In this document: positions 1 to 64,000 of the stretch, one piece after another
Numbering within the stretch: the first letter of the stretch is position 1
Layout of the letters: the number at the start of each line of letters is the position of its first letter
Sequence record: OQ223305.1
DNA: 64,000 nt
Source: Escherichia phage EO1
Direction: 5' to 3' (one strand)
Program-made: the position numbers and the translations under genes
The notes under the pieces: generated by a model
Told to the model about the DNA's origin: nothing
The model's input: only the letters and a program-made list of their open reading frames with translations
Database searches by the model: none

Positions 1-705
1 TCAGCTTTTGAAAATGGTGACCGTATACCAGAAGGCATTACAGTTTATCGTGCTCAAAGTATGACTGCTCCTATATATGAAGCGTTAGTTAAAAATAAAG
101 TGTTCTATTTCAGAAATTTTGTATCTACTTCTTTAACTCCTATCATTTTTGGGCGTTTTGGAATTACACATGCTGGTATTGGTCTTTTAGAACCAGAAGC
201 TCGTAACGAATTGACAGTTGATAAAAATGAAGAAGGAATAACTATTAATCCAAACGAAATAAGAGCGTATAAAGAAAATCCTGAATACGTTAAAGTTCAA
301 ATAGGATGGGCAATTGATGGAGCTCATAAAGTTAATGTTGTATATCCAGGAAGTCTCGGAATAGCAACAGAAGCTGAAGTTATTCTACCACGAGGATTGA
401 TGGTCAAAGTTAATAAAATAACTGATGCTTCTAATAATGACGGAACAACATCTAATAATACAAAACTCATTCAAGCTGAAGTTATGACTACGGAAGAACT
501 CACCGAATCAGTAATTTATGACGGTGACCGTCTAATGGAAACTGGTGAAGTAGTTGCAATGACAGGTGATATTGAAATAGAAGACAGAGTTGACTTTGCA
601 TCATTTGTTTCATCAAATGTTAAACAGAAAGCAGAATCATCTCTCGGAATTATTGCGTCTTGCATAGATATTACAAACATGCCTTACAAGTTCGTTCAAG
701 GATAA
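1..705 (+). CDS. Alt-like ADP-ribosyltransferase paralog, 5' end outside window
   Basis: Frame is open from nt 1 (..GITVYRAQS-M..). Shares ART-type motifs with the downstream alt product (YRAQS, FVSTSL, EAEVILPRG) and a similar C-terminal tail (DGDRLMETGEV). Confidence 0.6.
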   Translation, partial: SAFENGDRIPEGITVYRAQSMTAPIYEALVKNKVFYFRNFVSTSLTPIIFGRFGITHAGIGLLEPEARNELTVDKNEEGITINPNEIRAYKENPEYVKVQIGWAIDGAHKVNVVYPGSLGIATEAEVILPRGLMVKVNKITDASNNDGTTSNNTKLIQAEVMTTEELTESVIYDGDRLMETGEVVAMTGDIEIEDRVDFASFVSSNVKQKAESSLGIIASCIDITNMPYKFVQG

Positions 706-708
706 ATC

Positions 709-2766
709 ATGGAACTTATTACAGAATTATTTGACGGCGCTTCGGCGCCGGTTGTTAACTTAAATCCTAAGCATAAAATACCTCAAATTTTTGCTATTCA
801 AGCCGGTGAAGAAAGCGTGCTTCCTGGATTTAGATTTTGTACATACACCTCTGGCGGTGATACAAATAAAAACGTTAAGCCAGGCGATAAAATGATGCAT
901 ATCGTAATGATAGGTGTCAATGAGAAACTATCATTAGTTAAACTTAAAAACTTGGGTGGAAATCCAATTGGTGTTATTAATGCGGTTTTTGATACTGCTC
1001 TTCAAACAATGAAACAGTATAAAATTGACGCATGCCTGTTCCGCGTACTAAAGAGTAAAACAAATGGCGCAGCTCGACAAATTCAAGTTATTGCTGACCG
1101 TTTAGTACGTACTAAAGGAGCAGGTCGATATGTTCTTTTAAAGGAAATCTGGGATTACGATAAAAAGTATGCATATATTATGGTTTACCGTAAAAATGCC
1201 AATTTAGAAGACATTCCAGGTGTACCTCCTATTTCAACTGAGTTATTCACAAAAGTTGAATCAAAGGTTGGTGATGTTTATGTAGACGTTAAAACAGGTA
1301 ATGCTGTTCCTAAAGCTGTTGCTGTTGCCGCTTCTATTGCTTTAGAAAATGATAAGCGCACGGATCAAGCTGTTATTCAGAAAACTAAAATTAGTCGTCG
1401 ATTAGCAGCACAAGCTCAATACTCTACTGTCGATGCTTCACTTCAGGGCGATAGTTTCGCTGCTAAGAAATATCAAGAGTTTGAATCTAAAGTTCCGGTA
1501 TATAAAGCAGAAGGACCAATGAACTCTGGCGTTATTCAGATTGGTTCAAACTTCGGCAAAGGAGCTATCGGTGGTATGAGGAGTGCTTCTCGTTTTAAAT
1601 CTAGTGATTATGAACTAGAAAGCTTCCGAAATCATATTGCATTGGCCCATGCGCGTTTACGTGATCCATCTATTAAATTACAGAGCGATATAACATATCA
1701 AGGTTCTCAGGAATATTTAAAGAATAAAGAATTTTTTGATTATAAAACTGATAAAATTTTAAGCGATCTTGCTGACATTAATATTTCTAATAGCTTTGAT
1801 GTTATTAAGAAAATTGTCAATGATTTAGTTAAAGGTTCTAAAGCCACGCCAGATGAAAAGGTAGCTATTATTCAATTTGTCATGAATGGCATTTATAAAT
1901 TGATTAATGAGTCTGCTTCTCAAGCGTATGAATATGCAAGTACTGAAGTACCCCCAAAAGGATTAACTCGGGCTGAGTCTGATGTAATTGAAGATTATTG
2001 CGCAGATTCATATGTTGAAATGAACTCGTTCCTTTTAGGTAAACCGGATTCTACTCGTGAAGAATATATGGAACGAGCTATTAAACACATCGAGACGATG
2101 GATTCTGCTTTTGCCAAAGGATCAGTTCTTCCTCCAGGAACTACGCTTTACCGTGGCCAAGAAGTTACCTTTAAAACTTTACGTCATAATATTGAAAATA
2201 AAATGTTCTATTTTAAGAACTTCGTATCCACATCGCTTAAACCAAATATCTTCGGTGAGTATGGTAAAAACTATATGACTCTAGATGATTCCAGTGCAGT
2301 ATTTTCTGGTGAAGGAGAAGGTTCAATTGACGCAGAAGATTTGATGCATATGGGCAGTCATTCTGCTTATGCGAATGAAGATGCTGAAACTAGCGTGGGT
2401 ATGGTAATTAAAGGAGCTGAGCGAATCAAAGTTATCGTTCCGGGTCATTTATCAGGATTTCCGTCAGAAGCTGAAGTTATTTTACCACGTGGAATTTTGC
2501 TGAAGATTAATAAAGTGAGCACGTACATGATGAAAGAAACTGCTTATAACAAGTATTTAATCGAAGGTACAATCGTTCCTCCTTCTGAACAATTAGAAGA
2601 ATCGGTATATGATGGCGATCATCTGATGGAAACTGGTGAAGTTCGTCCAATGGCTGGATTTAATCAATTCCTTGTAGAAGAATCAAAAGAAGAGGAAAAC
2701 GAAGTTTCTCAAATCTTGGCTTCTTTGGTTAACATCAACGGAATGTCTAAAAAGTTCAAAATGTAG
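709..2766 (+). CDS. alt: Alt ADP-ribosyltransferase (virion-packaged, modifies host RNA polymerase)
   Basis: 685-aa ORF, ATG at 709 with AAGGA RBS. Motifs LYRGQ / FVSTSL / SEAEVILPRG. Length and position next to gene 54 match T4 alt (about 682 aa, recalled). Confidence 0.85.
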   Translation: MELITELFDGASAPVVNLNPKHKIPQIFAIQAGEESVLPGFRFCTYTSGGDTNKNVKPGDKMMHIVMIGVNEKLSLVKLKNLGGNPIGVINAVFDTALQTMKQYKIDACLFRVLKSKTNGAARQIQVIADRLVRTKGAGRYVLLKEIWDYDKKYAYIMVYRKNANLEDIPGVPPISTELFTKVESKVGDVYVDVKTGNAVPKAVAVAASIALENDKRTDQAVIQKTKISRRLAAQAQYSTVDASLQGDSFAAKKYQEFESKVPVYKAEGPMNSGVIQIGSNFGKGAIGGMRSASRFKSSDYELESFRNHIALAHARLRDPSIKLQSDITYQGSQEYLKNKEFFDYKTDKILSDLADINISNSFDVIKKIVNDLVKGSKATPDEKVAIIQFVMNGIYKLINESASQAYEYASTEVPPKGLTRAESDVIEDYCADSYVEMNSFLLGKPDSTREEYMERAIKHIETMDSAFAKGSVLPPGTTLYRGQEVTFKTLRHNIENKMFYFKNFVSTSLKPNIFGEYGKNYMTLDDSSAVFSGEGEGSIDAEDLMHMGSHSAYANEDAETSVGMVIKGAERIKVIVPGHLSGFPSEAEVILPRGILLKINKVSTYMMKETAYNKYLIEGTIVPPSEQLEESVYDGDHLMETGEVRPMAGFNQFLVEESKEEENEVSQILASLVNINGMSKKFKM

Positions 2767-2826
2767 TTTACAAGTCCCTCGTGTTGTGTTATAATAATCT
2801 TACTGACATAACATGAGGAACACAAA

Positions 2827-3117
2827 ATGAAATCTTCTTTGCGCTTTTTAGGTCAAGAACTTGTAGTTGAAGGCGTTATTCCTGCTGATAATGCTTTTAA
2901 TGAAGCAGTTTATGATGAATTTATCAAAATTTTTGGAACAGATAAAAAGTTCGGAATTTTTCCTTCTGAAAATTTTTCAAAGCCAGAGCAGACTGAAAGC
3001 ATTTTCCAAGGTGTAGTAACAGGTAAATTTGAGTCAGAAGCTCCGGTAAAAATTGAAGTTTATATTGAAGACAGTTTAGTTGCTTCAGTTGCTGCTTTTA
3101 TTTCATTCCGTAAATAA
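2827..3117 (+). CDS. hypothetical protein (alt.-1 position)
   Basis: 96-aa ORF, ATG with GAGGAA RBS, followed by a terminator hairpin. Confidence 0.5.
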   Translation: MKSSLRFLGQELVVEGVIPADNAFNEAVYDEFIKIFGTDKKFGIFPSENFSKPEQTESIFQGVVTGKFESEAPVKIEVYIEDSLVASVAAFISFRK

Positions 3118-3121
3118 AAAC

Positions 3122-3143
3122 ATGGGGACCGAAAGGTCCCCAT
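3122..3143. terminator. bidirectional hairpin terminator between convergent alt.-1 and gene 54
   Basis: GGGGACC-GAAA-GGTCCCC stem-loop, T-rich on the minus-strand side. Confidence 0.6.
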
Positions 3144-3145
3144 TG

Positions 3146-4111
3146 TTATATTGCTCCTAATATTTTACTTTGCGAGTTGACAATTCCCGTCATAGTATTA
3201 ATGTTTGAAATGCTTCCTGCAGTTCCTCCTAATCTACTAAGTCGTGAAAGCGAATTAGATAGTCCAGTAACACCTCCACTATTTCCGAGAACGCTTTGAA
3301 TGCCATTTATAGCAGCAGATTCAAGCCACTCAAGCGCAGCTTGTCTATCAACTGCTCCAGCCTGCATAACTCTATACGCAAAAGTAACATCAAATGTAGT
3401 TATTTGGTTATCTCCATCATATGATAACTCAGGAGCGCTCACTGACACTGGAATGCATCCGGTGAACATCACTGCAGTATGAGGTAATCCATTACGAGCG
3501 TGAAGATTAACCTGAATGTCTGCCTCGACATCTTGTGGCAAAGCGCGCAGTCCAGTTACTGGGTCTTGAACAGCGTTAACCCAGTCTTGCATTGCACGAT
3601 AATTACATGCTTCTGAATCCATTCTAAATGAAATAACCAAAGGGTCTAATTCTCTCCCAGTTATACGAATATTAGGAGAATTATAGTTCCAGTCAGTTTC
3701 ATAGGATAATCTATTCTCTGGCATTTTTACAGAATATATCATCAATCCAGATGAGTTATATGCCATATTAAAGAAGTCAATTAAATATGTACCAACTGTA
3801 AATGAGCCCAATAAACTTTGAACTGTACGTTGACTCATGGCACCAATAAGATATTTACTAACTCCTGATTTTCTTATCAGTTTTTGTGTGCCAGCAGTAA
3901 TTAGCGTGGTAATTCCCTGATTAATATCGCCTTGAGTCAATCCTAACCAATCTGAATTTAAACCCAAGTTATTATAAGAAAAGTTGCTAATTGAACTTAT
4001 CAACGAAGAGCTTTTAGTTGATGGAGTTGTCGCAAAAACGCAGCTAAACATATTATTACGTTGGAAATCTGCGTTTATTGCTTGATTATTAAATTCCTCT
4101 AAAGAATACAT
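3146..4111 (-). CDS. 54: baseplate tail tube initiator gp54
   Basis: 321-aa ORF, ATG start. Synteny 54-48-29 and length match T4. Confidence 0.8.
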   Translation of the reverse strand: MYSLEEFNNQAINADFQRNNMFSCVFATTPSTKSSSLISSISNFSYNNLGLNSDWLGLTQGDINQGITTLITAGTQKLIRKSGVSKYLIGAMSQRTVQSLLGSFTVGTYLIDFFNMAYNSSGLMIYSVKMPENRLSYETDWNYNSPNIRITGRELDPLVISFRMDSEACNYRAMQDWVNAVQDPVTGLRALPQDVEADIQVNLHARNGLPHTAVMFTGCIPVSVSAPELSYDGDNQITTFDVTFAYRVMQAGAVDRQAALEWLESAAINGIQSVLGNSGGVTGLSNSLSRLSRLGGTAGSISNINTMTGIVNSQSKILGAI

Positions 4112-5205
4112 TAAAAAGTCCCCGCATATAAAGAAGCACGGTTTAACGTGATAATTTCTCTCATAGTAATCTCGAGAGTAAATGTACTAGGGAGGTTTGG
4201 AGCAATAGCTAATCCGTTAAAGTTACCATTAGGTGTTTTATCAAATCTGATGCTTTGTATTTGGCATGGGCCAAATATTTCCGTTTTTCCATCAAACTTA
4301 GATGTTGCACCAAAGTTTTTCACCATCCAAATTGTCGGGTTTGAAACTACTAGAACGTTAGTTAAGCTCGATGTCATTTTCTCAAATAGTGTTTTATTTT
4401 TAGCTGCGTCTTCCGGAGATAAAGGTTCAATTAACGTAGAACGATACCAATCATCTAAATACCCCTTTATTTCAGCAGCATATTGAGATTTACCCGTTTC
4501 ACCATAAGAAAAATAGTTAAAATATTGATAGATATTAATAATAGCCATTAAATCTTCTGTGGAACGTGGAGTCAAATCCCATGTAAACACTTTAGTTCTA
4601 TTCTCAGCACCGCCATACATACTTCTAGCTGTCGTATAAATCTGTTCATTATTATCAGCCATTATACCTTGTGTTATACTTTCCAGTGCCCCAAATACTG
4701 CAGTTGAAGCAATATTACTTAGCACACCAGTAGCAGTACCTCCGCCTCTGCTGATAAGACTTTCTTGAACATCATTAAATCTATGTGATGATGTATCAAC
4801 ATCGGATTTAGATCTTGGTAAAAGAATATTTGCAACAGGTGCTTTACTTATTGTTCCTGAATTATTATCTGATATTAATCCATTTGACAGTTTTGATACT
4901 GTATTACTGATAGTGTTTCTGGCTGTACGTAAAATACTCGAAGATGAAGAAGAGTAGTTAGATCTCATCGATCTAAGACTTCCAGAATCCCTAGATGACA
5001 TATTGTATGCAGTAAATAATAATCCATTCTTATATAGATCTGTTACCTGGAAGTCCCCTGTAGTGTCATTACCACTAGCACGCCCAGTTGGAAACTGGGC
5101 AGTGTATGTTTTAGTTGCTACTTCTGATTTAGTACTCTGTCCGGCTGAAATTTTCTCACCGGACTTTTTAATTAAATCAGCAGTTATTTCTTTAACAATT
5201 GCCAT
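4111..5205 (-). CDS. 48: baseplate tail tube cap gp48
   Basis: 364-aa ORF, ATG start. Length and position match T4 gp48. Confidence 0.8.
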   Translation of the reverse strand: MAIVKEITADLIKKSGEKISAGQSTKSEVATKTYTAQFPTGRASGNDTTGDFQVTDLYKNGLLFTAYNMSSRDSGSLRSMRSNYSSSSSSILRTARNTISNTVSKLSNGLISDNNSGTISKAPVANILLPRSKSDVDTSSHRFNDVQESLISRGGGTATGVLSNIASTAVFGALESITQGIMADNNEQIYTTARSMYGGAENRTKVFTWDLTPRSTEDLMAIINIYQYFNYFSYGETGKSQYAAEIKGYLDDWYRSTLIEPLSPEDAAKNKTLFEKMTSSLTNVLVVSNPTIWMVKNFGATSKFDGKTEIFGPCQIQSIRFDKTPNGNFNGLAIAPNLPSTFTLEITMREIITLNRASLYAGTF

Positions 5206-5213
5206 ATTATTCC

Positions 5214-6986
5214 TTAATTAACTCCAGTCGCATCAAATACACCAGGAGCAGTCGTGCTCGTTACGGGTGTCATATTATGAACGACAGTATTTTTCTTAAC
5301 AACATTATTAGTATTATTGATCGAAGGAGATGCTTGTTGAACAGGAGCTTGCTGTGCTTTGTTCTTTTCTATTACCTGGACTTGTTTTGCTTCTGGCGAT
5401 TTAGCAGAAGTTTCAGGTTTGGCATTAGGCTGATTTTTCTTGAGCTCTTGATAAGTAGCATCAATTTTAGAAAATCTAGCAGCAAGTTCTTTTTTAACTG
5501 CCGGTGAATTATTTAAATCCGGGTCATCCATCCGTTTTTTAAGGTCTTCATAGGCAGCTTCAACTGATTTAACCGTTGAGTCTTTACTCATATCAGCCGA
5601 ATCAGCGTATTTTTCAAAACGAATCATCGCGGCACGGGCTTCATTAGCCTTCATTAAAGCATTTTTTCTTTCTTCTGGTGAAAGTTGCTTTAATTTTTCT
5701 TCTTCTGCTGTGCGTTCTTCGTCGGTAGTTAGTGCTTCTTTATTATCAACGCCACGAATCCAGTTAGATGCACGAGTTTTCCAATTAGCAATTTTATCTA
5801 ATCCTTTTGCTATCGGACCAAGGTCTCCGTTCATTCGTTTATCTTGATAATTTGCAACTTTTTCCTGGTCTTCTTTATTGAGAGATGCTCCAGTAGAATT
5901 TTGGAAATTTTCTAGTGCTCTTCCTTCTACTTCATCAGCAGTATCCTTCATACCAGGAATGACTCGAAGAATTGCCGCAGATAATTTAGCCATTCCAAGC
6001 TGAATAAGTTCTCCTAAATTATAAAGAACCTTTCCAAGCCCTTCTACAATAGCTACCGTCAAACCGCCCCAATCTCCCTCTTCCCAGAATTTTTTAATTT
6101 CATCAATAGAACTAAAGATGCTCTGTAATAAAGGACCCCATGTTCCGGTTTCGCTAGAGAATTTAGTAAAGTCTGTACTAAACAAATCCCAAGCCTGTGA
6201 AAATTTATCTGACCAATATTTGAAATGAACCATCAACAGGTCTATTCCAACAACAACAGCCAATATCATTGCAGTCATTTTAGCAGCTTCAATAGCAGCA
6301 CTGACGGTATACTTAAATAGCATGCTTGATATTTTATCAGTAATTGAAATGGATTTCTTAAATCCGAAATCAACAGTCTTTGTTAATTTATCTAAAGCTT
6401 GAGATAATTTTAAGTTAAATGCGTCTTTTTTCTGTTTTTCTTCTGGTGATTCTTGTTTGGGTTCAACTGGCTGAGGGGCAGGGAAAAAATCAGCATCAGG
6501 ATCATTATTAACTGCTTCAGGAGCTGGTAATAAAGGACCCACAGATTCAGCTGTATCGTCCTCAACAACTTTAACAGGAATAGCGCTTTCAACTGTGGCT
6601 AAACTAGTTCCTGTTTGTTGAATTCCGGCTGTCTGAATTTTTTGCTCTAGTAAACTTGTTAATTTATCTAATTTGCTCCCGAGTGATTCACCGATTTCTT
6701 TATTAATATTATTGCCAATTTCAACAGTTTCAGCAATTAACTCAGAACCAGCAGTAGTATCACTCACTGCGCTTTCTACATTGTCAATTGCTCCAATTAT
6801 TTCATTCGATTTTTCTTCGACAGTTTGAGCAATTAATTCAGAAGCAGCTTGAGCATCATCCAATTTCGTAGATATATCGTTAAGTCCAGATAAAGTGTTA
6901 GAAGCGGATTTAGCCGCTTCCTGTGTTGGTTTATTATCTGAAATAACTTTTCTACGCATCGTTTGCATTTCTTGTGGCTTTTTCAT
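5214..6986 (-). CDS. 29: baseplate hub / tail length determinator gp29
   Basis: 590-aa ORF with long helical, low-complexity middle. Length and synteny match T4 gp29. Confidence 0.8.
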   Translation of the reverse strand: MKKPQEMQTMRRKVISDNKPTQEAAKSASNTLSGLNDISTKLDDAQAASELIAQTVEEKSNEIIGAIDNVESAVSDTTAGSELIAETVEIGNNINKEIGESLGSKLDKLTSLLEQKIQTAGIQQTGTSLATVESAIPVKVVEDDTAESVGPLLPAPEAVNNDPDADFFPAPQPVEPKQESPEEKQKKDAFNLKLSQALDKLTKTVDFGFKKSISITDKISSMLFKYTVSAAIEAAKMTAMILAVVVGIDLLMVHFKYWSDKFSQAWDLFSTDFTKFSSETGTWGPLLQSIFSSIDEIKKFWEEGDWGGLTVAIVEGLGKVLYNLGELIQLGMAKLSAAILRVIPGMKDTADEVEGRALENFQNSTGASLNKEDQEKVANYQDKRMNGDLGPIAKGLDKIANWKTRASNWIRGVDNKEALTTDEERTAEEEKLKQLSPEERKNALMKANEARAAMIRFEKYADSADMSKDSTVKSVEAAYEDLKKRMDDPDLNNSPAVKKELAARFSKIDATYQELKKNQPNAKPETSAKSPEAKQVQVIEKNKAQQAPVQQASPSINNTNNVVKKNTVVHNMTPVTSTTAPGVFDATGVN

Positions 6987-7516
6987 TCAAATAATCCAAT
7001 AATATTGCCAATTCCGGTTATTGGACCATTAGGGCCAGGAATTGCTAAAGTTGTAAAAATATCATTTGCCCATTTTAAAACGAATGCTGGCATCTCAAGA
7101 AAATTAATTTCTTTAACTTCATCATTGACCTTAAGCAAGCATTTGGATAACATATCGCTCACCGTTAAAAATTGTTCAAATTTTCCAGGAGGTCTAAAAT
7201 AAAATGTATTTCCTTGGTATTGAAATTCCAATCTTTGGCATACATAAACATCATTAATGTCATAAGTATAACCATCTATTTCTTTACGAGATTTAATCTT
7301 TCCATTAAATTCCAATAGATGAATAGAAACGAAATCAACTTCTGCCGGTGATAAATTCGGACAAATAGAATCAATAAGAAGTTTTAAATTTTCATCAGGA
7401 CCTTTAACATCTTTTAAAATGTTATAATGTTTAAGACCCATTTTAGGAATAGAAACTTCTTTATTGCTTATTGGAAGAACTACTTTCTTCAGTGGTAGTA
7501 TCAGATTTAAATTCAT
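6983..7516 (-). CDS. 28: baseplate hub distal subunit gp28
   Basis: 177-aa ORF, ATG start, overlaps the 3' end of gene 27. Length matches T4 gp28. Confidence 0.7.
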
Positions 7517-8636
7517 TTTTAACCTTAACTGGGTCTATTGTTTCCAGTTTCGTTGCATTAGTGAACATATATAGATGAGTTACTGAATTATTATTTGATA
7601 ATTCATGGATGACTTCATCAACGTAAAATTCTGTTTTAAATTGGTTTTTACTATCGTTAAAAATAATTTTAACGCCAGGTGTCAAGTTAAAATTACCGAC
7701 AGTAGAACATTTAGCATAGCCATCGTATTGTGCCATAGTTTGAAGACGAATAGCTTCTTCATATCCATTCCTATAAGTCATTTCAGAATAAGCACCTGAC
7801 CTTGATACCACAATAGAGTTTTCTCCCTTTCCTGTAGTAATCATTGGCAATGAAGAATCTAAAAATGAATGCGCATAAATAGTAGCATTTTTCATTGGGT
7901 CACGTTTATGAGGATTCGATTTAGTCAACCAAACGAAATCATATGCTAATGGATATTTTAATTCTTGGATGAATTGACCTATTAAAGATGGCTCACCGAC
8001 AATCATTGGATACGGTTCTTGATTTATCATCATATCATAGTCCATCATGTTAACTCCCATGATGTCTTGCCACACAAATACAAATTTGTCACTTCCTACA
8101 GCTAGAGCAACTTCTCTAACATACGACAAATAGTTTTCAAATGTGCTAGTCCATGGAATATCAGGAACATAAGCATTTATAGCATTTATTGCTGGAGTTA
8201 ATAACGTGCGATCCTGATAAATGACACCAAGCATTTCCTTTATAGATTCACCTGCATCAGAGAAAAACGGTCTGCCAAATTTAAGATTTTCTATAGAATG
8301 AATAGTTCCCAATTCAATAGCAATGATGTTATCACCCTTTGAATCTACAGATACAGAAAAATGCTTACATCCATAAATTCGTGTTTTAACATTATTAATA
8401 TCGTTTGCATTAGCTACAGAAATCTGAATTATTTCATTTCCATCCATTTTTGTATGGATATTTTTAGAATCATAAAACTGCAGCATTCCTTCATTTCGGC
8501 CATAAAGAGAATCCCGCATAGTTAATGTGGTAATAGTAGCAGCTAATTCAACAAATCTATTATTACTCCAAGCGTCGTAGCTATCAAATAATTTAACGCT
8601 GAGATTTGGATATCCTGGGCGTTGCAACATACTCAT
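7461..8636 (-). CDS. 27: baseplate hub subunit gp27
   Basis: 391-aa ORF, ATG start. Length and synteny match T4 gp27. Confidence 0.8.
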
Positions 8637-9385
8637 TATTGTTTATCCTTCTCAATCAGTTTTAATACGAATCCGCGCTCAGCAGGAATCATTTTCATTA
8701 TTGAATTTAAGCTATAATTACTTTTTACGAGCGTGTGATTGATTTGATAAAAAGTAAATATTTCATCTGGGTTAACTAATAGCTTAAACACATCTACTAT
8801 ATCAGTGTATTTTTTTACATACTTATTACAGCATGACATATGCAATGTTAAATTAATAGGATTCATTGCATCGAGAATTTTTTCTAATGTTTCTATCTCG
8901 ATGGCATCAACAAGTTCTATTTGGCTTGATTCGCTAATTTCATTCCAATCATACCACATTTCATCTACTTGAACGGAATGAATATTTTCAGTAATCATCT
9001 TTGCTTTATTTTCATAAAACTCAGAAGGAAACTTTAATTTAATTTTAACATTAGCTACATCAAAAACAGGTTCCTTTAATTCTTTTTGATATATTTCAAA
9101 TGGAACTGTCTTTTCTTTTTTACATTTTGGACATACAAATGTGACCGGTACTTTAGTTTTACCTATTGACCCTACAAATACCTGCAAAAATATAAATGGT
9201 TGCCAAGTCTTCGGATAGTCTCCAAAATAATCAGCAATTAAATCAGCAATTATTTCTTTTTGTTCTTGTGGTGACCGATGTTCTATATCGTTTCGAACTA
9301 ACAAAAAATCTCGATAATCTTCTACCGTAAATGGTTTAAAACGATGAACACCATCTGGTAATTTACAACGAATAATGTTTGCCAT
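8636..9385 (-). CDS. 51: baseplate hub assembly catalyst gp51
   Basis: 249-aa ORF, ATG start, Cys-rich (CPKCKK). Length and position match T4 gp51. Confidence 0.75.
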
Positions 9386-9402
9386 AGATGCTCCTTTTAT
9401 TC

Positions 9403-9414
9403 TATTTATAAATA
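9403..9414. promoter_or_regulatory. overlapping divergent late promoters (TATTTATAAATA) for genes 51 and 26
   Basis: Palindromic element reads TATAAATA on both strands, each about 20-30 nt upstream of a start codon. Confidence 0.6.
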
Positions 9415-9435
9415 TGATAAATAAAGGAGCTAAAT

Positions 9436-10062
9436 ATGTATGAATACAAATTTGATGTGAGAGTTGGTTCTAAAATAATCAACTGTCGCGCATTTACTCT
9501 TAAAGAATATCTAGAACTTATTACTGCTAAAAAGAACGGTTCAGTAGAAGAGATCGTTAAAAAGCTAATCAAAGAATGCACAAATGCAAAAGATTTAAAC
9601 CGCCAAGAATCAGAACTACTATTGATTCATTTATGGGCACATTCTCTTGGAGAAGTTAATCACGAAAACTCCTGGAAGTGCACCTGCGGAACTGAAATAC
9701 CAACCCATATAAATCTATTACATACACAAATAGATGCACCAGAAGACCTCTGGTATACACTGGGTGACATTAAAATTAAGTTCCATTACCCTAAAATTTT
9801 TGATGATAAAAATATAGCCCACATGATAGTATCATGTATAGAAACGATTCATGCTAACGGTGAAAGCATTCCAGTTGAAGACTTAAATGAAAAAGAATTG
9901 GAAGATTTATATTCTATCATCACAGAGTCAGATATTGTAGCTATAAAAGATATGCTTTTAAAGCCTACTGTTTATTTGGCTGTTCCAATTAAGTGTCCAG
10001 AGTGTGGAAAAACTCACGCTCATGTAATAAGAGGACTCAAAGAATTCTTTGAGCTATTGTAA
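9436..10062 (+). CDS. 26: baseplate hub subunit gp26
   Basis: 208-aa ORF, AAAGGAG RBS. Length and synteny match T4 gp26. Confidence 0.75.
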
Positions 10063-10460
10063 TGGCAAATATTAATAAGCTTTATTCTGACATTGACCCA
10101 GAAATGAAAATGGATTGGGACAAAGACGTTTCCAGATCTCTTGGATTAAGGTCAATTAAAAATAGCCTTTTAGGAATTATTACAACCAGGAAAGGGTCAA
10201 GGCCATTTGACCCAGAATTTGGATGCGATTTATCTGATCAGCTTTTTGAGAATATGACTCCTCTTACTGCTGATACTGTTGAGCGTAACATTGAAAGCGC
10301 AGTAAGAAACTACGAGCCACGTATTGATAAATTAGCAGTTAATGTAATACCGGTTTATGATGATTATACTCTGATAGTAGAAATACGCTTTTCAGTCATC
10401 GATAACCCTGATGATATTGAGCAGATAAAACTACAACTGGCTTCCAGTAACAGAGTATAA
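10062..10460 (+). CDS. 25: baseplate wedge / sheath initiator gp25
   Basis: 132-aa ORF, start overlaps gp26 stop. Length matches T4 gp25. Confidence 0.8.
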   Translation: MANINKLYSDIDPEMKMDWDKDVSRSLGLRSIKNSLLGIITTRKGSRPFDPEFGCDLSDQLFENMTPLTADTVERNIESAVRNYEPRIDKLAVNVIPVYDDYTLIVEIRFSVIDNPDDIEQIKLQLASSNRV

Positions 10461-10486
10461 TGCTTCACGTATAAACGTGGTATAAT
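10457..10486 (+). promoter_or_regulatory. MotA-dependent middle promoter for uvsY
   Basis: MotA-box-like ATAATGCTTCA at 10457-10467, then 13 nt, then TATAAT at 10481-10486. Confidence 0.6.
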
Positions 10487-10526
10487 GAATCTAAGTCCAT
10501 CCAATAACAATTGAATAGAGAACAAT

Positions 10527-10940
10527 ATGAGATTAGAAGATCTTCAAGAAGAATTGAAGAAAGATGTGTTTATAGATTCGACTAAATTACAGTATGAAGC
10601 AGCTAATAATGTGATGTTATATAGTAAATGGCTCAATAAGCATTCAAGTATTAAAAAGGAAATGCTTAGAATTGACGCGCAGAAAAAAGTTGCTCTTAAA
10701 GCTAAATTAGACTACTACTCGGGACGAGGAGACGGTGATGAATTTAGTATGGACCGTTATGAGAAATCAGAAATGAAGACAGTTCTATCAGCTGATAAGG
10801 ACGTTTTAAAAGTTGATACTTCATTACAATATTGGGGAATTTTATTAGATTTCTGTAGCGGAGCTCTTGATGCTATTAAATCACGCGGATTTGCTATTAA
10901 GCATATTCAAGACATGCGAGCATTTGAGGCTGGAAAATAA
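10527..10940 (+). CDS. uvsY: recombination mediator UvsY
   Basis: 137-aa ORF. Sequence MRLEDLQEELKKDVFIDSTKLQYEAANN matches recalled T4 UvsY. Confidence 0.9.
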   Translation: MRLEDLQEELKKDVFIDSTKLQYEAANNVMLYSKWLNKHSSIKKEMLRIDAQKKVALKAKLDYYSGRGDGDEFSMDRYEKSEMKTVLSADKDVLKVDTSLQYWGILLDFCSGALDAIKSRGFAIKHIQDMRAFEAGK

Positions 10941-11164
10941 TGAAATATAGCATTGATGATGCTTTTAATTATGAAGAAGAATTTGAAACGGAAATTCAAT
11001 TCTTAATGAAAAAGTATAATCTCAAGCGTCAGGATATTCGTATCCTGGCCGACCATCCATGCGGTGAAGATGTACTTTATATTAAAGGAAAATTTGCCGG
11101 ATATCTTGATGAATATTTTTATTCCAAAGATATGGGCATTGATATGCATATGAGAGTTATATAA
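10940..11164 (+). CDS. hypothetical protein (uvsY.-1 position)
   Basis: 74-aa ORF, ATG overlaps uvsY stop (TAATG). Confidence 0.5.
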   Translation: MKYSIDDAFNYEEEFETEIQFLMKKYNLKRQDIRILADHPCGEDVLYIKGKFAGYLDEYFYSKDMGIDMHMRVI

Positions 11165-11167
11165 ATA
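11160..11167 (+). promoter_or_regulatory. late promoter TATAAATA
   Basis: Exact TATAAATA about 25 nt upstream of the 11193 start, with GAGGAG RBS between. Confidence 0.5.
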
Positions 11168-11192
11168 GATATATAATTTAGAGGAGACAATC

Positions 11193-11360
11193 ATGTCAGA
11201 TAAGATTTGTGTTGTCTGTAAAACTCCAATCGATTCTGCATTGGTTGTTGAAACAGACAAAGGTCCTGTACATCCTGGGCCTTGTTATAATTACATTAAA
11301 GAACTACCAGTTTCAGAAAGTTCGGAAGAACAATTAAATGAAACACAACTTTTGCTATAG
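11193..11360 (+). CDS. small CxxC protein (uvsY.-2 position)
   Basis: 55-aa ORF below the track threshold: MSDKICVVCKTPIDS..PGPCY. GAGGAG RBS, terminator hairpin downstream. Confidence 0.4.
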   Translation: MSDKICVVCKTPIDSALVVETDKGPVHPGPCYNYIKELPVSESSEEQLNETQLLL

Positions 11361-11383
11361 TGTGACCTTTAGTCTATAGTTTT

Positions 11384-11412
11384 GGCCCTTCCTTTTTGGT
11401 TGGGCCTTTTTT
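11384..11412 (+). terminator. rho-independent terminator
   Basis: GGCCC..GGGCC stem followed by TTTTTT. Confidence 0.55.
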
Positions 11413-11415
11413 AAT

Positions 11416-11646
11416 TTAAAAGCTTTCTTCTACTTCATCGTCTGAATCTTCTAATTCAGCTCTTTTTCCTGCCAAAGCATCTCTCACAGAGATGTCATCA
11501 GTGTCTTTTAATTCAGTTTCTTTAACTCTTTTCTTGTAATAAGCTTCAAGTTCTTCTAGACCTTCTAATGTTTGACATGATGCAATTTTACCCATAAATT
11601 CATCAATAGAAGCTTCATAAAGAAATTGTTTAAATTCTAGTAACAT
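11416..11646 (-). CDS. uvsW.1: UvsW.1 (helicase accessory protein)
   Basis: Track ORF starts at a TTG (11658). First in-frame ATG at 11646 gives 76 aa, matching recalled T4 UvsW.1 length, with GGAG RBS. Confidence 0.55.
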   Translation of the reverse strand: MLLEFKQFLYEASIDEFMGKIASCQTLEGLEELEAYYKKRVKETELKDTDDISVRDALAGKRAELEDSDDEVEESF

Positions 11647-11671
11647 CTTTTTCTCCAAAGGGCCGAAGCCC

Positions 11672-13183
11672 TTATAAATTAACTGTTTTCATTACGTAAT
11701 TAAATTTTTCATCTGCGTAGCGCTGAATACGATCAATTCCGTGTTTTAAAAGATAGTTCAAATGAACGTATTTCTTTTTCGTATTAGCAGATTTTGGCTT
11801 AACACCGCAATCATCAATGAGGTCCCATACCGTTGCGATTGTTTTAGAACCATGCTTACGTAATACGCGACCTATTGTTTGCAATACAATAATTTTAGAT
11901 TTAACACCGTGTGCTAAAATAACGTGATGCAGATTTTTAACTGAAATACCAGTAGAAAATACACCATAACTAGCTACTATAATTATTCCTTTACCGTTTT
12001 CAGCTAGGGTTTTCATTACGTTGCGTGTTTCGGTATCAACTTCCCCTGATACGTAATAAACTTTATCGTATTCATTTTTAATTAAATCGAAAATAGCTTT
12101 ACCGTGCGATACGTGTTTAAACATGACAAAAGCGTTTTCATCTTTTTGTGCAAGTTTAATAGCTAATTTAGCGATCCATTTATTTCTTTTACTGAGCCCA
12201 GTAATAATTTTTATTTCTTCTTGGTAAGTTTTTCCCTTTAATTTAGTAGTGAACTCATCGGGATAGCGAAGAAAAATACTATTAATTTTTAACTCAGTTA
12301 CTTGTCCATCTTCCATTAATTTAGAAGTCGTTACTGGCTTAAATATTTCACCAAACATTCCAACATACTGCATGATATTAGCTTTGCCATCACGCAATGA
12401 ACCTGATAGACCAAATTTAAACATGCAGTTATTTAAACCTGATATGATAGATGAAATACTTTTTCCTGTAGCAAGATGGCATTCATCATTCATCATCATT
12501 CCAAACTGTGAGAACCATTCTTTCGGTTGTTTTACTACAGTTTGCCATGTACCAACAACGACTGGTGCATCATTTTTATATTTATCATCTTTTGATGCTC
12601 CGCCGCCAATTTTCTTTATCATTGCATGACTGAATAAACGATAATCAACAAAGTCATCAGCCATCTGAGTTGTCAGAGCAGTTGTTGGAACAATGATAAG
12701 AATTTTACCTTCATAATTTTCCAAATAATAACGTGCAAGCAAAGCTTGAATTAAAGATTTACCTGCGGATGTTGGAAGATTAAGAATTCTACGACGATTA
12801 ACTAATCCTTCGAACACTGCATCTTTTTGATACCAATGCGGTTCAATTCTTTTATTTCCTGAATAGATTTCTAATTTAGAAAGCCATTCATCAAAATCTT
12901 TTCTTGATAATTCTTCTTTTTCGTTAATTTGTGGGTCAATCCAGGCTTTATAGCCAAAGTTATCACAGAACTTTTTAATTTGCCCGACTAAGCCGAACGG
13001 AAGAAGGCGATTATAATCTAAAAGACGGATTCGTCCATCCCAGTGACCATATTTGTATTTCGGATTAAAACGATACCCATCAGCTTCAAAGCTAAAGAAA
13101 TCACGGAGTTCATGAAATGTACTTTCTTCACAATCAATTCTCACGTGACTAAAATCATAAAAATGTACTTTAATGTCAGTCAT
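11672..13183 (-). CDS. uvsW: UvsW DNA/RNA helicase
   Basis: 503-aa ORF with Walker A PTSAGKS and DECH box (MNDECH). Length matches T4 UvsW. Confidence 0.9.
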   Translation of the reverse strand: MTDIKVHFYDFSHVRIDCEESTFHELRDFFSFEADGYRFNPKYKYGHWDGRIRLLDYNRLLPFGLVGQIKKFCDNFGYKAWIDPQINEKEELSRKDFDEWLSKLEIYSGNKRIEPHWYQKDAVFEGLVNRRRILNLPTSAGKSLIQALLARYYLENYEGKILIIVPTTALTTQMADDFVDYRLFSHAMIKKIGGGASKDDKYKNDAPVVVGTWQTVVKQPKEWFSQFGMMMNDECHLATGKSISSIISGLNNCMFKFGLSGSLRDGKANIMQYVGMFGEIFKPVTTSKLMEDGQVTELKINSIFLRYPDEFTTKLKGKTYQEEIKIITGLSKRNKWIAKLAIKLAQKDENAFVMFKHVSHGKAIFDLIKNEYDKVYYVSGEVDTETRNVMKTLAENGKGIIIVASYGVFSTGISVKNLHHVILAHGVKSKIIVLQTIGRVLRKHGSKTIATVWDLIDDCGVKPKSANTKKKYVHLNYLLKHGIDRIQRYADEKFNYVMKTVNL

Positions 13184-13212
13184 GTCTAAATACCATGTAA
13201 TAAATATATCTA

Positions 13213-13220
13213 TATTTATA
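13213..13220 (-). promoter_or_regulatory. late promoter TATAAATA for uvsW
   Basis: Plus-strand TATTTATA, i.e. TATAAATA on the minus strand, about 30 nt upstream of the uvsW start. Confidence 0.55.
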
Positions 13221-13233
13221 CTGAGGAAATATT

Positions 13234-13914
13234 ATGATAGATAAAGATTATATTGCAGAGCTGAAGGCTCTTGATGATAATAAAGAAGCTAAGGCTAAAT
13301 TAGCTGAATATGCTGAACAGTTTGGTATAAAGGTCAAAAAGAATAAATCTTTTGATAATATCGTTATTGATATTGAAGAAGCCCTCCAGAAGCTCGCTAG
13401 TGAACCTATGCCAGAGACTGATGGGTTATCTATTAAAGACTTAATTAATGCTGCTGATGCTGCAGAGGGATTAAAATATGACGATGAAGAGGTCAATCCA
13501 GAAGCAGCACTTCTGATTGATTCTCCGGTTAAATCTGACATTAAAATTGAAGTGGTAGAAACGGATAAAATTCCTGAAAATATCGATGTTTTGATTGAAG
13601 ATACTCCTTTTGTTGAAGAAAAATTCGAACAGGCTGTAGCTGAGATTATTGAATCTGAAAAGCCGTCTGTATTTACTCTTCCGGAAAACTTTAGTCCGAA
13701 TCTTCAGCTGATTGGGAAAAATCCAGGATTCTGTACTGTTCCTTGGTGGATTTATCAATGGATCGCTGAAACTCCGGATTGGAAATCTCACCCAACTAGT
13801 TTTGAACACGCGTCGGCACACCAAACTTTATTTAGCTTAATTTACTACATTAATCGTGATGGATCAGTTCTAATTCGTGAAACACGCAATTCTTCTTTCG
13901 TAACATTAAAATAA
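13234..13914 (+). CDS. inh: Inh, inhibitor of prohead protease
   Basis: 226-aa ORF between uvsW and hoc. Length and position match T4 inh. Confidence 0.7.
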   Translation: MIDKDYIAELKALDDNKEAKAKLAEYAEQFGIKVKKNKSFDNIVIDIEEALQKLASEPMPETDGLSIKDLINAADAAEGLKYDDEEVNPEAALLIDSPVKSDIKIEVVETDKIPENIDVLIEDTPFVEEKFEQAVAEIIESEKPSVFTLPENFSPNLQLIGKNPGFCTVPWWIYQWIAETPDWKSHPTSFEHASAHQTLFSLIYYINRDGSVLIRETRNSSFVTLK

Positions 13915-13923
13915 GGATAACTT

Positions 13924-15054
13924 ATGGCTTTTACAGTTGATATAACTCCTAAAACACCTACTGGAGTTATAGATCAGACTCAGCAGTTTACTGCTACACC
14001 CAGTGGTGAAACTGGAGGTGGAACTATTACCTATGCTTGGACTGTAGATAATGTTCCACAAGATGGAACTGAAGCAACTTTTAGTTATGTACTAAAAGGA
14101 CCTGCCGGTCAAAAGACTATTAAAGTAGTTGCAACAAACACAGTTCCAGATACTGATGCTGAAACAGCAGAAGCTACTACAACTATCACAGTTCAAAATA
14201 AGACACAGACAACTACCTTAGCTGTAACTCCTGATAGTCCTGCTGCTGGAGTGATTGGAACTCCTGTTGAATTTACTGCTGCTTTAGCTTCTCAACCATC
14301 AGGCGCATCTGCTACGTATCAATGGTATGTTGACGACTCTCCTGTTAGTGAAGCAACTTCCGCTACATTTAGCTATACTCCAACTACAAGTGGAGTAAAA
14401 AGAATTAAATGCGTAGCTCAAGTAACAGCGACAGATTACGATACAAAAGAAGTTACTTCTAATGAAGTATCACTGACTGTTAATAAGGAGTCAATGAATC
14501 CACAGGTTACATTGACTCCTCCTTCTATTAACGTTCAGCAAGATGCTTCGGCTACATTTACTGCTAATGTTACTGGCGCACCTGACGCAGCACAAATTAC
14601 TTACTCGTGGAAGAAAGATTCTTCTCCTGTAGAAGGGTCAACTAACGTATATACTATCGATACCTCATCTGTTGGAAGTCAAACTATTGAAGTTACTGCT
14701 GTCATTACAGCAACTGACTATGATAGCAAAACAGTTAAAACAACAGGTCAAGTTCAGGTAACTGATAAAGTTGCTCCGGAACCAGAAGGTGAATTGCCTT
14801 ATGTTCATCCTCTTCCACATCGTACTTCAGCTTATATCTGGTGCGGTTGGTGGGTTATGGATGAAATCCAAAAAATGACTGAAGAAGGTAAAGATTGGAA
14901 AACTGACGACCCAGATAGTAAGTACTACTTGCACCGTTACACCCTTCAGAAGATGATGAAAGACTATCCAGAAGTTGATGTTCAAGAATCACGTAATGGA
15001 TACATCATCCATAAAACTGCTTTAGAAACTGGTATCATCTATACCTATCCATAA
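13924..15054 (+). CDS. hoc: Hoc, highly immunogenic outer capsid protein
   Basis: 376-aa ORF with repeated Thr/Ser-rich Ig-like modules (..ATFSYV.., ..ATFSYT.., ..ATFTANV..). Length matches T4 Hoc. Confidence 0.8.
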   Translation: MAFTVDITPKTPTGVIDQTQQFTATPSGETGGGTITYAWTVDNVPQDGTEATFSYVLKGPAGQKTIKVVATNTVPDTDAETAEATTTITVQNKTQTTTLAVTPDSPAAGVIGTPVEFTAALASQPSGASATYQWYVDDSPVSEATSATFSYTPTTSGVKRIKCVAQVTATDYDTKEVTSNEVSLTVNKESMNPQVTLTPPSINVQQDASATFTANVTGAPDAAQITYSWKKDSSPVEGSTNVYTIDTSSVGSQTIEVTAVITATDYDSKTVKTTGQVQVTDKVAPEPEGELPYVHPLPHRTSAYIWCGWWVMDEIQKMTEEGKDWKTDDPDSKYYLHRYTLQKMMKDYPEVDVQESRNGYIIHKTALETGIIYTYP

Positions 15055-15058
15055 TATC

Positions 15059-15079
15059 AGGGGCTTCGGCCCCTTTCTT
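15059..15079 (+). terminator. rho-independent terminator after hoc
   Basis: GGGGC-TTCG-GCCCC hairpin followed by TTTCTT. Confidence 0.65.
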
Positions 15080-15142
15080 CATTTTGAAAGCACACAAAAC
15101 ACAATCAGAAAACGATGTATATAATGGCACCAACTCGATAAC

Positions 15143-15358
15143 ATGAGATTGATTATGAGAACTGAGGTTGTGGTGTTTACACTCCATGAGTCTGGAAAGT
15201 CATTCATTGAAATTGCTCGTGAATTGAACTTACAGGCAAAAGAAGTGGCTGTATTATGGGCTCGAGCTATGACTGCTAAGAATAAATTTGAGACTCGAGA
15301 AAAAGTTGTCTATAGAAAAAGACATATTAATAAAAAGGTGAAAAATGGAACAGTATGA
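15143..15358 (+). CDS. hypothetical protein
   Basis: 71-aa ORF, weak RBS. Confidence 0.4.
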   Translation: MRLIMRTEVVVFTLHESGKSFIEIARELNLQAKEVAVLWARAMTAKNKFETREKVVYRKRHINKKVKNGTV

Positions 15359-15623
15359 TCTTTATGAAAATGAATCTTTCGCTAATCAATTACGCGAAAA
15401 AGCACTTAAAAGTAAACAGTTTAAACTAGAGTGTTTTATTAAAGATTTTTCGGAACTTGCTAATAAAGCAGCTGAACAAGGTAAAACATATTTTAGTTAT
15501 TATTGTACTGCTCGCGATAAATTGATTACTGAAGAAATTGGTGATTGGCTGAGAAAAGAAGGATTTAGCTTTAAAGTCAATAGTGATCAGCGTGATGGTG
15601 ATTGGTTAGAAATTACATTTTGA
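15345..15623 (+). CDS. hypothetical protein
   Basis: 92-aa ORF, AAAGGTG RBS. Confidence 0.45.
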   Translation: MEQYDLYENESFANQLREKALKSKQFKLECFIKDFSELANKAAEQGKTYFSYYCTARDKLITEEIGDWLRKEGFSFKVNSDQRDGDWLEITF

Positions 15624-15632
15624 GGATTAATT

Positions 15633-16637
15633 ATGTTTAAAAAGTATAGCAGTCTTGAAAATCATTACAATTCTAAATTCATTGAAAAACTTTATAGTTT
15701 AGGATTGACTGGCGGCGAATGGGTAGCTCGTGAAAAGATTCATGGTACAAATTTCTCATTAATTATTGAGCGCGATAAAGCAACTTGTGCTAAACGTACT
15801 GGACCGATTCTTCCTGCTGAAGATTTCTTTGGGTATGAAATTATTTTAAAGAATTATGCTGATTCCATTAAAGCAGTGCAAGATATTATGGAAACTTCAG
15901 CAGTTGTATCTTATCAAGTCTTCGGTGAATTCGCTGGGCCTGGTATTCAGAAGAATGTCGATTATGGCGATAAAGATTTTTATGTATTTGACATTATTGT
16001 TACTACCGAAAGTGGTGATGTGACTTATGTCGATGATTATATGATGGAATCATTCTGTAATACATTCAAATTTAAAATGGCTCCACTTTTGGGTCGTGGT
16101 AAATTTGAAGAACTTATTAAATTGCCAAATGATTTAGATTCTGTCGTCCAGGATTATAATTTTACAGTAGACCATGCTGGATTAGTTGATGCAAATAAAT
16201 GCGTTTGGAATGCCGAAGCAAAAGGTGAAGTATTTACCGCTGAAGGTTATGTATTGAAACCTTGTTATCCTTCTTGGATGCCTAACGGAAATCGTGTAGC
16301 TATTAAATGCAAGAACTCTAAATTTAGTGAAAAGAAAAAGTCTGATAAGCCTATTAAAGCTAAAGTTGAGCTGTCAGAAGCTGATAATAAATTGCTGGGA
16401 ATTTTAGCTTGCTACGTTACACTGAACCGGGTAAATAACGTTATTTCTAAAATTGGCGAAATTGGTCCAAAAGATTTTGGAAAGGTGATGGGACTAACTG
16501 TTCAAGATATTTTGGAAGAAACTTCTCGTGAAGGTATTACTTTAACTCAAGCGGATAATCCTTCTTTGATTAAAAAGGAATTAGTTAAAATGGTACAAGA
16601 TGTACTTCGTCCGGCTTGGATTGAATTAGTGAGTTAA
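15633..16637 (+). CDS. rnlB: RNA ligase 2
   Basis: 334-aa [19 protein letters not shown].., nucleotidyltransferase lysine motif EKIHGTNF. Length matches T4 Rnl2. Confidence 0.85.
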
Positions 16638-16643
16638 ATAAAA

Positions 16644-16661
16644 AGGGACCGAAAGGTCCCT
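16644..16661. terminator. bidirectional terminator between convergent rnlB and gene 24
   Basis: AGGGACC-GAAA-GGTCCCT hairpin with T-runs on both strands. Confidence 0.7.
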
Positions 16662-16666
16662 TTGTT

Positions 16667-17950
16667 TTATTCATCAACGATAATTTTTGGTAGCTTAACA
16701 CCTAATAAAACAGACAAATCTGAACGACCCGCCATTTTATCCATGTCTCCACCATCAATTATTCTTGCTTCTTTTTCATCTTTTGCTACAGTGTAAGGAT
16801 TTGCAGATAAAGCATATCTAACCAATAAACCGATAGATGGCTGCAAACTTTCTGGATCGACTACAACTTTAAATGCACCTACATGTTCAGGGTCATCTAA
16901 GTCAAGACCTTCTGTATACGGAGCATAGAAAATTGATCCGACAATTTCTTTTTCACCGATATTTTCTACTACACCAACGATTACATAATCTAATGGGCTG
17001 TTAGTATCGCAATAAAGCGGTAAACCATTAGCTAAGAACCCATAGGCATTTTGTGAAAGATATTTATCATCTTCTGGTTTATGTTTTAACCAACCTGATG
17101 CAGCAAGAATCGCAGCGGCACGAGCTGAAGCAACACAGAACGTTGCAGTATAAGTTGATTCTTTTTGGATATGCGAAACCATTTCACATACCATTCGGTA
17201 TAATGAACGACCAGCTTCAGGTGCAGATGCATAACTCAAATCAATGAATCCGGTATCAGTAATTCCTGTAACTTTATAGCGTTTTGATACTGTAATCAAA
17301 GACTGTAGAATATCTTTATTGATTTCATCCGCCATTTCAGTTGCAAGCAAATCTTCCAAGAAATTAGGAGCATCGAATCCATTTGCTTCTAAATCTTGTG
17401 CTAATTCAACTGTGATACCAGTTTTAAGTTTACGAGATTTAACAGCGGTTTGCCATTTATTAATCTGGAATCTAGCATCCGCAATTTCGCTATCAGAGCT
17501 TTCAAATTTGCTTGTTACTGCAGCATCAGAAAATAGACGAACCTTTAAAAGAACAATTGCAATCTGAAGAGCTAATTCTAAATCACTTTCTTCAATGGTA
17601 GCAAATGGTGTATCTTCTAATACTTTATAAACGATATTATTATATTTGAATAAATCGCCTTTATTGAGAGTTAATTTAGACTCTTCTGTTAATTCTGTGA
17701 TTTGTTCTCGGTCTACGTACCCAGCTTCGCCAGCGTAAGTAGCACCAGTTTTAAATGTAAATTCGTTATCTGGGTTAAGGTATTTGATACCATAAAAAGC
17801 AGCAACAGGTTGATTAGTTCTTTGCGTTGCTACAATGTCAGAATATATTAATTTAGTGGTAGCGCGAGTCAAAGCAACGAGATTTGGGCGACCGATTGAG
17901 TTGCTATTCGTTGTGGTTGATTCGCGCAGAAGTTCGTTGATTTTAGCCAT
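16667..17950 (-). CDS. 24: head vertex protein gp24
   Basis: 427-aa ORF, a capsid-fold paralog of gp23. Length matches T4 gp24. Confidence 0.85.
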   Translation of the reverse strand: MAKINELLRESTTTNSNSIGRPNLVALTRATTKLIYSDIVATQRTNQPVAAFYGIKYLNPDNEFTFKTGATYAGEAGYVDREQITELTEESKLTLNKGDLFKYNNIVYKVLEDTPFATIEESDLELALQIAIVLLKVRLFSDAAVTSKFESSDSEIADARFQINKWQTAVKSRKLKTGITVELAQDLEANGFDAPNFLEDLLATEMADEINKDILQSLITVSKRYKVTGITDTGFIDLSYASAPEAGRSLYRMVCEMVSHIQKESTYTATFCVASARAAAILAASGWLKHKPEDDKYLSQNAYGFLANGLPLYCDTNSPLDYVIVGVVENIGEKEIVGSIFYAPYTEGLDLDDPEHVGAFKVVVDPESLQPSIGLLVRYALSANPYTVAKDEKEARIIDGGDMDKMAGRSDLSVLLGVKLPKIIVDE

Positions 17951-17977
17951 TGCGCTTTCCTTTTAGTTTATATGATT

Positions 17978-17985
17978 TATTTATA
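17978..17985 (-). promoter_or_regulatory. late promoter TATAAATA for gene 24
   Basis: Minus-strand TATAAATA about 28 nt upstream of the gene 24 ATG. Confidence 0.55.
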
Positions 17986-18000
17986 CCATAAAAACAACTA

Positions 18001-18020
18001 AAGGGACCCGAAGGTCCCTT
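18001..18020 (-). terminator. terminator hairpin downstream of gene 23
   Basis: AAGGGACC-CGAA-GGTCCCTT hairpin. Confidence 0.6.
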
Positions 18021-18033
18021 AAATCGTCAAAGA

Positions 18034-19599
18034 TTAGATACCTTTAACATATACACGGCGGAAGTAAGCGTTTTTACCAAGGCTATTCAGAATAGAAGGC
18101 ATACCGCTCTGGATGCGAGAAGCCGGAGCCTGAGCAGCGGATTCTGCAAATGGGTTGATACCGATACCGTAACGAGTTTTGAATCCCATTACTGGTTGGA
18201 AGTTCTTCGGATCGGAACCACGCAGCGGAGTCAGAGCTACATATGGAGCATAGTAAATACCAGCATCCATTTCGTTCGGACCTTTATAACCTACAGTGAA
18301 ATAATCCTGTTTAGCATACTGGTCGATATATACACGGTATTTACCACCCAGAACACCAGCAAATACTGACTTGGTAGTATCAGTGTTAAAGCCTGTAGCC
18401 AGACCCTGTGCAGCATAAGAAATGCCAGTATCAACTGAAGCCAGAACGTTAACTACGTTACGGGAAGCGATAATGAAGTTACCTTCACCACGACCGGTCT
18501 GACGAGCAATTTCAACTGCTTCTTTGTCAATCTGGAACAACAGAGCTTTAAAGGATTCACCCGCCCAGCGAGCACCACGAATATCAATCGGATCCTGGAA
18601 GTCAAATACACCAGCTTTAGAACCCGGAGTTAGGGTCATACCAGATTTACCAACCTGAGCTGAGTAGTTAATCCAATCAACAACTTCACGGTTGATTTCC
18701 AGCATGATTTCGGTAGCCAGAATACCAGACAGTTCAGCATCAGCATCCATACCGTGAACAGCGCGGAGGTCTTGTGCTAATTCGATAGAGTAAGCAGCTT
18801 TCAGCTGACGAGATTTAGCTTCGATAACTTGTTTATCGATACGGAAGCCCATTTCATTCCATGGGTTATCGGTAGAACCGTTGAAACCTTCCTGAAGTTC
18901 AGCGATAGAAGTAGCCATACCTTCAGCGATTTCTACCAGTACACCAGCTTCCATTTGTTTCTTAATTTCAGCATCTAATTTAGCTGCATCAGTTGCGCTT
19001 GCACTAATTGTTACTTGAGCAGAAGCCTGCAGATACACAGTACCAGTGTCCTGGAAGAAGTGAGTATAGATATCACCTACTGTGGTTTCTGTGCTAGCAG
19101 CCAGAGCCGGGAATTTCTTAGCAGCACCCTGGCCAGAGAACATTGCATCTGGACCATACATTGGGTGGAATGCTTCTTTAGCACCGGAAGCGATTGGGTC
19201 TTTACCATATACTGCACGCAGTGCGAATACCTGGCCAGTCGGGCTGTTCATCGGCTGAACACCACAAATATCGAAAGCAATCAGGTTAGGAATAGCACGA
19301 CGTACCATACCCATAACAGCTGGGCCAATCTGAGTTACTGCGCCAGAAGTCTGACCAGCAGCGATGTTAGTAGCATTGTAACCGTGGTCACCACCGATTT
19401 CAGCTTCTGTTAAGAAAGAACCGAACGCCTGAGCGATTTTTTCGTCTTTGTACTCTGGAGCTGTCTGGAAATCTTTTTCCTGGTTTTCAAAGATTTTAGC
19501 GATAATCGCTTGTTTGCTATTAGCAATTTCCGGTAAACCTTCACCTTCCAGTAATGGCTTCCATTTGTTCAAAAGTTCAGCTTTAGTTTTGATAGTCAT
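18034..19599 (-). CDS. 23: major capsid protein gp23
   Basis: 521-aa ORF. N-terminus MTIKTKAELLNKWKPLLEGEGLPEIANSKQAIIAKIFENQEKDFQ matches recalled T4 gp23. Confidence 0.95.
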   Translation of the reverse strand: MTIKTKAELLNKWKPLLEGEGLPEIANSKQAIIAKIFENQEKDFQTAPEYKDEKIAQAFGSFLTEAEIGGDHGYNATNIAAGQTSGAVTQIGPAVMGMVRRAIPNLIAFDICGVQPMNSPTGQVFALRAVYGKDPIASGAKEAFHPMYGPDAMFSGQGAAKKFPALAASTETTVGDIYTHFFQDTGTVYLQASAQVTISASATDAAKLDAEIKKQMEAGVLVEIAEGMATSIAELQEGFNGSTDNPWNEMGFRIDKQVIEAKSRQLKAAYSIELAQDLRAVHGMDADAELSGILATEIMLEINREVVDWINYSAQVGKSGMTLTPGSKAGVFDFQDPIDIRGARWAGESFKALLFQIDKEAVEIARQTGRGEGNFIIASRNVVNVLASVDTGISYAAQGLATGFNTDTTKSVFAGVLGGKYRVYIDQYAKQDYFTVGYKGPNEMDAGIYYAPYVALTPLRGSDPKNFQPVMGFKTRYGIGINPFAESAAQAPASRIQSGMPSILNSLGKNAYFRRVYVKGI

Positions 19600-19617
19600 T
19601 TGTGTTAACCTTTAAAA

Positions 19618-20427
19618 TTAGAAACGAGATGCGACTTTCGCATATACACTTACAATATCTTCTGCACCAGGTGCAGCTTTATCTTCTACAGCTTCAGTGA
19701 CGAAATTCAGTCCGGCTGCTTCAGTATCAGGAGTATTTATACCCTCAGTAATAGTGCTTTCATCTTTATTAGACTTCTTCACCATTTCTACGATGGCACT
19801 CAATTTATTTGAGAATTCATCTGAATAATCCATACCTTCGACCAGAGCAGAGACTTTTTCTTTTTGAGACTCAGTCAGATCTTTAGTACTTTCGCTCAAT
19901 GCCACTTCACGCTGCACATAATTGATATATGCGTCACGCTTATTGAGTTCTTCGAACAGACGAGCTGATTCTTCTTTATGTTCTTGCAGCTCTTCTTCCA
20001 TTTCAGCTACAACATCAACTGATTCTTCTGGAACAACAACGTTGTGTTCAACAAAGAGCTCTTTTAATCCACCAAGCATGGATTCAAACAGTTCGGCTTT
20101 GATGCCTTTATCAACTGCTAATTTATTTTCAGCGAGCCATTCTTTCGCAAGATGGTCAATGAATTTAGAAGCTTGCTCAGCGATTTTCTTCTCAGCTTTT
20201 TCTTCGGCTTCTTCTTTATTTTTTTCTACTTCTTCTTCTGCTTTTTCAGCAATTTTAGCGATATGAGATTCAGCTAATTTAACGGCGTGCTGCTTGACGG
20301 TAGCTTCGAATACAGTGCCGAAAGTTTCTTTTGCTTCCGGAGAAATATTAACTGATTCGAAAATACTATCAAGAGCAACGGAAGCATCAATTTTTTGCGC
20401 TTCAGCAATCAGTTGTTCTTTAAGCAT
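19618..20427 (-). CDS. 22: prohead core scaffold protein gp22
   Basis: 269-aa acidic coiled-coil ORF. Length and position match T4 gp22. Confidence 0.85.
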   Translation of the reverse strand: MLKEQLIAEAQKIDASVALDSIFESVNISPEAKETFGTVFEATVKQHAVKLAESHIAKIAEKAEEEVEKNKEEAEEKAEKKIAEQASKFIDHLAKEWLAENKLAVDKGIKAELFESMLGGLKELFVEHNVVVPEESVDVVAEMEEELQEHKEESARLFEELNKRDAYINYVQREVALSESTKDLTESQKEKVSALVEGMDYSDEFSNKLSAIVEMVKKSNKDESTITEGINTPDTEAAGLNFVTEAVEDKAAPGAEDIVSVYAKVASRF

Positions 20428-20454
20428 TTTGTAGTCCTGTTGTTTAGATAATAA

Positions 20455-20462
20455 TATTTATA
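20455..20462 (-). promoter_or_regulatory. late promoter TATAAATA for gene 22
   Basis: Minus-strand TATAAATA about 28 nt upstream of the gene 22 ATG. Confidence 0.55.
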
Positions 20463-21096
20463 ACGCTTTTTTCATGGCCTCTGCGAGAGCCATATAGGCG
20501 TCATCGGCACTTGTATCGGCTTCCGCCGTCTGTGATTCGGTAATTTCCTTAGGAGTTACCCATGCATCTGGAGCACTTGGACCCCATACTGCATCAACAC
20601 CTACAGTTAATTTGAATCCTTCGTTTACGATACGATAACCTTTATTTGTGTCAGTCAATGAACCTAATCCACGAGAAGAAACTCCTGGAATCCATCCGGC
20701 ACGAATATTAGCTGCTAATTTATCTCCAGGACCGTGGTCACCTTCAATAACACGAGCTCGTCCGTATACGTCATTTCCTTTCCACCACATATCTTCTATA
20801 ATGATAGCGGCTTGCATCGGGTCAACATTAGCGCGTGGAGGATGATTTAATTCTCCGAGAGCTTGTTTAGTTAAAACTTGCTCATTAATATAGTCTTTTA
20901 CCGCTTTTTCTAATATGCGTTTTGGATAAAGACGTTTATTTCTATTGACGACTTCTGCTTGCATGAATATTCCTTCGATGTATAAACCCGGTTTTAAACC
21001 TAAGTCTTTTCCATCGTGGGATTCGAGCATTGGCACACCATCAATAATTTCGCCAGGTTGACCCCAAGTTTCAATTAGTAATTGGGGTTCATTCAT
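20458..21096 (-). CDS. 21: prohead protease gp21
   Basis: 212-aa ORF. Length and synteny match T4 gp21. Confidence 0.85.
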   Translation of the reverse strand: MNEPQLLIETWGQPGEIIDGVPMLESHDGKDLGLKPGLYIEGIFMQAEVVNRNKRLYPKRILEKAVKDYINEQVLTKQALGELNHPPRANVDPMQAAIIIEDMWWKGNDVYGRARVIEGDHGPGDKLAANIRAGWIPGVSSRGLGSLTDTNKGYRIVNEGFKLTVGVDAVWGPSAPDAWVTPKEITESQTAEADTSADDAYMALAEAMKKAL

Positions 21097-21521
21097 TAGC
21101 TTAATCCTAATGCTTTACGGCGTTTAAGAGCTTTTTTACGCTTACGCTGAGCACGAGATTGACCTGCTGGATTGGCAATCTTCGTTTTGGTAGCTTTGCG
21201 AGCAATTTGTCTACGTTTTGCTTTAGACAGCCCAGTGGTTTGAAATGCATTACGTTCGCGTGTTTTGCGATCTTTAGTACGTGTAATTTCACCACGAGCT
21301 GAAACGTGCTTAACAATGAATTCATTTAACGGCATGTTTTCATTAATAGAAGCTAATGCAACTGCTAAATCAGTTTCATCATCAAGCATATTCTCGACAA
21401 TTGTATTTATATCGTCTTTATTTAAAGCAGAAGACAATTCGTCAAAGCGACCCTGTGCTTCAGGAATAAGTGCTTCGACATTCTCGAGAACTAATTCATG
21501 AGTTTCAGGGATCAGAAGCAT
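21096..21521 (-). CDS. 68: prohead core protein gp68
   Basis: 141-aa ORF with basic C-terminus. Length matches T4 gp68. Confidence 0.7.
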
Positions 21522-21753
21522 TATTCATCATCCTCGTCTTCGTCAGAGTCTTTGTCTTTTTTGTCGTCTTTATCATCACCATCTTCGTCATCATCTTCGT
21601 CTTCAGGTTCTTCACCTTCGATTAAGAAATTACGAGCGATAGCGATTTTTTCTTCTTTAATTAAATCAATCGTTCTTGCAGCCATGGCTTCAGCAAAGAA
21701 TTTACGAGCGGCTACGAGGTCGTTTGATTTAATAGCTTCAATTAAACCTTCCA

Positions 21754-21754
<1 letters not shown>
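21521..21754 (-). CDS. 67: prohead core protein gp67
   Basis: 77-aa ORF with highly acidic D/E-rich tail. Confidence 0.65.
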
Positions 21755-23379
<1,625 letters not shown>

Positions 23380-23388
23380 TTAAGCAGG

Positions 23389-23406
23389 ATGGGGATTTCT
23401 CCCCAT
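23389..23406 (-). terminator. hairpin between genes 19 and 20
   Basis: ATGGGGA-TTTC-TCCCCAT stem-loop with a weak U tract. Confidence 0.4.
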
Positions 23407-23411
23407 TCATT

Positions 23412-23903
23412 TTATTCCCAATAATCGAGAGCGAGAGTTACTTCAAAGGTTTGGATTTCATTGTTTGAATCCCAATCTAACTGAAGTTCACCCACGTTAG
23501 TAGGCCACAGGCCTTTAATTTCGACTTCTTTTGTTACAGTTTTAGCGTCACGAGCATATTGGCGTACAATAGCACTCTTTTTATACTCTGCTGGTTTTCC
23601 ACCAGTAATTTCGTTTCCTTGCCCAGCAGCAATGCTTTGCCAGTCAACAAACTTCTGACGAGCATCATGTGCCTCATCGTTCATTACTGTAATAGTCCAG
23701 TCATCGAATGTACGATCGCCTGCTACGTTAATTTTACGGTTCATAAATCCGACTGGAATTTTTTCTACAATACCAGCTGGTAAAGCAGTGGCTTTACATT
23801 GAAACGTAAAATTTTGTCCAAGATAAGAAATTTCTACTTGGAATAAGTTAGGTCGAGCAAAATCACCAGATTCAAACGCTCGTGTTACATCATCTACAAA
23901 CAT
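23412..23903 (-). CDS. 19: tail tube protein gp19
   Basis: 163-aa ORF. Length and position match T4 gp19. Confidence 0.85.
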   Translation of the reverse strand: MFVDDVTRAFESGDFARPNLFQVEISYLGQNFTFQCKATALPAGIVEKIPVGFMNRKINVAGDRTFDDWTITVMNDEAHDARQKFVDWQSIAAGQGNEITGGKPAEYKKSAIVRQYARDAKTVTKEVEIKGLWPTNVGELQLDWDSNNEIQTFEVTLALDYWE

Positions 23904-23927
23904 ATTAGCCTCTGTAGTATTTATATC

Positions 23928-23935
23928 CCTATGTT
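23928..23935 (-). promoter_or_regulatory. late promoter TATAAATA for gene 19
   Basis: Minus-strand TATAAATA about 25 nt upstream of the gene 19 ATG. Confidence 0.55.
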
Positions 23936-24019
23936 TAACCTAGGGCATATAGAATTAAAGAATTAAGGATATAGTGTATTTATATGGCCTGCCGAAACAG
24001 GCCTTTAGAATGCACCGTA

Positions 24020-25999
24020 TTAACCTGCAAGACCAGTTAACTCATCGAAATCTGCACCTGTAGCAGTTGCTACGAAGTTCAAGGTAATGTAGTTAATGCT
24101 TCTAGCCGGTTGGATGTAGAATGTTGCAACAAACTCATTTCTATCAATTACTGACGGAGTGTTATTTGTTGTATCGCAAACTACACGATATTCATAAATT
24201 CCACCGAGAGCTTTAATTCCCTGTAAGTATTGGGCAGTTTCTGTGCGGAATGATGAACGAGTAAACGCGTTGTTTAATTCGAACAAACGATATTTTGAAC
24301 TACGTCCGATATTCGTTTTCAACATATTAAACAGACGACGAACGTTAATACGATCAAATGGAGAAGGAACAGAAGTAGCTGTTTTATCACCATATAATAC
24401 GTAACCATCACCACCTGTACCAGTTACTGGGTTGATAGCTTCTTGATATAAACGGTCGCGCTGAGCTTGGCGAGTTTCAATAGCAAGTTTAATAACGTTA
24501 AGAATCTGGCCGCGATTATAACCAGCTGGAGACATCCAAGTCTGAGAAACGTTATCGGTTCTTGCACATAAACCGGCAATATCAGCTGCTAATGGAACCC
24601 AACGATTGACATCATTATATTTGTCATACTGATATTTGTAGTTACCATCAATTGCTGCGTAGGTTGAACTGATATTAAAGTTATTATCAGTGTATGAACC
24701 TGTTGCAGTTCTCCAATTGACTAAGTTATCAACAGCGCGAGTTACAGGAATTCCAACTACAGTTTCGCGCGGTGGTGAGCACAATACTAAGCAATCCTGG
24801 CGAGCATCCCCAATTGAAACGACGTGTTTTTGGACAGTAGATGCTGTTTCTAAAGATTCACCGGCACAAGAACCCGCAATAAACAACTGAACGTCAACAG
24901 ATTCACGGTCAGCAAAGAAGTCCCAAGCTTCCATCAAATCTCCTGCTGTTACTTCAGCATTTGATGATAATCCACCAGACAGAGTTAAAATTCCAGAGAA
25001 TCCTTCTGGCCAGTTTTGTGCAGTTGCGAAAATATATTCTGAACCACCTTTTGCGAAAAAGTCATCAATGTAGATGTTACTATCGTAAATATCTTTTTCA
25101 CCACGCTTTGTTGAAAGAACAACGCTTTGAACAATAGCATCATTACGACGAACTATAATAGCGTATTGCGAATCAGTTTGTGGTCCATATCCAAACACTG
25201 CTTTGGCAGTAGATGCACGTGTTCCGCCACCTGGATAAATTGGGAGTAATGCAGAAGCACCTTTTGCGTAGTCAGCTTTAGATACGATTTCAATTTCGAT
25301 TTTATCGCCCAACTCGCCCGGATAAAGAGCTACTACTCCTGGAATTCCATATTTTTCGAGATTTGTTTGAAATTCAACCGCTGTCATAGCAGCTTCGGCA
25401 TTTTCAATTTCAGCTAATAAAATACCAGAATCAGTAATAATTTTTCCAAGAGTTATTACTGCAGCTAAACCAGAGGAAGACGAAGAAATTTCCGCGGTCC
25501 AGTTAGAACCTAATGCTGGATATTCACCGACTTCTTTCGCTTTAGCGATAATTTTTGCAGTAGGAATATTAATTTTCTTAATTTTTCCATCAGCATCTAC
25601 TTCGGTAATTTTACCTTCCGTTTCAATGTCTTCTGAAACATACTTAACTGTGATTTTATCTCCAACCGCGTAGTTACTACCTGGGGTAGAAATAGTGTAT
25701 TCAATATTACCAGCAATCGGAGATGAGTTTTTAGCGGTATCTCTATCGACAGCACGCACAACTCGCAAATCATTTCCGTATTGTAAGAAATTCATTGCAG
25801 ACATAAAATAGTCAGCAGTTTCAGCTGTAGGTTGACCAAAAGTATTAACTAAATCTACTTCATTTGTAACCTGTTTGATCTGAAAAGCAGGACCCCACTG
25901 GAATTTACCGGCCAAAGCTGCTGTACCAGTAGAGTTATTAACCACGGTGCTTTGAACCGTAGTTTCTTTGAGCTCAATGCCCGGAGATAATAAAGTCAT
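24020..25999 (-). CDS. 18: tail sheath protein gp18
   Basis: 659-aa ORF. Length and synteny match T4 gp18. Confidence 0.9.
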   Translation of the reverse strand: MTLLSPGIELKETTVQSTVVNNSTGTAALAGKFQWGPAFQIKQVTNEVDLVNTFGQPTAETADYFMSAMNFLQYGNDLRVVRAVDRDTAKNSSPIAGNIEYTISTPGSNYAVGDKITVKYVSEDIETEGKITEVDADGKIKKINIPTAKIIAKAKEVGEYPALGSNWTAEISSSSSGLAAVITLGKIITDSGILLAEIENAEAAMTAVEFQTNLEKYGIPGVVALYPGELGDKIEIEIVSKADYAKGASALLPIYPGGGTRASTAKAVFGYGPQTDSQYAIIVRRNDAIVQSVVLSTKRGEKDIYDSNIYIDDFFAKGGSEYIFATAQNWPEGFSGILTLSGGLSSNAEVTAGDLMEAWDFFADRESVDVQLFIAGSCAGESLETASTVQKHVVSIGDARQDCLVLCSPPRETVVGIPVTRAVDNLVNWRTATGSYTDNNFNISSTYAAIDGNYKYQYDKYNDVNRWVPLAADIAGLCARTDNVSQTWMSPAGYNRGQILNVIKLAIETRQAQRDRLYQEAINPVTGTGGDGYVLYGDKTATSVPSPFDRINVRRLFNMLKTNIGRSSKYRLFELNNAFTRSSFRTETAQYLQGIKALGGIYEYRVVCDTTNNTPSVIDRNEFVATFYIQPARSINYITLNFVATATGADFDELTGLAG

Positions 26000-26027
26000 T
26001 TTTAATCCTCTTTAATATGCTTTAATA

Positions 26028-29168
<3,141 letters not shown>

Positions 29169-29209
29169 GATTTCTCCTAATCTGGGCTTTAATTAGTTTA
29201 TAATATTTA

Positions 29210-30911
<1,702 letters not shown>

Positions 30912-30913
30912 TT

Positions 30914-30942
30914 AAAAAAATCCTTTGGGGCCTTGCGGCCCC
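30914..30942 (-). terminator. rho-independent terminator after wac
   Basis: GGGGCC-GCAA-GGCCCC hairpin followed by a T7 run on the minus strand. Confidence 0.6.
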
Positions 30943-30945
30943 ATG

Positions 30946-32403
30946 TTATGCTGGTGATAAAAAGGTAGAAAGTAGTACCCATTCGCCGTCTTTACGAACG
31001 TAAGCTTGGCCATCTTTTGGAGCTTCAGGGATATAACCTGCTTCCTGTAAAGTCTGAACATCCCCCTGTAATGAAGATACATTACTTTTAATACTACGCA
31101 TTTCTTGATTAATAGAAGAAATGTTAGTTTCATTAGCTTTTATTGAATTAGTTAATCCGCGCTCTTCTACTGTTGAACCATTTGGATTTGTGCCGCTTAC
31201 TAGTTTATTTAGTGCAACAACTTGGCCTTTAATTCCAGTAGTGTTATTACCAATTTCAACTTGTAAGTTTTGAACATCATTGTTCAGTCTATTAACTGAA
31301 GTTTCAACAGTTGAAACCCTATTTAAAAGAGACCCAGGAGGAGAAGGCTGACCTCCACTAGAATCAGTTCCAACGATTTGGTTTAGCCATGAAACGTTTG
31401 CTCGTAGTCCAGATGAAGTGTTTTCACCAACAATTCCATTTAAAAACTCAATTGATGTTGTATTATCTTTAATTTGACCTTTAATACTAGAAGGAATATC
31501 ATCTGAGCCAATTGACGTTTCAATGACAGTCAATCGTTGTTTAATACCTCCGCTTTTATTTAGTTCATCATTTAAAGCTGAAATTTCTTGTGTATTAGTG
31601 TTAACATCTGTGATTATTGAAGTATTTCCTGGATATCCAATAGAAGTTTTGATAGATTTAATTTCGGAACTAAGATTAATCTGCGATTGATCTAAATTAT
31701 GAACACGTGAATATATGCTTTCACTGAATGAAGATGGTCTTTGTCCAAGTTCTTGTCTAAGATTTCCAACTTCAATTGTCAGTGAACCTACATCAGATTC
31801 AATAAATTTTTCTTCCAAATCACTTAGACGTATTCCTTGGGAAGTTATAGCATCTGTATTATTAATGATGCGGTGCTTCATACCCGTGCTGCTATTTCCT
31901 ACAACAGGAAGACCATTGATGTCTTGCCCAGCATATTGTCCTAATTCCCTTTTAATCCATAACAAATCATTTCTAATCGTTCTATAAACTGAATTTGCTT
32001 GCGAATTAAATGGACCAATATCAGAAAGAATATTATCAACCGTAGTATTTGTGCCATTTAATATATCAGTATGTTCATTCGTGAGTGTCTTTAAATTTGA
32101 TATATCATTTTTATTAACACTGATCTGTGATAGCGCTTCTATATCTCCTGATACATCTAAAATGCCTTGAATGGTTTTAATATCTTCCTGAGATGTTTCA
32201 ATGGCAGTTTTAAGAATTCCTACATTTTCGTCGAGAACCTCGACATTTTTAAACACAGAAACAGTTGGTCTATTCATTGACCCATCGTTTCCATACTTAG
32301 TACTAGCTCCTAATATTTCTTCACCATTTTTAATCCATGAAATACGTTCCTGACCTTCGCCAGGAACGCTATCAACAAAAGGTAACTCTTTTAATTCAAT
32401 CAT
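30946..32403 (-). CDS. wac: fibritin (whiskers) Wac
   Basis: 485-aa coiled-coil ORF ending with the foldon [30 protein letters not shown]. Confidence 0.9.
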
Positions 32404-32412
32404 TTGTAATCC

Positions 32413-33963
32413 TTAGTAATGAATTTTAATAATATAGTTTAATGATATATTCCATGGTCTAGTTTCATAACCAATTAATCCTTCACGATTAAGTGTACCA
32501 AGGGCATCTCTCGGTCCACCCAATTCAAATCCATCATTAGTGAAGTATGAAGCATTATCCCAGTCGGCATATTTTCTAGTTCCAAGATATCCTTGATAAA
32601 CGGACGCACCAAATGGAGCTTCATGTCTTTGGTATTCTCCCCAACCACCAGCATGTTTATGGTATGACATTTGTTGTGCCTGAACGCCACCAACATGCAT
32701 TCCGTCGCATCCTACACCAAGTCTATCCTTCCCATAGCCATCTTGTCCTCGTTGATTTAAAATATGACCGCCCGTGCCAGCTCCTCTGACGAAAAGACCT
32801 CTCATATCAGGAATGCCAGGGTTATTCCAATCACCACCAAATCTTGTTCCAACTGTGTTTCTATAATCAGGATATTGATCTCCTGACACTGTTCCACCAT
32901 GGCACATAATCCAACCCGGAGGTGCTGAATCTCCCGCAAACATCATAATAGTTCCAACTGGAACCCTTTCTGACGCATATCTTTCAGTGGCAACAGGTTG
33001 ATCGCCATTTTTCCACATTCCGCCGCGCGACCAAATTCCGTTTGCTGTAAGATGGTCTAAATTTAAAGAACCATTAATAGTTTGTCCACCACGAGTATTA
33101 ATTACATCTGCGTTCCATGCTAATGCACCAGAGCTATCACCTTCAGGGGCAATACCGGCTTGCGTCGTTAATTTTACCACCCCACGCATAGAACCAGTAG
33201 CTCCTCGACCATTTAGTGTTTCACCTGTTACTGCAACATCTCCTAAATTACTGTTAATTTCCGATTGTGTTCCTAAACGTATAACACCCTTATATTCTTG
33301 TGTTGCAACAGAATTCATAAAGGTATACGGAGAAATTGCATATCCTTCGCGGAGAGTTCCTTGACGAGTTTGCGCAACAGTAGATAATTGAACTACACCT
33401 CTCACAGATTCTGATGCAGTATCTTCGGAAGGAGCTATTTGTGAAATTAATTTTATTGCAAGTTTTTGCGTTTTTAATGGAGTCATTGCCGTAGTATCAT
33501 CAACTCCAGCTAAAGCTGCAGGTGTAGATGATATTTTAATAACCCCATTTGATGACTCAGACGAATATCTATTTTGGAACACATCGTCAGTATGGTATTT
33601 CAGTTTTTGCGGCGTTATTGATGAATTATTATCTGAGCCTTCTAATGTTTCTTCATTTGTTGAATAGCGCGTTAAACCATACTTAGTTTCAGTAGCATTT
33701 GGATACAATAATCTTGTTGCTAATGTAGCTGGTGTAACGATTTTAGAATTATTAGTTCCATCTAAAACCTCTTGCTCTGACGCAATCATTGCTATTCCTT
33801 TAACTTCCATAGTTGCATCAGGAATACCATTTACGCCGATATTACTTATTTTTGATAATGCAGACTGCACTGTCGTGACAGTGTCAGGAAAATTCGATCC
33901 TACTGGATCGAATTTAACATATTTTGATTCATTTGATACGTGCTGATATGTATTGTTACTCAT
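32413..33963 (-). CDS. 12: short tail fiber gp12
   Basis: 516-aa ORF. N-terminus [13 protein letters not shown] matches recalled T4 gp12 (about 527 aa there). Confidence 0.8.
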
Positions 33964-34619
33964 GCTATTCTCTCAAAATAATAAAATACTGTAGGTTGTG
34001 TGTGACTATCTAGCGTGACAGTTTGCGCACCTAATAATTGCCAAGTTCCGTATCCAGGTTTAGAAGGAGAAATTATTTCCTGTTTGAAAGTAATTCCTTT
34101 ATCAGAGTATTGTTCTAAGATATGTTCTTGGTTATCTAAATACTTAACTTGTATTTTATTTCCTATGGTAGGATGGTCTTCAAATGAATCAATTGCAATA
34201 AATTTTGCAACCATTTCCTGTAGAGCTGTTCTAACGGCACTGGTAAATTCGATTGAAGTCATTCCGTTAGTAGCTTTAACAGGAATGCCAAACATGTTAA
34301 CAATAACTGGGTCTCCGGGTTTAGCTGAAGTATCAGTAACAGTTCCTTCAAATGACCAATAGTCTGTTTGCTGCACGCCAGTAGGAGATACGCCGCTTAT
34401 ATTAACTAATACAGCTCCAACTTGTTGCTCTGCCATATTTCTAACATCATTGATAGCAGATTCTACATTTGGGTCATAAAAACCCTTTGCTATTTGTGAA
34501 ATTGTTACAGCGCCTACTGGCTGATTATTCATAACCGAAATATCATTTTTCTTAGTTCTAAAACCAAGAAAATCTGCTAAGCGGGAAATAACTCCCGCTT
34601 TATTATTAAGTAAACTCAT
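33960..34619 (-). CDS. 11: baseplate wedge / short tail fiber attachment gp11
   Basis: Track start at 34637 is a TTG. ATG at 34619 gives 219 aa ([20 protein letters not shown]), matching recalled T4 gp11, and overlaps the gp10 stop (TAATG). Confidence 0.8.
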
Positions 34620-36424
34620 TATGCAATCCTTATCCAACGGTATACAGTAATAGACGGTTGAATATTACTAATATTAGCAGGAGGAGTATGTGAAGAGTTT
34701 GTTGTTGCGTAATCTTCACGGTATTTTGTATATATAGGACCAGTTTCATCTGGGTCATATTGGCAACCTCCAATAATAACCGATCCATTTTCGTCTTCAA
34801 TTAAAACTCTTTCGTCGGTTTTAGTTGCAGGAAGATTTGCGTTTTCAAGCGTTACTGATGTTGTTCCAACCGTTCCACCGGCAGTATGTGAAGGATTTCC
34901 ACTAGAATCTAAATCATTATTGTTTAAAGCAAAGTTTGGATCCGTAACATCATCATTCCATCCTACTAAAACTTGTCCTTTACCAAATAATTTCCATGAA
35001 CCAAATCCCATATAAGTCACCGGATTATTTGGATTTATAGCATTTTCATAAATTGAACCTACAGGATAAATGCTATCGAAAATAGATGATATTGAATTAT
35101 ACGTTCTAGTATAAGAATCAACTTTTTCAACATTTGGCCAACCGATTTTATCGAAATCTGTTAAGGCCACATCACCAGTAACTTCAGTAGATGATCCTTT
35201 GCTAACATAGCGGTCATCAGTCAATTCAATAATGTCATCTTTTTCTAAAAGAGTTCCTAAATCGTTATTGAACCATGTTATAACGATAATGTCACCGGAT
35301 TCAAATTTTCTATCAAATAAAAGACTGGTAGGTTTTCCATCTTCATATTCTATAGAATAATCTGTGTTTGATTCTTTCCATTCGCCACCAAGAGATATAC
35401 ATCCTTCTTGTGTATCTGAACTAGCGCCTTCACACAAAAACAGAGGATATCCAGCTGTTCCAGCCTGCTGTTGTAAAATTCCATTAAAACGAACCTCAAG
35501 AGAGTTAGGATTAATGGGTTCACCAGGAATTAATCCAAATGCAGAAAATGGAATTGATTTCATCGCCGATAAATCAGTAACATAAATGCTTCCTTCTAAA
35601 GAAGTCTTTGATGTTAGTTTTGAATCTAGTACTTTTATTTGGCGTCTAGTATATGAACTTCTCCATTGTGATACACCATCCATAAATGTTTCAATTTGAA
35701 CAGTGTCACCAATATTACAAGGCTGTCTTAATCGAATATTAAATCCATCAAGAGGAACTAATTCGCCTTCATTTTCGCCCGGAGAGCCAAAGTCACTGTT
35801 TTCGCTAAATACATCACCGTAATACAATTCGTTACCACGATGTTTTACTCTGATGTTATTGACATTATAACTAGTTCCATTAAAAACATCTAAAAAGTCT
35901 GTTTGCCCTTGAACTTCGACTAAAAATTCTTTACGAGCTACATTACTAATGTCTGAACTAATAATTTTATCAATTTGCTTATTTTTGACATACTCCCAGC
36001 GTCCTGGAGCGCAATAAACGAGCTCTAAATCACTAAATTGAATATTAATTTCAACTGACGATGACGACCCTTTAATTGTATCTCCGGAAGCAGCTACTAA
36101 AGTAACTGGATTGATGTTCCATGTAGCGAATACGTCTCTAGCTCTAATTACCTTGTTGTAATCATTAACAGTTCCTTTAGGAAGTTGTAGAGTTACTCTT
36201 CCAGACGAAGTATTAATGGCATATGATTTTCCCCATTCTGCCGTTAGTGTTTGTCCAGATGAAGCATTATAAGTTTTCCAGGCACCGGCTGAATATGGAA
36301 CATCTCCATCACCAAGTTCATAATAAAGTTCATCAAAGTTTTCATTTATTTTTATACCACCTTTACGCAGGTAGTCACCGGTACCATCATCAACAACATT
36401 ACCGATATTAATATTTTGTTTCAT
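34619..36424 (-). CDS. 10: baseplate wedge gp10
   Basis: 601-aa ORF. Length and synteny match T4 gp10. Confidence 0.8.
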
Positions 36425-37290
36425 TATTGAGCCACCCCGATTTTCTGCGTAGCGATAACTTTAACTGCTGCTCTCATACCGACAGTTGAAGAACTTATAG
36501 TCGCCGTTACATAATTTTCTTTAATACTAAATGCAATATTAGCGATTTCGTCTTCTTCGGTTTCATTCCCAACCCGCATGACAGCATATTCAGAAGAAAT
36601 GACCGTTGAATTAACAGTATCTACAAGAATATTTATTTCTGCCGTTTTAATTTTTCTTCCATCTACCGATTGACACGTAACTAGTAATTTAGCCATATTG
36701 TATTCAGTACGATGAAATAATGGAATGTCAACTGATCCGGATGTAGAAATATTCCATGTACCTTCAGCCGGTGATTCCTTTTGGCCAAACATACTTTCAA
36801 TAGAATAATTCCAAACTGACGTAGAATTATCAGATGAAATACAACGTAAAGTAACTTTACTATATGGGCTAGTTACTACCAAATTACCTGAAACACCTTT
36901 AATTGAATCAATCGCTTGAATCGTTAAAGGATTGGTAACTGATATAGATCCATTTGAGTTAATAAATTCAACGCAATCACCAAGTTCGCCTCTTTCAATG
37001 ATAACTTTAACACCTACAGCAGAGGTATCAATATCGTGTCTAGTACCAACTTTCACCGGAGTTGCGTACTCTGTGATAGAATGCTTTTGATAATATCCAG
37101 TAGCATGGATAATTTGGCCGTCAGCACCAGTACCATTTGCTACTGCCATTTTACGCTGATCGCCAAACGCGTTATAAATTGCATTAAAATCACTATTAAT
37201 TTTATTACCACCGTCGAATAAGATATCACCAGTAGAAGCGTTACCAATTTCGCCGGTATCAATCAATTTCTTTGGTTCTTGAATGAACAT
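36424..37290 (-). CDS. 9: baseplate wedge / long tail fiber connector gp9
   Basis: 288-aa ORF. Length matches T4 gp9. Confidence 0.8.
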   Translation of the reverse strand: MFIQEPKKLIDTGEIGNASTGDILFDGGNKINSDFNAIYNAFGDQRKMAVANGTGADGQIIHATGYYQKHSITEYATPVKVGTRHDIDTSAVGVKVIIERGELGDCVEFINSNGSISVTNPLTIQAIDSIKGVSGNLVVTSPYSKVTLRCISSDNSTSVWNYSIESMFGQKESPAEGTWNISTSGSVDIPLFHRTEYNMAKLLVTCQSVDGRKIKTAEINILVDTVNSTVISSEYAVMRVGNETEEDEIANIAFSIKENYVTATISSSTVGMRAAVKVIATQKIGVAQ

Positions 37291-37314
37291 AGCGGTTTCC
37301 TTATGAGTTTATAG

Positions 37315-37322
37315 TATTTATA
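37315..37322 (-). promoter_or_regulatory. late promoter TATAAATA for gene 9
   Basis: Minus-strand TATAAATA about 25 nt upstream of the gene 9 ATG. Confidence 0.55.
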
Positions 37323-37329
37323 AAGAAAA

Positions 37330-37347
37330 AGGGAGCCCATGGGCTCC
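37330..37347 (-). terminator. rho-independent terminator after gene 8
   Basis: GGGAGCC-CATG-GGCTCCC palindrome followed by TTTTTCTTT on the minus strand. Confidence 0.7.
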
Positions 37348-37353
37348 CTTAAT

Positions 37354-38358
37354 TTAAAATGTAAACAGAATATTGATTTCTTCCGTTTGATCCATTGCCA
37401 TAATAATAGGTGGCCTATTTTCCATATAAATCATTTCGCCCGAATGCCTCATTAAATCTTCCGGATCATAGTAATCCTTTTCAGCTTTAACGTTTGGGTC
37501 ATTTGGATGAACTTTAGCTTCAAGAGGATTCGTGATTATCGATATTTGTCTAAATCCTTTATTTCCTGGCAATGCAGCTTCAGGAAAATAAACTGAATCT
37601 AAGTATGCTTTAAAACGAATAGTATTTGCCTTAACCCGGTAAATTAATCCAAAATCATCTTGCTGCCAAGTGAGGTTATCTTCATACCCCCATCTAGTCG
37701 GATCTTCTTTTAATTCCTCAGGCCAAGGAACCACGATATATTCATTCGTGCATCTGTTTATAGATACATCAGGCGGAATCTCAAAAAGATATTCCCATAC
37801 ATACCCGTCTCCAGGTTCGATTGTTCCTTCCGCGTCTCCTCGACCTTCAGGAGGAGTCATTGACCTAACAGAAGGAGTCCATTTTCCACCTAGCTTAAGG
37901 CATTCATCCTTATTAGTTAAAGACTCAATTGAGCACATTCCAGTATCAGGAACATCTAAACAACGATATACTAACCAGCCTGCGCCTGATTCGGTAGCGT
38001 TGTAAGGAGCTGAGTTACACACTACAATATCGTTAATTCTAAATGTGTATGGATCCGGATATCTAGTATCTCCCCAATCTCGACGAGGAATAACTGCATC
38101 AAGCATAGATGGAAGAACCTTCACGGTTCCCATCATATGAGTCCACATGTCAGTTACACCTAACACAGAATCGGTGGGATAAGGTGGGGCAAATCCCACC
38201 TCATTTTCGTTTGATGACCACGGTTCTGATCTTCCAAATGTAATAAAGATAGTGTTTTTATCCGGACCACTTCCAATTGAATTATAAAAATTCAACATTT
38301 TTTCTGTTCTAAATTTTGAAGTAACTATCGCACGATAGATAACACTTGAATCATTCAT
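37354..38358 (-). CDS. 8: baseplate wedge gp8
   Basis: 334-aa ORF. Length matches T4 gp8. Confidence 0.8.
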   Translation of the reverse strand: MNDSSVIYRAIVTSKFRTEKMLNFYNSIGSGPDKNTIFITFGRSEPWSSNENEVGFAPPYPTDSVLGVTDMWTHMMGTVKVLPSMLDAVIPRRDWGDTRYPDPYTFRINDIVVCNSAPYNATESGAGWLVYRCLDVPDTGMCSIESLTNKDECLKLGGKWTPSVRSMTPPEGRGDAEGTIEPGDGYVWEYLFEIPPDVSINRCTNEYIVVPWPEELKEDPTRWGYEDNLTWQQDDFGLIYRVKANTIRFKAYLDSVYFPEAALPGNKGFRQISIITNPLEAKVHPNDPNVKAEKDYYDPEDLMRHSGEMIYMENRPPIIMAMDQTEEINILFTF

Positions 38359-41300
38359 CTATTTTAACCTGTGTTGGATTTTCAGGGTCTCTTGGATTTC
38401 CTATATTATCTTTTAGACGTTTATTAACTAAATCCCTAAATTGCGCAAATGTTGTTCCAGATGCATCAAATAGAGGACTCATTAATTTACGTCGTTCAGA
38501 CGGCAATTGACCTTGAAATATTGAATTATTATTTTCAGCATTATAGTCATCAGGAAGAGGATATTCTACACCAGCCATTGGGCCAGGTTCATAAATTGCT
38601 TCGCCTGTTACCGAATCATGCTCAATTTCACCGGTTGGAGTCAATTTAGCTACTCTATCAGCATATTCAGTAGGCAATCCAGAATCCCATTTATAGTTTT
38701 TGTATTTATTAATTATAGTCTCTGTGTGTTTAAGGGTTAAACCAACATTAATAAACATTGTTAAAAGAGTAATTGCTATAAATCCAAATCCTACTGGATG
38801 AACAAAACGAATAACGTCAGATTTCCAGCGGGAAGAAGGTAAATTGGATTTAATTTTCATTACATAATATGATCTACTTCTATTAATATAGTCTATATTA
38901 TTTTGAAGCAAATCCTTTCCTTTAACCCCGCGAATAATTTCGCCTTCGAAACTAGGGAGTCTTTCTGCTTTAACTTCTTGACCGGCAATTAATCTTCCCA
39001 AAAGATTATGAATAGTTACGGTCCATTGCAATTTACCATTAGAATAGCTTCTTTCTATATAAGTAACATTACATCTTCCTGTAGCTGTATAAATCGTTTG
39101 TCCTACTAAATCTTCAGTCAAAGAATCAGATTGAACGATTATATCATATTCAGTACCAGCCCCAGATTCAATTTCAATTTCAACTTCTTCATTATAAAGA
39201 ACTTTAAAAAGAAATTTGTATGATGCTTCAATTCCTTTAGTAGAATAAAAATCATAGCTACGTGATTCAAAAAATCTTGCAACAGCATCGCGTTTATCAG
39301 CATTTAAATAAATGTTTCTTTTATATATCTCTGACCACAAATATTCCCACGCGTGCTCTTCTCGCGGATATTGGTTACGAATTAAATTTCGTAAATTGTT
39401 ATACTGAGTTCCATATCCATCAGAAAGATATTGAATATATGCTTCGCAAAATGCTTCAAAATTCGAATCCTGTAACAAATAAGAATCAGGCATCATTGTG
39501 CCAATTAATGGTCTTAAATCAGGGTCAGCTAATCCACGTTCTTCTTCTGGTGACCAAGGAGTTTCGCGCTCTTGGTTTTGTAAAAATGCTTTTAAAAATA
39601 CTTCAGTTGGTTTCCAAATAATTTCTACTGTATCTCTCACACGATAGTTAAAATCATAATAAGAAATTATTTCGCCAGAAGATTTGTAGAAAAGCATTCC
39701 AGATGCATATTTTTTAAATCCGGTGAATTTAACATTTGGCATTACTATAGTGCAATCGCCATCATCCCAGTATTCATGAACTAATCTATCTGGTGATGTT
39801 TCCGGAATATTTTCTATAACTTTAGTGTATTTTAAATCAGCATAAACTACTACAGCTTTATCAGAGTTGTTTATCCAGCACCGTGTATTAGACTTTTTAG
39901 ACCAGTTAAAGAATGGTTCTGCATAGTATTTCATTGGCTGAGGCGTAAAAGTTTCCCAATCAGACTTTTCATCTGCTATAAATGCCATCATATGATAATG
40001 CTTATCAGCTAACCATTCACGAGGAAATTCATATTTAACGGCACCGATTAACTGATATTTTGCTACAGTTTCAGAGTCATTAACAATATTATCACTTAAA
40101 AATTTAAAATTACTCGAAGATAGAGAAACTAATTTACCATCAGTTGACATATTCGCATACCCAGGTTGAATACGTCTTCTTTCTTCTTCAGTGTTGCCAA
40201 AAACTCTTTTCCACGTTTTTGTGTCATGATTTAAAACATATATTCCTTTATCAGCAGAATCAATTATTTTTGACGTTCTAGGATTAGCATTTAATGTTTC
40301 AACTTCGCCAATAATAAGAGCAAAAACTTTATCACCGATAGAATCCATTTTATAGCATACTGCTTTAGGATTTCCAGTTATAGTCATTGTATCAGGTTCA
40401 AAAAGTCTTTCCGAGTATGTTGGTGATAACGGGTCAGAATCTATAGGTGCATTACTCGTTTTTATATATCTAACTTTATCTCTGGCAACAACATAGATAT
40501 AATCATCCGTACAAGTAATGGCTTCAGCTATACGATATACATTCGCTGGTAAAGTCGCATAAGTAGCGAAGATTTCAACATCGAATCCTAAATGAAGTTG
40601 GTCTCCTAATTTAGCAAATGTTATATCCTGCGAACTGAATCTGACATCATCTGCTGACCATCTAACATCAGTAGATTTGCGACCATAGAAAATCTTGTCG
40701 TATCCTAGAACGTATGTTGTGTTTGCAGATTGGTAATATACAGTCTTAGATAAAGGATATCCTACACGGTCATTGAAGAGCTTTACAGCTTTCCAAGTTT
40801 GTCCTTTATCATTTGATACTTTAACTACGGGTTGATAGCGCTCAAAAAGATATAGAATCCCTTCTGATTCCATCAAATAAACTCGGTTAATATCCTTACA
40901 TACTTGCTGAATAGAACCTTGTATTTCATGATACTCGTTTTCACCAATAATAAAATTACTGATTGATGAGACATCAGCATACGATGGGCTGAACTGAAAT
41001 GATTCATTCATTAACGCAGCCATTATTGTGTCATTATTGAAATTGACATAATTAGAATTATTAAGAGTGAACTTTTCCTGAATGAATTTATTAGCTAATT
41101 GCATTTCAATCATATTTTGAAATGTGTAAGCATTCGTAGCAAAAGTTTCAAACTCTTCGGTATAAATCCAATCAGACTGCTCAAAATCTTGCGCAGCCGT
41201 AGATACTCTAATAACATATGATGTCAGTGGATCAGCATCATCAAAAAAGAAACTATTATTTGCTGTATATCCTAAATTAATCCAACGATATTGATTACTC

Positions 41301-41449
41301 GGGAGATTTTCCCCCGAGTTTGTTTTTGTCTCAGCGATTTCTACAAAGTAGTAGAAATTAGCACCAACGTCATCCCAGCGTACTTGCACCTGATTTGCGG
41401 ATAACTTGGAAATTCTGAGACTAGTGACTGAAGGTGCTTTTACTGTCAT
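38351..41449 (-). CDS. 7: baseplate wedge initiator gp7
   Basis: 1032-aa ORF. Length identical to recalled T4 gp7. Confidence 0.85.
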   Translation of the reverse strand: MTVKAPSVTSLRISKLSANQVQVRWDDVGANFYYFVEIAETKTNSGENLPSNQYRWINLGYTANNSFFFDDADPLTSYVIRVSTAAQDFEQSDWIYTEEFETFATNAYTFQNMIEMQLANKFIQEKFTLNNSNYVNFNNDTIMAALMNESFQFSPSYADVSSISNFIIGENEYHEIQGSIQQVCKDINRVYLMESEGILYLFERYQPVVKVSNDKGQTWKAVKLFNDRVGYPLSKTVYYQSANTTYVLGYDKIFYGRKSTDVRWSADDVRFSSQDITFAKLGDQLHLGFDVEIFATYATLPANVYRIAEAITCTDDYIYVVARDKVRYIKTSNAPIDSDPLSPTYSERLFEPDTMTITGNPKAVCYKMDSIGDKVFALIIGEVETLNANPRTSKIIDSADKGIYVLNHDTKTWKRVFGNTEEERRRIQPGYANMSTDGKLVSLSSSNFKFLSDNIVNDSETVAKYQLIGAVKYEFPREWLADKHYHMMAFIADEKSDWETFTPQPMKYYAEPFFNWSKKSNTRCWINNSDKAVVVYADLKYTKVIENIPETSPDRLVHEYWDDGDCTIVMPNVKFTGFKKYASGMLFYKSSGEIISYYDFNYRVRDTVEIIWKPTEVFLKAFLQNQERETPWSPEEERGLADPDLRPLIGTMMPDSYLLQDSNFEAFCEAYIQYLSDGYGTQYNNLRNLIRNQYPREEHAWEYLWSEIYKRNIYLNADKRDAVARFFESRSYDFYSTKGIEASYKFLFKVLYNEEVEIEIESGAGTEYDIIVQSDSLTEDLVGQTIYTATGRCNVTYIERSYSNGKLQWTVTIHNLLGRLIAGQEVKAERLPSFEGEIIRGVKGKDLLQNNIDYINRSRSYYVMKIKSNLPSSRWKSDVIRFVHPVGFGFIAITLLTMFINVGLTLKHTETIINKYKNYKWDSGLPTEYADRVAKLTPTGEIEHDSVTGEAIYEPGPMAGVEYPLPDDYNAENNNSIFQGQLPSERRKLMSPLFDASGTTFAQFRDLVNKRLKDNIGNPRDPENPTQVKIDE

Positions 41450-43428
41450 TGTGATATAGGCTCCAAATCGATAGTTAAGTATTGTGGACGTAAGTCATTT
41501 TCAAATACAATCAGTGAACCATCGCGAGTAAAGATAACATCATCGGTTGGGTCAGAATATAATTCAATAGTCTGAACTTCAAATTTTTCAGATGTTAAAT
41601 TAATTTTAGCGATATTCCAATAAATCATGTCAGCTGGATAATTTATTTCACCGATAACATAGTATTTGTCGCGTCCATCAGAATTTGCTAATTTGTTAAA
41701 ATCGTTGCCTGTATACGGCTGAATGTTTTCATTTTCTGTAACATCGCCAGAAGCAAATGGACCAATAATAACTTTACCAATTCCTTTAGAATCTCGGTCT
41801 GTTGATACTATACGAACGTCATATAATACATCTTCTTCTAAACCAGTATCAGGATTTACAACCTTTCGTCCAGAATTAAATGAAAACGTATTAGATTCCA
41901 TAGAACGGTCTTTTATTTGATTATTGTATTTAATACCTGCTTCAGGAGTTTTATAGAAGTTTTGTACTTCACGAACAATTTGAATTGTCGCTGATGAACC
42001 AATGATAGAATGATCTGCATCATCTACATATGTCAACATCTTAGACTTGGCAAAAGACGAGTTAAAAATTTCTACATCTTCGGTATAATAACGATCAATT
42101 TTATCAATTATTTGACCTTCGAGCCACTGTTCGGATTCTTGCAGCTTATTTAAAGCATATGTGACTTTTAAATTAGTCTTAATAAAAAGATAATTAGGAG
42201 AAATAATTGATGGCGTAATAGGAGCTAAATTATAGTCTTTGAGATAATTTTTAATATCTTCACGTTGTACAGTAGTTAAATACAATCCTGATTTAGGTTT
42301 AGCAGCAATAAATGCATACCCAGGTTTAGTAGAATCAGTGAAAGTCTGAACAGCTTGAATAATAGAACCAAATCTCTCTGAAACGAATGTATCGTAGTCA
42401 GTCGCAGTTACGCATCGTTGTTGGGTTTCGCGTTTAATAGTACCCAATTCGCGAATACGCTCAATATCTTCTGGATCACCGCCGCCATCTGCCCCAACAA
42501 AATCTGGGTCATCGTTTGGATTTTCATTAATATTGATGACAGTTATATTTGTTAATGTATCTGCGTATGAAAATCCGACTGCTCCGTTCGCGTCAGCACC
42601 ATTAGTACTGATGTACTCAATAACAATCGTAGAGTTCTGGGTAGGTTTAAGACCTCCAATATAATTAGCGGTCAATGCTCCTTCTGCCGCATTAACGGAA
42701 ATCTCACCTTCACCAAAATAAAATTCAGTATTTCCATCAATAGTTTCACGCATGTAGTAAATTGTTGATGTAGAACCAGCATGAACCATTGACTTTCTTG
42801 TCCAGTTAATCCATTCTGCTCCATCAACATACAGCTTAACTTGGTTTCTATCAATATTTTTATCATAAATGATAATAGGTGTTAATTTATCATAAATGAT
42901 TTCAGTTCTTACTATACGTCCCTGGGCCAATTTTAAACGTGGAAAATATTGGTTATTTTTATCACGAATAGCAATAACGTCTTCGGTAGAAACGAAGTTA
43001 TATGGATTAACAGAAGTATCTTTTGCATATGCTAAAAAGCGAGTTCCGCGAGGAATAGTAATGTAATTCCTATTCAATGCGTCGGTGCATGTTAACATAA
43101 TTTCGGTCTGCGCAGCGGATTTTGAAGTAGGTAAATATCCGTTATCTTGTGCAGCTTGAACAACTGAACTTCGTAAGTTAGCAGTACGCATAAAGCTTTC
43201 ATACACAGCAGCATTACCAAACTGCTGAATGTACAATGTATTATAAGCCAAAAGGTCACACAGAACGTTTAATCTTGAGCCTTCAAAATCATAATCCAAA
43301 AATTCATTTTGGCCATTAAGCCATTCAATGAGGTTTTGTTTTATTTCAGCAAACGTACCCCCGACGAATATCTCGGGAATAGCATTTGCTGTTCTTGTTA
43401 ATTGATAATTTACAGGGGTATTTGCCAT
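41446..43428 (-). CDS. 6: baseplate wedge gp6
   Basis: 660-aa ORF. Length matches T4 gp6. Confidence 0.85.
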   Translation of the reverse strand: MANTPVNYQLTRTANAIPEIFVGGTFAEIKQNLIEWLNGQNEFLDYDFEGSRLNVLCDLLAYNTLYIQQFGNAAVYESFMRTANLRSSVVQAAQDNGYLPTSKSAAQTEIMLTCTDALNRNYITIPRGTRFLAYAKDTSVNPYNFVSTEDVIAIRDKNNQYFPRLKLAQGRIVRTEIIYDKLTPIIIYDKNIDRNQVKLYVDGAEWINWTRKSMVHAGSTSTIYYMRETIDGNTEFYFGEGEISVNAAEGALTANYIGGLKPTQNSTIVIEYISTNGADANGAVGFSYADTLTNITVININENPNDDPDFVGADGGGDPEDIERIRELGTIKRETQQRCVTATDYDTFVSERFGSIIQAVQTFTDSTKPGYAFIAAKPKSGLYLTTVQREDIKNYLKDYNLAPITPSIISPNYLFIKTNLKVTYALNKLQESEQWLEGQIIDKIDRYYTEDVEIFNSSFAKSKMLTYVDDADHSIIGSSATIQIVREVQNFYKTPEAGIKYNNQIKDRSMESNTFSFNSGRKVVNPDTGLEEDVLYDVRIVSTDRDSKGIGKVIIGPFASGDVTENENIQPYTGNDFNKLANSDGRDKYYVIGEINYPADMIYWNIAKINLTSEKFEVQTIELYSDPTDDVIFTRDGSLIVFENDLRPQYLTIDLEPISQ

Positions 43429-43436
43429 TTTAAATC

Positions 43437-43730
43437 CTATTTAATGAATACTTTAGATGATGCCTGAGCCACAGTATCACCGCATGATATTGGATCAGCC
43501 ATTTGAACAGCTTTCTTTCCAGTGACATATACCTTAGAAGTTCTAGGTTGTGTCACTCCGCCATGTGTTTCATATGGCTTTTTAATTTCTGTATGTTCTG
43601 TAATTGGATCGCCTGCTACTAGAACAGCAATTCCTCCAGTGAATACTTTACTTTGTGTAGCATTCACAACTGTTGGAGGCCACGCTTCATGGCCAGCAGT
43701 AACACACTTATCATAACTTAATCCTGACAT
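43437..43730 (-). CDS. 5.4: PAAR-repeat spike tip protein gp5.4
   Basis: 97-aa ORF with PAAR-like Gly/Val/Thr repeats. Length matches T4 gp5.4. Confidence 0.8.
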
Positions 43731-44285
43731 TTATGGCCTCTCATACACGTAGCTTCTCAGTTTATTAGCCCAACGACTCCAATTTCCAACTATAGTTTTA
43801 GTATAATTTTTAACGAGAGTTTTTCTTATTGGAGCAGGAGGATCCGTTGGTTCGGTAGTATCAAAAGATGACCTAGAATTACTGCCAGAACCTCCAGATT
43901 CACTTTGTTCTTGGTAGTCATATATTAATGTTACTTCGTAAGTGAATGTCTTCTGGAGATTCTGAGGAGCTTTCCACAAATACAACTGAGTGTCAGAATC
44001 AGTAGGAAGTTCTTCCCATGAAGCAGCAGTTTTAAATTCATCATCTAAACGATATTTCAATGCGTCATTTCCAAATCCAAACACAGATTCATACGTTCCA
44101 TATAAACGATTTTCTTCTACTAAAACCCCAGGAGTTTCTTCGTAACTAGTTATATTTATAGATACTAACGTTTCACCTGTTTCTAATTGAGCGGTAAAGG
44201 TGACGTCGATAGAAGAACCTTCCATGGATTCTCCTAAATCAGCGCTCATTGGAAGTATATTAGCCAATGTCAATCCTCGATCCAT
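43731..44285 (-). CDS. 5.1: hypothetical protein gp5.1
   Basis: Track start at 44288 is a TTG; the next codon is ATG (44285). Start remains uncertain. Confidence 0.55.
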
Positions 44286-45987
44286 CAATTGTGTATTGAC
44301 CAGATGAAATAGAACTCATAGATGCCATTTTTTCTGTCCAATCACCACCAACGTCCCAATCAACTGTCCCAGCAACTTTCCAAGAAAGATTTCCATTTAC
44401 TGTATTAGTCTGGTTTCCTTCAACTAAAGTGGTAGCATCTCCTTTAACTGTAATGTCAGCATTACCTTCAACTACAATAGTAACATTACCTTTGACTAGG
44501 ATAGTTCCATTACCTTCAACCGTCTTAGTTTCATCGCCGCGGACAAATATTGTGTTGCTTCCATCTATTTGGTGAAGACGATTATCCATGTTGTAGTAAA
44601 TTTCTGATCCACCGACGTTAGTCTTTTTATCGCCGGCTACCAAAAAATTACCGTCAGCATTTGTTATATCATACAAATTATCAACAGTTTTTCTCGTTCT
44701 TCTTCCTGATGGTGATACTTCCTCATATGTTCCAGTCGGATGAACTAATCTGTATCGTTCTTGCCCAGGGGTATCATCAAATTCCTGAATATGACCGCTT
44801 TCAGTTTCCATTGTGTGAACATATGGATATTCACCTTTATATGAAGAAACAGGTTCTTTAAATAAAATTCTCGAATCATTCGGAATAGGAGGGTCAGCTG
44901 GATCAGAAGACTTTGCTACAGTAGCAGCCATTGCTGACAAAGACTTAGCTGGTGTTTTCACTTCAATACCGTATGATTCCAAATTACCTGTAAGAATAAT
45001 CATGGTAACACGAGATGCACGGCCTTTTGTTTGTTGATACCACAATGAATCACGACCAGCTTTATATGCTTTTTCCCAATCTCCGGCTAACATAGCAGTT
45101 AACATTGTGTTAAATTTAGCTACACCGCCAACGCCCATTTGGAATGCCATATTTTCTAATGCCATTTGACGAGAACGATTAACTGCCTGCCAAACTGGGC
45201 CAACTTTAGAATGTGATTTAATGTCACGTTGCATATCAGCCAAATCACGTTCAAATAAAGCTACCGCTTCTTCCATTGTAATGGAACCTGGATTTCCTGT
45301 AATTTCACGACCAACTTGTTTTGATAAAACTTTATTAATTTGAGTCATATCACGAACTGGCTGCTTCATGATAAGATGACCAATACCAATTGTCGGATAT
45401 CCTTCGGTATCCCAATAAACTTTTAGTCTTAATCCTTCATCACGGCGAAGCATTTCAGCCATTGACATATTTGGATTATCATCAGTTGGAATCTCTGATA
45501 GTGGTCTATCATCAGGATTTATCGCAGTGTCTAGATTGCTATCTTGGATAATATTAGAAGACGAATCATATCCTACTTCTCCGCCTTGGTTTAATACGTT
45601 AGTATCATTTCCTAGACGTCTAGGATACTGTCCAGTTGGGTCAGAAAATCCTTCAAGTCTATTAGGCTTTTCGCGAACTATTCCACCATACGTGCCAAGG
45701 ACAATTCCGTTAGTTTTCCATTTGTCTAAAAAATGACCATAAACTCTAGTTCCTTCTACTGGTCCAGTAACGGAGCCTCCAATTCCAGACATTGCTGCGG
45801 AAGTTATAGGTTGAATAACTGACATCCACGGTAATTTATCAGTTGGAATACCCATTACGTCGCCTTGTGCTCTTTGAGGTGGATGCAGACCAACCACACG
45901 AACACGAACACGACCTAATTTTAATGGGTCCATTCTATCTTCAACAACACCAACAAACCAATTAAGGTTATTACTTATCATTTCCAT
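44260..45987 (-). CDS. 5: baseplate hub / cell-puncturing spike with lysozyme domain gp5
   Basis: 575-aa ORF with T4-lysozyme-like motif VYWDTEGYPTIGIGHLI and a C-terminal beta-helix repeat (VXGXXXXX). Confidence 0.9.
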   Translation of the reverse strand: MEMISNNLNWFVGVVEDRMDPLKLGRVRVRVVGLHPPQRAQGDVMGIPTDKLPWMSVIQPITSAAMSGIGGSVTGPVEGTRVYGHFLDKWKTNGIVLGTYGGIVREKPNRLEGFSDPTGQYPRRLGNDTNVLNQGGEVGYDSSSNIIQDSNLDTAINPDDRPLSEIPTDDNPNMSMAEMLRRDEGLRLKVYWDTEGYPTIGIGHLIMKQPVRDMTQINKVLSKQVGREITGNPGSITMEEAVALFERDLADMQRDIKSHSKVGPVWQAVNRSRQMALENMAFQMGVGGVAKFNTMLTAMLAGDWEKAYKAGRDSLWYQQTKGRASRVTMIILTGNLESYGIEVKTPAKSLSAMAATVAKSSDPADPPIPNDSRILFKEPVSSYKGEYPYVHTMETESGHIQEFDDTPGQERYRLVHPTGTYEEVSPSGRRTRKTVDNLYDITNADGNFLVAGDKKTNVGGSEIYYNMDNRLHQIDGSNTIFVRGDETKTVEGNGTILVKGNVTIVVEGNADITVKGDATTLVEGNQTNTVNGNLSWKVAGTVDWDVGGDWTEKMASMSSISSGQYTIDGSRIDIG

Positions 45988-46561
45988 AAGATTTCTCCAT
46001 TATACGTATAAGGTCGTTCATAAATGAATTGATGTCTGATTTTGCTATTATTTTTATTTGACGAAGTTTTTCATTTTCAAGAACAGCAGCTTCATACGTA
46101 TCGACCGCAGCAAGTGCTCCTTCATATTGAGGATATTTTCTAGCTTTATCGCCTTTGTCATACCAAACATATGGATTATCATCGTATGATATTAAATTAT
46201 AAAATTTTTCACCATTCTCATTCACATGATATACTATTTGGTCTCCACCTACATTTTTGTATTTTTGGATAGATGCTTGATAAGCAGCTTCTTGCGAAGT
46301 AATCCATCCATAATACGGATCATAATTATCATTACACATCAATAAAACCCAATACAACTGTGGATTTCCATATATAGCGTTTGCTAATTCTTCCGGGCGT
46401 GGTGAACCTTTAATATAATAAGTACGTAAACGGTATCCCGCAAGAGCACGTTTGAAATAGTCTTTATAGTTTCTAAAAATATCTGTCATAGGAATAGTCG
46501 GCGCGTTTTTATTCACCGTTTTGGCCGCATATTCAATCGGATCAAAAAATGTAAAGAGCAT
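45971..46561 (-). CDS. 53: baseplate wedge gp53
   Basis: 196-aa ORF. Length and synteny match T4 gp53. Confidence 0.8.
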   Translation of the reverse strand: MLFTFFDPIEYAAKTVNKNAPTIPMTDIFRNYKDYFKRALAGYRLRTYYIKGSPRPEELANAIYGNPQLYWVLLMCNDNYDPYYGWITSQEAAYQASIQKYKNVGGDQIVYHVNENGEKFYNLISYDDNPYVWYDKGDKARKYPQYEGALAAVDTYEAAVLENEKLRQIKIIAKSDINSFMNDLIRIMEKSYGNDK

Positions 46562-46574
46562 GGGCCCTCCTGTT

Positions 46575-46597
46575 TATAAATATATTATCTATTTATA
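46575..46597. promoter_or_regulatory. divergent late promoters for gene 4 (+) and gene 53 (-)
   Basis: TATAAATA on the plus strand at 46575-46582 and on the minus strand at 46590-46597, in the 47-nt gap between divergent starts. Confidence 0.6.
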
Positions 46598-46608
46598 AGG
46601 AGAATCCA

Positions 46609-47061
46609 ATGGCATATTCTGGAAAATGGGTTCCTAAAAATATATCAAAATATAGAGGTGACCCTAAAAAAATTACGTATAGATCAAATTGGGAAAAATT
46701 CTTTTTTGAATGGTTAGATAAAAATCCAGAAATTATTGCATGGGGTAGTGAAACAGCGGTAATTCCTTATTTTTGTAATGCAGAAGGGAAAAAACGTAGA
46801 TACTTCATGGATATTTGGATGAAAGATTCTTCTGGACAAGAATTTTTTATTGAAATAAAACCTAAAAAAGAAACACAACCACCAGTTAAACCGGCACATC
46901 TAACAACTGCAGCGAAGAAAAGATTTATGAATGAAATTTATACATATTCCGTTAATACTGACAAATGGAAAGCAGCTCAAGCTTTAGCTGAAAAGCGTGG
47001 AATAAAATTTAGAATTCTAACAGAAGATGGATTAAGAGCTCTTGGCTTTAAGGGGGCATAA
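46609..47061 (+). CDS. 4: head completion protein gp4
   Basis: 150-aa ORF. Length and position match T4 gp4. Confidence 0.8.
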
Positions 47062-47885
47062 TGGCTATTTTTCAAATAATTAATGAAAGCACTCCCCAAG
47101 TTCCAAAGGTTAAGCAATCATTAAACGAAAAGAAATGGATTCAGATAGGTCTTGAATACAAAAAGGCCAAAGCAAAAGGAATGACAGGAAAGCAATTTGC
47201 TGAAGAAAGAGGAATCAAATACTCTACGTTTACTTCGGCAATGTCAAAATATGCTTCAGGAATTAAAACGGCTGAAAAGATTCAAAAGCTTGAATCAAAA
47301 CCAATGAATAAACTCAATAAGCAAGAAAGACAACTGCTTATGATAAATTCATTCAGGCAAACATTGCGCGATAAAATTCGTAATGAAGGTGCAGCAATTA
47401 ATAATAAAACCAGAAAGTGGTTTGCTGAAACTATTAAGCAGGTAAAAGGACATAAAGTTGTTCGCCCGCAGCCGGGACGAATATATGCTTTTGCTTATGA
47501 TGCTAAACACAAAGAAACTCTTCCTTATTGGGATAAATTTCCTTTGATAATTTACCTCGGTTTAGGTAAACACAATTTAATGTACGGATTGAACTTGCAC
47601 TATATTCCACCTAAAGCTCGTCAGCAATTTCTAGAAGAGCTTTTAAAGCAATATTCGAATACACCTACTATTACTAATAAAACGAAATTAAAAATTGATT
47701 GGAGTCAAGTGAAAGGATTTAGGGGTGCAGACCAAATGATTAAGGCATATATACCCGGTAATATTATGGGTAGCCTTGTTGAAATCGCCCCGAAAGACTG
47801 GGCGAACGTTGTATTAATGCCACTTCAGCAGTTCGTTTCAAAAGGAAAACGTTTCTCTGCAAACAAAGTCTGGTCAAATATCTAA
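47061..47885 (+). CDS. 2: DNA end protector gp2
   Basis: 274-aa ORF. Length matches T4 gp2. Confidence 0.8.
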
Positions 47886-47991
47886 TTCTATTATCTTCCA
47901 TTCTTTTCTATTGTTTGTTCTAATTGGAATTGAATGGAAGGGACTTAGACCCATTATACCACCAACATTTATAAAGCATTATGAGGAATAT

Positions 47992-48522
47992 ATGTCGCAA
48001 GCACTACAACAAATTTTTAACCAAGCAAATACAACTAACTTTGTAGTATCAATACCGCATAGTAATACTACATCTGCTTTTACTTTAAATGCTCAGTCAG
48101 TTCCTATTCCGGGAATTAGGATACCTGTTACTGATACCGTGACTGGGCCTTTTGGACTAGGCCGAGCACAGCGTCCAGGAGTTACATTTGAGTACGACCC
48201 ACTCATCGTGAGATTTATAGTTGATGAAGAGCTTAAGTCATGGATAGGAATGTATGAATGGATGCTAGGAACTAGTAACTATCTTACAGGCGAAAATACT
48301 GCCCAAAAAACAGGTCCTGAATACATTACGCTTTACATTTTAGATAATAGTAAAACTGAAATCGTGATGTCAATAAATTTTTATAAGCCCTGGGTTTCTG
48401 ACCTGTCTGAAGTAGAATTTAGCTACACAGAAGATTCAGACCCAGCCTTAGTATGCACAGCAACGATTCCTTATACGTATTTTCAAGTAGAAAAAGATGG
48501 AAAAATTATAGCAGAAGTTTAA
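47992..48522 (+). CDS. 3: tail completion / sheath stabilizer gp3
   Basis: Track ORF begins at 47911. Internal ATG at 47992 with GAGGAA RBS gives 176 aa, matching recalled T4 gp3. Confidence 0.7.
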   Translation: MSQALQQIFNQANTTNFVVSIPHSNTTSAFTLNAQSVPIPGIRIPVTDTVTGPFGLGRAQRPGVTFEYDPLIVRFIVDEELKSWIGMYEWMLGTSNYLTGENTAQKTGPEYITLYILDNSKTEIVMSINFYKPWVSDLSEVEFSYTEDSDPALVCTATIPYTYFQVEKDGKIIAEV

Positions 48523-48546
48523 TGTTTCAGTTTCATGTGTTATAAT
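48517..48546 (+). promoter_or_regulatory. sigma70-type early promoter upstream of gene 1
   Basis: GTTTAA, then 18 nt, then TGTTATAAT (extended -10). Confidence 0.5.
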
Positions 48547-48571
48547 CTTAACTAAATTTGAGGAGAAACAT

Positions 48572-49296
48572 ATGAAACTAATCTTTTTAAGTGGTGTAAA
48601 GCGTAGTGGAAAAGATACTACTGCAGATTTTATTATGAATAATTATTCTGCAGTTAAATACCAACTTGCTGGTCCTATTAAGGATGCATTAGCTTATGCA
48701 TGGGGAGTATTTGCAGCAAACACTGACTATCCTTGCTTAACTCGTAAAGAGTTTGAAGGAATTGACTATGATCGTGAGACTAATTTAAATCTGACTAAAT
48801 TAGAAGTAATCACGATTATGGAACAAGCATTTTGCTATCTTAATGGTAAAAGCCCAATTAAGGGTGTGTTTGTTTTTGATGACGAAGGACAAGAATCAGT
48901 TAATTCCGTAGCATTTAACAAGATTATTGACGTTATAAATAATATTGAAGATCAATGGTCAGTCCGTCGTCTGATGCAAGCCCTAGGTACGGATTTGATT
49001 GTTAATAACTTCGACCGCATGTACTGGGTAAAATTATTTGCTTTAGATTATCTTGATAAATTTAACTCAGGTTATGATTATTATATCGTTCCTGATACTC
49101 GTCAAGATCATGAAATGGATGCGGCTAGGGCGATGGGTGCTACAGTAATTCATGTAGTTCGTCCTGGTCAAAAATCCAATGATACACACATTACAGAAGC
49201 TGGATTGCCAATTCGTGATGGTGATTTAGTAATTACAAACGATGGTTCTCTTGAAGAACTTTTTTCTAAAATTAAAAATACACTAAAGGTACTATA

Positions 49297-49297
<1 letters not shown>
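48572..49297 (+). CDS. 1: deoxynucleoside monophosphate kinase gp1
   Basis: 241-aa ORF with P-loop GVKRSGKDT. Length matches T4 gp1. Confidence 0.8.
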
Positions 49298-50006
<709 letters not shown>

Positions 50007-50014
<8 letters not shown>

Positions 50015-50036
50015 GCTGATGAGGTAGTGATACTAT
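50007..50036 (+). promoter_or_regulatory. T4-type early promoter
   Basis: GTTTAC, then 18 nt, then TGaTACTAT. Confidence 0.6.
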
Positions 50037-50066
50037 TATCTCATCAAAATTAATTGGGAAAATAAA

Positions 50067-50324
50067 ATGAAAACTTTCAAAGAGTTTGCTACAAAAACTA
50101 CTATCACTGAATCTTCTCACGGTATGGAAGTAAAGCTTGGAATGGCTTTAGCTGAAGCTGAGCGTCTTTTCTCTCGTATTAAAGAACTTGCTGCTGCAGT
50201 CGATCCTTCATCTTTTAAAGGAGACCAAACTAAAGTTAAAGCACTTTTAGCGTTATGCTCCGATGCAGGAGAAATTGCTAAAAATGGTTCTAAGATGAAG
50301 AAACGATTAGAAGATTTAAAATAA
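50067..50324 (+). CDS. internal protein (IP) family member with capsid targeting sequence (ipI position)
   Basis: 85-aa ORF. N-terminus MKTFKEFATKTTITE-S resembles the recalled IP capsid-targeting consensus MKTYQEFIAE with an IxE cleavage motif. It sits next to 57B, where T4 ipI lies. Confidence 0.6.
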   Translation: MKTFKEFATKTTITESSHGMEVKLGMALAEAERLFSRIKELAAAVDPSSFKGDQTKVKALLALCSDAGEIAKNGSKMKKRLEDLK

Positions 50325-50344
50325 TTTCACAAAGTTGTTTACAT
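50313..50344 (+). repeat. 32-bp direct repeat, copy 2
   Basis: Identical to 49983-50014. Confidence 0.8.
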
Positions 50345-50366
50345 AGGGTTTTAGTTGTGATACTAT
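50337..50366 (+). promoter_or_regulatory. T4-type early promoter
   Basis: GTTTAC, then 18 nt, then TGaTACTAT, then GAGGAG RBS. Confidence 0.6.
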
Positions 50367-50394
50367 TACCCTATCAACTACTGAGGAGAATAAA

Positions 50395-50580
50395 ATGAAA
50401 CGCTGTGAATTAATTCGAAATGTTGCTATTGCAATTTCTGCTTCTGCTTTTAGTTTTTCAATGTTTGTTGGATTTATATGCGGATTATTGACTACAGCAG
50501 AAAATGTTTTTTCACTTGTAGTAGCATTTTTAATTGGTTTAATTGCTATCGTTATGGATAAAATTTCTAAAGGTGAATAG
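50395..50580 (+). CDS. small membrane protein (two predicted TM helices)
   Basis: 61-aa hydrophobic ORF (AIAISASAFSFSMFVGFICGLL, LVVAFLIGLIAIV) with GAGGAG RBS. Confidence 0.45.
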   Translation: MKRCELIRNVAIAISASAFSFSMFVGFICGLLTTAENVFSLVVAFLIGLIAIVMDKISKGE

Positions 50581-50581
50581 A

Positions 50582-50962
50582 ATGTACAAAGTGTATGCGG
50601 ATTATCAGGCTAATCCATCTGAAAAACCAGGTTGTCAAATTGGATGGGCTCATGATACTTTGCTTGAAGCAGTAGATGCTGCTCAAAAATTGGGATATAA
50701 ATATGTAGAGATTGTTCAACCGTCAGGAAAAGTTATTACTCTTGAAGAGTTCAATAACATTAAACCAAACTTTTTACTTTTTGCAGGTGATAATTATTAT
50801 CCTCGTGGTGGATATGCTGATTTAATAGCGAAAGCCGCTACCGAAGATGAACTCCGTGACATTATCAAAGAAAATGAAAACAAACCAGATTATGGTTCTA
50901 ATCGCTTTGATTGGTGGCAAATTGTAAATGCCAATACTCACACTATTGTTGATGAAGGCTGA
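50582..50962 (+). CDS. hypothetical protein
   Basis: ATG at 50582 with AAGGTGA RBS, within the track ORF that begins at 50543. 126 aa. Confidence 0.45.
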   Translation: MYKVYADYQANPSEKPGCQIGWAHDTLLEAVDAAQKLGYKYVEIVQPSGKVITLEEFNNIKPNFLLFAGDNYYPRGGYADLIAKAATEDELRDIIKENENKPDYGSNRFDWWQIVNANTHTIVDEG

Positions 50963-50964
50963 TA

Positions 50965-51252
50965 ATGATTCTTTATGCTAAAGTATCATCCATTGAAAAT
51001 GGATATAAATACGATCAAGACGCGGCTAAAGCTTTGATTGATGATTATGGTATTTTAACATATTTTGAAGTTGAAAAGGTTTACATTGACCGTTCATCTT
51101 CACAAGTTAAATTAGTAAAGGAAGACCGTAAATTTAATACAGTAAATTTTGATTTCTTCATTAAAACAGAAAAAGGTCCTCTTGAATATGATATTTTCAA
51201 GAATCCTTTGAGTCTTGAATGCATCGTAAATATGTATTATCATAAATGGTAA
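50965..51252 (+). CDS. hypothetical protein
   Basis: 95-aa ORF, ATG 2 nt after the previous stop. Confidence 0.45.
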   Translation: MILYAKVSSIENGYKYDQDAAKALIDDYGILTYFEVEKVYIDRSSSQVKLVKEDRKFNTVNFDFFIKTEKGPLEYDIFKNPLSLECIVNMYYHKW

Positions 51253-51349
51253 ATATGCTTTAAGAATTATTTGTTATTATTAACTCATATCGCACTGATT
51301 AATACCCTCTATCATCAAGGGTTCTTGCTTAAGAGCCTTTGTTAATAAT

Positions 51350-51422
51350 TGGGAATTAGCCAAGTTGGTAAGGCACTGGATTTTGATTCCAGGATGCAAA
51401 GGTTCGAGTCCTTTATTCCCAG
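51350..51422 (+). tRNA. tRNA-Gln (anticodon UUG)
   Basis: Hand-folded cloverleaf: acceptor TGGGAAT/ATTCCCA, anticodon stem CTGGA/TCCAG with loop TTTTGAT, T-loop GGTTCGAGTCC. Confidence 0.8.
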
Positions 51423-51423
51423 C

Positions 51424-51510
51424 GCGAGAATGGTCAAATTGGTAAAGGCACAGCACTTAAAATGCTGCGGAATGATTTCCTTGTGGGTTCGAGTCCCACT
51501 TCTCGCACCA
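51424..51510 (+). tRNA. tRNA-Leu (anticodon UAA), type II, CCA encoded
   Basis: Acceptor GCGAGAA/TTCTCGC, anticodon loop CTTAAAA, long variable arm, GGTTCGAGTCC T-arm, 3' ACCA. Confidence 0.8.
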
Positions 51511-51515
51511 AATTT

Positions 51516-51589
<74 letters not shown>

Positions 51590-51635
51590 ATTTATGACTC
51601 GTCGTGAGACGCTCAGTTCTTTATTAGGGACTGAT

Positions 51636-52244
51636 ATGCATTTTTATCTTTATAAAATAACAAATAAAATTAATAATAAAGTTTATATTGGTGTGCATTC
51701 TACCGAAAATTTAGATGATGGATATATGGGTTCTGGCAAATTATTAAAAAGAGCCCAAGACAAGTATGGTATAGAAAATTTCTCTAAAGAAATATTAGAG
51801 TATTTTGATGATAAAGAATCTATGCTTGAAGCCGAGAAAAATATTGTCACAGAAGAGTTTTTAAATAGACCAGACGTGTATAATTTAAAACTTGGCGGTG
51901 AAGGTGGATGGGACCATATAAATAATTATCCTATGACAGATCAGCAACGTGAATTAATTTCATTGGGTGTTAAAAAGGCGCATTCTAACGGAAAATTAAA
52001 AGGATGGTCTTCAAATGGATTAATGAAGAATGGCTTTGCTGGTAAAACTCATTCTCAAGAAGCTAAACGTAAAATAGCAAAAGCAAACGAAGCAAAAGTT
52101 TCTGCGGATGAAAGAAAAAGAAGAATAGAAATTTCTAAATTATATGATTTTTCTAAGCGTGGTGAATTATCTAAATATGCTAAGCATATTGGCGTAAGTC
52201 ATACTCAAGCAAAAAGAATTCTAAATCAAATTAACAATATATAA
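51636..52244 (+). CDS. segB: GIY-YIG homing endonuclease (SegB-like) inside the tRNA cluster
   Basis: GIY-YIG motif near the N-terminus (YLYKITNKINNKVYIGVHSTEN) and a basic C-terminal DNA-binding region. ATG at 51636 with AGGGA RBS is preferred over the track start at 51594, which abuts tRNA-Gly. Confidence 0.75.
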   Translation: MHFYLYKITNKINNKVYIGVHSTENLDDGYMGSGKLLKRAQDKYGIENFSKEILEYFDDKESMLEAEKNIVTEEFLNRPDVYNLKLGGEGGWDHINNYPMTDQQRELISLGVKKAHSNGKLKGWSSNGLMKNGFAGKTHSQEAKRKIAKANEAKVSADERKRRIEISKLYDFSKRGELSKYAKHIGVSHTQAKRILNQINNI

Positions 52245-52249
52245 TATTT

Positions 52250-52339
52250 GGAGGCGTGGCAGAGTGGTTTAATGCACCGGTCTTGAAAACCGGCAGTCGC
52301 TCCGGCGACTCATAGGTTCAAATCCTATCGCCTCCGCCA
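52250..52339 (+). tRNA. tRNA-Ser (anticodon UGA), type II
   Basis: Acceptor GGAGGCG/CGCCTCC, anticodon stem CCGGT/ACCGG with loop CTTGAAA, long variable arm, 3' GCCA. Confidence 0.8.
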
Positions 52340-52344
52340 GTTTT

Positions 52345-52420
52345 GCTGATTTAGCTCAGTAGGTAGAGCAACTCACTTGTAATGAGAATGTCGGCGGTTC
52401 GATTCCGTCAATCAGCACCA
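52345..52420 (+). tRNA. tRNA-Thr (anticodon UGU)
   Basis: Acceptor GCTGATT/AATCAGC, D-arm TAGCTCAGTAGGTAGAGC, anticodon loop CTTGTAA, 3' ACCA. Confidence 0.75.
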
Positions 52421-52421
52421 A

Positions 52422-52496
52422 GGCCCTGTAGCTGGAAGGTTCAAGCAAGCGACTCATAATCGCCAGATGGTGGTTCAATTCCACCCAGGGCCACCA
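52422..52496 (+). tRNA. tRNA with CAU anticodon (Met, or lysidine-type Ile as annotated in T4)
   Basis: Acceptor GGCCCTG/CAGGGCC, anticodon loop CTCATAA, T-loop GGTTCAATTCC, 3' ACCA. Confidence 0.75.
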
Positions 52497-52509
52497 AATT
52501 AAGAATTAA

Positions 52510-52596
52510 GGGGAGTTATCCCGTAGAGGTAGCGGTGTGGACTGTAAATCCATTGTCATTGCGACTCGGGTGGTTCGACTCCATCACTCCCCACCA
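52510..52596 (+). tRNA. tRNA-Tyr (anticodon GUA), type II
   Basis: Acceptor GGGGAGT/ACTCCCC, anticodon region ACTGTAAATC identical to the bacterial tRNA-Tyr loop, long variable arm, 3' ACCA. Confidence 0.75.
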
Positions 52597-52600
52597 ATTT

Positions 52601-52675
52601 GGATGTGTAGCTCAATGGCAGAGCGATCGCCTGTTAAGCGATTGGTTATAGGTTCGAATCCTATCACGTCCGCCA
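52601..52675 (+). tRNA. tRNA-Asn (anticodon GUU)
   Basis: Acceptor GGATGTG/CACGTCC (one G-U pair), anticodon stem ATCGC/GCGAT with loop CTGTTAA, T-loop GGTTCGAATCC, 3' GCCA. Confidence 0.75.
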
Positions 52676-52789
52676 AATTTGTGACAACTGTCACATTAAT
52701 ATCTACTTGACGCGATTATAGGGGTTGAACTGATCACTCTTCTCTTAATTTCGTGTGAAGACATCTTGATTGTTGGAGTAGGTATTAAT

Positions 52790-52865
52790 GTGGCCGTAGT
52801 TCAGTTGGTAGAACTCGAGATTGTGATTCTCGTAGTCATGGGTTCGACCCCCATCGGTCACCCCA
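52790..52865 (+). tRNA. tRNA-His (anticodon GUG)
   Basis: Acceptor GTGGCCG/CGGTCAC, D-arm GTTCAGTTGGTAGAAC, anticodon stem CGAGA/TCTCG with loop TTGTGAT, 3' CCCA. Confidence 0.75.
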
Positions 52866-52869
52866 ATTA

Positions 52870-52945
52870 CGGGGCATAGCTCAGAAGGAAGAGCAAGGAC
52901 CTTCTAAGTCCTAGGTCGTAGGTTCGATCCCTACTGCCTCGACCA
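52870..52945 (+). tRNA. tRNA-Arg (anticodon UCU)
   Basis: Acceptor CGGGGCA/TGCCTCG, anticodon stem AGGAC/GTCCT with loop CTTCTAA, T-loop GGTTCGATCC, 3' ACCA. Confidence 0.8.
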
Positions 52946-52963
52946 ATTATAAGTGAGGAAAAT

Positions 52964-53314
52964 ATGAAAGGTAATGTTTATTTAGTAGTTCATGATTTAA
53001 CATTTTACTTCAATGAATATGAAAAACATATCTCATTTCGTGAAATTAATTTACTTTATCAACACGCGGATTATATTTATATTCAAAACGAATTTGGTCA
53101 TTGGCAATTTCTCAAAAATCGTTCATTTGGCTTAGATGGTTACGAATACTTTGAACGTAAAGACCTTTTAGATAAAATTCCGTTATCTACGCAATATCAA
53201 AATCACAAATCTTTATATAAATGCCGTCCAATTCGAAATGTTGAATCCGCGTATGAAGCAATTGATTTATGGCGTGAACGCCGTAAACAGATTTATGCTT
53301 TAAAAGAATATTAA
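52964..53314 (+). CDS. hypothetical protein
   Basis: 116-aa ORF with GTGAGGAA RBS, right after tRNA-Arg. Confidence 0.45.
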   Translation: MKGNVYLVVHDLTFYFNEYEKHISFREINLLYQHADYIYIQNEFGHWQFLKNRSFGLDGYEYFERKDLLDKIPLSTQYQNHKSLYKCRPIRNVESAYEAIDLWRERRKQIYALKEY

Positions 53315-53623
53315 GAAGCCGGGTCGCTACCGGTAAGTCGTCGGACTGATGTTCCCTGAGTAAGGAATTGCGTTAATAATCTTTGCGTTTATTGATGCCC
53401 TCTTACATCACAGCAGAAACGGCGCACCGAATTATCGATTCGAGGAAATATCTTTGCCGTAAGCCGAGTAGCGTTTTTGACGGAACGTTCGGATATGGTC
53501 GAGATATGGCCTTTTAAAAATATTGAGTAGCGTCAACTGCTTAATAACCGGGTTCGAATCCCGGCGTTTCGTACAAACACTTGCCTTAGCAGGTGGAACC
53601 CCGACAAGGTTGCCGCAAGGCTT
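53315..53623 (+). ncRNA. candidate structured stable RNA / tRNA-like element (unclassified)
   Basis: About 310 nt with no ORF of 60 aa or more on either strand and visibly GC-richer than flanks. Contains a canonical T-arm (CCGGG-TTCGAAT-CCCGG, 53548-53564) whose 3' flank CGTTTCG can pair with CGGAACG at 53481-53487. Ends at a strong terminator. Confidence 0.3.
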
Positions 53624-53651
53624 AGCCCCGACCGAAAGGTTGGGGCTTTTT
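53624..53651 (+). terminator. rho-independent terminator (copy 1 of a repeated hairpin)
   Basis: AGCCCCGACC-GAAA-GGTTGGGGCT 10-bp stem followed by TTTTT. 25 nt are identical to 54191-54215. Confidence 0.8.
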
Positions 53652-53701
53652 GGTATAAATATAGTAGTATATTAAATCCACGAATTAAAACAGGAAATAA
53701 G

Positions 53702-54175
53702 ATGAAATCATATACTCAATTTTTAAATGAAGCGGTGTTAAATGAAGCATCTAGCACCGAAATTCAAGCTGTCGCAAAAGCAGCCATTGCAGCGGGTAAA
53801 TATTCTTATAAAGATGCTTCTGATGAATCGCGATTCCAGTTCGCACGCGACATGAAAGCGGAAGGATTTACGGGAAATGCAGTTAGTATGGCCTGGAAAA
53901 GTTTAGTTGCTACTGGCGCTGCTTTTGCAAAGGCTTCGGGTAAACCTGCTCCTAAAGCAGATCCTAAAGCTGCACAAGAAAAAAATATTGTTAAAGGAAT
54001 TATCGCTAAATATGAAGCTATCCTTAAAGAGCTTTTAGTAATCAAAACCGAAGGCCAAAAGCTAGCTCGTGCTTATAGTTTCAAAGATAACCCACATGCT
54101 CATGACCTAGAGTATGTTGAAGATCTCCAAAAAATCATCAAAGACCGCATTTGGTCTGCTAAACAAATCAAATAA
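53702..54175 (+). CDS. internal protein (IP) family member with capsid targeting sequence; Ala/Lys-rich
   Basis: 157-aa ORF. N-terminus MKSYTQFLNE-A resembles the IP capsid-targeting consensus with an LxE cleavage motif. AGGA RBS. Bracketed by two copies of the same terminator. Confidence 0.55.
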   Translation: MKSYTQFLNEAVLNEASSTEIQAVAKAAIAAGKYSYKDASDESRFQFARDMKAEGFTGNAVSMAWKSLVATGAAFAKASGKPAPKADPKAAQEKNIVKGIIAKYEAILKELLVIKTEGQKLARAYSFKDNPHAHDLEYVEDLQKIIKDRIWSAKQIK

Positions 54176-54182
54176 CATTCTT

Positions 54183-54211
54183 AGCCCTAGCCGAAAGGTT
54201 GGGGCTTTTTG
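54183..54211 (+). terminator. rho-independent terminator (copy 2 of the repeated hairpin)
   Basis: AGCCCTAGCC-GAAA-GGTTGGGGCT followed by TTTTT. Confidence 0.8.
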
Positions 54212-54342
54212 GTATCTAGGCCTTTCCAGGCCTCTCTAGACATCATTTAGTTTCTACCCTTTATAATATATTATCCTATCCTTTGATTTCCCCTCCCTGC
54301 CCTAGAATTCCCCAAAACTTTTTAAAAATTTTTCACAAAACT

Positions 54343-54373
54343 GTTTACACCCTTGTCATTCCATGGTACTATA
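54343..54373 (+). promoter_or_regulatory. T4-type early promoter
   Basis: GTTTAC at 54343-54348, then TGgTACTAT around 54364-54373. Confidence 0.55.
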
Positions 54374-54415
54374 CAACTATCAACTACTGATACAGAAAAC
54401 AACTTGGAGAATGAA

Positions 54416-54679
54416 ATGGATAATTATGGTGAACTGTTCAACTTCTTTATGAAATGTGTTTCAGAAGATTTTGGTCGTACAGTGAATGATATTAAAGTTA
54501 TCGGTCCTGACCATCCGATGTTTGAAACTTACGCAGTAATGGGTAATGAAGATGGTCAGTGGTATACTGTAAAGGTTGTGATTAACATGTTCACAGCAGA
54601 AGGTTATGTTAAACTGTCTTCTAAAGTTTACCATGATAACGACGAAATCGCAGAAGAATATTTCAATAATATGAAATAA
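54416..54679 (+). CDS. hypothetical protein
   Basis: Track start at 54353 is a TTG inside the promoter. ATG at 54416 with GGAGA RBS gives 87 aa. Confidence 0.45.
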   Translation: MDNYGELFNFFMKCVSEDFGRTVNDIKVIGPDHPMFETYAVMGNEDGQWYTVKVVINMFTAEGYVKLSSKVYHDNDEIAEEYFNNMK

Positions 54680-54747
54680 TTGTGTACAAACACCAAGGAT
54701 GGTGTTATTATAGACTTATCAAAACAAATACAGAAACGGAGAAATAA

Positions 54748-54924
54748 ATGACTACTTTAATTATTTGGTTCGACGAGAATGAAGAAACATACTGCGTGAA
54801 TATTGGTGAAAGCCCAATGCCAGAGTTTGAATCTTCAGATAAAAATTCGGTTGTATCCTGGGCTGAAGGTTATAAAGCAGCAAAAGGCGATGTCGAAATA
54901 GTTTATAAACTCTTTGGAGTATAA
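54748..54924 (+). CDS. hypothetical small protein
   Basis: 58-aa ORF below the track threshold (MTTLIIWFDENEETYCVNIG..), GGAGA RBS. Confidence 0.35.
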   Translation: MTTLIIWFDENEETYCVNIGESPMPEFESSDKNSVVSWAEGYKAAKGDVEIVYKLFGV

Positions 54925-54969
54925 TACTCCCACGGATTATAAAACCCTTAATTAACTAAAGGAAATGCT

Positions 54970-55563
54970 ATGAACATGCTGAAGAAAATTGTTGAGTTTA
55001 TTCGCACTAAACTTGGTTCTGCTATGGCTAAAAATCTATCTGTTGAAGAGCAGTATACTGCCGCAGCAGCAAAATTGCTTGATAAAATTAAAGATCTAAA
55101 AACTGCTTCTGTTAAATCTATTAATGAAGAAAAGCGTATTCGTGAACTTATTGTCGAAAAGAATAAGCAGGCCGAATCAAAAGAGCGTGAAATTCGCAAG
55201 CTCCTTTCGGAAGGTCAAGATGTAACAATGCATGCTAAACTTGGTTTACTATATCGTCGAACAGCTGAGCAGTTGACTACTAAAGCTGATGGTTATGCTG
55301 AAATGCGAATTGAAATCGCCAAGAAAGTAGTTGAGTTAGATGATGCTCGCCAAGAACTTGCAGTTAAATTGGAATATATCCGTGAAACTCGCGCCGCGAA
55401 TGCCCTTGGAATTAGTACTGCTGATGATGTAGTTGAAATTGCAGCACTGACTAAGGTTGATATTGAAGATACTCTTGCTCGAGTTGAAACCTTTAATGGT
55501 AATATTTCTGGGGTTGAAACTACCTCTGCCGATGTTCAGGAATATATTAATTCTCTGAAATAA
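54970..55563 (+). CDS. coiled-coil protein, function unknown
   Basis: 197-aa ORF, strongly helical with heptad-like charge pattern, AAAGGAAA RBS. Confidence 0.5.
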
Positions 55564-55568
55564 TGATA

Positions 55569-55584
55569 AGGGGCTTCGGCCCCT
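55569..55584 (+). terminator. GC hairpin (weak terminator or RNA stability element)
   Basis: AGGGGC-TTCG-GCCCCT, same stem family as the hoc terminator, but no U tract. Confidence 0.4.
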
Positions 55585-55604
55585 ATTACTTGGAGTAAGT
55601 AGGA

Positions 55605-56213
55605 ATGAAAATGCAAAGTGATTTCAATTCAATGTTTGAAGAGTTCCAAAGACAGGTTGATGTTCCAGACCAATTATTAAATGCTCTTAAACGTATGGCA
55701 GAAGGACGTAATTATTATTGGGGTTCTTCATATGAAACTGTTGAAAGTCTTTCTGGAAGATTTTCTAGAGGTAAAAAGTCTTTAATACGTCCTGGAATAC
55801 TTATTAACAGTATTGAATCAATTCATTTATTAACATGCGATTTTGACGTTGAATTTACTGATTTTGTTTCTCCTGAATGGACGGTCTGTTATTTAAACGA
55901 CGATTATGATTATCTTGGCGTTTATAGTTTAAGTGATGCATGGTTTAAACGTAATTTACAAAAGTCAAATTTATTCTATATTGATACTACTGTAAAATTT
56001 CAGGGCAAGAAATATTTCTTTACTCTTATAGTTGACTCTGAAACAAAATATGAAAATAAACGTATTCTTAGTAAAAAGAATATCTTAACTACTGTCGATG
56101 ATCTTTTTGATAAATTCGTAGAAAATCCCAATTTTGAAAGCGATTTATTATTAGAAAAATTTGTTAAGGAATGCAGAGAATATGTCAAAACCATCACTAT
56201 ACCTTCCAAGTAA
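55605..56213 (+). CDS. hypothetical protein (first gene of a tandem family sharing a 3' junction module)
   Basis: 202-aa ORF. C-terminal ..EKFVKECREY.. is encoded by TTTGTTAAGGAATGCAG, which carries the RBS of the next gene. Confidence 0.5.
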   Translation: MKMQSDFNSMFEEFQRQVDVPDQLLNALKRMAEGRNYYWGSSYETVESLSGRFSRGKKSLIRPGILINSIESIHLLTCDFDVEFTDFVSPEWTVCYLNDDYDYLGVYSLSDAWFKRNLQKSNLFYIDTTVKFQGKKYFFTLIVDSETKYENKRILSKKNILTTVDDLFDKFVENPNFESDLLLEKFVKECREYVKTITIPSK

Positions 56214-56574
56214 ACCGTTGAAGTATGAATTAAAGCGTCAGATAATTTCTACTGATGTGTTAATAGGTCCTGTGGTAGCTGTATCATTTGTGATTCTGCT
56301 GATTGCTGGAATGGTTATAGACGTTATGACTGATATTGGATCTAATACAATATTTGCGTCAACGCTAATTCTTCCATTGGTAGTTCCGCTTTTATTAGTA
56401 CCTATAAATTGGATAGGATATTGGTATCAAGGAAGACACTATCGTAAACGTGTACGTGATTGGAAAGCCCAGTGCAAAAAGATTAAAAAAGAACATCAGC
56501 TTAAACTTGCTGCGTATGAATTTGATGAAATTATGAAATTTGTTAAGGAATCACGATGCAAAAGCCAAAACTAA
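56182..56574 (+). CDS. small membrane protein, paralog family member
   Basis: Track start at 56161 is a TTG; ATG at 56182. Two TM helices, then a basic segment and ..FVKESRCK.. tail. Confidence 0.45.
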   Translation: MSKPSLYLPSKPLKYELKRQIISTDVLIGPVVAVSFVILLIAGMVIDVMTDIGSNTIFASTLILPLVVPLLLVPINWIGYWYQGRHYRKRVRDWKAQCKKIKKEHQLKLAAYEFDEIMKFVKESRCKSQN

Positions 56575-56930
56575 ATAAAGTCAAATATTCTCTTCCTGAG
56601 TCATTTTTAATTTTTGCTGTAGCGTTGGCTACAGCTCTTGCGGGTAGTCTTTTTGGATTGTTAATTGACTGTCTTATTTTAAACATCCGTAGTAACGTCA
56701 GCGGTATAATAGATATAATAGAAGTTTGGAGTGAACTTCATTATACTATAGCGATTTCATTATTTTCATTCTTTGGTACAATGTTATATTTTCATTATGA
56801 TAATTTTAAAATAAATTGGCAAAGAAAAAAGGATTACAAAATACAATTAAAGGAATATAATAGCTACATGTCTTATATTGAAAAAGAATCAATGGAAGAG
56901 TTTGTGAGTGATTGTAGGAAAATTAAATGA
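56556..56930 (+). CDS. small membrane protein, paralog family member
   Basis: 124 aa, two TM helices, tail ..EEFVSDCRKIK. Start overlaps the previous gene. Confidence 0.45.
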   Translation: MQKPKLNKVKYSLPESFLIFAVALATALAGSLFGLLIDCLILNIRSNVSGIIDIIEVWSELHYTIAISLFSFFGTMLYFHYDNFKINWQRKKDYKIQLKEYNSYMSYIEKESMEEFVSDCRKIK

Positions 56931-57415
56931 TTTTAAAAACTCGCTGGTATGATTTAGATGACGGGGATGATGGCATTTCAGTTGATAGAGTTGACTGGAA
57001 TGGCTGTTCCGAAGATATGAAAAATTTGCTGATTAGGGAGTTTAGAATGGGATATCAACCAGTTAAGCCATCTACTGCAACAGATGATAAATTCGTGTGT
57101 ATTCATAATGGTCGCGCTAAATTAACGAACGCTGATTGGTTCACAGATAAAATTATGATTCTATGGTATATTATTAGTCTTCCTGTGACATCATTCGTAT
57201 TTTACTTTTTTATAAAAAATCCAATGGACAGAATAGGAGATTGGATTCTTTTAACCATACTTGTTAATATTTTTACTGCAGCAATATTATCTGGGATATG
57301 GTACACGTTCATTGAAATGCCATGGCGTTTACGCAGACAACAAAAGATTTTTGATGAAAAGAAATATACCCAAAATTTAAATAGCTTTATCACTGAATGC
57401 AGGAAATTAAAATGA
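56927..57415 (+). CDS. membrane protein, paralog family member
   Basis: 162 aa, two TM helices in the C-terminal half, tail ..FITECRKLK. ATGA overlaps with both neighbours. Confidence 0.45.
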   Translation: MILKTRWYDLDDGDDGISVDRVDWNGCSEDMKNLLIREFRMGYQPVKPSTATDDKFVCIHNGRAKLTNADWFTDKIMILWYIISLPVTSFVFYFFIKNPMDRIGDWILLTILVNIFTAAILSGIWYTFIEMPWRLRRQQKIFDEKKYTQNLNSFITECRKLK

Positions 57416-57852
57416 AAACATTATCAGCTGGTATTATCTTTATGACAGAAGATAAAGATTTATTTATGGGACGAGTTACTGGTTCTCGTAAGCCTGGAAT
57501 GATGGCACATCGCTGGGATATTCCAAAAGGTCGTGTAGAAAATTCTGATTTAAGCGCATTAGATGCAGCACGAAGAGAATGCTCAGAAGAGACTGGTTTT
57601 AACAATTATAATCCAGACCTTCTAGAAGACCTAGGTGTATTTAAATATTCTAGTAATAAAGACTTACAGTTATTTTATTATACGATTCCAGTAGAGCATG
57701 AGATGTTCAGAAATTGCCGTTGTGAGTCTTATTTTGAAAATAAAGATGGCGTTATGATTCCAGAGATGGATGCTTTTGCTCTTATTCCTCGTACTCAGTG
57801 GCAATATGTGATGGGTCCTTCACTTTACCGAATAATGAACAGCCTCTTTTAA
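57412..57852 (+). CDS. nudE: Nudix hydrolase NudE
   Basis: Nudix box GRVENSDLSALDAARRECSEETGF. ATG at 57412 with AGGAAA RBS is preferred over the track start at 57397. Lies just upstream of e, as in T4. Confidence 0.75.
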   Translation: MKTLSAGIIFMTEDKDLFMGRVTGSRKPGMMAHRWDIPKGRVENSDLSALDAARRECSEETGFNNYNPDLLEDLGVFKYSSNKDLQLFYYTIPVEHEMFRNCRCESYFENKDGVMIPEMDAFALIPRTQWQYVMGPSLYRIMNSLF

Positions 57853-58383
<531 letters not shown>

Positions 58384-58387
58384 AGTT

Positions 58388-58417
58388 GTTTACTTTCTCC
58401 TAGAATTGTGATAGTAT
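58388..58417 (+). promoter_or_regulatory. T4-type early promoter upstream of denV
   Basis: GTTTAC, then 18 nt, then TAGTAT with upstream TG, then GGAGGGA RBS. Confidence 0.55.
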
Positions 58418-58442
58418 ATTCACAGTTACTTGGAGGGATAAA

Positions 58443-58859
58443 ATGACTCGTATTAATTTGACTTTAGTATCTGAACTTGCTGATCAACATTTAATCGCAG
58501 AATACCGTGAATTGCCGCGTGTTTTTGGTATAGTTCGTAAGCATGTGGCAAACGGTAAGCGCGTTAAAGATTTTAAAATATCTTCTAAATTTATTTTAGG
58601 TTCTGGTCATGTTACGTTCTTTTATGATAAGTTAGAATTTTTGCGAAAGCGTCAATCGGACATTATAACGGAATGCTTAAAACGCGGGTTTAGTATAAAA
58701 GATACTGAAGTTCCTGACATCGGCGATATTCCAGCAGAATGGAAAAATGATTATAATCCATGCAAATCAGCTATTAAATTGAGTCAACAACGACTTGATG
58801 AAAAAATTTTAATGAAACCACATTGGTATAAGTATTACGGTAAAAATATTTACATTTAA
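58443..58859 (+). CDS. denV: endonuclease V (pyrimidine dimer DNA glycosylase)
   Basis: 138 aa. [36 protein letters not shown] matches recalled T4 endonuclease V. Confidence 0.9.
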
Positions 58860-58868
58860 AGGAAACCC

Positions 58869-59342
58869 ATGAAAACATATCAAGAATTTATTACTGAAGC
58901 AGCTATTAATTCTCAAATTATTGCTGAATCTTTTACTGATCTTTTGAAATTTAAAAAAGGTCAAAAAATCACTGCTGTATTGGATGATGGTACAGAAGTT
59001 GAGATGGATGTACAGGGATATAATTATGCAGTAGATGGAAAACTGTATAATAAATCTCATGCTAAATTTGATTCATTTGACGACTTTGTTAATACAGTTG
59101 AAGATGAAAAAACTCGTCGATCCATTGCAACTGGTGATGCTAAGGTTCTTATGGCACATGGTCATGAACGCATTCGCGCTAAACAGAATAAAATGGGTGA
59201 AGATAATTTTGCATTAGTTGGTTATCAATCTGGTAAACAAACTTATGGCTATCAACGTACTGCTACCATGTATAATAAAAATGGTAAAATCGCCTTTGTG
59301 AATAGCAAAGGTTCTGTTCAGTATGTCAAATCATTCAAATAA
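58869..59342 (+). CDS. internal protein (IP) family member with capsid targeting sequence
   Basis: 157 aa. N-terminus MKTYQEFITE-A is almost the canonical IP capsid-targeting sequence. AAAGGAAA RBS. Confidence 0.6.
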   Translation: MKTYQEFITEAAINSQIIAESFTDLLKFKKGQKITAVLDDGTEVEMDVQGYNYAVDGKLYNKSHAKFDSFDDFVNTVEDEKTRRSIATGDAKVLMAHGHERIRAKQNKMGEDNFALVGYQSGKQTYGYQRTATMYNKNGKIAFVNSKGSVQYVKSFK

Positions 59343-59371
59343 GCAAATAAGAAATATGGGAACAAGCTGGA

Positions 59372-59389
59372 CCTCATGATTCTATGAGG
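59372..59389 (+). other. RNA hairpin in the GC-richer IP / P-loop intergenic region
   Basis: CCTCAT-GATTCT-ATGAGG stem-loop with no U tract, in a 105-nt non-coding gap. Confidence 0.3.
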
Positions 59390-59447
59390 GATTCCCGCCA
59401 ACCTGTAATAAGGTCGAGCCCAAGTGCGGTAATGGGTAAATACAGAA

Positions 59448-60035
59448 ATGGAAAATTCATGCGCCATGGAATGGCCCAAATTTAGAGATAACAAAATGAG
59501 AACATTTTTAACTGGTCCTTATCTATCCCTGATGAATGCTTTTACACACCATTCTGATGCTAGAGTAGAAGAAATTTGTAAAAACGATTATATCCCACCA
59601 TTTGAAGACTTACTCAAGCAGTATTGCACACTTCGATTAGATGGTGGCAGACAATCCGGTAAATCAACTGCTGTGACTAACTTTGCTGCTAATTGGCTGT
59701 ATGATGGTGGAACAGTTATTGTTCTTTCTAATACTTCAGCTTACGCTAAAATTTCTGCAGGCCACATTAAAAAAGAATTTTCTCGTTATTCTGGCGATGA
59801 TATTCGATTCCGCTTATTTACCGATTCTGTCCGTAGTTTTATCGGTAATAAAGGAAGCAAGTTCAGAGGTTTATCGCTTTCACGAATTTTGTATATAATT
59901 GATGAGCCTGTTAAAGCTCCTGATATGGATAAAATTTACGATATTCATATTGAAACTGTACATTACTGTTGCAATAGTAAATGCTGCATTGGTGGTATTA
60001 CTCGTCCACAGTTTTTCATAATCGGAATGCAATGA
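59448..60035 (+). CDS. small P-loop NTPase (Walker A GGRQSGKST, Walker B ILYIIDE)
   Basis: 195-aa ORF. Start uncertain, with an alternative ATG at 59496. Walker motifs and spacing resemble a terminase-type ATPase core. Confidence 0.5.
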   Translation: MENSCAMEWPKFRDNKMRTFLTGPYLSLMNAFTHHSDARVEEICKNDYIPPFEDLLKQYCTLRLDGGRQSGKSTAVTNFAANWLYDGGTVIVLSNTSAYAKISAGHIKKEFSRYSGDDIRFRLFTDSVRSFIGNKGSKFRGLSLSRILYIIDEPVKAPDMDKIYDIHIETVHYCCNSKCCIGGITRPQFFIIGMQ

Positions 60036-60361
60036 TGACAGACACACAGCTTTTCGAATATCTTTATTTTTCGCCAAAAACTATTAAAAATAAATTGGTG
60101 AATCATTTTGAAATTTTGGCAAATAATAACGTCTTGAGCGAATTTTATCCTAAGCAATACAAATTACAAAAAGGCGTATTCAAAGGATGCAGAGTTTTGT
60201 GCACTGCTCCTAATGCAAGATTAATGAATAAAATTCCATATTTTACCATGGAATTTATTGATGGACCTTTTAAAGGACTAATCACCCAAAGTTTAATGGC
60301 ATATGATTCTGAGCCATTTTTAATTAAAGAACAGTCTTGGATAAATTTATTTTCTAATTGA
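60032..60361 (+). CDS. hypothetical protein
   Basis: ATG at 60032 overlaps the previous stop (ATGA). 109 aa. Track ORF from 59981 is an upstream extension. Confidence 0.45.
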   Translation: MMTDTQLFEYLYFSPKTIKNKLVNHFEILANNNVLSEFYPKQYKLQKGVFKGCRVLCTAPNARLMNKIPYFTMEFIDGPFKGLITQSLMAYDSEPFLIKEQSWINLFSN

Positions 60362-60367
60362 GGTTAT

Positions 60368-60730
60368 ATGAAAGCATATCAAATTCTTGAAGGCACACAT
60401 AAAGGTACTATTTATTTTGAAGATGGTATTCAAGCACGAATTATTGTCTCCAAAACCTTTAAAGAGGACTCTTTTGTAGACCCAGAAATTTTCTACGGTT
60501 TGCATGCCCGTGAAATTGAAATTGAGCAACAGCCTACAGTTAAAATTGAAGGTGGTCAACACCTGAACGTTAACGTTCTGCGTCGTGAAACTCTGGAAGA
60601 TGCAGTTAAGCATCCGGAAAAATATCCGCAGCTGACCATCCGTGTATCCGGTTATGCAGTTCGCTTTAACTCTCTGACTCCGGAACAGCAGCGCGACGTT
60701 ATCGCTCGTACCTTTACCGAGAGTCTGTAA
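60368..60730 (+). CDS. autonomous glycyl radical cofactor (GrcA/YfiD-like)
   Basis: C-terminal about 60 aa ([60 protein letters not shown]) match recalled E. coli GrcA, including the RVSGY glycyl-radical motif. That segment uses CTG/CGT/CCG-rich codons unlike the rest of the phage. Confidence 0.8.
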
Positions 60731-60951
60731 TGGCAAAGATAATTATTGAAGGTTCTAAAGATGTGCTAAATGCTTTCGCCGAGTGGTTTAGTAATTCAGG
60801 CGAACAGCAATTTAATGAAGCATGGAATATGGGTGATATTGATGGAATTTATCCTACGACAGAAATTTCTGCTCAGGGATATGGCATTCATGAACCTATT
60901 CGTTTAGTTGAATATGATTTAGGTACTGGTGAGGAAGTAAAATATGATTGA
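60730..60951 (+). CDS. hypothetical protein
   Basis: 73-aa ORF, start overlaps the previous stop. Confidence 0.4.
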   Translation: MAKIIIEGSKDVLNAFAEWFSNSGEQQFNEAWNMGDIDGIYPTTEISAQGYGIHEPIRLVEYDLGTGEEVKYD

Positions 60952-61210
60952 AGATATTAAGGGTTATAAGCCACATACTGAAGAGAAAATCGGTAAAGTG
61001 AATGCTATCAAAGATGCTGAAGTTCGTTTAGGACTTATCTTTGATGCTTTATATGATGAATTCTGGGAAGCACTAGATAATTGTGAAGACTGTGAATTCG
61101 CAAAGAATTATGCTGAAAGTCTTGATCAGTTAACTATTGCTAAAACGAAACTCAAAGAAGCCAGTATGTGGGCTTGTCGTGCTGTGTTCCAACCAGAGGA
61201 AAAATATTAA
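60944..61210 (+). CDS. hypothetical protein
   Basis: 88-aa ORF with GAGGAAG RBS. Confidence 0.4.
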
Positions 61211-61488
61211 TGGCTCAATTAAGCGCAGGGTTTGGTTATGAGTATTATACTGCCCCTCGTCGTGCATCTGTTGCTCCTAAGAAAATTCAAAGTCTTGATG
61301 ACTTCCAAGAAGTAGTCCGTAAAGCTTTCCAGGACTATGCACGTTATCTTAAAGAAGATTCACAGGACTGTCTCGAAGAAGATGAAATTGCTTACTATAC
61401 GCAGCGTCTTGAACAGCTCAAAAATCTACATGAGGTTCGTGCAGAAGTTTCAAAGTCTATGAATAAATTGATTAGATTTAAAGAATAA
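61210..61488 (+). CDS. hypothetical protein
   Basis: ATG at 61210 overlaps the previous stop (TAATG). 92 aa. Track start at 61168 is an upstream extension. Confidence 0.4.
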
Positions 61489-61490
61489 CT

Positions 61491-61520
61491 GTTTACTTTT
61501 CCTCTTGACTGTGGTATAAT
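61491..61520 (+). promoter_or_regulatory. T4-type early promoter upstream of regB
   Basis: GTTTAC, then 18 nt, then TGGTATAAT (extended -10), then AGAGGAG RBS. Confidence 0.65.
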
Positions 61521-61547
61521 TTTTCTATCAGTTAAGAGGAGAATAAC

Positions 61548-62009
61548 ATGACTATCAATACAGAAGTTTTTATCCGTCGAAATAAGCTTCGTCGTCACTT
61601 TGAGTCGGAGTTTCGTCAAATTAACAATGAGATTCGTGAGGCATCAAAAGCAGCAGGGGTCTCATCGTTTCATCTAAAATATTCTCAGCATCTTCTTGAT
61701 CGTGCAATTCAACGGGAGATTGATGAGACATATGTTTTTGAATTATTCCACAAAATAAAAGACCATGTTTTAGAAGTTAATGAATTCCTGAGTATGCCTC
61801 CGCGTCCTGACATTGACGAGGATTTTATTGATGGGGTTGAATATCGTCCTGGGCGTTTGGAAATTACAGATGGAAATCTTTGGCTTGGATTTACAGTTTG
61901 TAAGCCTAATGAGAAGTTCAAAAACCCGTCACTTCAATGCAGGATGGCAATTATCAACAGTCGTCGTTTACCAGGAAAGGCTTCTAAAGCAGTAATTAAA
62001 ACTCAATGA
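61548..62009 (+). CDS. regB: RegB site-specific endoribonuclease
   Basis: 153 aa. MTINTEVFIRRNKLRRHFESEF.. and length match recalled T4 RegB. Confidence 0.75.
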   Translation: MTINTEVFIRRNKLRRHFESEFRQINNEIREASKAAGVSSFHLKYSQHLLDRAIQREIDETYVFELFHKIKDHVLEVNEFLSMPPRPDIDEDFIDGVEYRPGRLEITDGNLWLGFTVCKPNEKFKNPSLQCRMAIINSRRLPGKASKAVIKTQ

Positions 62010-62016
62010 GGTAAGC

Positions 62017-62562
62017 ATGAGAAAAGCACTACTCGCTGGTCTATTGGCCATTTCAATGATGGCACATAGCTCCGAGCATACTTTCAGTAATGTCCAACTC
62101 GATAACATGCGTTACGCGTATCAATTCGGGGAACAATTTTCTAAGGATGGAAAATATAAAACACACAAAAATATCCACAAGAGCGGATTAGGTCATATAA
62201 TGGCTGCTATTTTATGGCAAGAAAGCTCTGGCGGAGTTAATTTAAAATCTAAACCAAAGCATCACGCCTACGGAATGTTCCAAAATTATTTGCCTACTAT
62301 GCGAGCAAGAGTTAAGGAACTTGGTTATAATATGACCGATGCTGAAATAAAAAGAATGTTGAATAAACGGTCCAATTCAGCTTCCTGGGCGTACATTGAA
62401 CTTTCTTATTGGTTAAATATACATAAGGGCGATATAAGAAAAGCAATATCCTCTTATAATTCGGGATGGAATGTTAAAGCAGGTTCTAAATATGCTTCTG
62501 AAGTCCTAGAAAAGGCTAATTACCTTAAAAATAATAAACTTTTGGAAATAGTAAATGACTAA
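62017..62562 (+). CDS. secreted protein with lytic-transglycosylase-like motif
   Basis: 181 aa. N-terminal signal-peptide-like MRKALLAGLLAISMMAHS. The segment AILWQESSGG..YGMFQ resembles the SLT catalytic ES..GLMQ signature. Confidence 0.45.
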   Translation: MRKALLAGLLAISMMAHSSEHTFSNVQLDNMRYAYQFGEQFSKDGKYKTHKNIHKSGLGHIMAAILWQESSGGVNLKSKPKHHAYGMFQNYLPTMRARVKELGYNMTDAEIKRMLNKRSNSASWAYIELSYWLNIHKGDIRKAISSYNSGWNVKAGSKYASEVLEKANYLKNNKLLEIVND

Positions 62563-62896
62563 AATTTTGGTTTTATGTATAGGATTAATTTCATTTTCTG
62601 CGTTAGCAGATACATCATATACTGAAATTAGAGAGTATGTAAACCGTACTGCAGCGGATTATTGCGGGAAAAATAAAGCATGCCAAGCTGAATTTGCACA
62701 GAAATTAATATATGCATATAAAGACGGAGAAAGAGATAAATCAAGCAGATACAAAAATGATACATTGTTAAAACGATATGCTAAAAAGTGGAATACCTTA
62801 GAATGTTCAGTTGCGGAGGAGAAAGATAAAGCCGCTTGTCATTCAATGGTTGACCGTTTAGTAGATTCTTATAATCGAGGATTGAGTACTAGATGA
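62555..62896 (+). CDS. small secreted Cys-containing protein
   Basis: 113 aa. Signal-peptide-like MTKILVLCIGLISFSALA and four Cys. Confidence 0.4.
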   Translation: MTKILVLCIGLISFSALADTSYTEIREYVNRTAADYCGKNKACQAEFAQKLIYAYKDGERDKSSRYKNDTLLKRYAKKWNTLECSVAEEKDKAACHSMVDRLVDSYNRGLSTR

Positions 62897-63372
62897 TTGT
62901 AAAATATATCAAGGGCGATATTGTCGCCCTATTTCTTCAAGGTAATATTATTGCGCACGGGTGCAATTGTTTTCATACTATGGGTTCAGGTGTAGCGGGT
63001 CAATTAGCAAGAGCCTATCCCAAAATTTTAGAAATAGATAAAACTACTACCGAGTACGGTTCTCGTGATAAATTAGGCGATATGTCTATTGTTTTTAAAC
63101 ATAGTCCTACGGGATTTGGTATATGCTATAACCTGTATACACAATACGAACCGGGTCCTAATCTTGATTATGGTGCTTTAGTAAACTGCATGATAGAATT
63201 AAATCTACAGGCAGAAACCCTTTTGTTTAAACCAGTAATTTACATTCCACGCATAGGTTGCGGTATTGCTGGCGGCGATTGGGATAAGGTTTCTAAATTA
63301 ATCGACATGTTTACTCCTGATATTGATTTAATAGTGGTGGATTATGAAAGTACATTACCCGCATCCGTTTGA
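62893..63372 (+). CDS. macrodomain protein (TARG1/OARD1/DarG-like)
   Basis: 159 aa. Motifs KGDIVALF..IAHGCNCFHTMGSGVAGQL and PRIGCGIAGGDW..LIVVDY align with recalled OARD1/TARG1 (KGDLFA..LAHCISEDCRMGAGIA, PRIGCGLDRLQW..ITVYTL). Confidence 0.65.
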   Translation: MIVKYIKGDIVALFLQGNIIAHGCNCFHTMGSGVAGQLARAYPKILEIDKTTTEYGSRDKLGDMSIVFKHSPTGFGICYNLYTQYEPGPNLDYGALVNCMIELNLQAETLLFKPVIYIPRIGCGIAGGDWDKVSKLIDMFTPDIDLIVVDYESTLPASV

Positions 63373-63556
63373 TCCTAAAAACAAAGTGGAAATTATTCGT
63401 CAATGGGAACGCATTTGCCGTACTAAATGCCCAATTAATAGTCCACATGATGTAGATAAAGACTATATTGGAACATTCGTTGAATATACCTTTATTGATA
63501 GGAAAGGTCGTAAACAACATGTAGAAGAATATTGTTTAAAGGTTACATGGTTATGA
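63344..63556 (+). CDS. hypothetical protein
   Basis: 70-aa ORF with GGTGG RBS, overlapping the end of the macrodomain gene. Confidence 0.35.
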   Translation: MKVHYPHPFDPKNKVEIIRQWERICRTKCPINSPHDVDKDYIGTFVEYTFIDRKGRKQHVEEYCLKVTWL

Positions 63557-63759
63557 GCCAAACTAGTATTCTTAAAAATGCCCACTGCGAAAAGTGTGAA
63601 TGGCCAGTTGTTTTTGCTTTATGTAATGATGAAATGGCTTGTGATTTCGATTATTGGTGCTATTGTTCCAATAAAGGATGCATCAATCATAAAGGTGAAG
63701 GATTTTATTCAGGATTTTATCCTTATCCTGATTTCGTTAAAGAAGGTAAACCGAAATGA
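63547..63759 (+). CDS. small Cys-rich protein (possible zinc binding)
   Basis: Track start at 63532 is a TTG. ATG at 63547 with AAAGG RBS. Contains CEKCEW..CNDEMACDFDYWCYCSNKGC. Confidence 0.35.
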   Translation: MVMSQTSILKNAHCEKCEWPVVFALCNDEMACDFDYWCYCSNKGCINHKGEGFYSGFYPYPDFVKEGKPK

Positions 63760-63929
63760 ATAGTTTTGAGTTACAATATGAAGTGTTACGTGAGCTTGAT
63801 AATTTAATTGAACTCGCTGTCAATAAAGGTTTTGCCATTGGAATCGGTCAAAAAGATACTGGTCATTTAACTATGGAAATATTTAAGCAAAAGCGAATTA
63901 TTTTAAAACTCCTGGAAATTAATATATGA
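63756..63929 (+). CDS. hypothetical small protein
   Basis: 57-aa ORF below the track threshold, ATGA overlap with the previous gene. Confidence 0.3.
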   Translation: MNSFELQYEVLRELDNLIELAVNKGFAIGIGQKDTGHLTMEIFKQKRIILKLLEINI

Positions 63930-64000
63930 GTCTGAGTAAAGAACAAAAAGATAAATTGTTTGAGCTTATCCATGAACTTCTAGATGAGCATACAGAAGCA
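63926..64000 (+). CDS. hypothetical protein, 3' end outside window
   Basis: ATG at 63926 overlaps the previous stop. Frame is open to the window end (MSLSKEQKDKLFELIHELLDEHTEA..). Confidence 0.25.
   Translation, partial: MSLSKEQKDKLFELIHELLDEHTEA

What the first reader, a model, noticed from the sequence alone, without database searches (positions are those of the whole stretch)
1..2766. Two tandem Alt-family ADP-ribosyltransferase genes
The 5'-truncated ORF at 1-705 and alt at 709-2766 share the catalytic motifs (YRxQ, FVSTSL, EAEVILPRG) and a similar C-terminal tail, but diverge elsewhere. The upstream copy runs off the window. Tandem divergent ART paralogs suggest different substrate specificities among injected host-modifying enzymes.
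Basis: seen in the sequence. Interest (0 to 1): 0.45.

Follow-up and report, generated by a model that had tools for sequence, protein, structure and literature searches.

The report
Tandem Alt ADP-ribosyltransferase genes, T-even phage
The window opens inside the T4-like phage gene alt and runs straight into a second, intact Alt-family ADP-ribosyltransferase gene (alt.-2 in RB-phage records), a pair that is already annotated in about 400 sequenced phages and survives in T4 only as a broken stump, so the finding is real but ordinary.

Summary
Window 1-705 is an open, 5'-cut reading frame, and 709-2766 is a 685-aa ORF. The two share 35% identity over about 240 residues (E 4e-39). Both pass Pfam ADPrib_exo_Tox and both keep the Arg / Ser-Thr-Ser / Glu-x-Glu catalytic motifs.

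The cut upstream ORF is the positional orthologue of T4 alt, carrying the T2-type allele. It is an intact 697-aa gene in the 99%-identical phage WL-3.

The complete downstream gene is the second paralogue, only 46% identical to T4 Alt. T4's small ORFs alt.-1 and alt.-2 are its remnant. They arose by a 1-bp loss in an A-run and a 1,699-bp deletion between 9-nt microhomologies.

The intact pair occurs in about 400 phage records, including T2, RB6 and RB51. The downstream gene is under strong purifying selection (dN/dS about 0.05).

In close relatives a late promoter lies upstream of alt. The two genes are 3 nt apart and share the N-terminal MELITELFD sequence and N-domain. The likely mechanism is that both enzymes are packaged in the head, injected with the DNA, and ADP-ribosylate arginines on host proteins. 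Different substrates for the two are plausible but untested.

The duplication is already in GenBank and RefSeq annotation and in Nolan et al. 2006. Interest is low.

The parts
1..705 (+). Last 234 codons plus stop of alt (T2-type allele), the positional orthologue of T4 alt. The 5' two thirds lie outside the window.
   Evidence: Open frame from base 1. PF03496 hit at 1.8e-19. 233-234 of 235 positions identical to the C-terminus of the 697-aa alt of WL-3, NBG2, T2 and RB6. 73% identical to T4 Alt. 97.4% nucleotide identity to T2 alt record X69893.
46..396 (+). Catalytic motifs of the upstream enzyme: YRAQ (46-57), FVSTSL (118-135), EAEVILPRG (370-396).
   Evidence: The equivalent residues are invariant in the 20- and 27-sequence family alignments.
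698..708 (+). AAGGA ribosome-binding site (698-702) inside the end of alt, TAA stop (703-705) and 3-nt spacer (706-708) before the next ATG. This implies co-transcription and close translational coupling.
   Evidence: Read directly from the sequence. No TATAAATA or other promoter lies between the genes.
709..2766 (+). Intact second Alt-family gene, 685 aa ('alt.-2' in the RB6 and RB51 records). Layout: N-terminal Tevenvirinae_ADPRT domain (about aa 1-240), divergent helical region (about 240-440), ART domain (about 440-620), disordered acidic tail with a conserved end.
   Evidence: ORF. phrog_802 full-length match at 9e-255. PF03496. PF26846 plus PF03496 on the 98%-identical cluster P0001. AlphaFold model with pLDDT 76. 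dN/dS about 0.05 against T2, RB6 and NBG2.
709..735 (+). N-terminal MELITELFD, identical in T4 Alt and in both paralogues. It contains an I-x-E site (MELITE|L) of the kind cut by the T4 prohead protease. Presumed head-targeting and processing signal.
   Evidence: That gp21 removes a small N-terminal peptide from gpAlt comes from PMC9958956. The exact cut site is inferred.
2149..2493 (+). Catalytic motifs of the downstream enzyme: YRGQ (R482), FVSTSL (S507-T508-S509), EAEVILPRG (E587, E589).
   Evidence: R482, Q484, S507, E587 and E589 are invariant in 27 family members. The model matches C3/VIP2/Vis-type ARTs.
868..872 (+). A5 run that is A4 in T4. This 1-bp loss creates the alt.-1 stop and the alt.-2 restart in T4.
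   Evidence: Alignment of the T4 region with the window. Coordinates.
1048..1056 (+). Left copy of the 9-nt microhomology (CTAAAGAGT) at which T4 lacks 1,699 bp.
2747..2755 (+). Right copy of the microhomology (CTAAAAAGT). T4 sequence resumes here.
2766..2795 (+). Early-type sigma-70 promoter-like site, GTTTACA-17-TATAAT with an upstream TG. It separates the ART pair from alt.-3.
   Evidence: 11 of 12 consensus match. The -35 matches the T4 early GTTTAC consensus quoted in PMC1524935.
2827..3117 (+). alt.-3 (DUF5498, 96 aa), 100% identical in protein to T4 Alt.-3. It is a neighbour, not an ART.
3122..3143 (.). Bidirectional hairpin terminator between alt.-3 and the convergent gene 54.

Best explanation
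The window comes from a Tequatrovirus (T4-like phage) and opens inside alt. Shown: 1-705 is the 3' end of the T2-type allele of alt. Three bases later starts a complete second Alt-family gene (709-2766). This gene is the full-length form of what T4 keeps only as the stump alt.-1/alt.-2. Both products have the same layout: a conserved N-terminal domain, a divergent helical middle, a C3/VIP2-like ART domain with Arg, Ser-Thr-Ser and Glu-x-Glu, and a conserved tail. Inferred: both are transcribed late from the TATAAATA promoter upstream of alt. Both are built into the prohead core through their shared N-terminal signal and domain, trimmed by the gp21 protease, and injected with the DNA. Each then uses NAD+ to mono-ADP-ribosylate arginine residues of host proteins at the start of infection. 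T4 Alt does this to the RNA polymerase alpha subunit and to other host proteins. The unalignable middle region and the indel-rich loop between STS and ExE probably give the two enzymes partly different target sets.
For: Identity of the genes:
- The best DNA match is phage WL-3 at 99%, where both genes are annotated as intact ARTs.
- The same arrangement is seen in NBG2, T2 and RB6.
- In T4 the order is 30, alt.1, alt, alt.-1, alt.-2, alt.-3, then 54.
- T4 alt.-1 and alt.-2 are 89% and 82% identical to aa 1-116 of the downstream ORF, against 57% and 55% to T4 Alt.
- At DNA level T4 is 95-96% identical on both sides of a 1,699-bp gap.

Family and fold:
- PF03496 hits both ORFs and phrog_802 covers both over their full length.
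- The catalytic residues are invariant.
- The AlphaFold model matches the Vis, C3, VIP2, CDTa and Certhrax ARTs with Foldseek probability 1.0.

Evidence that the gene is functional:
- dN/dS is 0.05-0.07 over the whole gene and over each region.
- The region is present at >=80% coverage in 401 phage records.
- The ART body is >=95% identical in protein in about 400 records.

Expression and packaging:
- TATAAATA lies about 24 nt upstream of alt in WL-3 and T4, and there is none between the genes.
- The spacer is 3 nt and carries an SD sequence.
- MELITELFD is identical and the N-domain is about 68% identical between the paralogues.
- gpAlt is a head-core protein of about 40 copies, trimmed by gp21 and injected (PMC9958956; PMC5512222).
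- Glu-x-Glu as the signature of arginine-specific ARTs is established knowledge of the R-S-E clade.
Against: No experiment on the downstream protein was found in the searchable literature. Its activity, packaging and targets all rest on homology. The upstream gene's 5' part and the late promoter lie outside the window and are taken from relatives that are 97-99% identical. T4 does well without the second gene, and a natural phage has collapsed the pair into one hybrid gene. Neither catalytic body is therefore individually essential, and redundancy cannot be excluded.
Confidence: 0.8

Rival explanations
1. The two enzymes are functionally redundant. They have the same targets (RNA polymerase alpha and the usual Alt substrates), and the duplication only raises dose or robustness.
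For: Both have the same catalytic motifs and the Glu-x-Glu arginine signature. T4 lost the second copy. Another phage fused the pair into a single gene. Either body is therefore dispensable.
Against: The paralogues are only 44% identical overall. They cannot be aligned across about 200 residues of the middle region and have indels in the loop after STS. Yet each is conserved at dN/dS about 0.05 across about 400 genomes. That pattern is more typical of sub- or neo-functionalised copies than of redundant ones.
Confidence: 0.25
2. The downstream protein is a catalytically inactive or purely structural head-core protein, or is not packaged at all.
For: There is no direct evidence of activity. The loop at 517-555 and the tail at 630-663 are low-confidence in the model.
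Against: R482, S507, E587 and E589 are invariant. The ART region itself has dN/dS 0.05-0.065. The N-terminal signal and domain are shared with the packaged Alt. The gene is coupled to the late-transcribed alt.
Confidence: 0.07
3. The upstream ORF is a pseudogene in this particular phage.
For: Only its last 705 nt are visible.
Against: The visible part is open and keeps all motifs. It differs from intact genes by 1-2 residues, with dN/dS 0.01-0.05. In WL-3, NBG2, T2 and RB6 the gene is an intact 697-aa ORF.
Confidence: 0.03
4. The downstream enzyme modifies something other than protein arginine, for example nucleic acid, or attaches NAD-capped RNA as T4 ModB does.
For: ModB, from the same R-S-E clade, RNAylates proteins (cited in PMC9503650). 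The target-recognition regions of the paralogue differ from those of Alt.
Against: It has the Glu-x-Glu motif and a C3/VIP2-type fold like the protein-arginine ARTs. Nothing specific points to a nucleic-acid substrate.
Confidence: 0.08

Closest known systems
T4 Alt (gpAlt, NP_049811), the packaged NAD+:protein-arginine ADP-ribosyltransferase
   Same: Same family (phrog_802; PF26846 plus PF03496), same domain order, same catalytic motifs, same N-terminal MELITELFD, and same locus between genes 30/alt.1 and alt.-3/54. The upstream ORF is its positional orthologue. The N-domain is about 100% identical in the full-length relative, and the tail ends ...PYKFVQG.
   Different: The upstream ORF carries the T2-type catalytic body. 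The fragment is 73% identical to T4 Alt overall and much less in the core between STS and ExE, with an 11-residue insertion. The downstream ORF is only 46% identical to T4 Alt and cannot be aligned across the middle 200 residues.
T2 alt (GenBank X69893; AP018813 EcT2_00209)
   Same: Window 1-420 is 97.4% identical in DNA. The fragment differs by one residue from T2 Alt.
   Different: No meaningful difference. It is the same allele.
T4 alt.-1 and alt.-2 (NP_049810, NP_049809); 'alt.-2' of RB6 and RB51
   Same: The T4 ORFs are 96% identical in DNA to window 709-1056 and are the remnant of this gene. The RB6 (RB6_192) and RB51 records already label the full-length gene alt.-2.
   Different: In T4 the gene is broken by a 1-bp deletion and has lost 1,699 bp, including the whole ART domain. 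Here it is intact. The T4 record calls the remnant 'a duplication of the first part of alt', but the comparison shows a truncated full-length paralogue.
T4 ModA and ModB
   Same: R-S-E clade ARTs of the same phage group (PMC5512222, PMC9503650).
   Different: ModA and ModB are small, not packaged, made after infection, and lack the Alt N-domain. They were not compared by sequence here.
C3 exoenzyme, VIP2, iota/CDTa, Vis and Certhrax bacterial ART toxins
   Same: The predicted ART domain superposes on them (Foldseek E 2e-7 to 1e-4, TM to target about 0.6). The Arg, STS and (E/Q)xE motifs are shared.
   Different: 15-19% identity. They have no phage head-targeting N-domain, and delivery differs (secreted toxins rather than injection from a capsid).

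Membership tests
Alt family of T-even phages (phrog_802; Pfam PF26846 Tevenvirinae_ADPRT plus PF03496) | Full-length match to the family profile | tested here: met
   phrog_802 matches the downstream ORF at 9e-255 over residues 1-685. It matches the upstream fragment at 5e-90 over profile positions 460-674, and the full WL-3 upstream gene at 7e-273.
Alt family of T-even phages | ADP-ribosyltransferase domain above the curated Pfam threshold | tested here: met
   PF03496 scores 70.3 and 71.8 bits against a cut-off of 23.4.
Alt family of T-even phages | Catalytic Arg, Ser-Thr-Ser and Glu-x-Glu | tested here: met
   Both ORFs carry YR[AG]Q, FVSTSL and EAEVILPRG. These residues are invariant in 27 homologues.
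Alt family of T-even phages | Conserved N-terminal domain and MELITE... leader | tested here: met
   The downstream ORF has it in the window. For the upstream gene it is seen only in the 97-99%-identical relatives WL-3, NBG2, T2 and RB6. PF26846 is precomputed on the 98%-identical cluster P0001. The local Pfam copy gave no PF26846 hit.
Alt family of T-even phages | Locus between DNA ligase/alt.1 and alt.-3/gene 54, late promoter upstream | tested here: met
   The window shows alt.-3, 54, 48 and 29 downstream. Relatives and T4 show 30, alt.1 and TATAAATA upstream.
Alt family of T-even phages | Packaged in the head, processed by gp21, injected with DNA | not testable with these tools
   Inferred only from the shared N-terminus and the late operon. 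The facts for T4 Alt come from PMC9958956.
Alt family of T-even phages | NAD+-dependent ADP-ribosylation of host proteins (RNA polymerase alpha) | not testable with these tools
   This needs biochemistry. No published assay of the second paralogue was found.
Orthologue of T4 alt (the claim made for 709-2766) | Closest relative and same position as T4 alt | tested here: not met
   709-2766 is 46% identical to T4 Alt and sits in the second position. It matches T4 alt.-1 and alt.-2 at 82-89% protein and 96% DNA identity. The upstream ORF meets this feature instead.
R-S-E (C3/VIP2-like) ART fold | Predicted structure superposes on solved members | tested here: met
   Model pLDDT 76 and pTM 0.72. 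74 PDB hits at E<=0.001, and all of the top 50 listed are ARTs.

The most novel reading that the evidence does not exclude
Most T-even phages inject two different ADP-ribosyltransferases. The second (the alt.-2 product) has its own host target set, possibly a counter-defence or non-RNA-polymerase role, which decades of T4 work missed because T4 carries only a deleted stump of the gene.
Probability: 0.3. Interest if true: 0.5.

Novelty: already known. Interest (0 to 1): 0.25.

Why it matters
The practical value is a corrected annotation. The cut ORF is alt, and the complete ORF is the full-length alt.-2 paralogue. The comparison also reminds us that T4, the reference phage for Alt biology, is atypical at this locus. 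About 400 sequenced relatives, including T2, carry a second conserved and probably injected ART whose targets nobody has reported in the literature searched here. If its substrates differ from Alt's, host-takeover models built on T4 alone are incomplete. The gene pair itself is not a discovery.

Tried and rejected
- A sequence search of the PDB with the 685-aa protein found nothing at E<=0.01, and NCBIfam has no model for it.
- Literature searches for alt.-1/alt.-2, Alt-like proteins, Alt in T2/T6 and Tequatrovirus found only the duplication remark in Nolan 2006 and general reviews. No functional study of the second paralogue turned up. Searches failed on term length.
- Koch 1995 (PMC6134386) and Miller 2003 (PMC150520) are not held. 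The mature size of gpAlt and its exact cleavage sites could therefore not be checked.
- The last four lines (fragment against upstream genes) were out of frame and are invalid. They were redone correctly.
- A MotA-box-like string inside the downstream gene (window 1335) and the other sigma-70-like hits are no more frequent than in shuffled sequence, so they were dismissed.
- A recent duplication in this phage is rejected, because the copies are 44% identical and the pair is widespread.
Full report
**What is in the sequence.**
- Frame 1 of window 1-705 is open from the first base to a TAA at 703-705.
- An AAGGA ribosome-binding site sits at 698-702. After a 3-nt spacer, a 685-aa ORF runs from 709 to 2766.
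- The two products align over about 240 residues at 35% identity, E 4e-39.
- Both exceed the Pfam gathering score for ADPrib_exo_Tox (PF03496), at 70 and 72 bits against a cut-off of 23.4.

**Where the window comes from.**
- The 2,766 bases match 539 phage records, nearly all Tequatrovirus. The best match is phage vB_EcoM_WL-3 at 99%.
- Downstream lie alt.-3 (DUF5498, protein identical to T4's) and the convergent genes 54, 48 and 29.
- In WL-3, NBG2, T2 and RB6 the order is DNA ligase (30), alt.1, a 697-aa ART gene, a 685-aa ART gene, alt.-3, then 54 on the other strand.
- The window fragment differs from the C-terminus of those 697-aa genes at 1-2 of 235 positions.

**Which copy is alt.**
- In T4 the order is 30, alt.1, alt (682 aa), alt.-1 (61 aa), alt.-2 (67 aa), alt.-3, then 54.
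- The upstream ORF is the positional equivalent of T4 alt. It shares the tail ...PYKFVQG and is 73% identical to T4 Alt over the fragment. The full WL-3 gene is 72% identical, with the first 240 residues nearly 100% identical.
- Window 1-420 is 97.4% identical to the separate GenBank record of T2 alt, X69893. This is the T2-type allele. Its catalytic core differs noticeably from T4's, including an 11-residue insertion.
- T4 alt.-1 and alt.-2 match residues 1-116 of the downstream ORF at 89% and 82%. They match T4 Alt itself at only 57% and 55%.
- The PHROG families built on alt.-1 and alt.-2 hit the downstream ORF at 1e-40 and 1e-38, against 1e-21 and 1e-19 for the upstream gene.

**How T4 lost the second gene.** Aligned at DNA level, T4 is 96% identical to window 640-1056 and 95% identical to window 2747-3161, with two lesions:
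- The A5 run at 868-872 is A4 in T4. This makes the alt.-1 stop and the alt.-2 restart.
- 1,699 bp are missing between the 9-nt repeats CTAAAGAGT (1048-1056) and CTAAAAAGT (2747-2755).

The T4 stump is thus a deleted copy of exactly this gene, not a duplication of only the first part of alt as the T4 record's note puts it. The RB6 and RB51 records already tag the full-length gene 'alt.-2'.

**Distribution and selection.**
- The segment that T4 lacks (window 1100-2700) is present at >=80% coverage in 401 phage records, including T2 and RB6. T4 strains only cross-match through the alt N-terminus at 78%.
- A tblastn search with the downstream ART body finds about 400 records at >=95% protein identity. 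Each listed example has two ART places in the record. The next tier lies at 52-54% (MX01, MN04) and everything else is below about 41%.
- Among the window, WL-3, NBG2, T2 and RB6, the downstream gene has no indels. Its dN/dS is 0.05-0.07 for the diverged pairs and 0.14 for the near-identical window/WL-3 pair.
- By region against T2 and RB6, dN/dS is 0.02-0.03 for the N-domain, 0.07-0.09 for the middle, 0.05-0.065 for the ART domain and 0 for the tail.
- The upstream gene behaves the same way. Both are maintained by purifying selection.

**Architecture.**
- A 20-sequence alignment shows a conserved N-terminal domain of about 240 residues, with about 68% identity between the paralogues.
- Next come about 200 residues that cannot be aligned between the paralogues, then the ART domain at 35-40% identity, and then a tail with conserved motifs.
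- R482, Q484, S507, E587 and E589 (downstream numbering) are invariant in 27 homologues.
- An AlphaFold2 model of the 685-aa protein has pLDDT 76 and pTM 0.72. Its low-confidence stretches are 1-10, 517-554 (the loop after STS) and 630-663.
- Foldseek against the PDB returns only ARTs among the top 50 hits (Vis, Certhrax, CDTa, C3, VIP2), at E down to 2e-7 and TM to target about 0.6.
- No solved structure is detectable by sequence.
- Precomputed Pfam hits on the 98%-identical cluster add PF26846, named Tevenvirinae_ADPRT, for the N-terminal part.
- In the viral structure library, the same N-domain model also matches the N-terminal part of many large uncharacterised myovirus proteins at E 1e-6 to 1e-4.

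**Expression.**
- In WL-3 and T4 a late-promoter box TATAAATA lies about 24 nt before the alt start, just after a hairpin. None lies between the two ART genes.
- After the second gene comes a strong early-type promoter-like site, GTTTACA-17-TATAAT (2766-2795). It precedes alt.-3, which ends at a bidirectional terminator at 3122-3143.
- The ART pair therefore looks like one late transcription unit, distinct from alt.-3.

**Mechanism.**
- T4 gpAlt is a non-essential prohead-core protein of about 40 copies. The gp21 protease trims its N-terminus. It is injected with the DNA and ADP-ribosylates the RNA polymerase alpha subunit and other host proteins (PMC9958956; PMC5512222; PMC9503650).
- The downstream protein shares the first nine residues, MELITELFD, which include an I-x-E site. 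It also shares the N-domain, the late operon and the catalytic residues.
- The best-supported reading is that it is a second packaged, injected, arginine-specific mono-ADP-ribosyltransferase. Arginine specificity is inferred from Glu-x-Glu, an established rule for R-S-E ARTs.
- The divergent middle and post-STS loop make different targets plausible. That step is inference only, and no study of this protein was found.
- Conserved L-x-E sites lie in the disordered tail (LxE|S and DGDHLME|TGE). Cuts at both ends would give about 70 kDa. This is speculation that I could not check against the primary papers.

**Dynamics of the locus.** Three states exist.
- The intact pair is the majority state.
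- The T4 state is alt plus the stump.
- The third state is a single 684-aa hybrid gene in a metagenomic contig. It has an Alt-type N-terminus up to about residue 175 and the paralogue-2 body from about residue 193. The crossover lies in a stretch identical between the copies.

Either catalytic body can therefore be lost. The T4 head review notes that alt-minus mutants package more DNA (PMC3012670). This hints at a head-space cost, but that link is my inference.

**Comparison with what is known, and verdict.**
- The gene pair is annotated as two Alt-like ARTs in RefSeq and GenBank records.
- The T4 record notes the duplication.
- Nolan et al. 2006 list alt.-1/alt.-2 and full-length alt duplicates in other T4-like phages (PMC1524935).
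- The finding is real, the interpretation needs its gene labels swapped, and the feature is already known.
- The one open question is what the second enzyme modifies. Interest is low (0.25).

Noticed in passing
window 2827-3117 (promoter-like site 2766-2795): alt.-3 (DUF5498) is 100% identical in protein to T4 Alt.-3 and has its own early-type promoter. Vassallo et al. 2024 (PMC11618068) report that read-through extensions of the T4 Alt.-3 C-terminus let T4 escape the CmdTAC defence system. The wild-type function is unknown.
   Followed up: partly
L006 5001-7055 (Logan SRR24155011 contig): This locus holds a single hybrid alt gene (684 aa) between alt.1 and alt.-3. Its N-terminus is Alt-type to about aa 175 and its body is paralogue-2 type from about aa 193. 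The tandem pair appears to have collapsed by recombination within the homologous N-domains.
   Followed up: partly
[not shown]
   Followed up: partly
window 1-705 compared with T4 alt (L003 5455-7503): alt itself is mosaic. The N-domain and tail are nearly identical between the T2-type and T4-type alleles, but the middle and catalytic core are strongly diverged, including an 11-residue insertion. About 350 phage records carry the T2-type core at >=90% DNA identity.
   Followed up: partly
window 2608-2640 and 517-549 (tail motif YDGDxLMETGE): The motif is invariant in all 27 Alt-family members aligned and lies in a predicted disordered tail. It contains an L-x-E site of the kind cut by the T4 prohead protease, which suggests possible C-terminal processing.
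   Followed up: no
window 51350-52945: The tRNA cluster holds 10 genes: Gln, Leu, Gly, Ser, Thr, Met/Ile(CAT), Tyr, Asn, His and Arg. It is interrupted by a 216-aa homing-endonuclease ORF at 51594-52244. From memory T4 has 8 tRNAs, so the Tyr, Asn and His genes look like extras.
   Followed up: no
L001 5985 (16 nt before window position 1): A second exact TATAAATA late-promoter box lies inside alt, just upstream of the window start. It could be chance or an internal late start.
   Followed up: no

Follow-up and report, generated by a model that had tools for sequence, protein, structure and literature searches.

The window analysed in this work is a 64,000-nt stretch of DNA from Escherichia phage EO1 (OQ223305.1). 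The block at positions 53315-53623 very probably consists of copies of the T4 genes rnaD (species 2 RNA) and rnaC (species 1 RNA), followed by a trailer and a terminator. The identity of the two genes is based on near-identical genes in T4, a matching operon position, and covarying structures in both RNAs. As small stable RNAs of T4, rnaC and rnaD have been known since the 1970s. In the T4 RefSeq record (NC_000866), they are annotated as two misc_RNA features directly after tRNA-Arg, namely rnaD ("small, stable RNA; species 2 RNA") and rnaC ("species 1 RNA"). The initial annotation of this locus had offered a homologue of the two stable RNAs of T4 as its leading guess, which was exactly right, as the block aligns with the annotated T4 rnaC and rnaD. 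It had also treated the block as one structured element; instead, there are two independent RNAs, a trailer and a terminator, arranged as follows:

53311-53428, plus strand: rnaD (species 2 RNA) homologue, 118 nt, aligned with T4 rnaD (NC_000866 71053-71171)
53318-53334, plus strand: 5' hairpin of rnaD, 5-bp stem (G)CCGG/CCGG(U) with an invariant 7-nt loop GUCGCUA
53429-53435, plus strand: spacer GAAUUAU that separates rnaD from rnaC and is the 5' leader of the latter, with position -1 being U
53436-53572, plus strand: rnaC (species 1 RNA) homologue, 137 encoded nt that begin with the first acceptor base and end with the discriminator U
53576-53623, plus strand: structured 3' trailer of the primary transcript, with small hairpins
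53624-53652, plus strand: intrinsic terminator of the tRNA-cluster transcript, 10-bp stem with 7 GC pairs, GAAA loop and T run

The phage is of the Tequatrovirus type, and 805 phage records contain a match to the block, in most cases with 90-100% identity. In a three-way alignment together with T4 and RB69, there was almost no variation between the CCGG hairpin and the terminator. The rnaC homologue had two mismatches in 139 nt to T4 rnaC (NC_000866 70908-71046), i.e. about 98.6% identity, and scored 165.4 bits with the rnaC covariance model, compared to 166.4 bits for T4 itself. According to the RefSeq T4 coordinates, rnaC would span 53435-53573, and rnaC position 1 corresponds to 53435 of the window. 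The species 1 RNA of GenBank X03016 lies one base inside the RefSeq feature at each end, which corresponds to C53436 and U53572. The rnaD homologue differed from T4 rnaD at about 4 of 119 nt (~96-97% identity), and nhmmer returned a single match in the window (53312-53428, E = 3.6e-36); its 5' end, which overlaps the stop codon at the end of the 52964-53314 ORF, was assigned solely from homology. No second copy of rnaC or rnaD was present in the window, where each RNA occurs once.

The T4 locus and the window share the rnaD-rnaC order, a spacer of 6-7 nt (a 6-nt gap in the T4 records), and the trailer and terminator that end the tRNA operon. As in T4, rnaC is located downstream of the tRNA genes and rnaD, ahead of the operon terminator. 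The leader motif AAUUAU/AACAAU/AAUAAU is retained whichever gene lies upstream of rnaC, be it rnaD or a tRNA. Two differences were observed. In T4, rnaD abuts tRNA-Arg, whereas an ORF of 116 aa (52964-53314, PHROG 3355) intervenes here, likewise in RB69 and T2. Moreover, T4 rnaD ends with an encoded CCA (X03016: ...CACCA), whereas the window sequence has CCG.

The block had been described as GC-richer than its surroundings, and the GC fraction was indeed 0.42-0.45 over 53250-53700, compared to 0.28-0.38 in the flanking protein-coding stretches; it is close to that of the tRNA cluster (0.45-0.49). It held no ORF of at least 60 aa, also as described: the longest were 44, 50 and 34 aa, all with TTG starts. 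ARAGORN placed ten tRNAs at 51350-52945 and called neither a tRNA nor a tmRNA in the block. With 4227 Rfam models at gathering thresholds, only the tRNAs of the cluster were matched and nothing in the block. The best sub-threshold match in the block (E ≤ 10) was tRNA-Sec, with 16.6 bits against a gathering score of 47. For tmRNA and other Rfam families, we found nothing at E ≤ 10 beyond chance-level matches. Rfam release 15 holds no family for rnaC and none for rnaD. The earlier view that the block is not a standard tRNA and lacks a clean D or anticodon arm was correct. The minimum free energy of the rnaC fold was -50.2 kcal/mol (z = -4.55), and none of 200 shuffles was equally stable. The trailer and terminator together gave z = -3.8. 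rnaD alone was no more stable than its shuffles (z = -1.36); its support comes from covariation instead. Comparison across T4-like relatives, which had been proposed as a check when the block was first described, revealed conserved, covarying structures for both rnaC and rnaD.

The rnaC sample comprised 36 distinct homologues from about ten genera of T4-like phages. The sources were phages of Tequatrovirus, Mosigvirus, Gaprivervirus, Karamvirus, Kanagawavirus, Gelderlandvirus, Moonvirus, Mosugukvirus and Marfavirus, Edwardsiella and Citrobacter phages, and IMG/VR and metagenome contigs. When folded singly, nearly all homologues adopted the same four-way junction. With 32 distinct sequences aligned by MAFFT, pairing was seen in 92.1% of cells, and 18 of the 37 pairs had changed on both sides. 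None of 500 shuffles was as good on four measures and 13 of 500 were on the fifth, and the slid controls reached 35-46%. The alignment fitted to the covariance model (36 distinct sequences), which favours the model by construction, had 90.8% of cells paired and 34 of 54 pairs changed on both sides; no shuffle out of 500 was as good on any of the five measures, and the slid controls gave 39-47%. rnaC is a mimic of the tRNA "top half", in that only the acceptor and T arms are retained. The D and anticodon arms are replaced by a hairpin of ~70 nt and a 10-bp arm. The parts of rnaC are listed below:

53436-53442 (rnaC 2-8), plus strand: acceptor 5' strand CGAUUCG, pairing with 53565-53571 (rnaC 131-137) over 7 bp
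53443-53512 (rnaC 9-78), plus strand: long irregular hairpin of ~70 nt at the D-arm position
53477-53482, plus strand: hexaloop 1, UUGACG, capping the long hairpin
53513-53520 (rnaC 79-86), plus strand: linker UUUAAAAA, an 8-nt A/U-rich single strand
53521-53546 (rnaC 87-112), plus strand: arm 2, whose 10-bp stem carries hexaloop 2 (CGUCAA) at 53531-53536
53548-53564 (rnaC 114-130), plus strand: canonical T arm with a 5-bp stem and the loop UUCGAAU
53565-53575, plus strand: acceptor 3' strand CGUUUCG (53565-53571), discriminator U 53572 (U138) and ACA (53573-53575)

The terminal acceptor stem connects the two ends of the molecule and stacks on the T arm, and the mature ends in X03016 coincide with the first acceptor base and the discriminator. 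Pair 4-135 was GC in 19, AU in 16 and GU in 1 of the 36 sequences, and never unpaired. In PM2, C2-G137 is replaced by A-U and both U.U mismatches by U-A, which amounts to three compensatory pair changes. Otherwise, the tandem U5.U134 and U6.U133 is kept (35 of 36); only 72% of the acceptor cells are paired because of these two conserved mismatches. As their 3' tail, 7 of 32 homologues have UCCA, namely those of the Marfavirus lineage and PM2, and all others have UACA.

The long hairpin is formed by each homologue folded alone. It contains 20 pairs, of which 16 changed on both sides, with 90% of cells paired in the model-fitted alignment, and five of the six pairs in its apical stem covary even on the plain MAFFT alignment. 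Its basal stem (3 bp, 9-11 with 76-78) shows one compensatory change and adjoins an invariant GG (53508-53509). The linker was unpaired in all folds and is variable in length and sequence. In arm 2, nine of ten pairs changed on both sides, and 94% of cells were paired. The T arm, CCGGG-TTCGAAT-CCCGG at 53548-53564, had been recognised in the initial annotation; all of its cells were paired, with the middle pair being GC in 17, UA in 17, AU in 1 and UG in 1 sequence. The UUC of the T loop is invariant except in the CIP9 lineage.

We also observed that a changed T loop (UGCAUGC) occurs in the CIP9/MY742 lineage alone, as does the replacement of G74 by C in the otherwise invariant GGCC by the basal stem. 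This co-change, a single event, may be a weak hint of an elbow-type contact between the GG and the T loop.

The initial annotation had paired CGTTTCG (53565-53571) with CGGAACG (53481-53487) as an acceptor-like stem of a tRNA-like 3' domain. Both strings are there and the 7-bp pairing can be drawn, but it is not a conserved acceptor and shows no covariation. In this internal acceptor (rnaC 47-53 with 131-137), pair 49-135 was unpaired in 14 and pair 50-134 in 10 of 32 relatives. Nothing changed on both sides, except in one sequence at one pair. Its 5' strand conflicts with the covarying apical stem of the long hairpin, to which it belongs. In addition, T4 species 1 RNA is annotated with a mature 5' end 45 nt further upstream, at the first base of the terminal acceptor. 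The partner of CGTTTCG is the 5' end of rnaC, CGATTCG (53436-53442), and therefore the whole rnaC is closed like a tRNA. The T arm of the proposed tRNA-like domain stands, whereas its restriction to the 3' part does not.

The two hexaloops, UUGACG and CGUCAA, are exact reverse complements (6 of 6 pairs), with 99.5% of cells paired overall. Both are invariant across genera save for the Marfavirus lineage, where UUGGCG faces CGCCAA and A46-U99 is replaced by G46-C99; this covariation is one evolutionary event, and a DNA inverted repeat would be preserved equally. PM2 keeps four of the six loop-loop pairs. In the unconstrained minimum free energy folds of several homologues, the complementary hexaloops form a helix. 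We read the hexaloops as a probable kissing contact, either intra- or intermolecular. TTGACG was also considered as a sigma-70 -35 box on either strand, and no acceptable -10 box was found at 16-18 nt, partly by eye.

For rnaD, 24 distinct homologues were collected, all of which fold into one architecture. The hairpin CCGG-GTCGCTA-CCGG is present at 53319-53333, as the initial annotation had noted. Its closing pair covaries (AU 12, GU 4 and GC 4 in 20 sequences), and the other four pairs and the loop are invariant. The remaining parts are a long irregular hairpin, internal loops that are conserved, and a closing stem in which the conserved 3' end ...ACGGCGCACC takes part. The distal hairpin is hypervariable, with at least four unrelated sequence versions. 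RNAalifold gave 23 consensus pairs, of which 5 changed on both sides, including the closing pair of the 5' hairpin. Lacking both a T arm and a terminal acceptor stem, rnaD is not tRNA-like. Two further motifs were considered and rejected. The hammerhead-like CUGAUG...GAAAC in rnaD was one; its strands pair, by eye, as a two-helix internal loop and do not make a three-way junction, and Rfam found nothing. The other was pairing of the rnaD loop GUCGCUA with UAGCG motifs of rnaC, which would involve only 5 contiguous bp with partners inside stems and was judged to be chance. The strong terminator described earlier was borne out, with the stem at 53624-53647 and then a T run; its T4 equivalent is annotated as "pot. 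terminator" (X03016). The motif TATAAATA occurs inside the tRNA cluster, at 51917.

rnaC and rnaD are separable modules that were gained or lost independently among genera. Both RNAs are present in Tequatrovirus, Mosigvirus and Gaprivervirus. In Dhakavirus (JS10, IME281), rnaD, the trailer and the terminator are kept, and rnaC is cleanly missing (...GGCGCACCGA|ACACTTGCC...). Karamvirus, Gelderlandvirus and Citrobacter phage Ursula have rnaC only, within the tRNA cluster and directly after tRNA-Trp. A tRNA-Met-type gene precedes rnaC in Moonvirus and in Kanagawavirus (CIP9 lineage). Marfavirus has an element of ~60 nt ending in GCGGCCCACC upstream of rnaC. As rnaC is absent from Dhakavirus and rnaD from Karamvirus and others, neither RNA is essential.

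BLAST searches with four divergent queries reached only phages of Enterobacterales. A strict motif pattern had no match in 185,579 bacterial and archaeal genomes, and 12 metagenome and 18 IMG/VR matches, with the long contigs among them being T4-like in size. The covariance model gave 111-167 bits for homologues and at most 30 bits for the next matches. No distant paralogues were found in 517 kb of loci, where the inspected matches of at most 30 bits (e.g. L029) were ordinary tRNAs; the uninspected ones coincide with annotated tRNA genes. Mis-annotation in databases is recurrent, with homologues labelled as tRNA-Lys, tRNA-Met, tRNA-Phe or hypothetical proteins.

The species 1 and species 2 RNAs of T4 share a precursor, and RNase III cuts species 1 RNA in vitro. 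T4 transcripts extend across the entire tRNA cluster and end downstream of the species I gene (PMC2330249); therefore, the primary transcript is a precursor of the tRNAs and of both RNAs. With RNA-seq and Northern blots, RNAC and RNAD were detected as late RNAs, described as "of yet unknown functions" (PMC9697503), and a 2010 review likewise gave their roles as unknown (PMC3014915). In a 2025 study, a T4-like phage adapted to ECOR34 acquired one convergent SNP, inside rnaD, in all lines (PMC12685909). We found no paper assigning a function to rnaC or rnaD in the literature through 2025.

We propose that rnaC and rnaD would be cut out of the polycistronic tRNA precursor. The acceptor/T-arm minihelix is a standard substrate of RNase P and the CCA-adding enzyme. 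RNase P would generate the rnaC 5' end at 53436, where position -1 is usually U. The 3' end would be trimmed to U53572 (...CGUUUCGU), to which the host CCA-adding enzyme would append CCA. Species 1 RNA was reportedly found by Paddock and Abelson in 1975 to be 140 nt long, in agreement with the sum of 137 encoded nt and 3 nt of CCA. We must also note that CCA addition is deduced from this annotation arithmetic and the reported length, and that T4-type genomes encode ACA, not CCA. The relatives that encode UCCA very likely display the intended 3' end of rnaC. The predicted kissing contact of the hexaloops would lock the rnaC body.

Without an anticodon arm, rnaC is unable to decode. In view of its extreme conservation, we tentatively suggest that rnaC might work as a stable mimic of tRNA ends, being a late ligand or decoy for a factor that recognises the acceptor/T-arm ends of tRNA, for instance a host effector directed at such ends, or else a charged carrier that does not decode. 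A fuller proposal, which we consider rather unlikely as a whole, is that rnaC would be an active tRNA-end mimic, matured by RNase P and CCA addition, and either loop-locked or multimerised. It would act as a decoy or sponge, or as an aminoacyl carrier, with rnaD being a second, host-range RNA. As a decoy, rnaC would sponge host immunity effectors that attack tRNA acceptor/CCA ends. As a carrier, it would be a chargeable, non-decoding RNA, given the discriminator U73, C1-G72 and G2-C71. The host-range reading of rnaD draws on the hypervariable distal hairpin and the convergent SNP (PMC12685909).

Other explanations of the block have to be weighed against this one. One or two hypothetical CDS are annotated on it in many GenBank records, but the chance that it encodes small proteins is negligible: the only ORFs are TTG-initiated and at most 50 aa long, one-base indels separate close relatives, either half of the block can be absent, and the dominant substitution pattern is base-pair covariation. 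It is also highly improbable that the 3' ~95 nt form a decoding tRNA with a long variable arm that uses the internal acceptor stem. The homologous stretch has been called tRNA-Lys in G4507, tRNA-Met in PG7 and tRNA-Phe in Pet-CM3-4 by ARAGORN and in GenBank, the weak Rfam alignment to tRNA-Sec reached 16.6 bits, and T4-type sequences allow the internal 7-bp pairing. However, the "anticodon" varies from phage to phage and sits in the variable linker (53513-53520), no such tRNA is called in the window, and the Rfam score is far under the threshold. As described above, 14 of 32 relatives have a disrupted internal acceptor, its 5' strand is part of a covarying stem, and the mature 5' end lies 45 nt upstream. 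The tRNA calls made on this region by ARAGORN and in several GenBank records come from the same internal-stem artefact.

We give somewhat more weight, and still little, to the idea that rnaC is a decayed tRNA gene without a function of its own, whose transcript is still processed as a neutral side product of this operon. In favour of decay are an acceptor and a T arm resembling those of tRNAs, a location in or beside tRNA clusters in every genus examined, and the traceless loss of rnaC in Dhakavirus; T4 mutants with deletions in the tRNA region are viable on laboratory hosts. Nevertheless, rnaC ranks with the best-conserved sequences of this region: 490 of 745 records are at least 99% identical to it, compared to 74 of 735 for rnaD. 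The parts that do not resemble tRNA, i.e. the long hairpin, arm 2 and both hexaloops, have been held by compensatory changes across ~ten genera, and invariant complementary loops would not persist in a pseudogene. The tRNA-derived pseudogene named as an alternative in the initial annotation was thus not supported. About equally improbable is a role in cis, in which the block would be a 3' stability or processing platform, or TTGACG...CGTCAA a DNA site for a protein. The block does lie at the 3' end of the operon, adjoining the structured trailer and terminator, the trailer is retained even where rnaC was lost (Dhakavirus), and the covariation of the loops preserves the inverted repeat in DNA too. 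However, in Karamvirus, Gelderlandvirus and Moonvirus, rnaC lies within the tRNA cluster with more tRNAs after it, and therefore it is not a 3' cap. The half-sites of the inverted repeat fall exactly in the loops of covarying RNA stems, and both T4 RNAs accumulate as discrete stable species (PMC9697503).

The rnaC/rnaD pair is textbook T4 biology and its finding here is a rediscovery. The new structured RNA considered in the initial annotation was not supported either. The function of both RNAs is a question ~fifty years old. What is added here is the covariation-backed structure of rnaC, correcting the internal stem, the complementarity of its two loops, and the modular distribution of rnaC and rnaD, along with the mis-annotation of the locus in public records and the lack of both families in Rfam. 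The terminal acceptor with its tandem U.U, the discriminator U with (A/C)CA, the covarying hexaloops, and the independent gain and loss of the two RNAs provide experimental handles.

As in rnaC, two complementary, covarying hairpin loops are found in one phage RNA in the phi29 pRNA. This is an analogy only; T4 packaging uses no RNA. With tmRNA, rnaC shares an acceptor made of the 5' and 3' ends, a T arm, and a large body that is not tRNA-like. Unlike tmRNA, rnaC has no G3.U70 (the third pair is A-U or G-C), no tag frame and no series of pseudoknots, and its length is only 137 nt.

The comparison with canonical tRNAs (RF00005) shows a terminal 7-bp acceptor, a 5-bp T stem with UUCGAAU, a one-nt discriminator and an (A/C)CA tail in both. 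Like them, rnaC sits among tRNA genes, and its covariance model gives weak cross-matches to tRNAs. In contrast to canonical tRNAs, rnaC has no D arm, no anticodon arm with a 7-nt anticodon loop, and no family score; its body consists of the ~70-nt hairpin, the 8-nt linker and the 10-bp arm with a 6-nt loop, and its acceptor carries the tandem U.U.

YrlA, one of the tRNA-like small RNAs, has no sequence or Rfam relationship to rnaC, and its termini form a Ro-binding stem, not an acceptor. E. coli is not known to have a Ro orthologue. Nevertheless, like YrlA and other small RNAs of this kind that are processed by RNase P, rnaC is a stable, non-decoding RNA with borrowed acceptor/T-arm geometry, and tRNA-processing enzymes are therefore usable by rnaC and by YrlA-type mimics.

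Two deviations in rnaC, the species 1 RNA homologue, were confined to a single lineage, that of the Enterobacter phages MY742 and CIP9 (loci L055/L058). The T loop read UGCAUGC in place of UUCGAAU, and G74, in the otherwise invariant GGCC beside the basal stem, was replaced by C. These two changes, a single event, may mark a tertiary contact.

In the Dhakavirus loci L080 (IME281) and L081 (JS10), rnaC was cleanly absent, with rnaD (the species 2 RNA homologue), the structured trailer and the terminator retained; the junction at the missing gene runs from ...GGCGCACCGA directly into ACACTTGCC... Moreover, the Marfavirus-type loci L052, L053, L060, L069 and L071-L073 carried a short conserved element, GGGGUGG...CCCACCCC, located ~ 60 nt upstream, in the interval that separates rnaC from a tRNA-Met-like gene. 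The 3' end of this element, GCGGCCCACC, is similar to that of rnaD, ACGGCGCACC, and the element may represent a miniature rnaD analogue.

The homologues of both RNAs are systematically mis-annotated. In rnaC homologues, the last ~ 95 nt at the 3' end (1546-1639 in locus L004, 1546-1640 in L003 and 1546-1641 in L005) were labelled tRNA-Lys, tRNA-Met or tRNA-Phe by public records and ARAGORN, and in many other public records rnaC and rnaD are covered by "hypothetical protein" CDS.

The features surrounding the two RNAs in the window are as follows.

51350-52945, tRNA cluster: Gln, Leu, Gly, Ser, Thr, Met, Tyr, Asn, His, Arg
51594-52244, + strand, 216-aa ORF, with tRNA-Gly on one side and tRNA-Ser on the other
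52964-53314, + strand, 116-aa ORF (PHROG 3355, function unknown), resembling RB69ORF150c
53624-53647 and 54183-54206, a pair of terminator hairpins, almost the same in sequence
53654-61, T4 late-promoter motif TATAAATA, immediately past the terminator at 53624-53647
53702-54175, 157-aa ORF (PHROG 2280, function unknown), flanked by the two terminator hairpins

The inserted 116-aa ORF separated tRNA-Arg from rnaD, and its stop codon overlapped the rnaD 5' end, as mapped by homology. Further downstream, both terminator hairpins shared an exact 25-nt repeat (53632-56 and 54191-215). Within the tRNA cluster, the 216-aa ORF has an N-terminus, ...FYLYKITNKINNKVYIGVH..., that resembles a homing endonuclease of the GIY-YIG (Seg-type) family; in T4, segB occupies a different position. 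The tRNA content also differs between the two phages. Compared to the T4 set (Gln, Leu, Gly, Pro, Ser, Thr, Ile and Arg), the cluster in the window lacks Pro and Ile, whereas the Met, Tyr, Asn and His tRNAs are additional.

Follow-up and report, generated by a model that had tools for sequence, protein, structure and literature searches.

To our knowledge, T-even phages have no other means than the internal proteins to bring ready-made inhibitors into the host as their DNA enters. Four proteins carrying a capsid targeting sequence (CTS) have been characterised and all of them inhibit type IV restriction enzymes (PMC12373910; 10.1101/2025.11.20.689424): Ip1, Ip2 and Ip3, each of which blocks one GmrSD variant (PMC12373910), and Bas37_0260, which inhibits McrBC (10.1101/2025.11.20.689424). 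The original prediction had counted a single characterised case, a count that these four proteins render out of date. The literature speaks of 'the two Ip loci' (PMC12373910). A second relevant system is that of the PeSLs (promoter-early stem-loops), mobile regulatory cassettes of T4-type phages in which a variable ORF lies between two copies of a stem-loop while a relative has one copy, and in which recombination between the copies is the proposed mechanism (PMC2839356, PMC4122927). Further traits of this class are a stem-loop combined with a sigma-70-like early promoter, the dispersal of similar copies over hyperplastic regions, and excised mini-circles in infected cells.

The ORF of 157 aa analysed here (53702-54175; protein WDS52326.1 of phage EO1) is found in a window, i.e. 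the whole stretch of DNA that was analysed, of 64,000 nucleotides from a Tequatrovirus; all features described below are on the + strand. The gene is annotated only as 'hypothetical' in ~500 T4-like phages. We consider it probable (roughly 0.7) that it encodes an un-named T-even internal (injected) protein, which would be made from a late unit of its own at a third Ip locus and would have been lost from T4 via the repeats that flank it. Like the T4-type internal proteins, the protein has a CTS of ~10 residues that ends in (L/I)xE and is followed by A or S, it is small and basic, it is not essential and differs among closely related phages, and its gene is bracketed by regulatory elements. Sequence similarity stops at the leader, however. 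The gene resides between rnaC and e.8 and not at 57B-tRNA.4 (ipI) or e-denV/vs.8 (ipII/III), it has its own putative late promoter whereas an early promoter lies ahead of the Ip5-like gene of the window, and the protein is far more conserved across genera and contains a duplicated cleavage motif. Separate CTS genes are present in the window at both canonical Ip loci (50067 and 58869).

The leader and its predicted processing

The ORF begins with MKSYTQFLNEAVLNEA, and the view that this N-terminus represents a variant CTS was sustained by alignment, cleavage motif and conservation. In the alignment of MKSYTQFLNE↓A with MKTYQEFIAE↓A of T4 IpII/IpIII (↓ marks predicted cleavage) the residues M1, K2, Y4, F7, E10 and A11 are identical, and S3, Q6 and L8 are conservative. 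The prohead-protease motif (L/I)xE↓A occurs twice in the leader (53702-53746; MKSYTQFLNE↓AVLNE↓), as LNE↓A after E10 and again after E15, both being sites predicted from the motif only. A tandem duplication of 15 nt (TTAAATGAAGC at 53723 and 53738) gave rise to the second LNE site, and the Mosigvirus and Klebsiella-phage orthologues have one protease site only. The N-termini predicted to result from cleavage are AVLNEASSTEIQAVAK (A11) and ASSTEIQAVAK (A16). The same cleavage rule cuts T4 IpI after ITE19 and leaves 76 residues, as published for IPI* (PMC3012670).

Within the window the pattern MK.[YFW]..[FLIV][ILVAT].E was found in two ORFs only: the 157-aa ORF and the IpIV-like ORF at 58869. 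Conservation of the leader extends to homologues of ~35% identity (F7 100%, L8 91%), and the leaders of distant homologues (MLKFNEFLAE↓G, MINFSDFLNE↓G and MKFKEFLAE↓A) all keep the xLxE site. One could nevertheless imagine a late protein that stays in the cytoplasm and is not packaged, its resemblance to a CTS being a relic or a coincidence. The residues S3, T5, Q6, L8 and N9 indeed deviate from the canonical MKTYQEFIAE, we found no public source that names the 157-aa family an internal protein, and the list of proteins recovered from fD1 virions by mass spectrometry also includes clearly non-virion proteins. We nevertheless consider such a protein very unlikely: a chance N-terminal match to M-K-[ST]-[YF]-x-x-F-[ILV]-x-E-[AS] was estimated from amino-acid frequencies at ~1e-7 per ORF, the leader is among the best-conserved parts of the family at ~35% identity, an alternative gene at the same site has an even closer CTS (MKTYAEFLTEA), and the dedicated late expression that is predicted for the gene suits a prohead component.

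As an internal protein, the 157-aa product would be expressed late from its own gp55-type promoter and be carried by its CTS into the scaffolding core of the prohead, where the prohead protease gp21 may trim it after E10 and/or E15. The trimmed product, predicted to be basic, Lys-rich, all-helical and ~15.5-16 kDa in size, would then stay with the packaged DNA and be co-injected into the next host.

Twin terminators and a putative late promoter

On its upstream side the gene is preceded by rnaD (species 2 stable RNA, 53311-53429; 88% identity to RB68 rnaD by blastn), which belongs to the tRNA/stable-RNA transcription unit, and by rnaC (species 1 stable RNA, 53435-53573; 98.6% identity with rnaC as annotated in T4), the final gene ahead of the first terminator. 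The right-hand anchor of the variable site is e.8 (54416-54679), a conserved downstream early gene. Rfam, in which rnaC, rnaD and the hairpin are not represented by models, recovered tRNAs only over 51200-54500.

The gene is enclosed by a direct repeat of 36 nt (53621-53656 and 54180-54215), the copies of which agree at 33/36 positions and start 559 nt apart. Both copies contain a hairpin (53624-53647 and 54183-54206) whose 10-bp stem is closed by a GAAA loop and followed by TTTTT (the U-tract of copy 1 spans 53648-53652). Copy 1 is located at the end of the tRNA-rnaD-rnaC unit, and the hairpin of copy 2, which lies 8 nt past the stop codon, closes the predicted late unit. RNA folding gave -21.6 kcal/mol (z -3.9) for copy 1 and -18.5 kcal/mol (z -3.45) for copy 2, and none of 200 shuffled sequences folded as well as either hairpin. 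A block of 25 nt is perfectly shared (53632-53656 and 54191-54215) and occurs in two copies in the 64-kb window at ≤ 3 mismatches, against an expectation of 0. The three differences between the copies all reside in the 5' arm (CGA vs TAG), and these changes, as read from the sequence, still pair with the unaltered 3' arm via A-U or G-U. The internal repeats D2, D3 and I1 that were also returned by the repeat scan look like chance. The claim that two near-identical terminators bracket the gene was thus confirmed by coordinates, folding and repeat count, and the ORF, the hairpins, the 25-nt repeat, the TATAAAT element and the Ala/Lys richness were all located where the original prediction had placed them. 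Parts of this arrangement had been recorded by others: the GenBank note on the RB51 orthologue mentions 'flanked by 34 bp imperfect direct repeat', the annotators of fPS-65 independently called terminators and a 'predicted late promoter' in the corresponding position, and those of PhAPEC2 called three terminators at the site. Terminator activity of both hairpins is predicted on the basis of their consensus matches.

The TATAAAT element is part of a full octamer, TATAAATA (53654-53661), that fits the T4-type late promoter (gp55) consensus and is located 40 nt upstream of the ATG. It begins 2 nt past the U-tract of the first terminator and shares 3 nt with the end of repeat copy 1. With 24 occurrences vs 10.05 ± 2.83 expected, the octamer is enriched in the window, and it is lacking in the empty site of T4. 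A Shine-Dalgarno sequence, AGGAAA (53692-53697), could be read in front of the start codon, and a promoter scan found no early promoter between 53600 and 53700. The octamer is accordingly described here as a putative late promoter, a designation that follows from its match to the consensus. An early promoter for e.8 (TTTACA-17-TACTAT with TG, 54344-54372) was found ~130 nt beyond repeat copy 2; it fits the PST/T4 PeSL promoter consensus TTTACW-N17-TAYWAT (PMC4122927) and forms, with the preceding stem-loop, a PeSL-type terminator/early-promoter composite.

The 157-aa gene would in this way constitute a self-contained late transcription unit within an early region. Read-in from the tRNA-rnaD-rnaC unit would be stopped by the strong terminator of that unit, and read-out towards e.8, a gene with an early promoter of its own, by the second terminator copy. 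In the Klebsiella phage KpV477 the elements follow one another as they do here, from a hairpin, a U-tract and TATAAATA to a CTS ORF, a hairpin and an early promoter, with hairpins whose sequences are unrelated to those of the window and to each other. The compact natural combination of terminator and late promoter may also serve as an insulator design for engineered head-packaged cargo.

The original prediction had taken the whole for a portable promoter/terminator module of the T4 type. A promoter element can indeed be predicted, but it is of the late and not of the early type, and the locus is not a textbook PeSL. The site shares with the PeSLs a variable ORF between two stem-loop copies, a relative with a single copy and inter-copy recombination as the putative mechanism, and the pair formed by copy 2 and the early promoter of e.8 matches the PST/T4 PeSL pattern. 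Unlike in the PeSLs, however, only the terminator (36 nt) is repeated, copy 1 is joined to a putative late promoter (a phrase, 'late promoter', that is absent from the PeSL papers PMC2839356 and PMC4122927), and the repeat is site-specific, with two copies in 64 kb, whereas PeSLs are dispersed. Membership of the PeSLs was rejected on account of the late promoter and the non-dispersed repeat.

The rnaC-e.8 site across phages

The site was compared across T-even genomes and the indel boundaries were found to coincide with the hairpins (T4, PST, RB14 and the tandem phages below), as the notion of a cassette had implied. At least four architectures share exactly these boundaries: i) an empty site with a single hairpin in T4 and PST, where the flanks correspond to the left side of copy 1 and the right side of copy 2; ii) the 157-aa gene alone between two repeat copies, in the window, RB51, RB68 and fD1; iii) a different CTS gene of 187 aa (MKTYAEFLTEA) at the same point in RB14; and iv) the 157-aa and 187-aa genes in tandem in HP3, fPS-65, Bas37 and PhAPEC2. 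The 157-aa gene is frameshifted in fPS-65 and in several other isolates, and its layout was also found in Jiaodavirus. The single repeat of T4 is identical to copy 1, both copies are fully identical in HP3 and in fPS-65, and in Mosigvirus both have the TT-containing arm, such that the copies are more alike within one genome than to the copies of other genera. A shared terminal tail, GGGCTTTTTGGTAT, closes each unit at the site.

These observations suggest that the terminator copies double as substrates for homologous recombination. A crossover between them would remove exactly 559 bp and yield the arrangement of T4 and PST, and the common tail would let the RB14-type 187-aa unit replace the 157-aa unit or stack behind it. 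A deletion that emptied the site in T4 is more likely than an insertion that filled it elsewhere, because the gene appears to be old at the site: dS to the Mosigvirus orthologue is ~1.8 and Jiaodavirus has the same layout. Between Tequatrovirus and Mosigvirus the identity is 97-98% for the 187-aa unit but ~72% for the adjoining 157-aa gene, which indicates that the 187-aa unit probably moved into the site laterally and recently.

The twin terminators might alternatively be no more than regulatory punctuation, with the empty site of T4 and PST as the outcome of a single historical deletion and no cassette site at all. The confinement of the repeat to this site, the ancient residence of the gene and the mutually unrelated hairpins of KpV477 would all agree with that. 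The number of architectures that respect the boundaries, the apparent lateral movement of the 187-aa unit, the tail in which each unit terminates and the within-genome likeness of the copies, suggestive of ongoing exchange, speak against it, and we judge it distinctly unlikely. As a set of joints for recombination, the terminator repeats would make a clean example.

The 187-aa family (RB14ncORF136c / RB69ORF148c-149c / bas37_0243) is not represented in the window. Like the 157-aa gene, the 187-aa gene occupies this insertion site, falls within the same PHROG (phrog_2280), is 'hypothetical' everywhere, encodes a CTS leader and has its own terminator with the common tail. It differs from the 157-aa gene in its degenerate late box (GATAAATA in RB14, AATAAATA in HP3 and PhAPEC2) and in its high identity across genera, consistent with a recent spread. 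The idea that the two are paralogues, as the shared PHROG might imply, was set aside, as BLASTP similarity was limited to the leader.

Searches for Ip genes have centred on two T4-defined loci, and T4 itself has probably deleted the third. This would be the reason that two CTS families are still 'hypothetical' in hundreds of therapeutic and model phages, and both families have probably been omitted from the Ip panels tested to date. Their recognition adds concrete candidates for anti-defence screens.

The protein family, virion data and possible role

The 157-aa family comprises RB32ORF132c / RB51ORF140 / fD1 g140 / bas37_0244 and its only PHROGs match is phrog_2280, 'unknown function'. The protein is Ala/Lys-rich (28 A, 21 K; a KPAPKADPKAAQEK stretch is present) with a full-length pI of 9.36, and the predicted mature protein has a pI of 9.4-9.5 and 20 Lys vs 4 Arg, where T4 IpII and IpIII have a pI of 9.56 and 9.65, respectively. 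A conserved N-domain (aa 17-75), with the motif AGKYSYKDxSDESRFQFARDMKAEGF, is separated from a variable C-terminal helical domain by a Pro/Ala/Lys-rich linker (GKPAPKADPKAAQEK, 53939-53983) that includes an A7 run (53979-53985). The AlphaFold2 model has six helices at a moderate pLDDT of 73 (alignment of 9 sequences), with its pLDDT minimum in the linker at aa 84-86. Foldseek recovered no meaningful neighbour of the model in the PDB (best E 4.4), a structure search of BFVD returned the own family only, and sequence searches of Pfam, NCBIfam and the PDB gave nothing above noise. Beyond the leader there was no similarity to Ip1-3 in sequence, and none in fold. A profile search of 1.84 billion representatives yielded 13 proteins, all of the same family or chimeras, and the family consequently has no tie to Ip1-3 or to known anti-defence families. 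Literature searches with the locus tags returned nothing relevant.

Evidence for packaging comes from fD1, where g140 (157 aa) passed the strict LC-MS/MS threshold in purified virions, in a dataset of low specificity (PXD026812): besides 672 host proteins the list holds 113/277 phage proteins, among which are DenV, lysozyme e, NudE and one that is SegB-like. The IpIV-like g129 also passed the strict threshold, and the neighbours e.8 (g139) and g138 stayed below it. In Bas37, bas37_0244 was non-essential in HIDEN-SEQ (29/34 sites hit), and in the three host comparisons examined, out of about six, the fitness effects were all non-significant (log2FC -0.11, -0.30 and -0.14). This differs from Bas37_0260, which reached a log2FC of ~+5 in the K-12 comparisons. 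Both are un-named CTS 'hypothetical' proteins of the non-T4 Tequatrovirus Bas37 that were recognised by their leader only, but Bas37_0260 is encoded at the ipI locus.

A dN/dS of 0.06-0.11 shows that the gene is under strong purifying selection, which in combination with the cross-genus depth is not what fast arms-race effectors usually show. The protein might alternatively be packaged via its CTS and have no specific host target, i.e. be a generic basic protein of the head core or bound to the DNA, with a part in the neutralisation of DNA charge, in packaging or in ejection. The basic, lysine-rich composition fits such a role, as contacts between lysines and DNA phosphates are described for the T4 internal proteins (PMC3012670), and so do the retention of the gene across Tequatro-, Mosig- and Jiaodavirus, unlike that of rapidly swapped effectors, and the lack of a host-dependent phenotype of bas37_0244 in the three comparisons. 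However, the gene is dispensable, being naturally missing from T4 and PST and frameshifted in several isolates, all four characterised CTS proteins are specific restriction inhibitors although they are basic too, and the conserved and folded N-domain, with its motif, looks less like a polycation than like a surface for one specific interaction. A generic head protein is in our opinion unlikely. Binding of nucleic acids, which the original prediction had derived from the composition, may be a property of the 157-aa protein.

For the 157-aa protein as an internal protein, an injected first-response anti-defence role is the preferred function and close to an even bet. Its likeliest form would be inhibition of a type IV (modification-dependent) restriction enzyme, although such a target is on the whole rather unlikely; both preferences derive from the analogy with Ip1-3 and Bas37_0260. 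More tentatively still than that role, the rnaC-e.8 site could be seen as a third Ip locus that holds at most two stacked units of terminator, late promoter, CTS gene and terminator, with the 157-aa protein aimed at a first-response defence of the host. On this more tentative view, no injected protein of the Tevenvirinae would be conserved more widely than the 157-aa family, it would span Tequatro-, Mosig- and Jiaodavirus and a Yersinia phage while being lost from T4, and it would combine a conserved N-domain with exchangeable C-domains. In the HIDEN-SEQ data of Bas37 the neighbouring 187-aa gene bas37_0243 was, unlike bas37_0244, scored 'Essential' (1/48 sites hit).

Anatomy of the rnaC-e.8 site

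The window represents a T4-type phage (Tequatrovirus) in which early transcription follows the + strand and in which the genes follow the order annotated in relatives, RB68 and RB51 among them: 57B, an Ip5-like gene (50067-50324; phrog_3499, 'internal head protein'), tRNA.4, tRNA.3 and tRNA.2, a tRNA cluster split by a SegB-like ORF, an RB69ORF150c-like ORF (52964-53314; 116 aa, phrog_3355), rnaD (53311-53429), rnaC (53435-53573), the feature under study, e.8 (54416-54679), nudE, lysozyme gene e (57889), denV and an IpIV-like gene (58869-59342). The predicted 157-aa ORF was found at 53702-54175; it begins MKSYTQFLNEAVLNEA and its exact product is WDS52326.1 of Escherichia phage EO1. The end of the RB69ORF150c-like ORF overlaps the start of rnaD by 4 nt, so that a protein-coding gene directly adjoins one for a stable RNA inside the tRNA transcription unit. 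The 50 nt that separate the annotated 3' end of rnaC from the first terminator (53574-53623) form a fold of three small hairpins (with the terminator, -37.1 kcal/mol and z -3.8), are kept in T4, RB14 and Mosigvirus, and may be part of an rnaC precursor or trailer.

The original prediction had placed two near-identical terminators with 10-bp stems, GAAA loops and 25 shared nucleotides around the gene, and hairpin detection, folding and repeat search recovered them at 53624-53647 and 54183-54206, each with a T5 tail. None of the shuffled sequences was as stable (-21.6 and -18.5 kcal/mol). Both hairpins are parts of a 36-nt direct repeat (copy 1, 53621-53656; copy 2, 54180-54215; 33/36 identical, spacing 559), the perfect 25-mer of which has only 2 sites in the 64 kb with ≤3 mismatches, versus 0 expected. 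The three differences between the copies (CGA to TAG) are in the 5' arm, the 3' arm being unchanged, and all of them preserve stem pairing via A-U or G-U pairs, which argues for selection on the terminator RNA hairpin itself. The 'TATAAAT' noted after copy 1 belongs to a complete T4 late-promoter octamer, TATAAATA (53654-53661), that starts 2 bases past the U-tract and 40 nt 5' of the ATG. With 24 occurrences against 10 ± 2.8 expected, this octamer is over-represented in the window, and a tandem pair is found directly 5' of gene e, an expected late-promoter position. The unit is ordered: terminator, late box, SD, ORF with capsid targeting sequence (CTS), terminator and then the early promoter of e.8 (TTTACA-17-TACTAT).

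From established T4 biology, transcription from TATAAATA would be late and gp55-dependent, the CTS would direct the protein into the scaffolding core, the prohead protease gp21 would cut at (L/I)xE, and the product would be retained with the DNA and then injected. Copy 1 would halt transcripts of the tRNA unit and so keep the gene silent early, giving late-only expression timed for prohead assembly, and copy 2 would keep late transcripts out of e.8.

Exchange and age of the units

Alignment of the locus across T-even relatives, the check suggested for a portable module, placed indel joints at the hairpins. In T4 and PST a lone hairpin separates rnaC from e.8, with no gene in the interval; the T4 junction (...CGCAAGGCTTAGCCCCGACCGAAAGGTTGGGGCTTTTTGGTAT/CTAAGCC..., slash at the joint) combines the left flank of copy 1 with the right flank of copy 2, and a crossover at any point of the 25-nt identity would produce it. 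RB14 carries at the identical point another gene, of 187 aa, whose start (MKTYAEFLTEAAK) is another CTS; its unit begins directly after GGGGCTTTTT and closes with a hairpin of its own (CCCTATC-TAAAT-GATAGGG) and then the common tail CTTTTTGGTAT/CTAGG. The 157-aa and 187-aa units occur in tandem in HP3, fPS-65, Bas37 (MZ501089) and Mosigvirus PhAPEC2, with three terminators in the annotators' records. Judged from these alignments, the site is a cassette point. Its anatomy had been noted by annotators without interpretation: the GenBank record of RB51 describes an ORF 'flanked by 34 bp imperfect direct repeat', and terminators and a late promoter were called in fPS-65. The notion of a T4-type portable module stood in part: the repeat topology agrees with the promoter-early stem-loop (PeSL) model (PMC2839356), whereas the early promoter and dispersed copies that define PeSLs are both missing from the window repeat, which we therefore consider PeSL-like only.

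Concerted evolution is suggested by the terminator copies, which are more alike within one genome than between genera: both copies in the Mosigvirus sequences (L006 and L010, the latter PhAPEC2) have the arm CCCCTTCC, resulting in two U-U mismatches, those of Tequatrovirus have CCCCGACC or CCCTAGCC, and the two copies in HP3 and fPS-65 are fully identical to each other.

The 157-aa gene was found in about 510 phage records and is under strong purifying selection (dN/dS 0.06-0.11). Synonymous divergence from the Mosigvirus orthologue is saturated (dS about 1.8), and Klebsiella phage KpV477 (Jiaodavirus) has an equivalent design downstream of its tRNAs: a UUCG-loop hairpin, U-tract, TATAAATA, a CTS ORF (MKFKEFLAEAS...), a different hairpin and an early promoter, the hairpin sequences being unrelated to those of the window. 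Gene and late-unit layout are thus ancient at this site, and a deletion is the best reading of the empty site in T4 and PST. Across 165 records, Mosigviruses included, the 187-aa unit shows 97-98% identity, indicating that it spread laterally, and recently, into the same joint. Between Tequatrovirus and Mosigvirus (PhAPEC2 among those compared) the adjacent 157-aa gene is only about 72% identical, so that adjoining cassettes have very different histories.

A candidate internal protein

The leader was predicted to be a CTS variant, and this held: compared with T4 IpII and IpIII, which on translation start MKTYQEFIAE/A (slash at the cut position), six positions are identical (M1, K2, Y4, F7, E10, A11) and three conservative (S3, Q6, L8). 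T4 IpI starts MKTFKEF...STITE/A, and a cut past residue 19 leaves 76 residues, the published size of IPI* (PMC3012670). A profile search among 1.84 billion proteins gave a family of 13 representatives, in which the leader is kept at about 35% identity (MLKFNEFLAE/G, MINFSDFLNE/G, MKSFSSFLNE/G or MKFKEFLAE/A). It is followed by a conserved N-domain (AGKYSYKDxSDESRFQFARDMKAEGF...WKS), a Pro/Ala/Lys linker and a helical C-terminal domain of either of two unrelated types. Within the window the leader pattern occurs in two ORFs only, the 157-aa and the IpIV-like ORF. Two more CTS genes occupy canonical Ip loci: the Ip5/IpV-like gene (50067-50324; leader MKTFKEFATKTTITE/S, early promoter upstream at 50008-50036) and the IpIV-like gene (58869-59342; leader MKTYQEFITE/AA, directly after denV and without its own promoter); IpI, IpII and IpIII are absent from EO1. 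A second LNE/A lies 5 residues downstream of the first and originates from a 15-nt tandem duplication (53723-53733 / 53738-53748), which doubles the motif (FLNEA-VLNEA) in Tequatrovirus copies; only one such site exists in the orthologues of Mosigvirus and Klebsiella phages.

The orthologue in Yersinia phage fD1 (HE956711), g140, exceeded the strict LC-MS/MS threshold for virion-associated proteins, like the IpIV-like g129, and neighbours e.8 and g138 fell below it (PMC8309999, Table S3); this is supportive only, since the dataset is not clean (113/277 phage proteins, including DenV, e and NudE). The protein passed the sequence-level tests for T4-type internal proteins and probably works like one, packaging being weakly evidenced. 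The site had not been counted among the Ip loci before: the gene lies outside 'the two Ip loci' of PMC12373910, a study that assayed ip1-10, and the protein records of the family yielded no source naming it an Ip. It was overlooked because T4 lacks it, and it makes a timely and directly testable candidate that would not surprise a T4 specialist.

Function and sequence variation

The original prediction cited one characterised anti-restriction case. That count is outdated and the precedent for the class has become stronger: Ip1, Ip2 and Ip3 are inhibitors of GmrSD type IV enzymes, a different one for each (PMC12373910), and the CTS protein Bas37_0260 inhibits McrBC (HIDEN-SEQ preprint, 10.1101/2025.11.20.689424). 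An injected anti-defence protein is the most likely role, at a probability of roughly 45%; its main rival is a generic basic head protein. The predicted mature protein is about 15.5-16 kDa with a pI of 9.4-9.5, near those of IpII (9.56) and IpIII (9.65), and its predicted structure (all-alpha, pLDDT 73) had no neighbours in PDB or BFVD and gave no functional lead. In the HIDEN-SEQ data the 98% identical orthologue bas37_0244 is non-essential (29/34 sites hit), with no fitness change in three conditional comparisons, including K-12 versus UPEC CFE303 (log2FC -0.11, -0.30, -0.14).

The adjoining 187-aa gene bas37_0243 (MZ501089 141028-141591; 1028-1591 in our Bas37 extract, L004), in a similar late unit, is scored 'Essential' by HIDEN-SEQ (1/48 sites hit), yet this gene is missing from T4, PST and the window; bas37_0244 tolerates insertions. 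The authors mention that some calls of this kind, those for hoc, inh, segC and segE, are at odds with earlier work; the score could stem from truncated forms of the CTS protein being toxic or from a genuine requirement for the gene.

An A7 run in the linker codons (53979-53985) is a frameshift hotspot: A9 in fPS-65 truncates the protein to 112 aa, the gene likewise aligns as two pieces in teqhal, ECO07P3 and bov10K1, truncated family clusters measure 93-111 aa (P0006, P0008, P0043), and in RB68 the run is broken (AGAAAAA). These frameshifts could reflect sequencing error, pseudogenisation or slippage. In KpV477 the homologue (L011:2496-3028) contains an in-frame TAA (...GTAKP*AAKK...) that splits it, and its annotation consists of two short ORFs; other Klebsiella phages have intact 177-aa versions (P0010). 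A 94-aa protein from a 2.9-kb Logan contig (P0013) joins a tRNA.3-like N-terminus (...LGYKYVEIVQPTGKVITLEEFNN...; cf. window 50543-50962) to the last 34 residues of the 157-aa family; it arose either by natural recombination or as an artefact of assembly.

Follow-up and report, generated by a model that had tools for sequence, protein, structure and literature searches.

A conserved C-terminal peptide encoded at the overlapping junctions of genes e.5 to e.2 in a T4-like phage

The internal proteins of T-even phages carry a capsid targeting sequence (CTS) of the MKTYQEFIAE type, which is N-terminal, is cut by the prohead protease, and targets the proteins to the capsid; it was reportedly described by Mullaney and Black in 1996 and by Repoila and coworkers in 1994. 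T4 also encodes small, nonessential accessory proteins of the inner membrane with one or two membrane helices, namely, Imm, Sp, RI, and Ac. The PeSLs are non-coding units made of a promoter and a terminator. Much less can be said about the T4 genes e.5, e.4, e.3, and e.2 (Y06P, Y06O, Y06N, and Y06M in UniProt, with the Pfam names Phage_T4_Y06P, Phage_T4_Y06O, and Phage_T4_Y06M), which the databases keep as separate families without an assigned function, apparently with no record of the tail described below. In T4, e.2 to e.4 are annotated as "conserved hypothetical, predicted membrane protein." About 130 of the nearly 300 T4 genes are uncharacterized (bioRxiv 10.1101/2025.11.20.689424), and e.2 to e.5 count as unstudied; searches of the accessible literature, toxicity screens and HIDEN-SEQ included, yielded nothing about them. 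The genes are already known; their shared tail appears to be undescribed in the searchable literature.

The window, i.e., the whole stretch of 64,000 nucleotides of Escherichia phage EO1 (OQ223305.1) that was analyzed, comes from a Tequatrovirus and is 97.8% identical to wV7/RB51. The array consists of the counterparts of T4 e.5, e.4, e.3, and e.2, with nudE and then e (lysozyme) downstream, and the gene order e.6-e.5-e.4-e.3-e.2-nudE-e matches the annotation tables of T4 and RB51. At least 80% of this 2.5-kb region was covered in 497 of the 506 matching phage records. The e.5 to e.2 proteins of the window are 74 to 100% identical to their T-even counterparts (e.3 is 100% identical to wV7 protein P0001), and each of them matches its own PHROG over the full length; the Pfam matches listed are those precomputed for the wV7 orthologs.

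55569..55584, + strand: GC-rich hairpin GGGGC-TTCG-GCCCC between e.6 and e.5, at the upstream edge of the packed gene chain
55605..56213, + strand: e.5 (T4 Y06P family); ORF, RB51 annotation, phrog_2607 (E = 1e-108), PF26876 on the wV7 ortholog
56182..56574, + strand: e.4 (T4 Y06O family); ORF, RB51 annotation, phrog_2604 (E = 6e-70), PF26873
56556..56930, + strand: e.3; ORF, RB51 annotation, phrog_2330 (E = 6e-63)
56927..57415, + strand: e.2 (T4 Y06M family); ORF, RB51 annotation, phrog_2203 (E = 1e-79), PF26896
57412..57852, + strand: nudE (Nudix hydrolase); Pfam NUDIX (E = 9e-14), annotation

The chain lies in a variable accessory region of the T4-like genome and is co-directional with the adjacent genes. 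Its members overlap by 32 nt (e.5/e.4), by 19 nt (e.4/e.3), or through an ATGA stop/start (e.3/e.2 and e.2/nudE), so that nudE, which lacks the tail, closes the overlapping chain e.5>e.4>e.3>e.2>nudE. Judging from this layout and from what is generally known of T4, the overlapping genes e.5 to nudE are probably translationally coupled, and the array can be placed, by analogy, among the early genes. The upstream hairpin was called terminator-like on the minus strand only in a terminator scan.

All four proteins of the array share a C-terminal peptide, F-(I/V)-x-E-C-R, which is part of a longer tail consensus, (L/M)-x-x-F-(I/V)-x-(E/D)-C-R. The C terminus reads ...EKFVKECREYVKTITIPSK in e.5 (motif FVKECR), ...MKFVKESRCKSQN in e.4 (tail FVKESRCK), ...EEFVSDCRKIK in e.3 (tail FVSDCRKIK), and ...SFITECRKLK in e.2 (tail FITECRKLK). 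The initial annotation had noted four consecutive genes with related tails, and this was borne out, as the pattern F[VIL]x[ED][CS]R turned out to have exactly four matches in the six frames of the window, all of them these gene ends, against a chance expectation of 0.66 (mean of base shuffles of the window). In the complete 166-kb genome of the close relative ES12, no ORF except these four genes ends with the motif. A scan of IMG/VR with the degenerate pattern TTTATTAARGAATGYMG listed at least 120 loci, 114 of which were random AT-rich matches, and the convincing tails among the matches listed were T4-like only. The position of the cysteine is held by S, I, or V in e.4, which may therefore stand outside the shared function if the cysteine matters.

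At the DNA level, the tails and the junctions that they form with the following genes are as follows.

56157..56172, + strand: AAATTTGTTAAGGAAT in the e.5 tail, first copy of a perfect 16-nt direct repeat (repeat search, family D3)
56160..56177, + strand: e.5 tail codons TTT GTT AAG GAA TGC AGA; AAGGAA is Shine-Dalgarno (SD)-like for e.4, whose ATG is at 56182
56536..56551, + strand: AAATTTGTTAAGGAAT in the e.4 tail, second copy of the same repeat (repeat search, family D3)
56539..56556, + strand: e.4 tail codons TTT GTT AAG GAA TCA CGA; AAGGAA is the SD for e.3
56901..56930, + strand: e.3 tail and junction TTT GTG AGT GAT TGT AGG AAA ATT AAA TGA; e.2 has its SD in AGGAAA and its start in the ATGA overlap
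57386..57415, + strand: e.2 tail and junction TTT ATC ACT GAA TGC AGG AAA TTA AAA TGA; nudE has its SD in AGGAAA and its start in the ATGA overlap

At all four junctions the SD of the following gene, AAGGAA or AGGAAA, lies inside the tail codons, and in e.4 the arginine codon of the motif even shares one base with the ATG of e.3. The proposal of a single DNA module repeated in four copies was thus right as regards the overlap of the tails with the ribosome-binding site (RBS) and start of the next gene, but the copies form two pairs instead: e.5 and e.4 share the exact repeat, the e.3 and e.2 junctions share TGyAGGAAAwTTAAATGA including the ATGA stop/start overlap, and the similarity of one pair to the other is at the codon level only. 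The idea that the junctions carry promoters or terminators was considered and rejected, since no signal rose above background: the scan found 22 promoter-like sites against 18.5 ± 3.8 in shuffled sequences, none of them at a junction, and no stem-loop at the junctions.

Membrane segments were predicted by summing Hessa-scale dG over 19-residue windows. The e.4 (130 amino acids [aa]), e.3 (124 aa), and e.2 (162 aa) proteins each have two transmembrane (TM) windows, at aa 28 to 46 and 57 to 75 (sums of -0.7 and 1.8), at aa 19 to 37 and 61 to 79 (-1.5 and 2.8, the second being weaker), and at aa 78 to 96 and 106 to 124 (0.7 and -0.6), respectively, whereas no window of e.5, e.6, or nudE scores below 9.2. 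The Kyte-Doolittle scale agrees, with the single exception of the second segment of e.3, which falls below the 1.6 cutoff. The C-terminal segments of the three proteins hold 9 to 15 K+R and the loops 0 to 2 (net charge, -2 to +1), a positive-inside pattern with basic termini and neutral or acidic loops. The e.4, e.3, and e.2 products are accordingly predicted to be small inner-membrane hairpin proteins, in agreement with the initial annotation, which had seen three two-TM proteins of one architecture; their hydrophobic helices are long enough to span the membrane. In e.2, a 75-aa N-terminal domain precedes the hairpin, and the tail comes after a long basic helix. The e.5 product (202 aa) is soluble, having no hydrophobic window. 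Its AF2 model is of low confidence (pLDDT, 58) and places the tail in the last helix (residues 181 to 196), while that of e.2 (pLDDT, 50; helices 69 to 96 and 99 to 161) is usable for secondary structure only; in both, the tail is predicted to be helical. A Foldseek search of the e.5 model against the PDB gave no match (best E, 4.6e-3; TM score of at most 0.24), and hits to small alarmone synthetases were dismissed as meaningless.

The tail is maintained well beyond the window. The Mosigvirus orthologs have the tails FIMECREY, FVKEIRCK, and FIKECRK, their e.2 homolog ends in FITECRNLR, and an additional two-TM gene of 101 aa found in that genus ends in FIKECRGK; in Gapriver- and Dhakavirus the tails are FIAECREY, FIKEVRN, FIKECKS, and FIEECRK. 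A k-mer-filtered search for e.3 homologs returned Tequatrovirus proteins only (at least 69% identity), and the Mosigvirus and Gaprivervirus e.3 orthologs, which are often unannotated, were recovered from loci anchored on e.6. Each ortholog keeps its own flavor of the tail across Tequatro-, Mosig-, Gapriver-, and Dhakavirus, e.g., ECREY in every e.5, and concerted evolution of the tails within a genome was rejected, as orthologs are more alike than paralogs. In a metagenomic search of 1.84 billion proteins, all eight full-length distant relatives of e.2 ended in F-I-x-[EGM]-C-R. The tail is also the top-scoring seven-column window of its family, reaching 0.75 in diverse e.2, where the mean is 0.195, and 0.61 in e.3, where it is 0.34. 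These comparisons show that the tail is under purifying selection as a protein and that it predates the divergence of the Tevenvirinae genera compared.

The number of genes in the array differs among related phages, as the initial annotation had proposed to check: besides the extra 101-aa gene of Mosigvirus, there are variants lacking e.2 or e.4. In the phages without e.2, which include at least nine named isolates, the e.3 body carries the e.2-type ending CRKLK and is joined directly to nudE, the crossover lying within TGCAGGAAA of the e.3 junction. In the Dhakavirus and Gaprivervirus phages without e.4, the crossover took place between AAAGAGGTTCAAAATG and AAGGAGGTTCGTAATG. These natural losses, although few events, show that recombination takes place at the repeated junctions, and since the codons of the tail are also the RBS and start region of the gene that follows, neither frame nor coupling is lost. 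Individual members also bear signs of dispensability, namely, two frameshifts in e.2 of the T4 reference (the window copy is intact), an in-frame e.4::e.2 fusion in the UFV isolates, which are one phage lineage, and an e.3 pseudogene in L013.

Could the tail be a mere consequence of how the next gene is translated? Were the constraint purely one on nucleotides, the motif would represent a U-rich tract followed by the SD of the overlapping gene, and the peptide would have no function. The SD found within all four window motifs fits such an explanation, as does the position of the next ATG, 0 to 10 nt past the motif end in most members; e.5 and e.4 moreover continue beyond the next start, and the motif tracks that start better than its own stop. 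We nevertheless regard it as highly unlikely. The tail codons vary synonymously (TTT/TTC, ATT/ATC, GAA/GAG, TGT/TGC, and five arginine codons, AGA/AGG/CGT/CGC/CGA), with saturated synonymous sites and a pS of 0.71 at the five fixed codons; the evidence is this high pS only, the low pN of the tail codons being circular because the sequences were chosen by their amino acid pattern. The SD, in turn, lies inside the motif, just after it, or some 20 nt after it. In Gaprivervirus e.5 the SD AAAGAGG begins 12 nt past the motif end, and in the Mosigvirus 101-aa gene (TTC ATT AAA GAA TGT CGA) the SD GAGGAAA is downstream of the motif, yet both preserve F, I/V, C, and R outside any SD; in Tequatrovirus e.3 and e.2, motif codons 3 and 4 are non-SD. 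Finally, none of the other overlapping gene pairs of the complete 166-kb relative has such a tail. Since the tail is kept as a peptide despite saturated synonymous sites and a shifting SD, it is not a by-product of the RBS, although translation initiation may contribute to the constraint in this window, where each tail contains the next SD. The same absence from other overlapping pairs speaks against an effect of the nascent peptide, by which the tail would slow or arrest ribosomes as they terminate and thereby keep the overlapping start open for efficient reinitiation. Conservation at the peptide level, always beside a tightly coupled start and on proteins with little similarity otherwise, would suit such an effect, but no likeness to known arrest peptides was noted and the distance from the motif to its own stop ranges from 1 to 15 codons; we consider the effect extremely improbable.

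A different question is whether the tail marks common descent. According to the initial annotation, one membrane-protein gene was serially duplicated together with its junction, the tail being retained ancestry. This is plausible for e.4, e.3, and e.2, which are adjacent and share their architecture with one another and with the Mosigvirus 101-aa protein; hhalign gave probabilities of 88% (e.4-e.3) and 90% (e.3-e.2) over 55 to 59 columns, the N terminus M-x-K-P-x-L is common to e.4 and e.3, and a weak (L/G)-P-x-S-F-V element marks the start of TM1, exactly where the UFV e.4::e.2 fusion is joined (a 25-nt stretch of e.3 and e.2 is 72% identical). However, in profile-profile comparisons of the five families the significant similarity was confined to the last 13 to 23 residues, and with a diverse e.2 profile these alone aligned. 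When the tail columns were removed, hhalign of e.4, e.3, e.2, the Mosigvirus 101-aa member, and e.5 found no significant similarity; the best pair, e.4-e.3, reached a P of 0.0017 over 18 N-terminal columns, and the remaining pairs, with a P of at least 0.009, were judged to lie in the range of reversed-sequence controls (at least 0.019). Alignment of the proteins, in other words, confirmed related tails on dissimilar bodies, and the absence of significant similarity outside the tail leaves whole-gene duplication plausible but not demonstrated. Duplication also fails to account for the tail on e.5, which has neither membrane segments nor a body detectably similar to the others, or for the tail being the best-conserved segment of each family, and the families are separate in PHROGs and Pfam; as a full account it is rather unlikely. 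The tail on e.5 would fit a portable cassette, a tail of about 15 codons with its junction that spreads like an exon by illegitimate or short-homology recombination among bodies that are not paralogs. Crossovers within junctions are indeed documented, the Gaprivervirus e.5 tail KLNRFITECR resembles NLNNFITECR of Tequatrovirus e.2 more closely than it does the tail of its e.5 ortholog, and the metagenomic protein P0123 joins an unrelated N terminus to the last 21 residues of e.2. But P0123 comes from a single 524-nt scaffold, was not recovered by translating its locus, and is possibly a misassembly; the documented events are deletions, not transfers; and the constancy of the tail flavor within each ortholog group across genera argues against frequent exchange. 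Spread as a cassette is, on balance, distinctly unlikely.

The explanation that we favor, with a probability of roughly 0.5, combines a coupled gene chain, a selected tail peptide, recombination at the junctions, a docking role of the tail, and a set of old paralogs joined by a tail-acquiring e.5. Both termini of the e.4, e.3, and e.2 hairpins would be cytoplasmic, and the tail would be the end of a long amphipathic helix, in which L occupies position i, F i+3, I/V i+4, and C i+7. Our best inference, drawn from the conservation pattern alone, is that the tail may serve as a common cytoplasmic docking or assembly helix, through which the proteins could either bind one shared partner or be bundled, all four, into one membrane-associated complex; e.5 and the membrane proteins would then work at the same site. 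The e.4, e.3, and e.2 genes would be paralogs old enough for their bodies to have diverged beyond detection, and e.5 may have gained its tail by recombination. As to what the proteins do, scans of e.2 to e.5 against Pfam, NCBIfam, and PHROGs yielded families without a known function or subthreshold noise, and the suggested link to superinfection exclusion or lysis timing found no support there, with no match to the Imm, Sp, RI, or RIII families at E values of up to 1. A PspA-like nature of the neighboring e.6 was considered separately and dropped, with no family match and no PDB sequence match at E values of up to 10.

A bolder version, which we put forward tentatively and consider unlikely as a whole, casts the tail as a portable address tag at the C terminus, the T-even counterpart of the N-terminal CTS, that would take changing accessory proteins to one hub, while its coding DNA would serve as a recombination joint. 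Besides the soluble e.5, the cargo would comprise membrane hairpins, three or four in number, and further proteins in other genera, and the hub would be a common cytoplasmic one or a membrane complex, possibly with the involvement of the conserved cysteine; the highly conserved neighbor e.6 is one candidate. If this were true, the tail DNA would be a frame-preserving joint for swapping, deleting, and fusing tagged cassettes. The tail, better conserved than any other part of five families that are otherwise dissimilar in sequence, offers a concrete experimental handle, and its function, once found, would tie four orphan genes to one pathway together.

With respect to described systems, the array does not differ in kind from T4 e.5, e.4, e.3, and e.2, whose direct orthologs it contains, in unchanged order and likewise flanked by e.6 and nudE. 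The e.2 to e.4 proteins resemble Imm, Sp, RI, and Ac in size, dispensability, and membrane helices, but not in sequence or family; we know of none of those four with this tail. Like the CTS, of about 10 residues, the tail is a short terminal peptide conserved on otherwise dissimilar, highly polymorphic accessory proteins of the same variable region, and two CTS-type genes, at 53702 and 58869, flank the array. Unlike the N-terminal, protease-cleaved CTS, it is C-terminal and occurs on membrane and cytoplasmic proteins, and the CTS is therefore a precedent for the address or docking reading by analogy, not by membership. As with PeSLs, short repeats stand at gene boundaries in hyperplastic regions, where recombination inserts or deletes whole genes, and the breakpoints of the e.2 and e.4 deletions, few as they are, coincide with the repeats. 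In contrast to PeSLs, the present junctions are coding overlaps without promoter or terminator signals above background, and recombination at them leaves reading frame and translational coupling undisturbed. Where stop and start overlap within short coding repeats, genes can be deleted or fused with both intact, and the locus represents a second route of T4-type gene gain and loss besides the PeSL cassettes.

The region around e.5-e.2 is widely shared: the Escherichia phages wV7 and RB51 were 97.8% identical to the window over the 2.5 kb surrounding these genes, and about 500 Tequatrovirus records matched the same 2.5 kb. The annotation of RB51 and T4 gives the gene order e.6, e.5, e.4, e.3, e.2, nudE, e (lysozyme), and denV, and the genes from e.5 to nudE form a chain with overlaps.

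Genes of the region (window positions)
54970-55563, e.6
55605-56213, e.5
56182-56574, e.4
56556-56930, e.3
56927-57415, e.2
57412-57852, nudE
57889-58383, e (lysozyme)

The four genes from e.5 to e.2 are known T4 ORFs without an assigned function, and no paper discussing them was found in the literature searched. They belong to four distinct PHROGs families, function unknown. Precomputed Pfam matches of the wV7 orthologs were Phage_T4_Y06P (e.5), Phage_T4_Y06O (e.4), and Phage_T4_Y06M (e.2), with none for e.3. For e.5 and the e.2 N-terminal domain, neither structural nor family matches pointed to a function. The protein of the adjacent e.6 is rich in helices and matched no family or PDB entry; its cross-genus identity (73 to 99%) is far above that of the tail-bearing genes downstream. 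Separate late expression of e is known; the two TATAAATA late-promoter-type sequences lying just 5' of the lysozyme RBS, in the gap between nudE and e (57853-57888), are consistent with it.

The four C-terminal tails read exactly as the initial annotation had given them. The pattern F[VIL]x[ED][CS]R had exactly four matches in the six-frame translation of the 64 kb, compared with a mean of 0.66 in base shuffles, and all four were the C termini of e.5, e.4, e.3, and e.2. In the complete genome of the close relative ES12 (166 kb) it occurred six times, in four cases at the end of an ORF, these being the same four genes, and a looser pattern revealed no further ORF-terminal tails there. These counts exclude chance and make the tail specific to the e.5-e.2 cluster within a Tequatrovirus; the observation is thus confirmed and statistically solid.

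We then compared regions from T4, UFV10 (an unusually arranged Tequatrovirus), Mosigvirus (ST0 and two IMG/VR contigs), Gaprivervirus (RZ and others), and Dhakavirus (VR5, dhaeg, and others). The tail was retained in every ortholog.

Tails in the other genera
Mosigvirus e.5, ..QFIMECREYVK..; e.4, ..EFVKEIRCKSLNS; e.3, ..NFIKECRK
Mosigvirus e.2 homolog, placed elsewhere in the region, ..RFITECRNLR
Mosigvirus 101-aa two-TM gene, ..NFIKECRGK
Gaprivervirus/Dhakavirus e.5, ..RFI(A/K/T)ECREYAK..; e.4, ..EFIKEVRNGTA; e.3, ..TFIKECKS
Gaprivervirus/Dhakavirus e.2 or homolog, followed by a different gene, ..FIEECRK

An exhaustive profile search for the e.2 family among 1.84 billion representative proteins returned 15 hits only, and the eight distant full-length relatives retrieved all carry F-I-x-(E/G/M)-C-R at the C terminus, with one to four residues after it. 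The tail was the best-conserved seven-column window both in a diverse e.2 alignment of ten sequences (0.75, with a mean column identity of 0.195) and in the e.3 alignment (0.61 versus a mean of 0.34). In one metagenomic protein of 83 aa (P0123, L027 3-306), the 21 C-terminal residues of e.2 (..FDEKKYTQNLNNFITECRKLK) follow an unrelated N-terminal part; this protein is possibly a misassembly, because the scaffold is only 524 nt long and the locus did not translate to the query.

In the window, the peptide and RBS roles of the tail codons overlap, with a Shine-Dalgarno (SD)-like sequence of the next gene inside them at all four junctions. Among 27 distinct 18-nt forms of the motif, most variation fell on third codon positions and on the free x codon, with Phe encoded by TTT or TTC, Cys by TGT or TGC, and Arg by AGA, AGG, CGT, CGC, or CGA. 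At the five fixed codons, synonymous differences reached a proportion of 0.71, near saturation; the low nonsynonymous value is partly circular and was left out as evidence. The placement of the next gene's SD varies: it falls within the K-E codons (as AAGGAA or AAGGAG) or within the R-K codons (as AGGAAA), or it follows the motif, as GAGGAAA does in the 101-aa gene and AAAGAGG, starting 12 nt past the motif end, in Gaprivervirus e.5. That the peptide is retained where it is not part of an RBS argues that the main constraint on the tail acts on the protein.

The two-TM character proposed for e.4, e.3, and e.2 held up in prediction: each has two 19-residue windows with membrane-insertion sums of -1.5 to +2.8 on the Hessa scale, compared with 9.2 or more for the best windows of e.5, e.6, and nudE. 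Lys and Arg are abundant in their terminal segments (N and C) but not in the connecting loops, which predicts hairpins whose two termini are cytoplasmic. TM2 of e.3 is the weakest, at a conserved position and more hydrophobic in the Gaprivervirus orthologs.

The serial duplication of gene plus junction that the initial annotation had read from this array is only partly supported. In its favor, the tail module is shared, and pairwise BLASTP linked e.4 to e.3 (21% identity, E = 6e-4) and e.3 to e.2 (23% over 62 residues, E = 8e-4), both weakly. Profile-profile comparison of ortholog alignments raised these pairs to 88% and 90% probability (P about 2-3e-6; reversed-sequence controls, P of at least 0.019), with the match of e.5 to the others restricted to 11 to 17 tail columns. 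However, once the alignments were cut at the motif Phe, no significant similarity was left (best, e.4-e.3 N termini, P = 0.0017), and a more diverse e.2 profile aligned to e.3, e.4, the 101-aa protein, and e.5 over its last 13 to 23 residues only. Weak hints of common bodies are an M-x-K-P-x-L start in both e.4 and e.3 and an (L/G)-P-x-S-F-V element at the start of TM1, where a 25-nt stretch is 72% identical between e.3 and e.2. The three membrane proteins are probably old paralogs, and the soluble e.5 must have obtained its tail by some other route; the tail module is the sole part demonstrably shared.

The repeated nucleotide module described earlier proved to be two separate pairs, not a single repeat in four copies: an exact 16-mer, AAATTTGTTAAGGAAT, is common to e.5 and e.4, and TGyAGGAAAwTTAAATGA, which includes the ATGA stop/start overlap, to e.3 and e.2. 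Between the e.3>e.2 and e.2>nudE junctions (56927-56975 and 57412-57460), similarity runs about 45 nt beyond the ATG (GCTGGTAT.AT.T..ATGAC), partly in differing reading frames; its score was reached by 0.16% of random windows, a post hoc and uncorrected figure, and the similarity may reflect either chance or what is left of the duplication unit.

The suggested copy number comparison among related phages uncovered losses of e.2 or e.4 and a fusion. In one Tequatrovirus lineage lacking e.2, an e.2-type tail (…FVIDCRKLK) follows the e.3 body and is joined directly to nudE, with the crossover inside TGCAGGAAA; at least nine named isolates, among them PST, ZN18, ECO07P4/P5, SYGD1, SA20RB, RPN226, and HEMP5, have this arrangement, matching it over 321 nt without interruption. 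In several Dhakavirus/Gaprivervirus contigs lacking e.4, the e.5 tail ..EYAKEVQNGTA leads straight into the e.3 start, which a crossover between the neighboring junctions AAAGAGGTTCAAAATG and AAGGAGGTTCGTAATG explains. The repeated junctions are therefore real recombination substrates in both losses, and the downstream gene stays correctly coupled. An IMG/VR Tequatrovirus contig without e.2 (L009 5636-6251) also has e.5 split into ORFs of 145 and 92 aa, which suggests that more than one cluster member is decaying in that genome.

In five UFV isolates, a single gene of 106 aa is an in-frame fusion: e.4 residues 1 to 31 meet the stretch of e.2 from TM1 to the tail, the join lying at a 7-nt microhomology (TCCTGTG), and the hairpin-plus-tail architecture is kept. 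One Mosigvirus contig has an e.3 pseudogene, out of frame and with an internal deletion. In the T4 reference (L002 3754-3920, AF158101.6; window 57180-57345), an A-run has lost 1 nt and another 1 nt is inserted 78 nt farther downstream, which puts TM2 of e.2 out of frame, so that the annotated ORF covers only the 102-aa N-terminal part; similar 102-aa products in other phage records (P0108 and P0109) raise the possibility of a genuine allele as opposed to an error in sequencing. Together, the losses, fusion, pseudogene, and frameshifts indicate that the e.2-e.5 genes are dispensable under at least some conditions.

The tail would sit in the cytoplasm, terminating a long helix. AF2 models of low confidence run helices through it (e.5, 181-196; e.2, 99-161), and the conserved L/M, F, I/V, and C at i, i+3, i+4, and i+7 form one helix face. 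Conserved better than any other part of the five families, and the sole similarity detectable between them, it would most simply be a common docking or assembly element. Candidate partners are other tails (in a bundle, perhaps via Cys), the very conserved neighbor e.6, or a host protein. The shared tail offers a practical experimental entry point to e.2-e.5.

Another tail-sharing array, absent from the window, begins with the gene after e.3 in Mosig-, Gapriver-, and Dhakavirus; its three to six genes, small and soluble, share the ending W-(V/I/F/Y)-x-S-S-x-x-C plus stop (e.g., GAWVSSSAMC and GGWVSSSSEC), with a C-terminal Cys.

Second tail-sharing array (positions in fetched loci)
L007 4191-4978
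L012 2828-3622
L014-L022 about 6520-8130

What is new is the tail, apparently undescribed so far; the orphan genes that carry it are known, and they do not make up a new kind of system. Its nearest functional analogy, at the opposite terminus, is the N-terminal capsid targeting sequence common to the polymorphic T-even internal proteins. Two genes of that type flank the e.8-denV block, on either side of the e.5-e.2 array.

Capsid-targeting-type genes (window positions)
53702-54175, starts MKSYTQFLNEAV..
58869-59342, Ip4 in RB51, starts MKTYQEFITEAA..

The nearest genomic analogy is the promoter-plus-stem-loop (PeSL) cassette, copies of which recombine and shuffle genes in the hyperplastic regions of T4-type phages (PMC2839356); the e.5-e.2 junctions differ from it in being coding, promoterless, and frame preserving.

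Follow-up and report, generated by a model that had tools for sequence, protein, structure and literature searches.

We identified the open reading frame at 58869-59342 of the window (the whole 64,000-nt stretch of Escherichia phage EO1, OQ223305.1, that was analysed) as ip4, encoding the internal head protein Ip4, and the gap that follows it as a conserved structured RNA, a joint identification to which we assign a probability of roughly 80%. On comparative sequence evidence, the central part of the gap forms a conserved RNA structure composed of a P1/P2 domain, a pseudoknot and a three-way junction (Table 1). The protein part of the locus is of little import, ip4 being a widespread and known cassette of T-even internal-protein loci; the RNA part is potentially the more important one.

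Table 1. Features of the interval from e to vs.8 in phage EO1, in window coordinates.
Feature	Positions	Strand	Evidence or remark
Gene e (T4 lysozyme)	57889..58383	+	Pfam Phage_lysozyme; upstream context of the internal-protein locus
denV (endonuclease V, pyrimidine-dimer glycosylase)	58443..58859	+	Pfam Pyr_excise
Cassette head	58859..58898	+	Shine-Dalgarno AAGGAAA (58859-65) and 10 capsid-targeting codons MKTYQEFITE (58869-98)
ip4, internal (head-packaged) protein Ip4, 157-aa precursor, ATG start	58869..59342	+	Pfam, PHROG, UniProt, RefSeq
Conserved pseudoknotted RNA motif, roughly 100 nt	59355..59455	+	Covariance model, covariation
P1	59358-62/59392-96	+	
P2	59372-77/59384-89	+	Hairpin CCTCAT-GATTCT-ATGAGG
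Pseudoknot	59367-69/59443-45	+	
Px	59397-400/59433 and 59435-37	+	G59434 bulged
P3	59401-04/59411-14	+	
P4	59415-19/59424-28	+	
Near-invariant core (hairpins P3, P4, junction)	59401..59434	+	ACCTGTAATAAGGTCGAGCC-NNN-G-N-GCGGTAA-N-G
33-codon ORF over the RNA core	59384..59485	+	MRDSRQPVIRSSPSAV...; counterpart of the 40 codons annotated at the N-terminus of T4 vs.8; considered non-coding
T4-like-specific 3' block	59459..59477	+	ATG-Y-GCCA-W-GGAA-Y-GGCCC, just 5' of the vs.8 ribosome-binding site
vs.8 homologue (P-loop protein, 179 aa, MRTFLTG start)	59496..60035	+	PHROG 1488 positions 2-177 = residues 3-179

The ip4 gene and the internal-protein locus

ip4 is an ordinary, known gene, because Ip4 was already named in the 1990s and hundreds of T4-like phages carry it at the same position. 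Its product, which begins MKTYQEFITEAA, matched Pfam DUF7412 over the full profile (positions 1-158 of 158; 318.5 bits, cut-off 27; E=1e-95) and PHROG 3155 "internal virion protein" (338.6 bits, 1e-101). It is 98% identical to UniProt Q38388 "Ip4" of phage K3 and 99.4% identical to "Ip4" of RB14, and tblastn recovered homologues in 470 phage records, 306 of them with at least 95% identity. RefSeq labels its relatives "ipIV", "putative Ip4 internal head protein", "similar to T2 RB70 Ip4" and "internal virion protein". The first-pass annotation, made from the letters alone, had described this frame as a capsid-targeted internal-protein gene, and both the gene and its assignment are upheld by the leader and the two families. 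The novelty that it implied is not: Ip4 of K3, RB14, RB32 and other T-even phages (Q38388) is the same protein, since it has 98-100% full-length identity, which amounts to a few residue differences at most, shares the leader and likewise follows denV, and about 300 genomes carry the gene at that place, which is essentially what the annotation had itself named as evidence against novelty. That the ORF represents a novel, unseen internal protein in an arrangement peculiar to phage EO1 is hardly credible. T4 lacks Ip4, its e and denV being separated by ipIII and ipII, and the mature part shows no similarity to the T4 internal proteins, but the name Ip4 exists in K3, RB14 and RefSeq, the protein has Pfam and PHROG families of its own, and the 2.3-kb e-denV-ip4-gap-vs.8 interval is colinear in 310 phage records.

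The Ip4 leader is conserved across the family and is identical in nine of ten residues to that of T4 IPII and IPIII, which have Ala9 where Ip4 has Thr9. T4 IPI-IPIII share with Ip4 the MKTYQEFI-x-E leader and an I/L-x-E protease site, and all are encoded by small, non-essential-looking genes of the hyperplastic e/denV locus. The (L/I)-x-E site pattern of the gp21 prohead protease is present in Ip4 as I8-T9-E10, followed by A11. A candidate second cleavage site (IAE before S) lies at residues 18-20, and both E10 and E20 are invariant among 14 family members. Cleavage between ITE and A is predicted to leave a mature protein of 147 aa, 16.5 kDa and pI 9.1 (ProtParam). The AF2 model has a pLDDT of 77.7, with residues 10-18 disordered; a profile search against PDB sequences gave no match, and BFVD held nothing beyond Ip4 itself.

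Silas et al. 2025 (PMC12373910) showed that type IV restriction by GmrSD enzymes is countered by T4 internal proteins, with Ip1, Ip2 and Ip3 inhibiting a different variant each. By analogy, the packaged-cleaved-injected mechanism of these proteins would be expected for Ip4 too: the targeting sequence would take the precursor into the scaffolding core of the prohead, gp21 would cleave after Glu10 (I-x-E-A), with a possible second cut behind the invariant Glu20, and the basic mature protein of about 15.5-16.5 kDa would be packed and injected with the DNA. We infer from the same analogy that Ip4 is probably an injected anti-defence protein, which most likely neutralises a host defence at injection. 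The mature part shows homology to the mature domains of Ip1, Ip2 and Ip3 neither in sequence nor in predicted fold, and a literature search, including full text combined with GmrSD or internal protein, found no functional characterisation of Ip4. With Ip1-3 all assigned to GmrSD variants by now, it makes sense to consider Ip4 next when an injected anti-defence protein is to be paired with a host system.

Gene order in the window is e-denV-ip4-vs.8 versus e-ipIII-ipII-denV-vs.8 in T4, in agreement with the remodelled locus noted at first pass; ipIII and ipII, directly 3' of e in T4, are missing from that place. As judged by sequence comparison, internal-protein cassettes at the e-denV-vs.8 locus are swapped relative to T4. 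The surroundings of e have 96% DNA identity to the T4 e region, and denV only 78.6% to T4 denV across its 5' two-thirds, with the 3' end unaligned (blastn); the DenV protein is 77% identical to that of a related locus, L010. ip4 starts 9 nt past the denV stop codon. Positions 58841-58900 match the 5' ends of T4 ipII (93%) and ipIII (91%), and the rest of ip4 beyond 58900 has no T4 match. In relatives, other internal proteins flank denV on either side and have only the ribosome-binding site and targeting sequence in common: the order is e-IP132-denV-IP99-RNA-vs.8 in L010, e-ipIII-like-IP99-denV-RNA-vs.8 in L025 and denV-IP105-ip4 in PinkRuby, and IP99 of L010 shares with Ip4 the 11-residue leader only. 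ip4 would be one cassette of a polymorphic array around denV, and phages would trade such cassettes by recombination in the common "head" of ribosome-binding site and targeting sequence. Polymorphism of the internal-protein loci in T-even phages is already established (Repoila et al. 1994, cited in Silas et al. 2025, PMC12373910). The e/denV locus that holds ip4 is one of two such polymorphic loci, the other being near 57B/tRNA. Counting ip4 as a second internal-protein gene was fair, as two more ORFs in the window have targeting-sequence-like N-termini (50067-50324, PHROG 3499, internal head protein; 53702-54175).

A conserved RNA between ip4 and vs.8

The first-pass annotation had described the 105 nt after ip4 as a GC-rich, non-coding gap with a 6-bp hairpin, a good call that was under-interpreted: the hairpin exists, and it is P2 of a larger structured RNA element, itself conserved, within the gap. 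The GC enrichment holds but is modest, with 44.8% at 59343-59447 versus 36.1% in the window, where 7% of all 105-nt segments equal or exceed the former value. We likewise judge the gap to be non-coding, but its length to the vs.8 ATG (59496) is 153 nt instead of 105; the ATG at 59448, where the 105-nt gap was taken to end, opens an extension that is not conserved.

In the proposed structure, the loop of the P1/P2 hairpin domain would pseudoknot with the 3' tail, and the domain would abut a three-way junction (Px, P3, P4) bearing a 26-nt invariant core. Alignment A2, whose 34 sequences come from T4-like and rV5-like phages as well as other phage contigs, has 26 invariant core columns, and the variable core positions are the P4 loop and one G.U/G-C pair. 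The covariance model R1 found the motif as its sole match in the window (103.6 bits, E=8.5e-26), and divergent copies outside the seed were recovered by the covariance model, with compensatory variants in P3 and P4. RNAalifold recovered P1, P3 and P4. Pairing reached 94.8% on the MAFFT alignment versus 22-45% in slid controls, and 95.5% in 58 distinct sequences, with compensatory (double) changes in 11 of 17 pairs, pair counts that are inflated because several helices were first drawn by eye on the same sequences and alignment A4 was fitted to the model. The covariation score was 0.404 versus 0.174 after shuffling (reached by 0 of 500 shuffles), and 0.536 versus 0.169 for the 58 distinct sequences. 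P3 and most of P4 contribute little covariation, because they are invariant in most members. Complementarity of the pseudoknot, which has only 3 bp in the window, was 193 versus 149 +/- 8, a value reached by none of 20000 permutations. The G.U pairs of the motif are compatible with the + strand only.

Single-sequence MFE folding of the window copy gave no unusual stability (z = 0.10), and an Rfam 15 search at E<=10 with the window gap and six diverse motif loci gave no match on the motif. It is possible that the 8,495 candidate RNAs catalogued from IMG/VR in 2023 (PMC10690425) already include the motif as an unnamed entry. Both classes of T4-like sequences, A and B, keep the 3' block, which could form a small hairpin (59463-66/59472-75); covariation was looked for in this block and none was seen.

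The start of vs.8

In the T4 annotation (NC_000866) the RNA motif makes up the first 40 codons of vs.8, and in PinkRuby the same ORF is annotated as a separate 33-aa "hypothetical protein". We see very little chance that the gap is protein-coding, either as the true N-terminus of Vs.8, as in T4, or as a conserved micro-protein (...PVIRSSPSAV...). Besides the PinkRuby annotation, such a reading can draw on the frame that is open from an ATG into vs.8 in T4 and locus L022, and on variable core positions that are partly third codon positions (CCA/CCG/CCT, AGT/AGC). T4 and L022 are, however, the only fused cases among 52 distinct variants tabulated; the other 50 either lack a start codon for this frame or close it with stops scattered from 8 to 180 nt past the core. 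No upstream start exists at all in the rV5-like and Ivi-type copies or in most of class D, the conserved blocks are separated by indels whose lengths are not divisible by three and the frame between them is not kept, the flanking helices covary while the "codons" there change completely, and the P4 loop and the G.U/G-C pair account for the same variable positions.

The profile of PHROG 1488 (vs.8) begins only at MRTFL, which is Met41 of the T4 annotation, the window homologue aligns to T4 Vs.8 from Met41, and the RefSeq vs.8 CDS of teqdroes begins at the same ATG. The window and L010 homologues of vs.8 share only 39% amino-acid identity, yet their upstream RNA cores are identical. These results correct the annotation of vs.8, and also that of newer genomes in which 33-aa "hypothetical proteins" overlie the motif.

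Distribution and possible role of the RNA motif

The 153-nt gap had matches in 1116 phage records, with the core at 86-95% identity outside the T4-likes, among others in Vequintavirinae; the carriers comprise T4-like and rV5-like phages, one jumbo-phage contig and other phage contigs. The gap had no blastn match among 5,426 E. coli genomes and is thus derived neither from the host nor from a prophage. In the T4-likes the tRNA cluster is some 6 kb upstream of the motif, which directly precedes vs.8. Elsewhere its copies adjoin or sit inside same-strand tRNA clusters, and at 22 of the 27 motif loci scanned a tRNA gene on the same strand lies no more than about 1.2 kb away, mostly within about 700 nt. 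The near-100% core across families otherwise without common DNA, the link to tRNA clusters and the lack of an Rfam match suggest a general phage function at the RNA level. A pattern scan of metagenomes and genomes yielded 17 chance or coding matches ("KVEPPGGN"-type frames, GC-rich genes), which were discarded, and a full-text literature search with the core sequence returned nothing relevant.

It is highly improbable that the gap acts as DNA, be it as a recombination "homology arm", a mobile regulatory cassette (PeSL-like, as in RB49-type phages) or a homing-endonuclease target. It does adjoin a hyperplastic locus, its upstream neighbour changes (denV, ip4, IP99) while motif and vs.8 stay constant, and T4-like genomes reportedly shuffle modules at conserved intergenic motifs (PMC2839356). 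Against this, a scan of the gap found neither a sigma-70 promoter nor a terminator, the motif also occurs within tRNA clusters of unrelated phages that have no internal-protein genes, and both the strand-specific G.U pairs and the compensatory changes, which affect four helices as well as the pseudoknot, point to RNA. PeSL cassettes of T4-type phages, mobile units of a promoter and a stem-loop (Arbiol et al. 2010, PMC2839356; Comeau et al. 2014, PMC4122927), resemble the motif as conserved intergenic elements at the edge of a plastic cluster; unlike these, the motif has no promoter or terminator, has a covarying, pseudoknotted three-way junction and is also found in unrelated phage families.

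The motif would be co-transcribed with ip4 and vs.8 and would act as RNA, either as a small stable RNA excised from the transcript or as a cis-acting leader of vs.8. A stable excised RNA is suggested by the position of the motif inside tRNA clusters in other phages. A bolder reading, to which we give slightly less than even odds, is an undescribed class of phage small RNA of about 90-120 nt, normally embedded in tRNA clusters and co-processed with the tRNAs, and hidden for decades in the mis-extended vs.8 of T4, where it would in effect be a third "stable RNA"; its core might bind or mimic some universally conserved part of the host machinery for translation or RNA processing, or the RNA might be a new ribozyme or aptamer.

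A cis-acting leader (riboswitch or protein-binding operator) that governs vs.8 translation, in place of a free-standing RNA, is unlikely, though a serious contender. In the T4-like loci examined, the motif directly precedes vs.8 whatever the gene on its other side, and 20-45 nt separate it from the ribosome-binding site, some phages have two tandem copies there, and an invariant core within covarying helices is typical of aptamers. Outside the T4-likes, however, no vs.8 homologue follows downstream and the copies lie in tRNA clusters, sometimes with a promoter after them or on the strand opposite to the neighbouring protein genes; neither a terminator nor an anti-Shine-Dalgarno (sequestering) helix was found. 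Quite improbable is a self-cleaving ribozyme or processing signal on early polycistronic or tRNA precursor transcripts: the compact pseudoknotted junction with its invariant nucleotides would suit it, as would the placement between genes and inside tRNA precursors, but no Rfam ribozyme family was matched at E<=10 and the architecture is, by inspection, unlike the cores of hammerhead, twister, pistol, hatchet and HDV. Three further ideas were rejected by inspection alone: an anticodon-stem-loop mimic, a GUG-CGG-UAA mini-ORF (GUG is GCG in one third of copies) and a sigma-70 promoter in the rV5-like copies (wrong spacing).

The large RNAs ROOL and GOLLD are often phage-borne and adjoin tRNA genes. 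They are 5-8 times larger than the motif, which had no Rfam match to either. T4 rnaC and rnaD (species 1 and 2), stable small RNAs of the phage, are likewise tied to tRNA clusters, the kind of position that the motif takes in the non-T4-likes; a comparison found them unrelated to it, with neither sequence nor structural similarity. T4, the best-studied phage, carries the motif and makes it accessible to simple genetics.

Identity of the gene downstream of denV

The ORF that starts 9 nt past denV with MKTYQEFITE-A is present as the first-pass annotation had described it. Its presumed novelty as an internal protein (IP) failed, as its product shows strong full-length identity to the named T-even Ip4, which occupies this position in many genomes. 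The ORF is ip4, a known and common gene, and ordinary in that respect. Its product is matched end to end by Pfam DUF7412 (318 bits, E = 1e-95) and by PHROG 3155 'internal virion protein' (1e-101), and is present in 470 phage records (tblastn), with at least 95% identity in 306 of these (Escherichia, Shigella, Yersinia, and Citrobacter phages) and 60-80% in a further 160 (T4-like phages of Klebsiella, Salmonella, and Serratia). The RB14 copy is named 'Ip4' in GenBank, RefSeq uses ipIV or 'putative Ip4 internal head protein' with the note 'similar to T2 RB70 Ip4', and the sole structural neighbour in BFVD is UniProt Q38388 'Ip4 [Enterobacteria phage K3]' (98% identical). The family is narrow and restricted to phages: clustered at 90% identity, a collection of 5.8 billion proteins yields just 14 clusters of it, whose identity to the query ranges from 61 to 99%, and every cluster bearing a phage name derives from enterobacterial phages. 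No functional characterisation of Ip4 was found in the literature.

The window is a segment of a Tequatrovirus (T4-like) genome. Its positions 57800-60100 match 833 phage records (megablast); 310 of these are colinear with 80% or more of that interval, and the top match, phage teqdroes, is 97.9% identical. T4 has the order e-ipIII-ipII-denV-vs.8. Compared with T4 by blastn, e and 49 nt downstream are kept at 96%, 1.1 kb with ipIII and ipII is missing, denV is merely 79% identical with a divergent 3' end, and homology restarts exactly at the T4 denV stop codon. The sole T4 match in ip4 (58841-58900) covers the ribosome-binding site and the targeting-sequence codons and is 93% and 91% identical to the 5' ends of ipII and ipIII, respectively. 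Relatives show the same slot-swapping. Two T4-like comparison records carry the same 99-aa IP on opposite sides of denV, in the orders e-IP(132 aa)-denV-IP(99 aa)-vs.8 (L010) and e-ipIII-like-IP(99 aa)-denV-vs.8 (L025), and PinkRuby has denV-IP(105 aa)-ip4; the 99-aa IP and Ip4 have exactly 11 leader residues in common and are otherwise unrelated. The locus thus differs from T4 as first noted, but the remodelling is not peculiar, such plasticity being textbook for T-even phages. IP genes are exchanged as modules between two polymorphic loci of these phages and within them, as Repoila and colleagues reportedly described in 1994. By their signal sequence, 'at least 10' Ips have been recognised (Silas et al. 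2025, PMC12373910, citing Repoila et al. 1994).

The AAGGAAA Shine-Dalgarno sequence of ip4 overlaps the denV stop codon. Inside the denV 3' end, 42 nt upstream of the ip4 ATG, TATAAGTA (58827-58834) agrees with the T4 late-promoter consensus TATAAATA at 7 of 8 positions, and this putative promoter could drive late expression of ip4. Ip4 carries the leader and an I-x-E/A site at residue 10, plus a second I/L/M-x-E at residues 18-20, of which E20 is invariant across the family; in the predicted structure residues 10-18 are disordered and followed by a compact alpha/beta domain (AF2, pLDDT 77.7, pTM 0.73). Following the T4 paradigm, the precursor would enter the prohead core by its targeting sequence, be cleaved by the prohead protease gp21 to a predicted mature protein of 137-147 aa (pI about 9.1-9.3), and be co-injected with the DNA. 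T4 Ip1, Ip2, and Ip3 share no homology with one another, and each inhibits a different GmrSD (type IV restriction) enzyme (Silas et al. 2025, PMC12373910); by analogy only, Ip4 may have an anti-defence role.

Two further ORFs of the window have targeting-sequence-like starts. The 85-aa ORF has an atypical leader (MKTFKEFATKTTITE-SS) without Glu at position 10 and with its earliest I-x-E at residues 13-15. The leader of the 157-aa ORF has an L-x-E site, its profile match is not to an IP family, and its product may be a further packaged protein not annotated as such.

Features of the window and placement of the RNA motif in other phage records and contigs
Feature	Record	Position	Strand	Remarks
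85-aa ORF	window	50067-50324	+	ipI locus, after 57B; PHROG 3499 'internal head protein'
157-aa ORF	window	53702-54175	+	MKSYTQFLNE-AVLNE; between tRNA cluster and e.x genes; PHROG 2280 'unknown function'
nudE	window	57397-57852	+	
e	window	57889-58383	+	
denV	window	58443-58859	+	
ip4	window	58869-59342	+	between denV and 153-nt interval
RNA motif	window	59355-59455	+	
vs.8 homologue	window	59496-60035	+	after 153-nt interval; then vs.7 and further vs genes
Tandem motif copies	L069	307-424, 443-536		
Tandem motif copies	L199	8965-9082, 9101-9194		
Tandem motif copies	L197	5189-5306, 5078-5171		
RNA motif	L087 (jumbo contig)	20 nt after tRNA-Glu		
RNA motif	L180, L177	about 100 nt past last tRNA		
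RNA motif	L050, L200	between tRNA genes		
RNA motif	L072	directly after tRNA array		
RNA motif	rV5-like and 46-kb contigs	340-700 nt from tRNA cluster		

The interval between ip4 and vs.8

More interesting than ip4 are the 153 nt that separate it from the true vs.8 start. They hold a conserved pseudoknotted motif that several phage families have in common, is tied to tRNA clusters, and matches no Rfam 15 family, yet is annotated as protein in T4. We consider it a functional structured RNA, with a probability of about 0.8. The 105 nt after ip4 are richer in G+C than the window (44.8% vs 36.1%), though not extreme (top 7% of windows), and the hairpin noted at 59372-59389 (P2) is present. The interval is non-coding, as first supposed, but far from empty. 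It matches 1116 phage records (59343-59495, blastn) and has no counterpart in 5,426 complete E. coli genomes. Phages unrelated to Tequatrovirus, among them Vequintavirinae (rV5-like) and phage Ivi (45 kb), match a 45-nt core (...ACCTGTAATAAGGTCGAGCCNNAGYGCGGTAATGG...) at 86-95% identity (blastn); in each case the matching DNA is intergenic and carries no annotation. Many more copies came from pattern scans of IMG/VR, metagenomes, and genomes, from which 17 matches in GC-rich coding sequence were discarded as false positives. GC-rich coding frames (e.g. ...KVEPPGGN...) in soil and MAG contigs likewise fit the 19-base core pattern, and L034, L040, L043, L045, L047, L074, and other contigs hold such chance or protein-motif matches, not the RNA; pattern-only searches for the motif call for caution.

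The T4 annotation (NC_000866, 64253-64912, 219 aa) stretches vs.8 by 40 codons over the motif (MRDSRQPVIRSSPSAV...). That the motif is coding sequence, as this implies, is barely credible. In the window this stretch is a 33-codon ORF in a different frame from vs.8, ending upstream of it. A continuous frame into vs.8 occurs in only two of the 52 distinct variants tabulated (T4 and the phage record L022), while the others miss the start codon or have a stop 8-180 nt past the core. The PHROG 1488 profile starts at MRTFL, and apparent synonymous third-codon changes correspond to the P4 loop and a G.U/G-C pair. From these reading frames, T4 vs.8 appears over-extended by 40 codons, with Met41 (MRTFLTG) as its likely start. 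Between the window and L010, the vs.8 proteins share only 39% identity, whereas the RNA core between the genes is identical, the reverse of what is expected for neutral intergenic DNA. PinkRuby and some other genomes have a 33-aa 'hypothetical protein' annotated over the motif.

Secondary structure and covariation

RNAalifold recovered three helices from a MAFFT alignment of 34 diverse copies: P1, with compensatory changes in all five pairs, P3 (ACCU/AGGU), and P4 (CGAGC/GYGCG, with an A.G mismatch and a variable loop). P2 and Px, which closes a three-way junction and carries an invariant bulged G, were added by inspection. In this alignment 94.8% of cells pair, compared with 22-45% after a shift of the partners by 1-3 columns, double changes occur in eight pairs, and the covariation score is 0.404 vs 0.174 for shuffles (0/500), the structure having been derived in part from the sequences used to score pairing. 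The start of the P1 loop is complementary to the tail 2-12 nt past Px in every class, with differing sequences (CUG/CAG, GCCAG/CUGGU, CUCCGG/CCGGAG, CACAC/GUGUG, CGGUU/AGCCG, GAGG/CCUC). The own-pair scores of this pseudoknot sum to 193 vs 149 +/- 8 when tails are shuffled (highest of 2000 shuffles, 189), and none of 20,000 tail permutations attained the observed score; the pseudoknot of the window copy has only 3 bp. Single-sequence folding gave no excess stability (z = 0.10).

A covariance model of the structure finds exactly one copy in the window (103.6 bits). Beyond the seed, it recovered the second member of the tandem pairs in L069, L197, and L199, as well as divergent copies on a 360-kb jumbo-phage contig and on contigs of 25-117 kb, some with compensatory P3 (GCCA/UGGU) and P4 (GUC/GAC) and several retaining the A.G mismatch. 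Among 58 distinct sequences, in an alignment fitted to the model, 95.5% of cells are paired, double changes occur in 11 of 17 pairs, and covariation is 0.536 vs 0.169 (0/500). G.U pairs occur solely on the + strand, which identifies the sense transcript as the functional one; a recombination element acting at the DNA level, beside a slot where IP genes are exchanged, is very improbable. The core sequence occurs in no paper of the full-text collection searched. The motif could be included among the 8,495 anonymous candidate RNAs from IMG/VR that a 2023 survey (PMC10690425) reports.

Genomic setting and possible roles of the RNA

At the T4-like loci examined, vs.8 comes directly after the motif, which itself follows a variable gene (denV, ip4, or the 99-aa IP), and a T4-like-specific conserved 3' block (59459-59477) precedes the vs.8 ribosome-binding site. 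A cis-acting leader of vs.8 in T4-like phages would have this placement, but we consider it unlikely as the role of a motif that recurs outside this group. There, a same-strand tRNA gene lies within about 1.2 kb, and mostly within about 700 nt, at 22 of 27 loci scanned; none was found in the available DNA of phage Ivi or of three further contigs, and contig L044 comprises just 2.4 kb. The interval contains no sigma-70 promoter or intrinsic terminator and is thus co-transcribed with neighbouring genes. Copies of the 46-kb class have the whole domain enclosed by an outer helix of 8 bp that shows one compensatory change (GUUGUGAC/GUCACAAC, variant GUUGUGAA/UUCACAAC; L035, L041, L059, and L070, 46-48-kb gut-metagenome contigs), and in L035, L059, and L070 the motif is antisense to the flanking structural-protein ORFs. 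Outer helix and antisense placement suggest an independently folded, excised RNA; that the motif is itself a ribozyme or processing signal is improbable.

Our tentative proposal is a small stable RNA released from early or tRNA-type transcripts; the invariant surface formed by P3, P4, and the junction might bind or mimic a conserved host component. The core (59406-59436; GUAAYAAGGU, hairpin, UGCGGU) appears to resemble the 3' minor domain of E. coli 16S rRNA (GUAACAAGGU at 1497-1506, then helix 45 and CUGCGGU). Given the tRNA-cluster link, this apparent likeness raises the possibility that the motif mimics a component of translation. T4 rnaC and rnaD, the stable RNAs of the T4 tRNA cluster, are unrelated to the motif.

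Where tandem copies lie upstream of vs.8 in T4-like contigs, the second is divergent (40-48 bits) with a rearranged P4 hairpin. The motif of rV5-like phages is flanked by another conserved sequence, TAGAGGGCTTGAWAGTGC (magaca, 1437-1460; downstream of the motif in L044, L052, and L053); a sigma-70 promoter reading was rejected as the spacing does not fit. It lies upstream of the motif in one rV5-like subgroup and on both sides in another.
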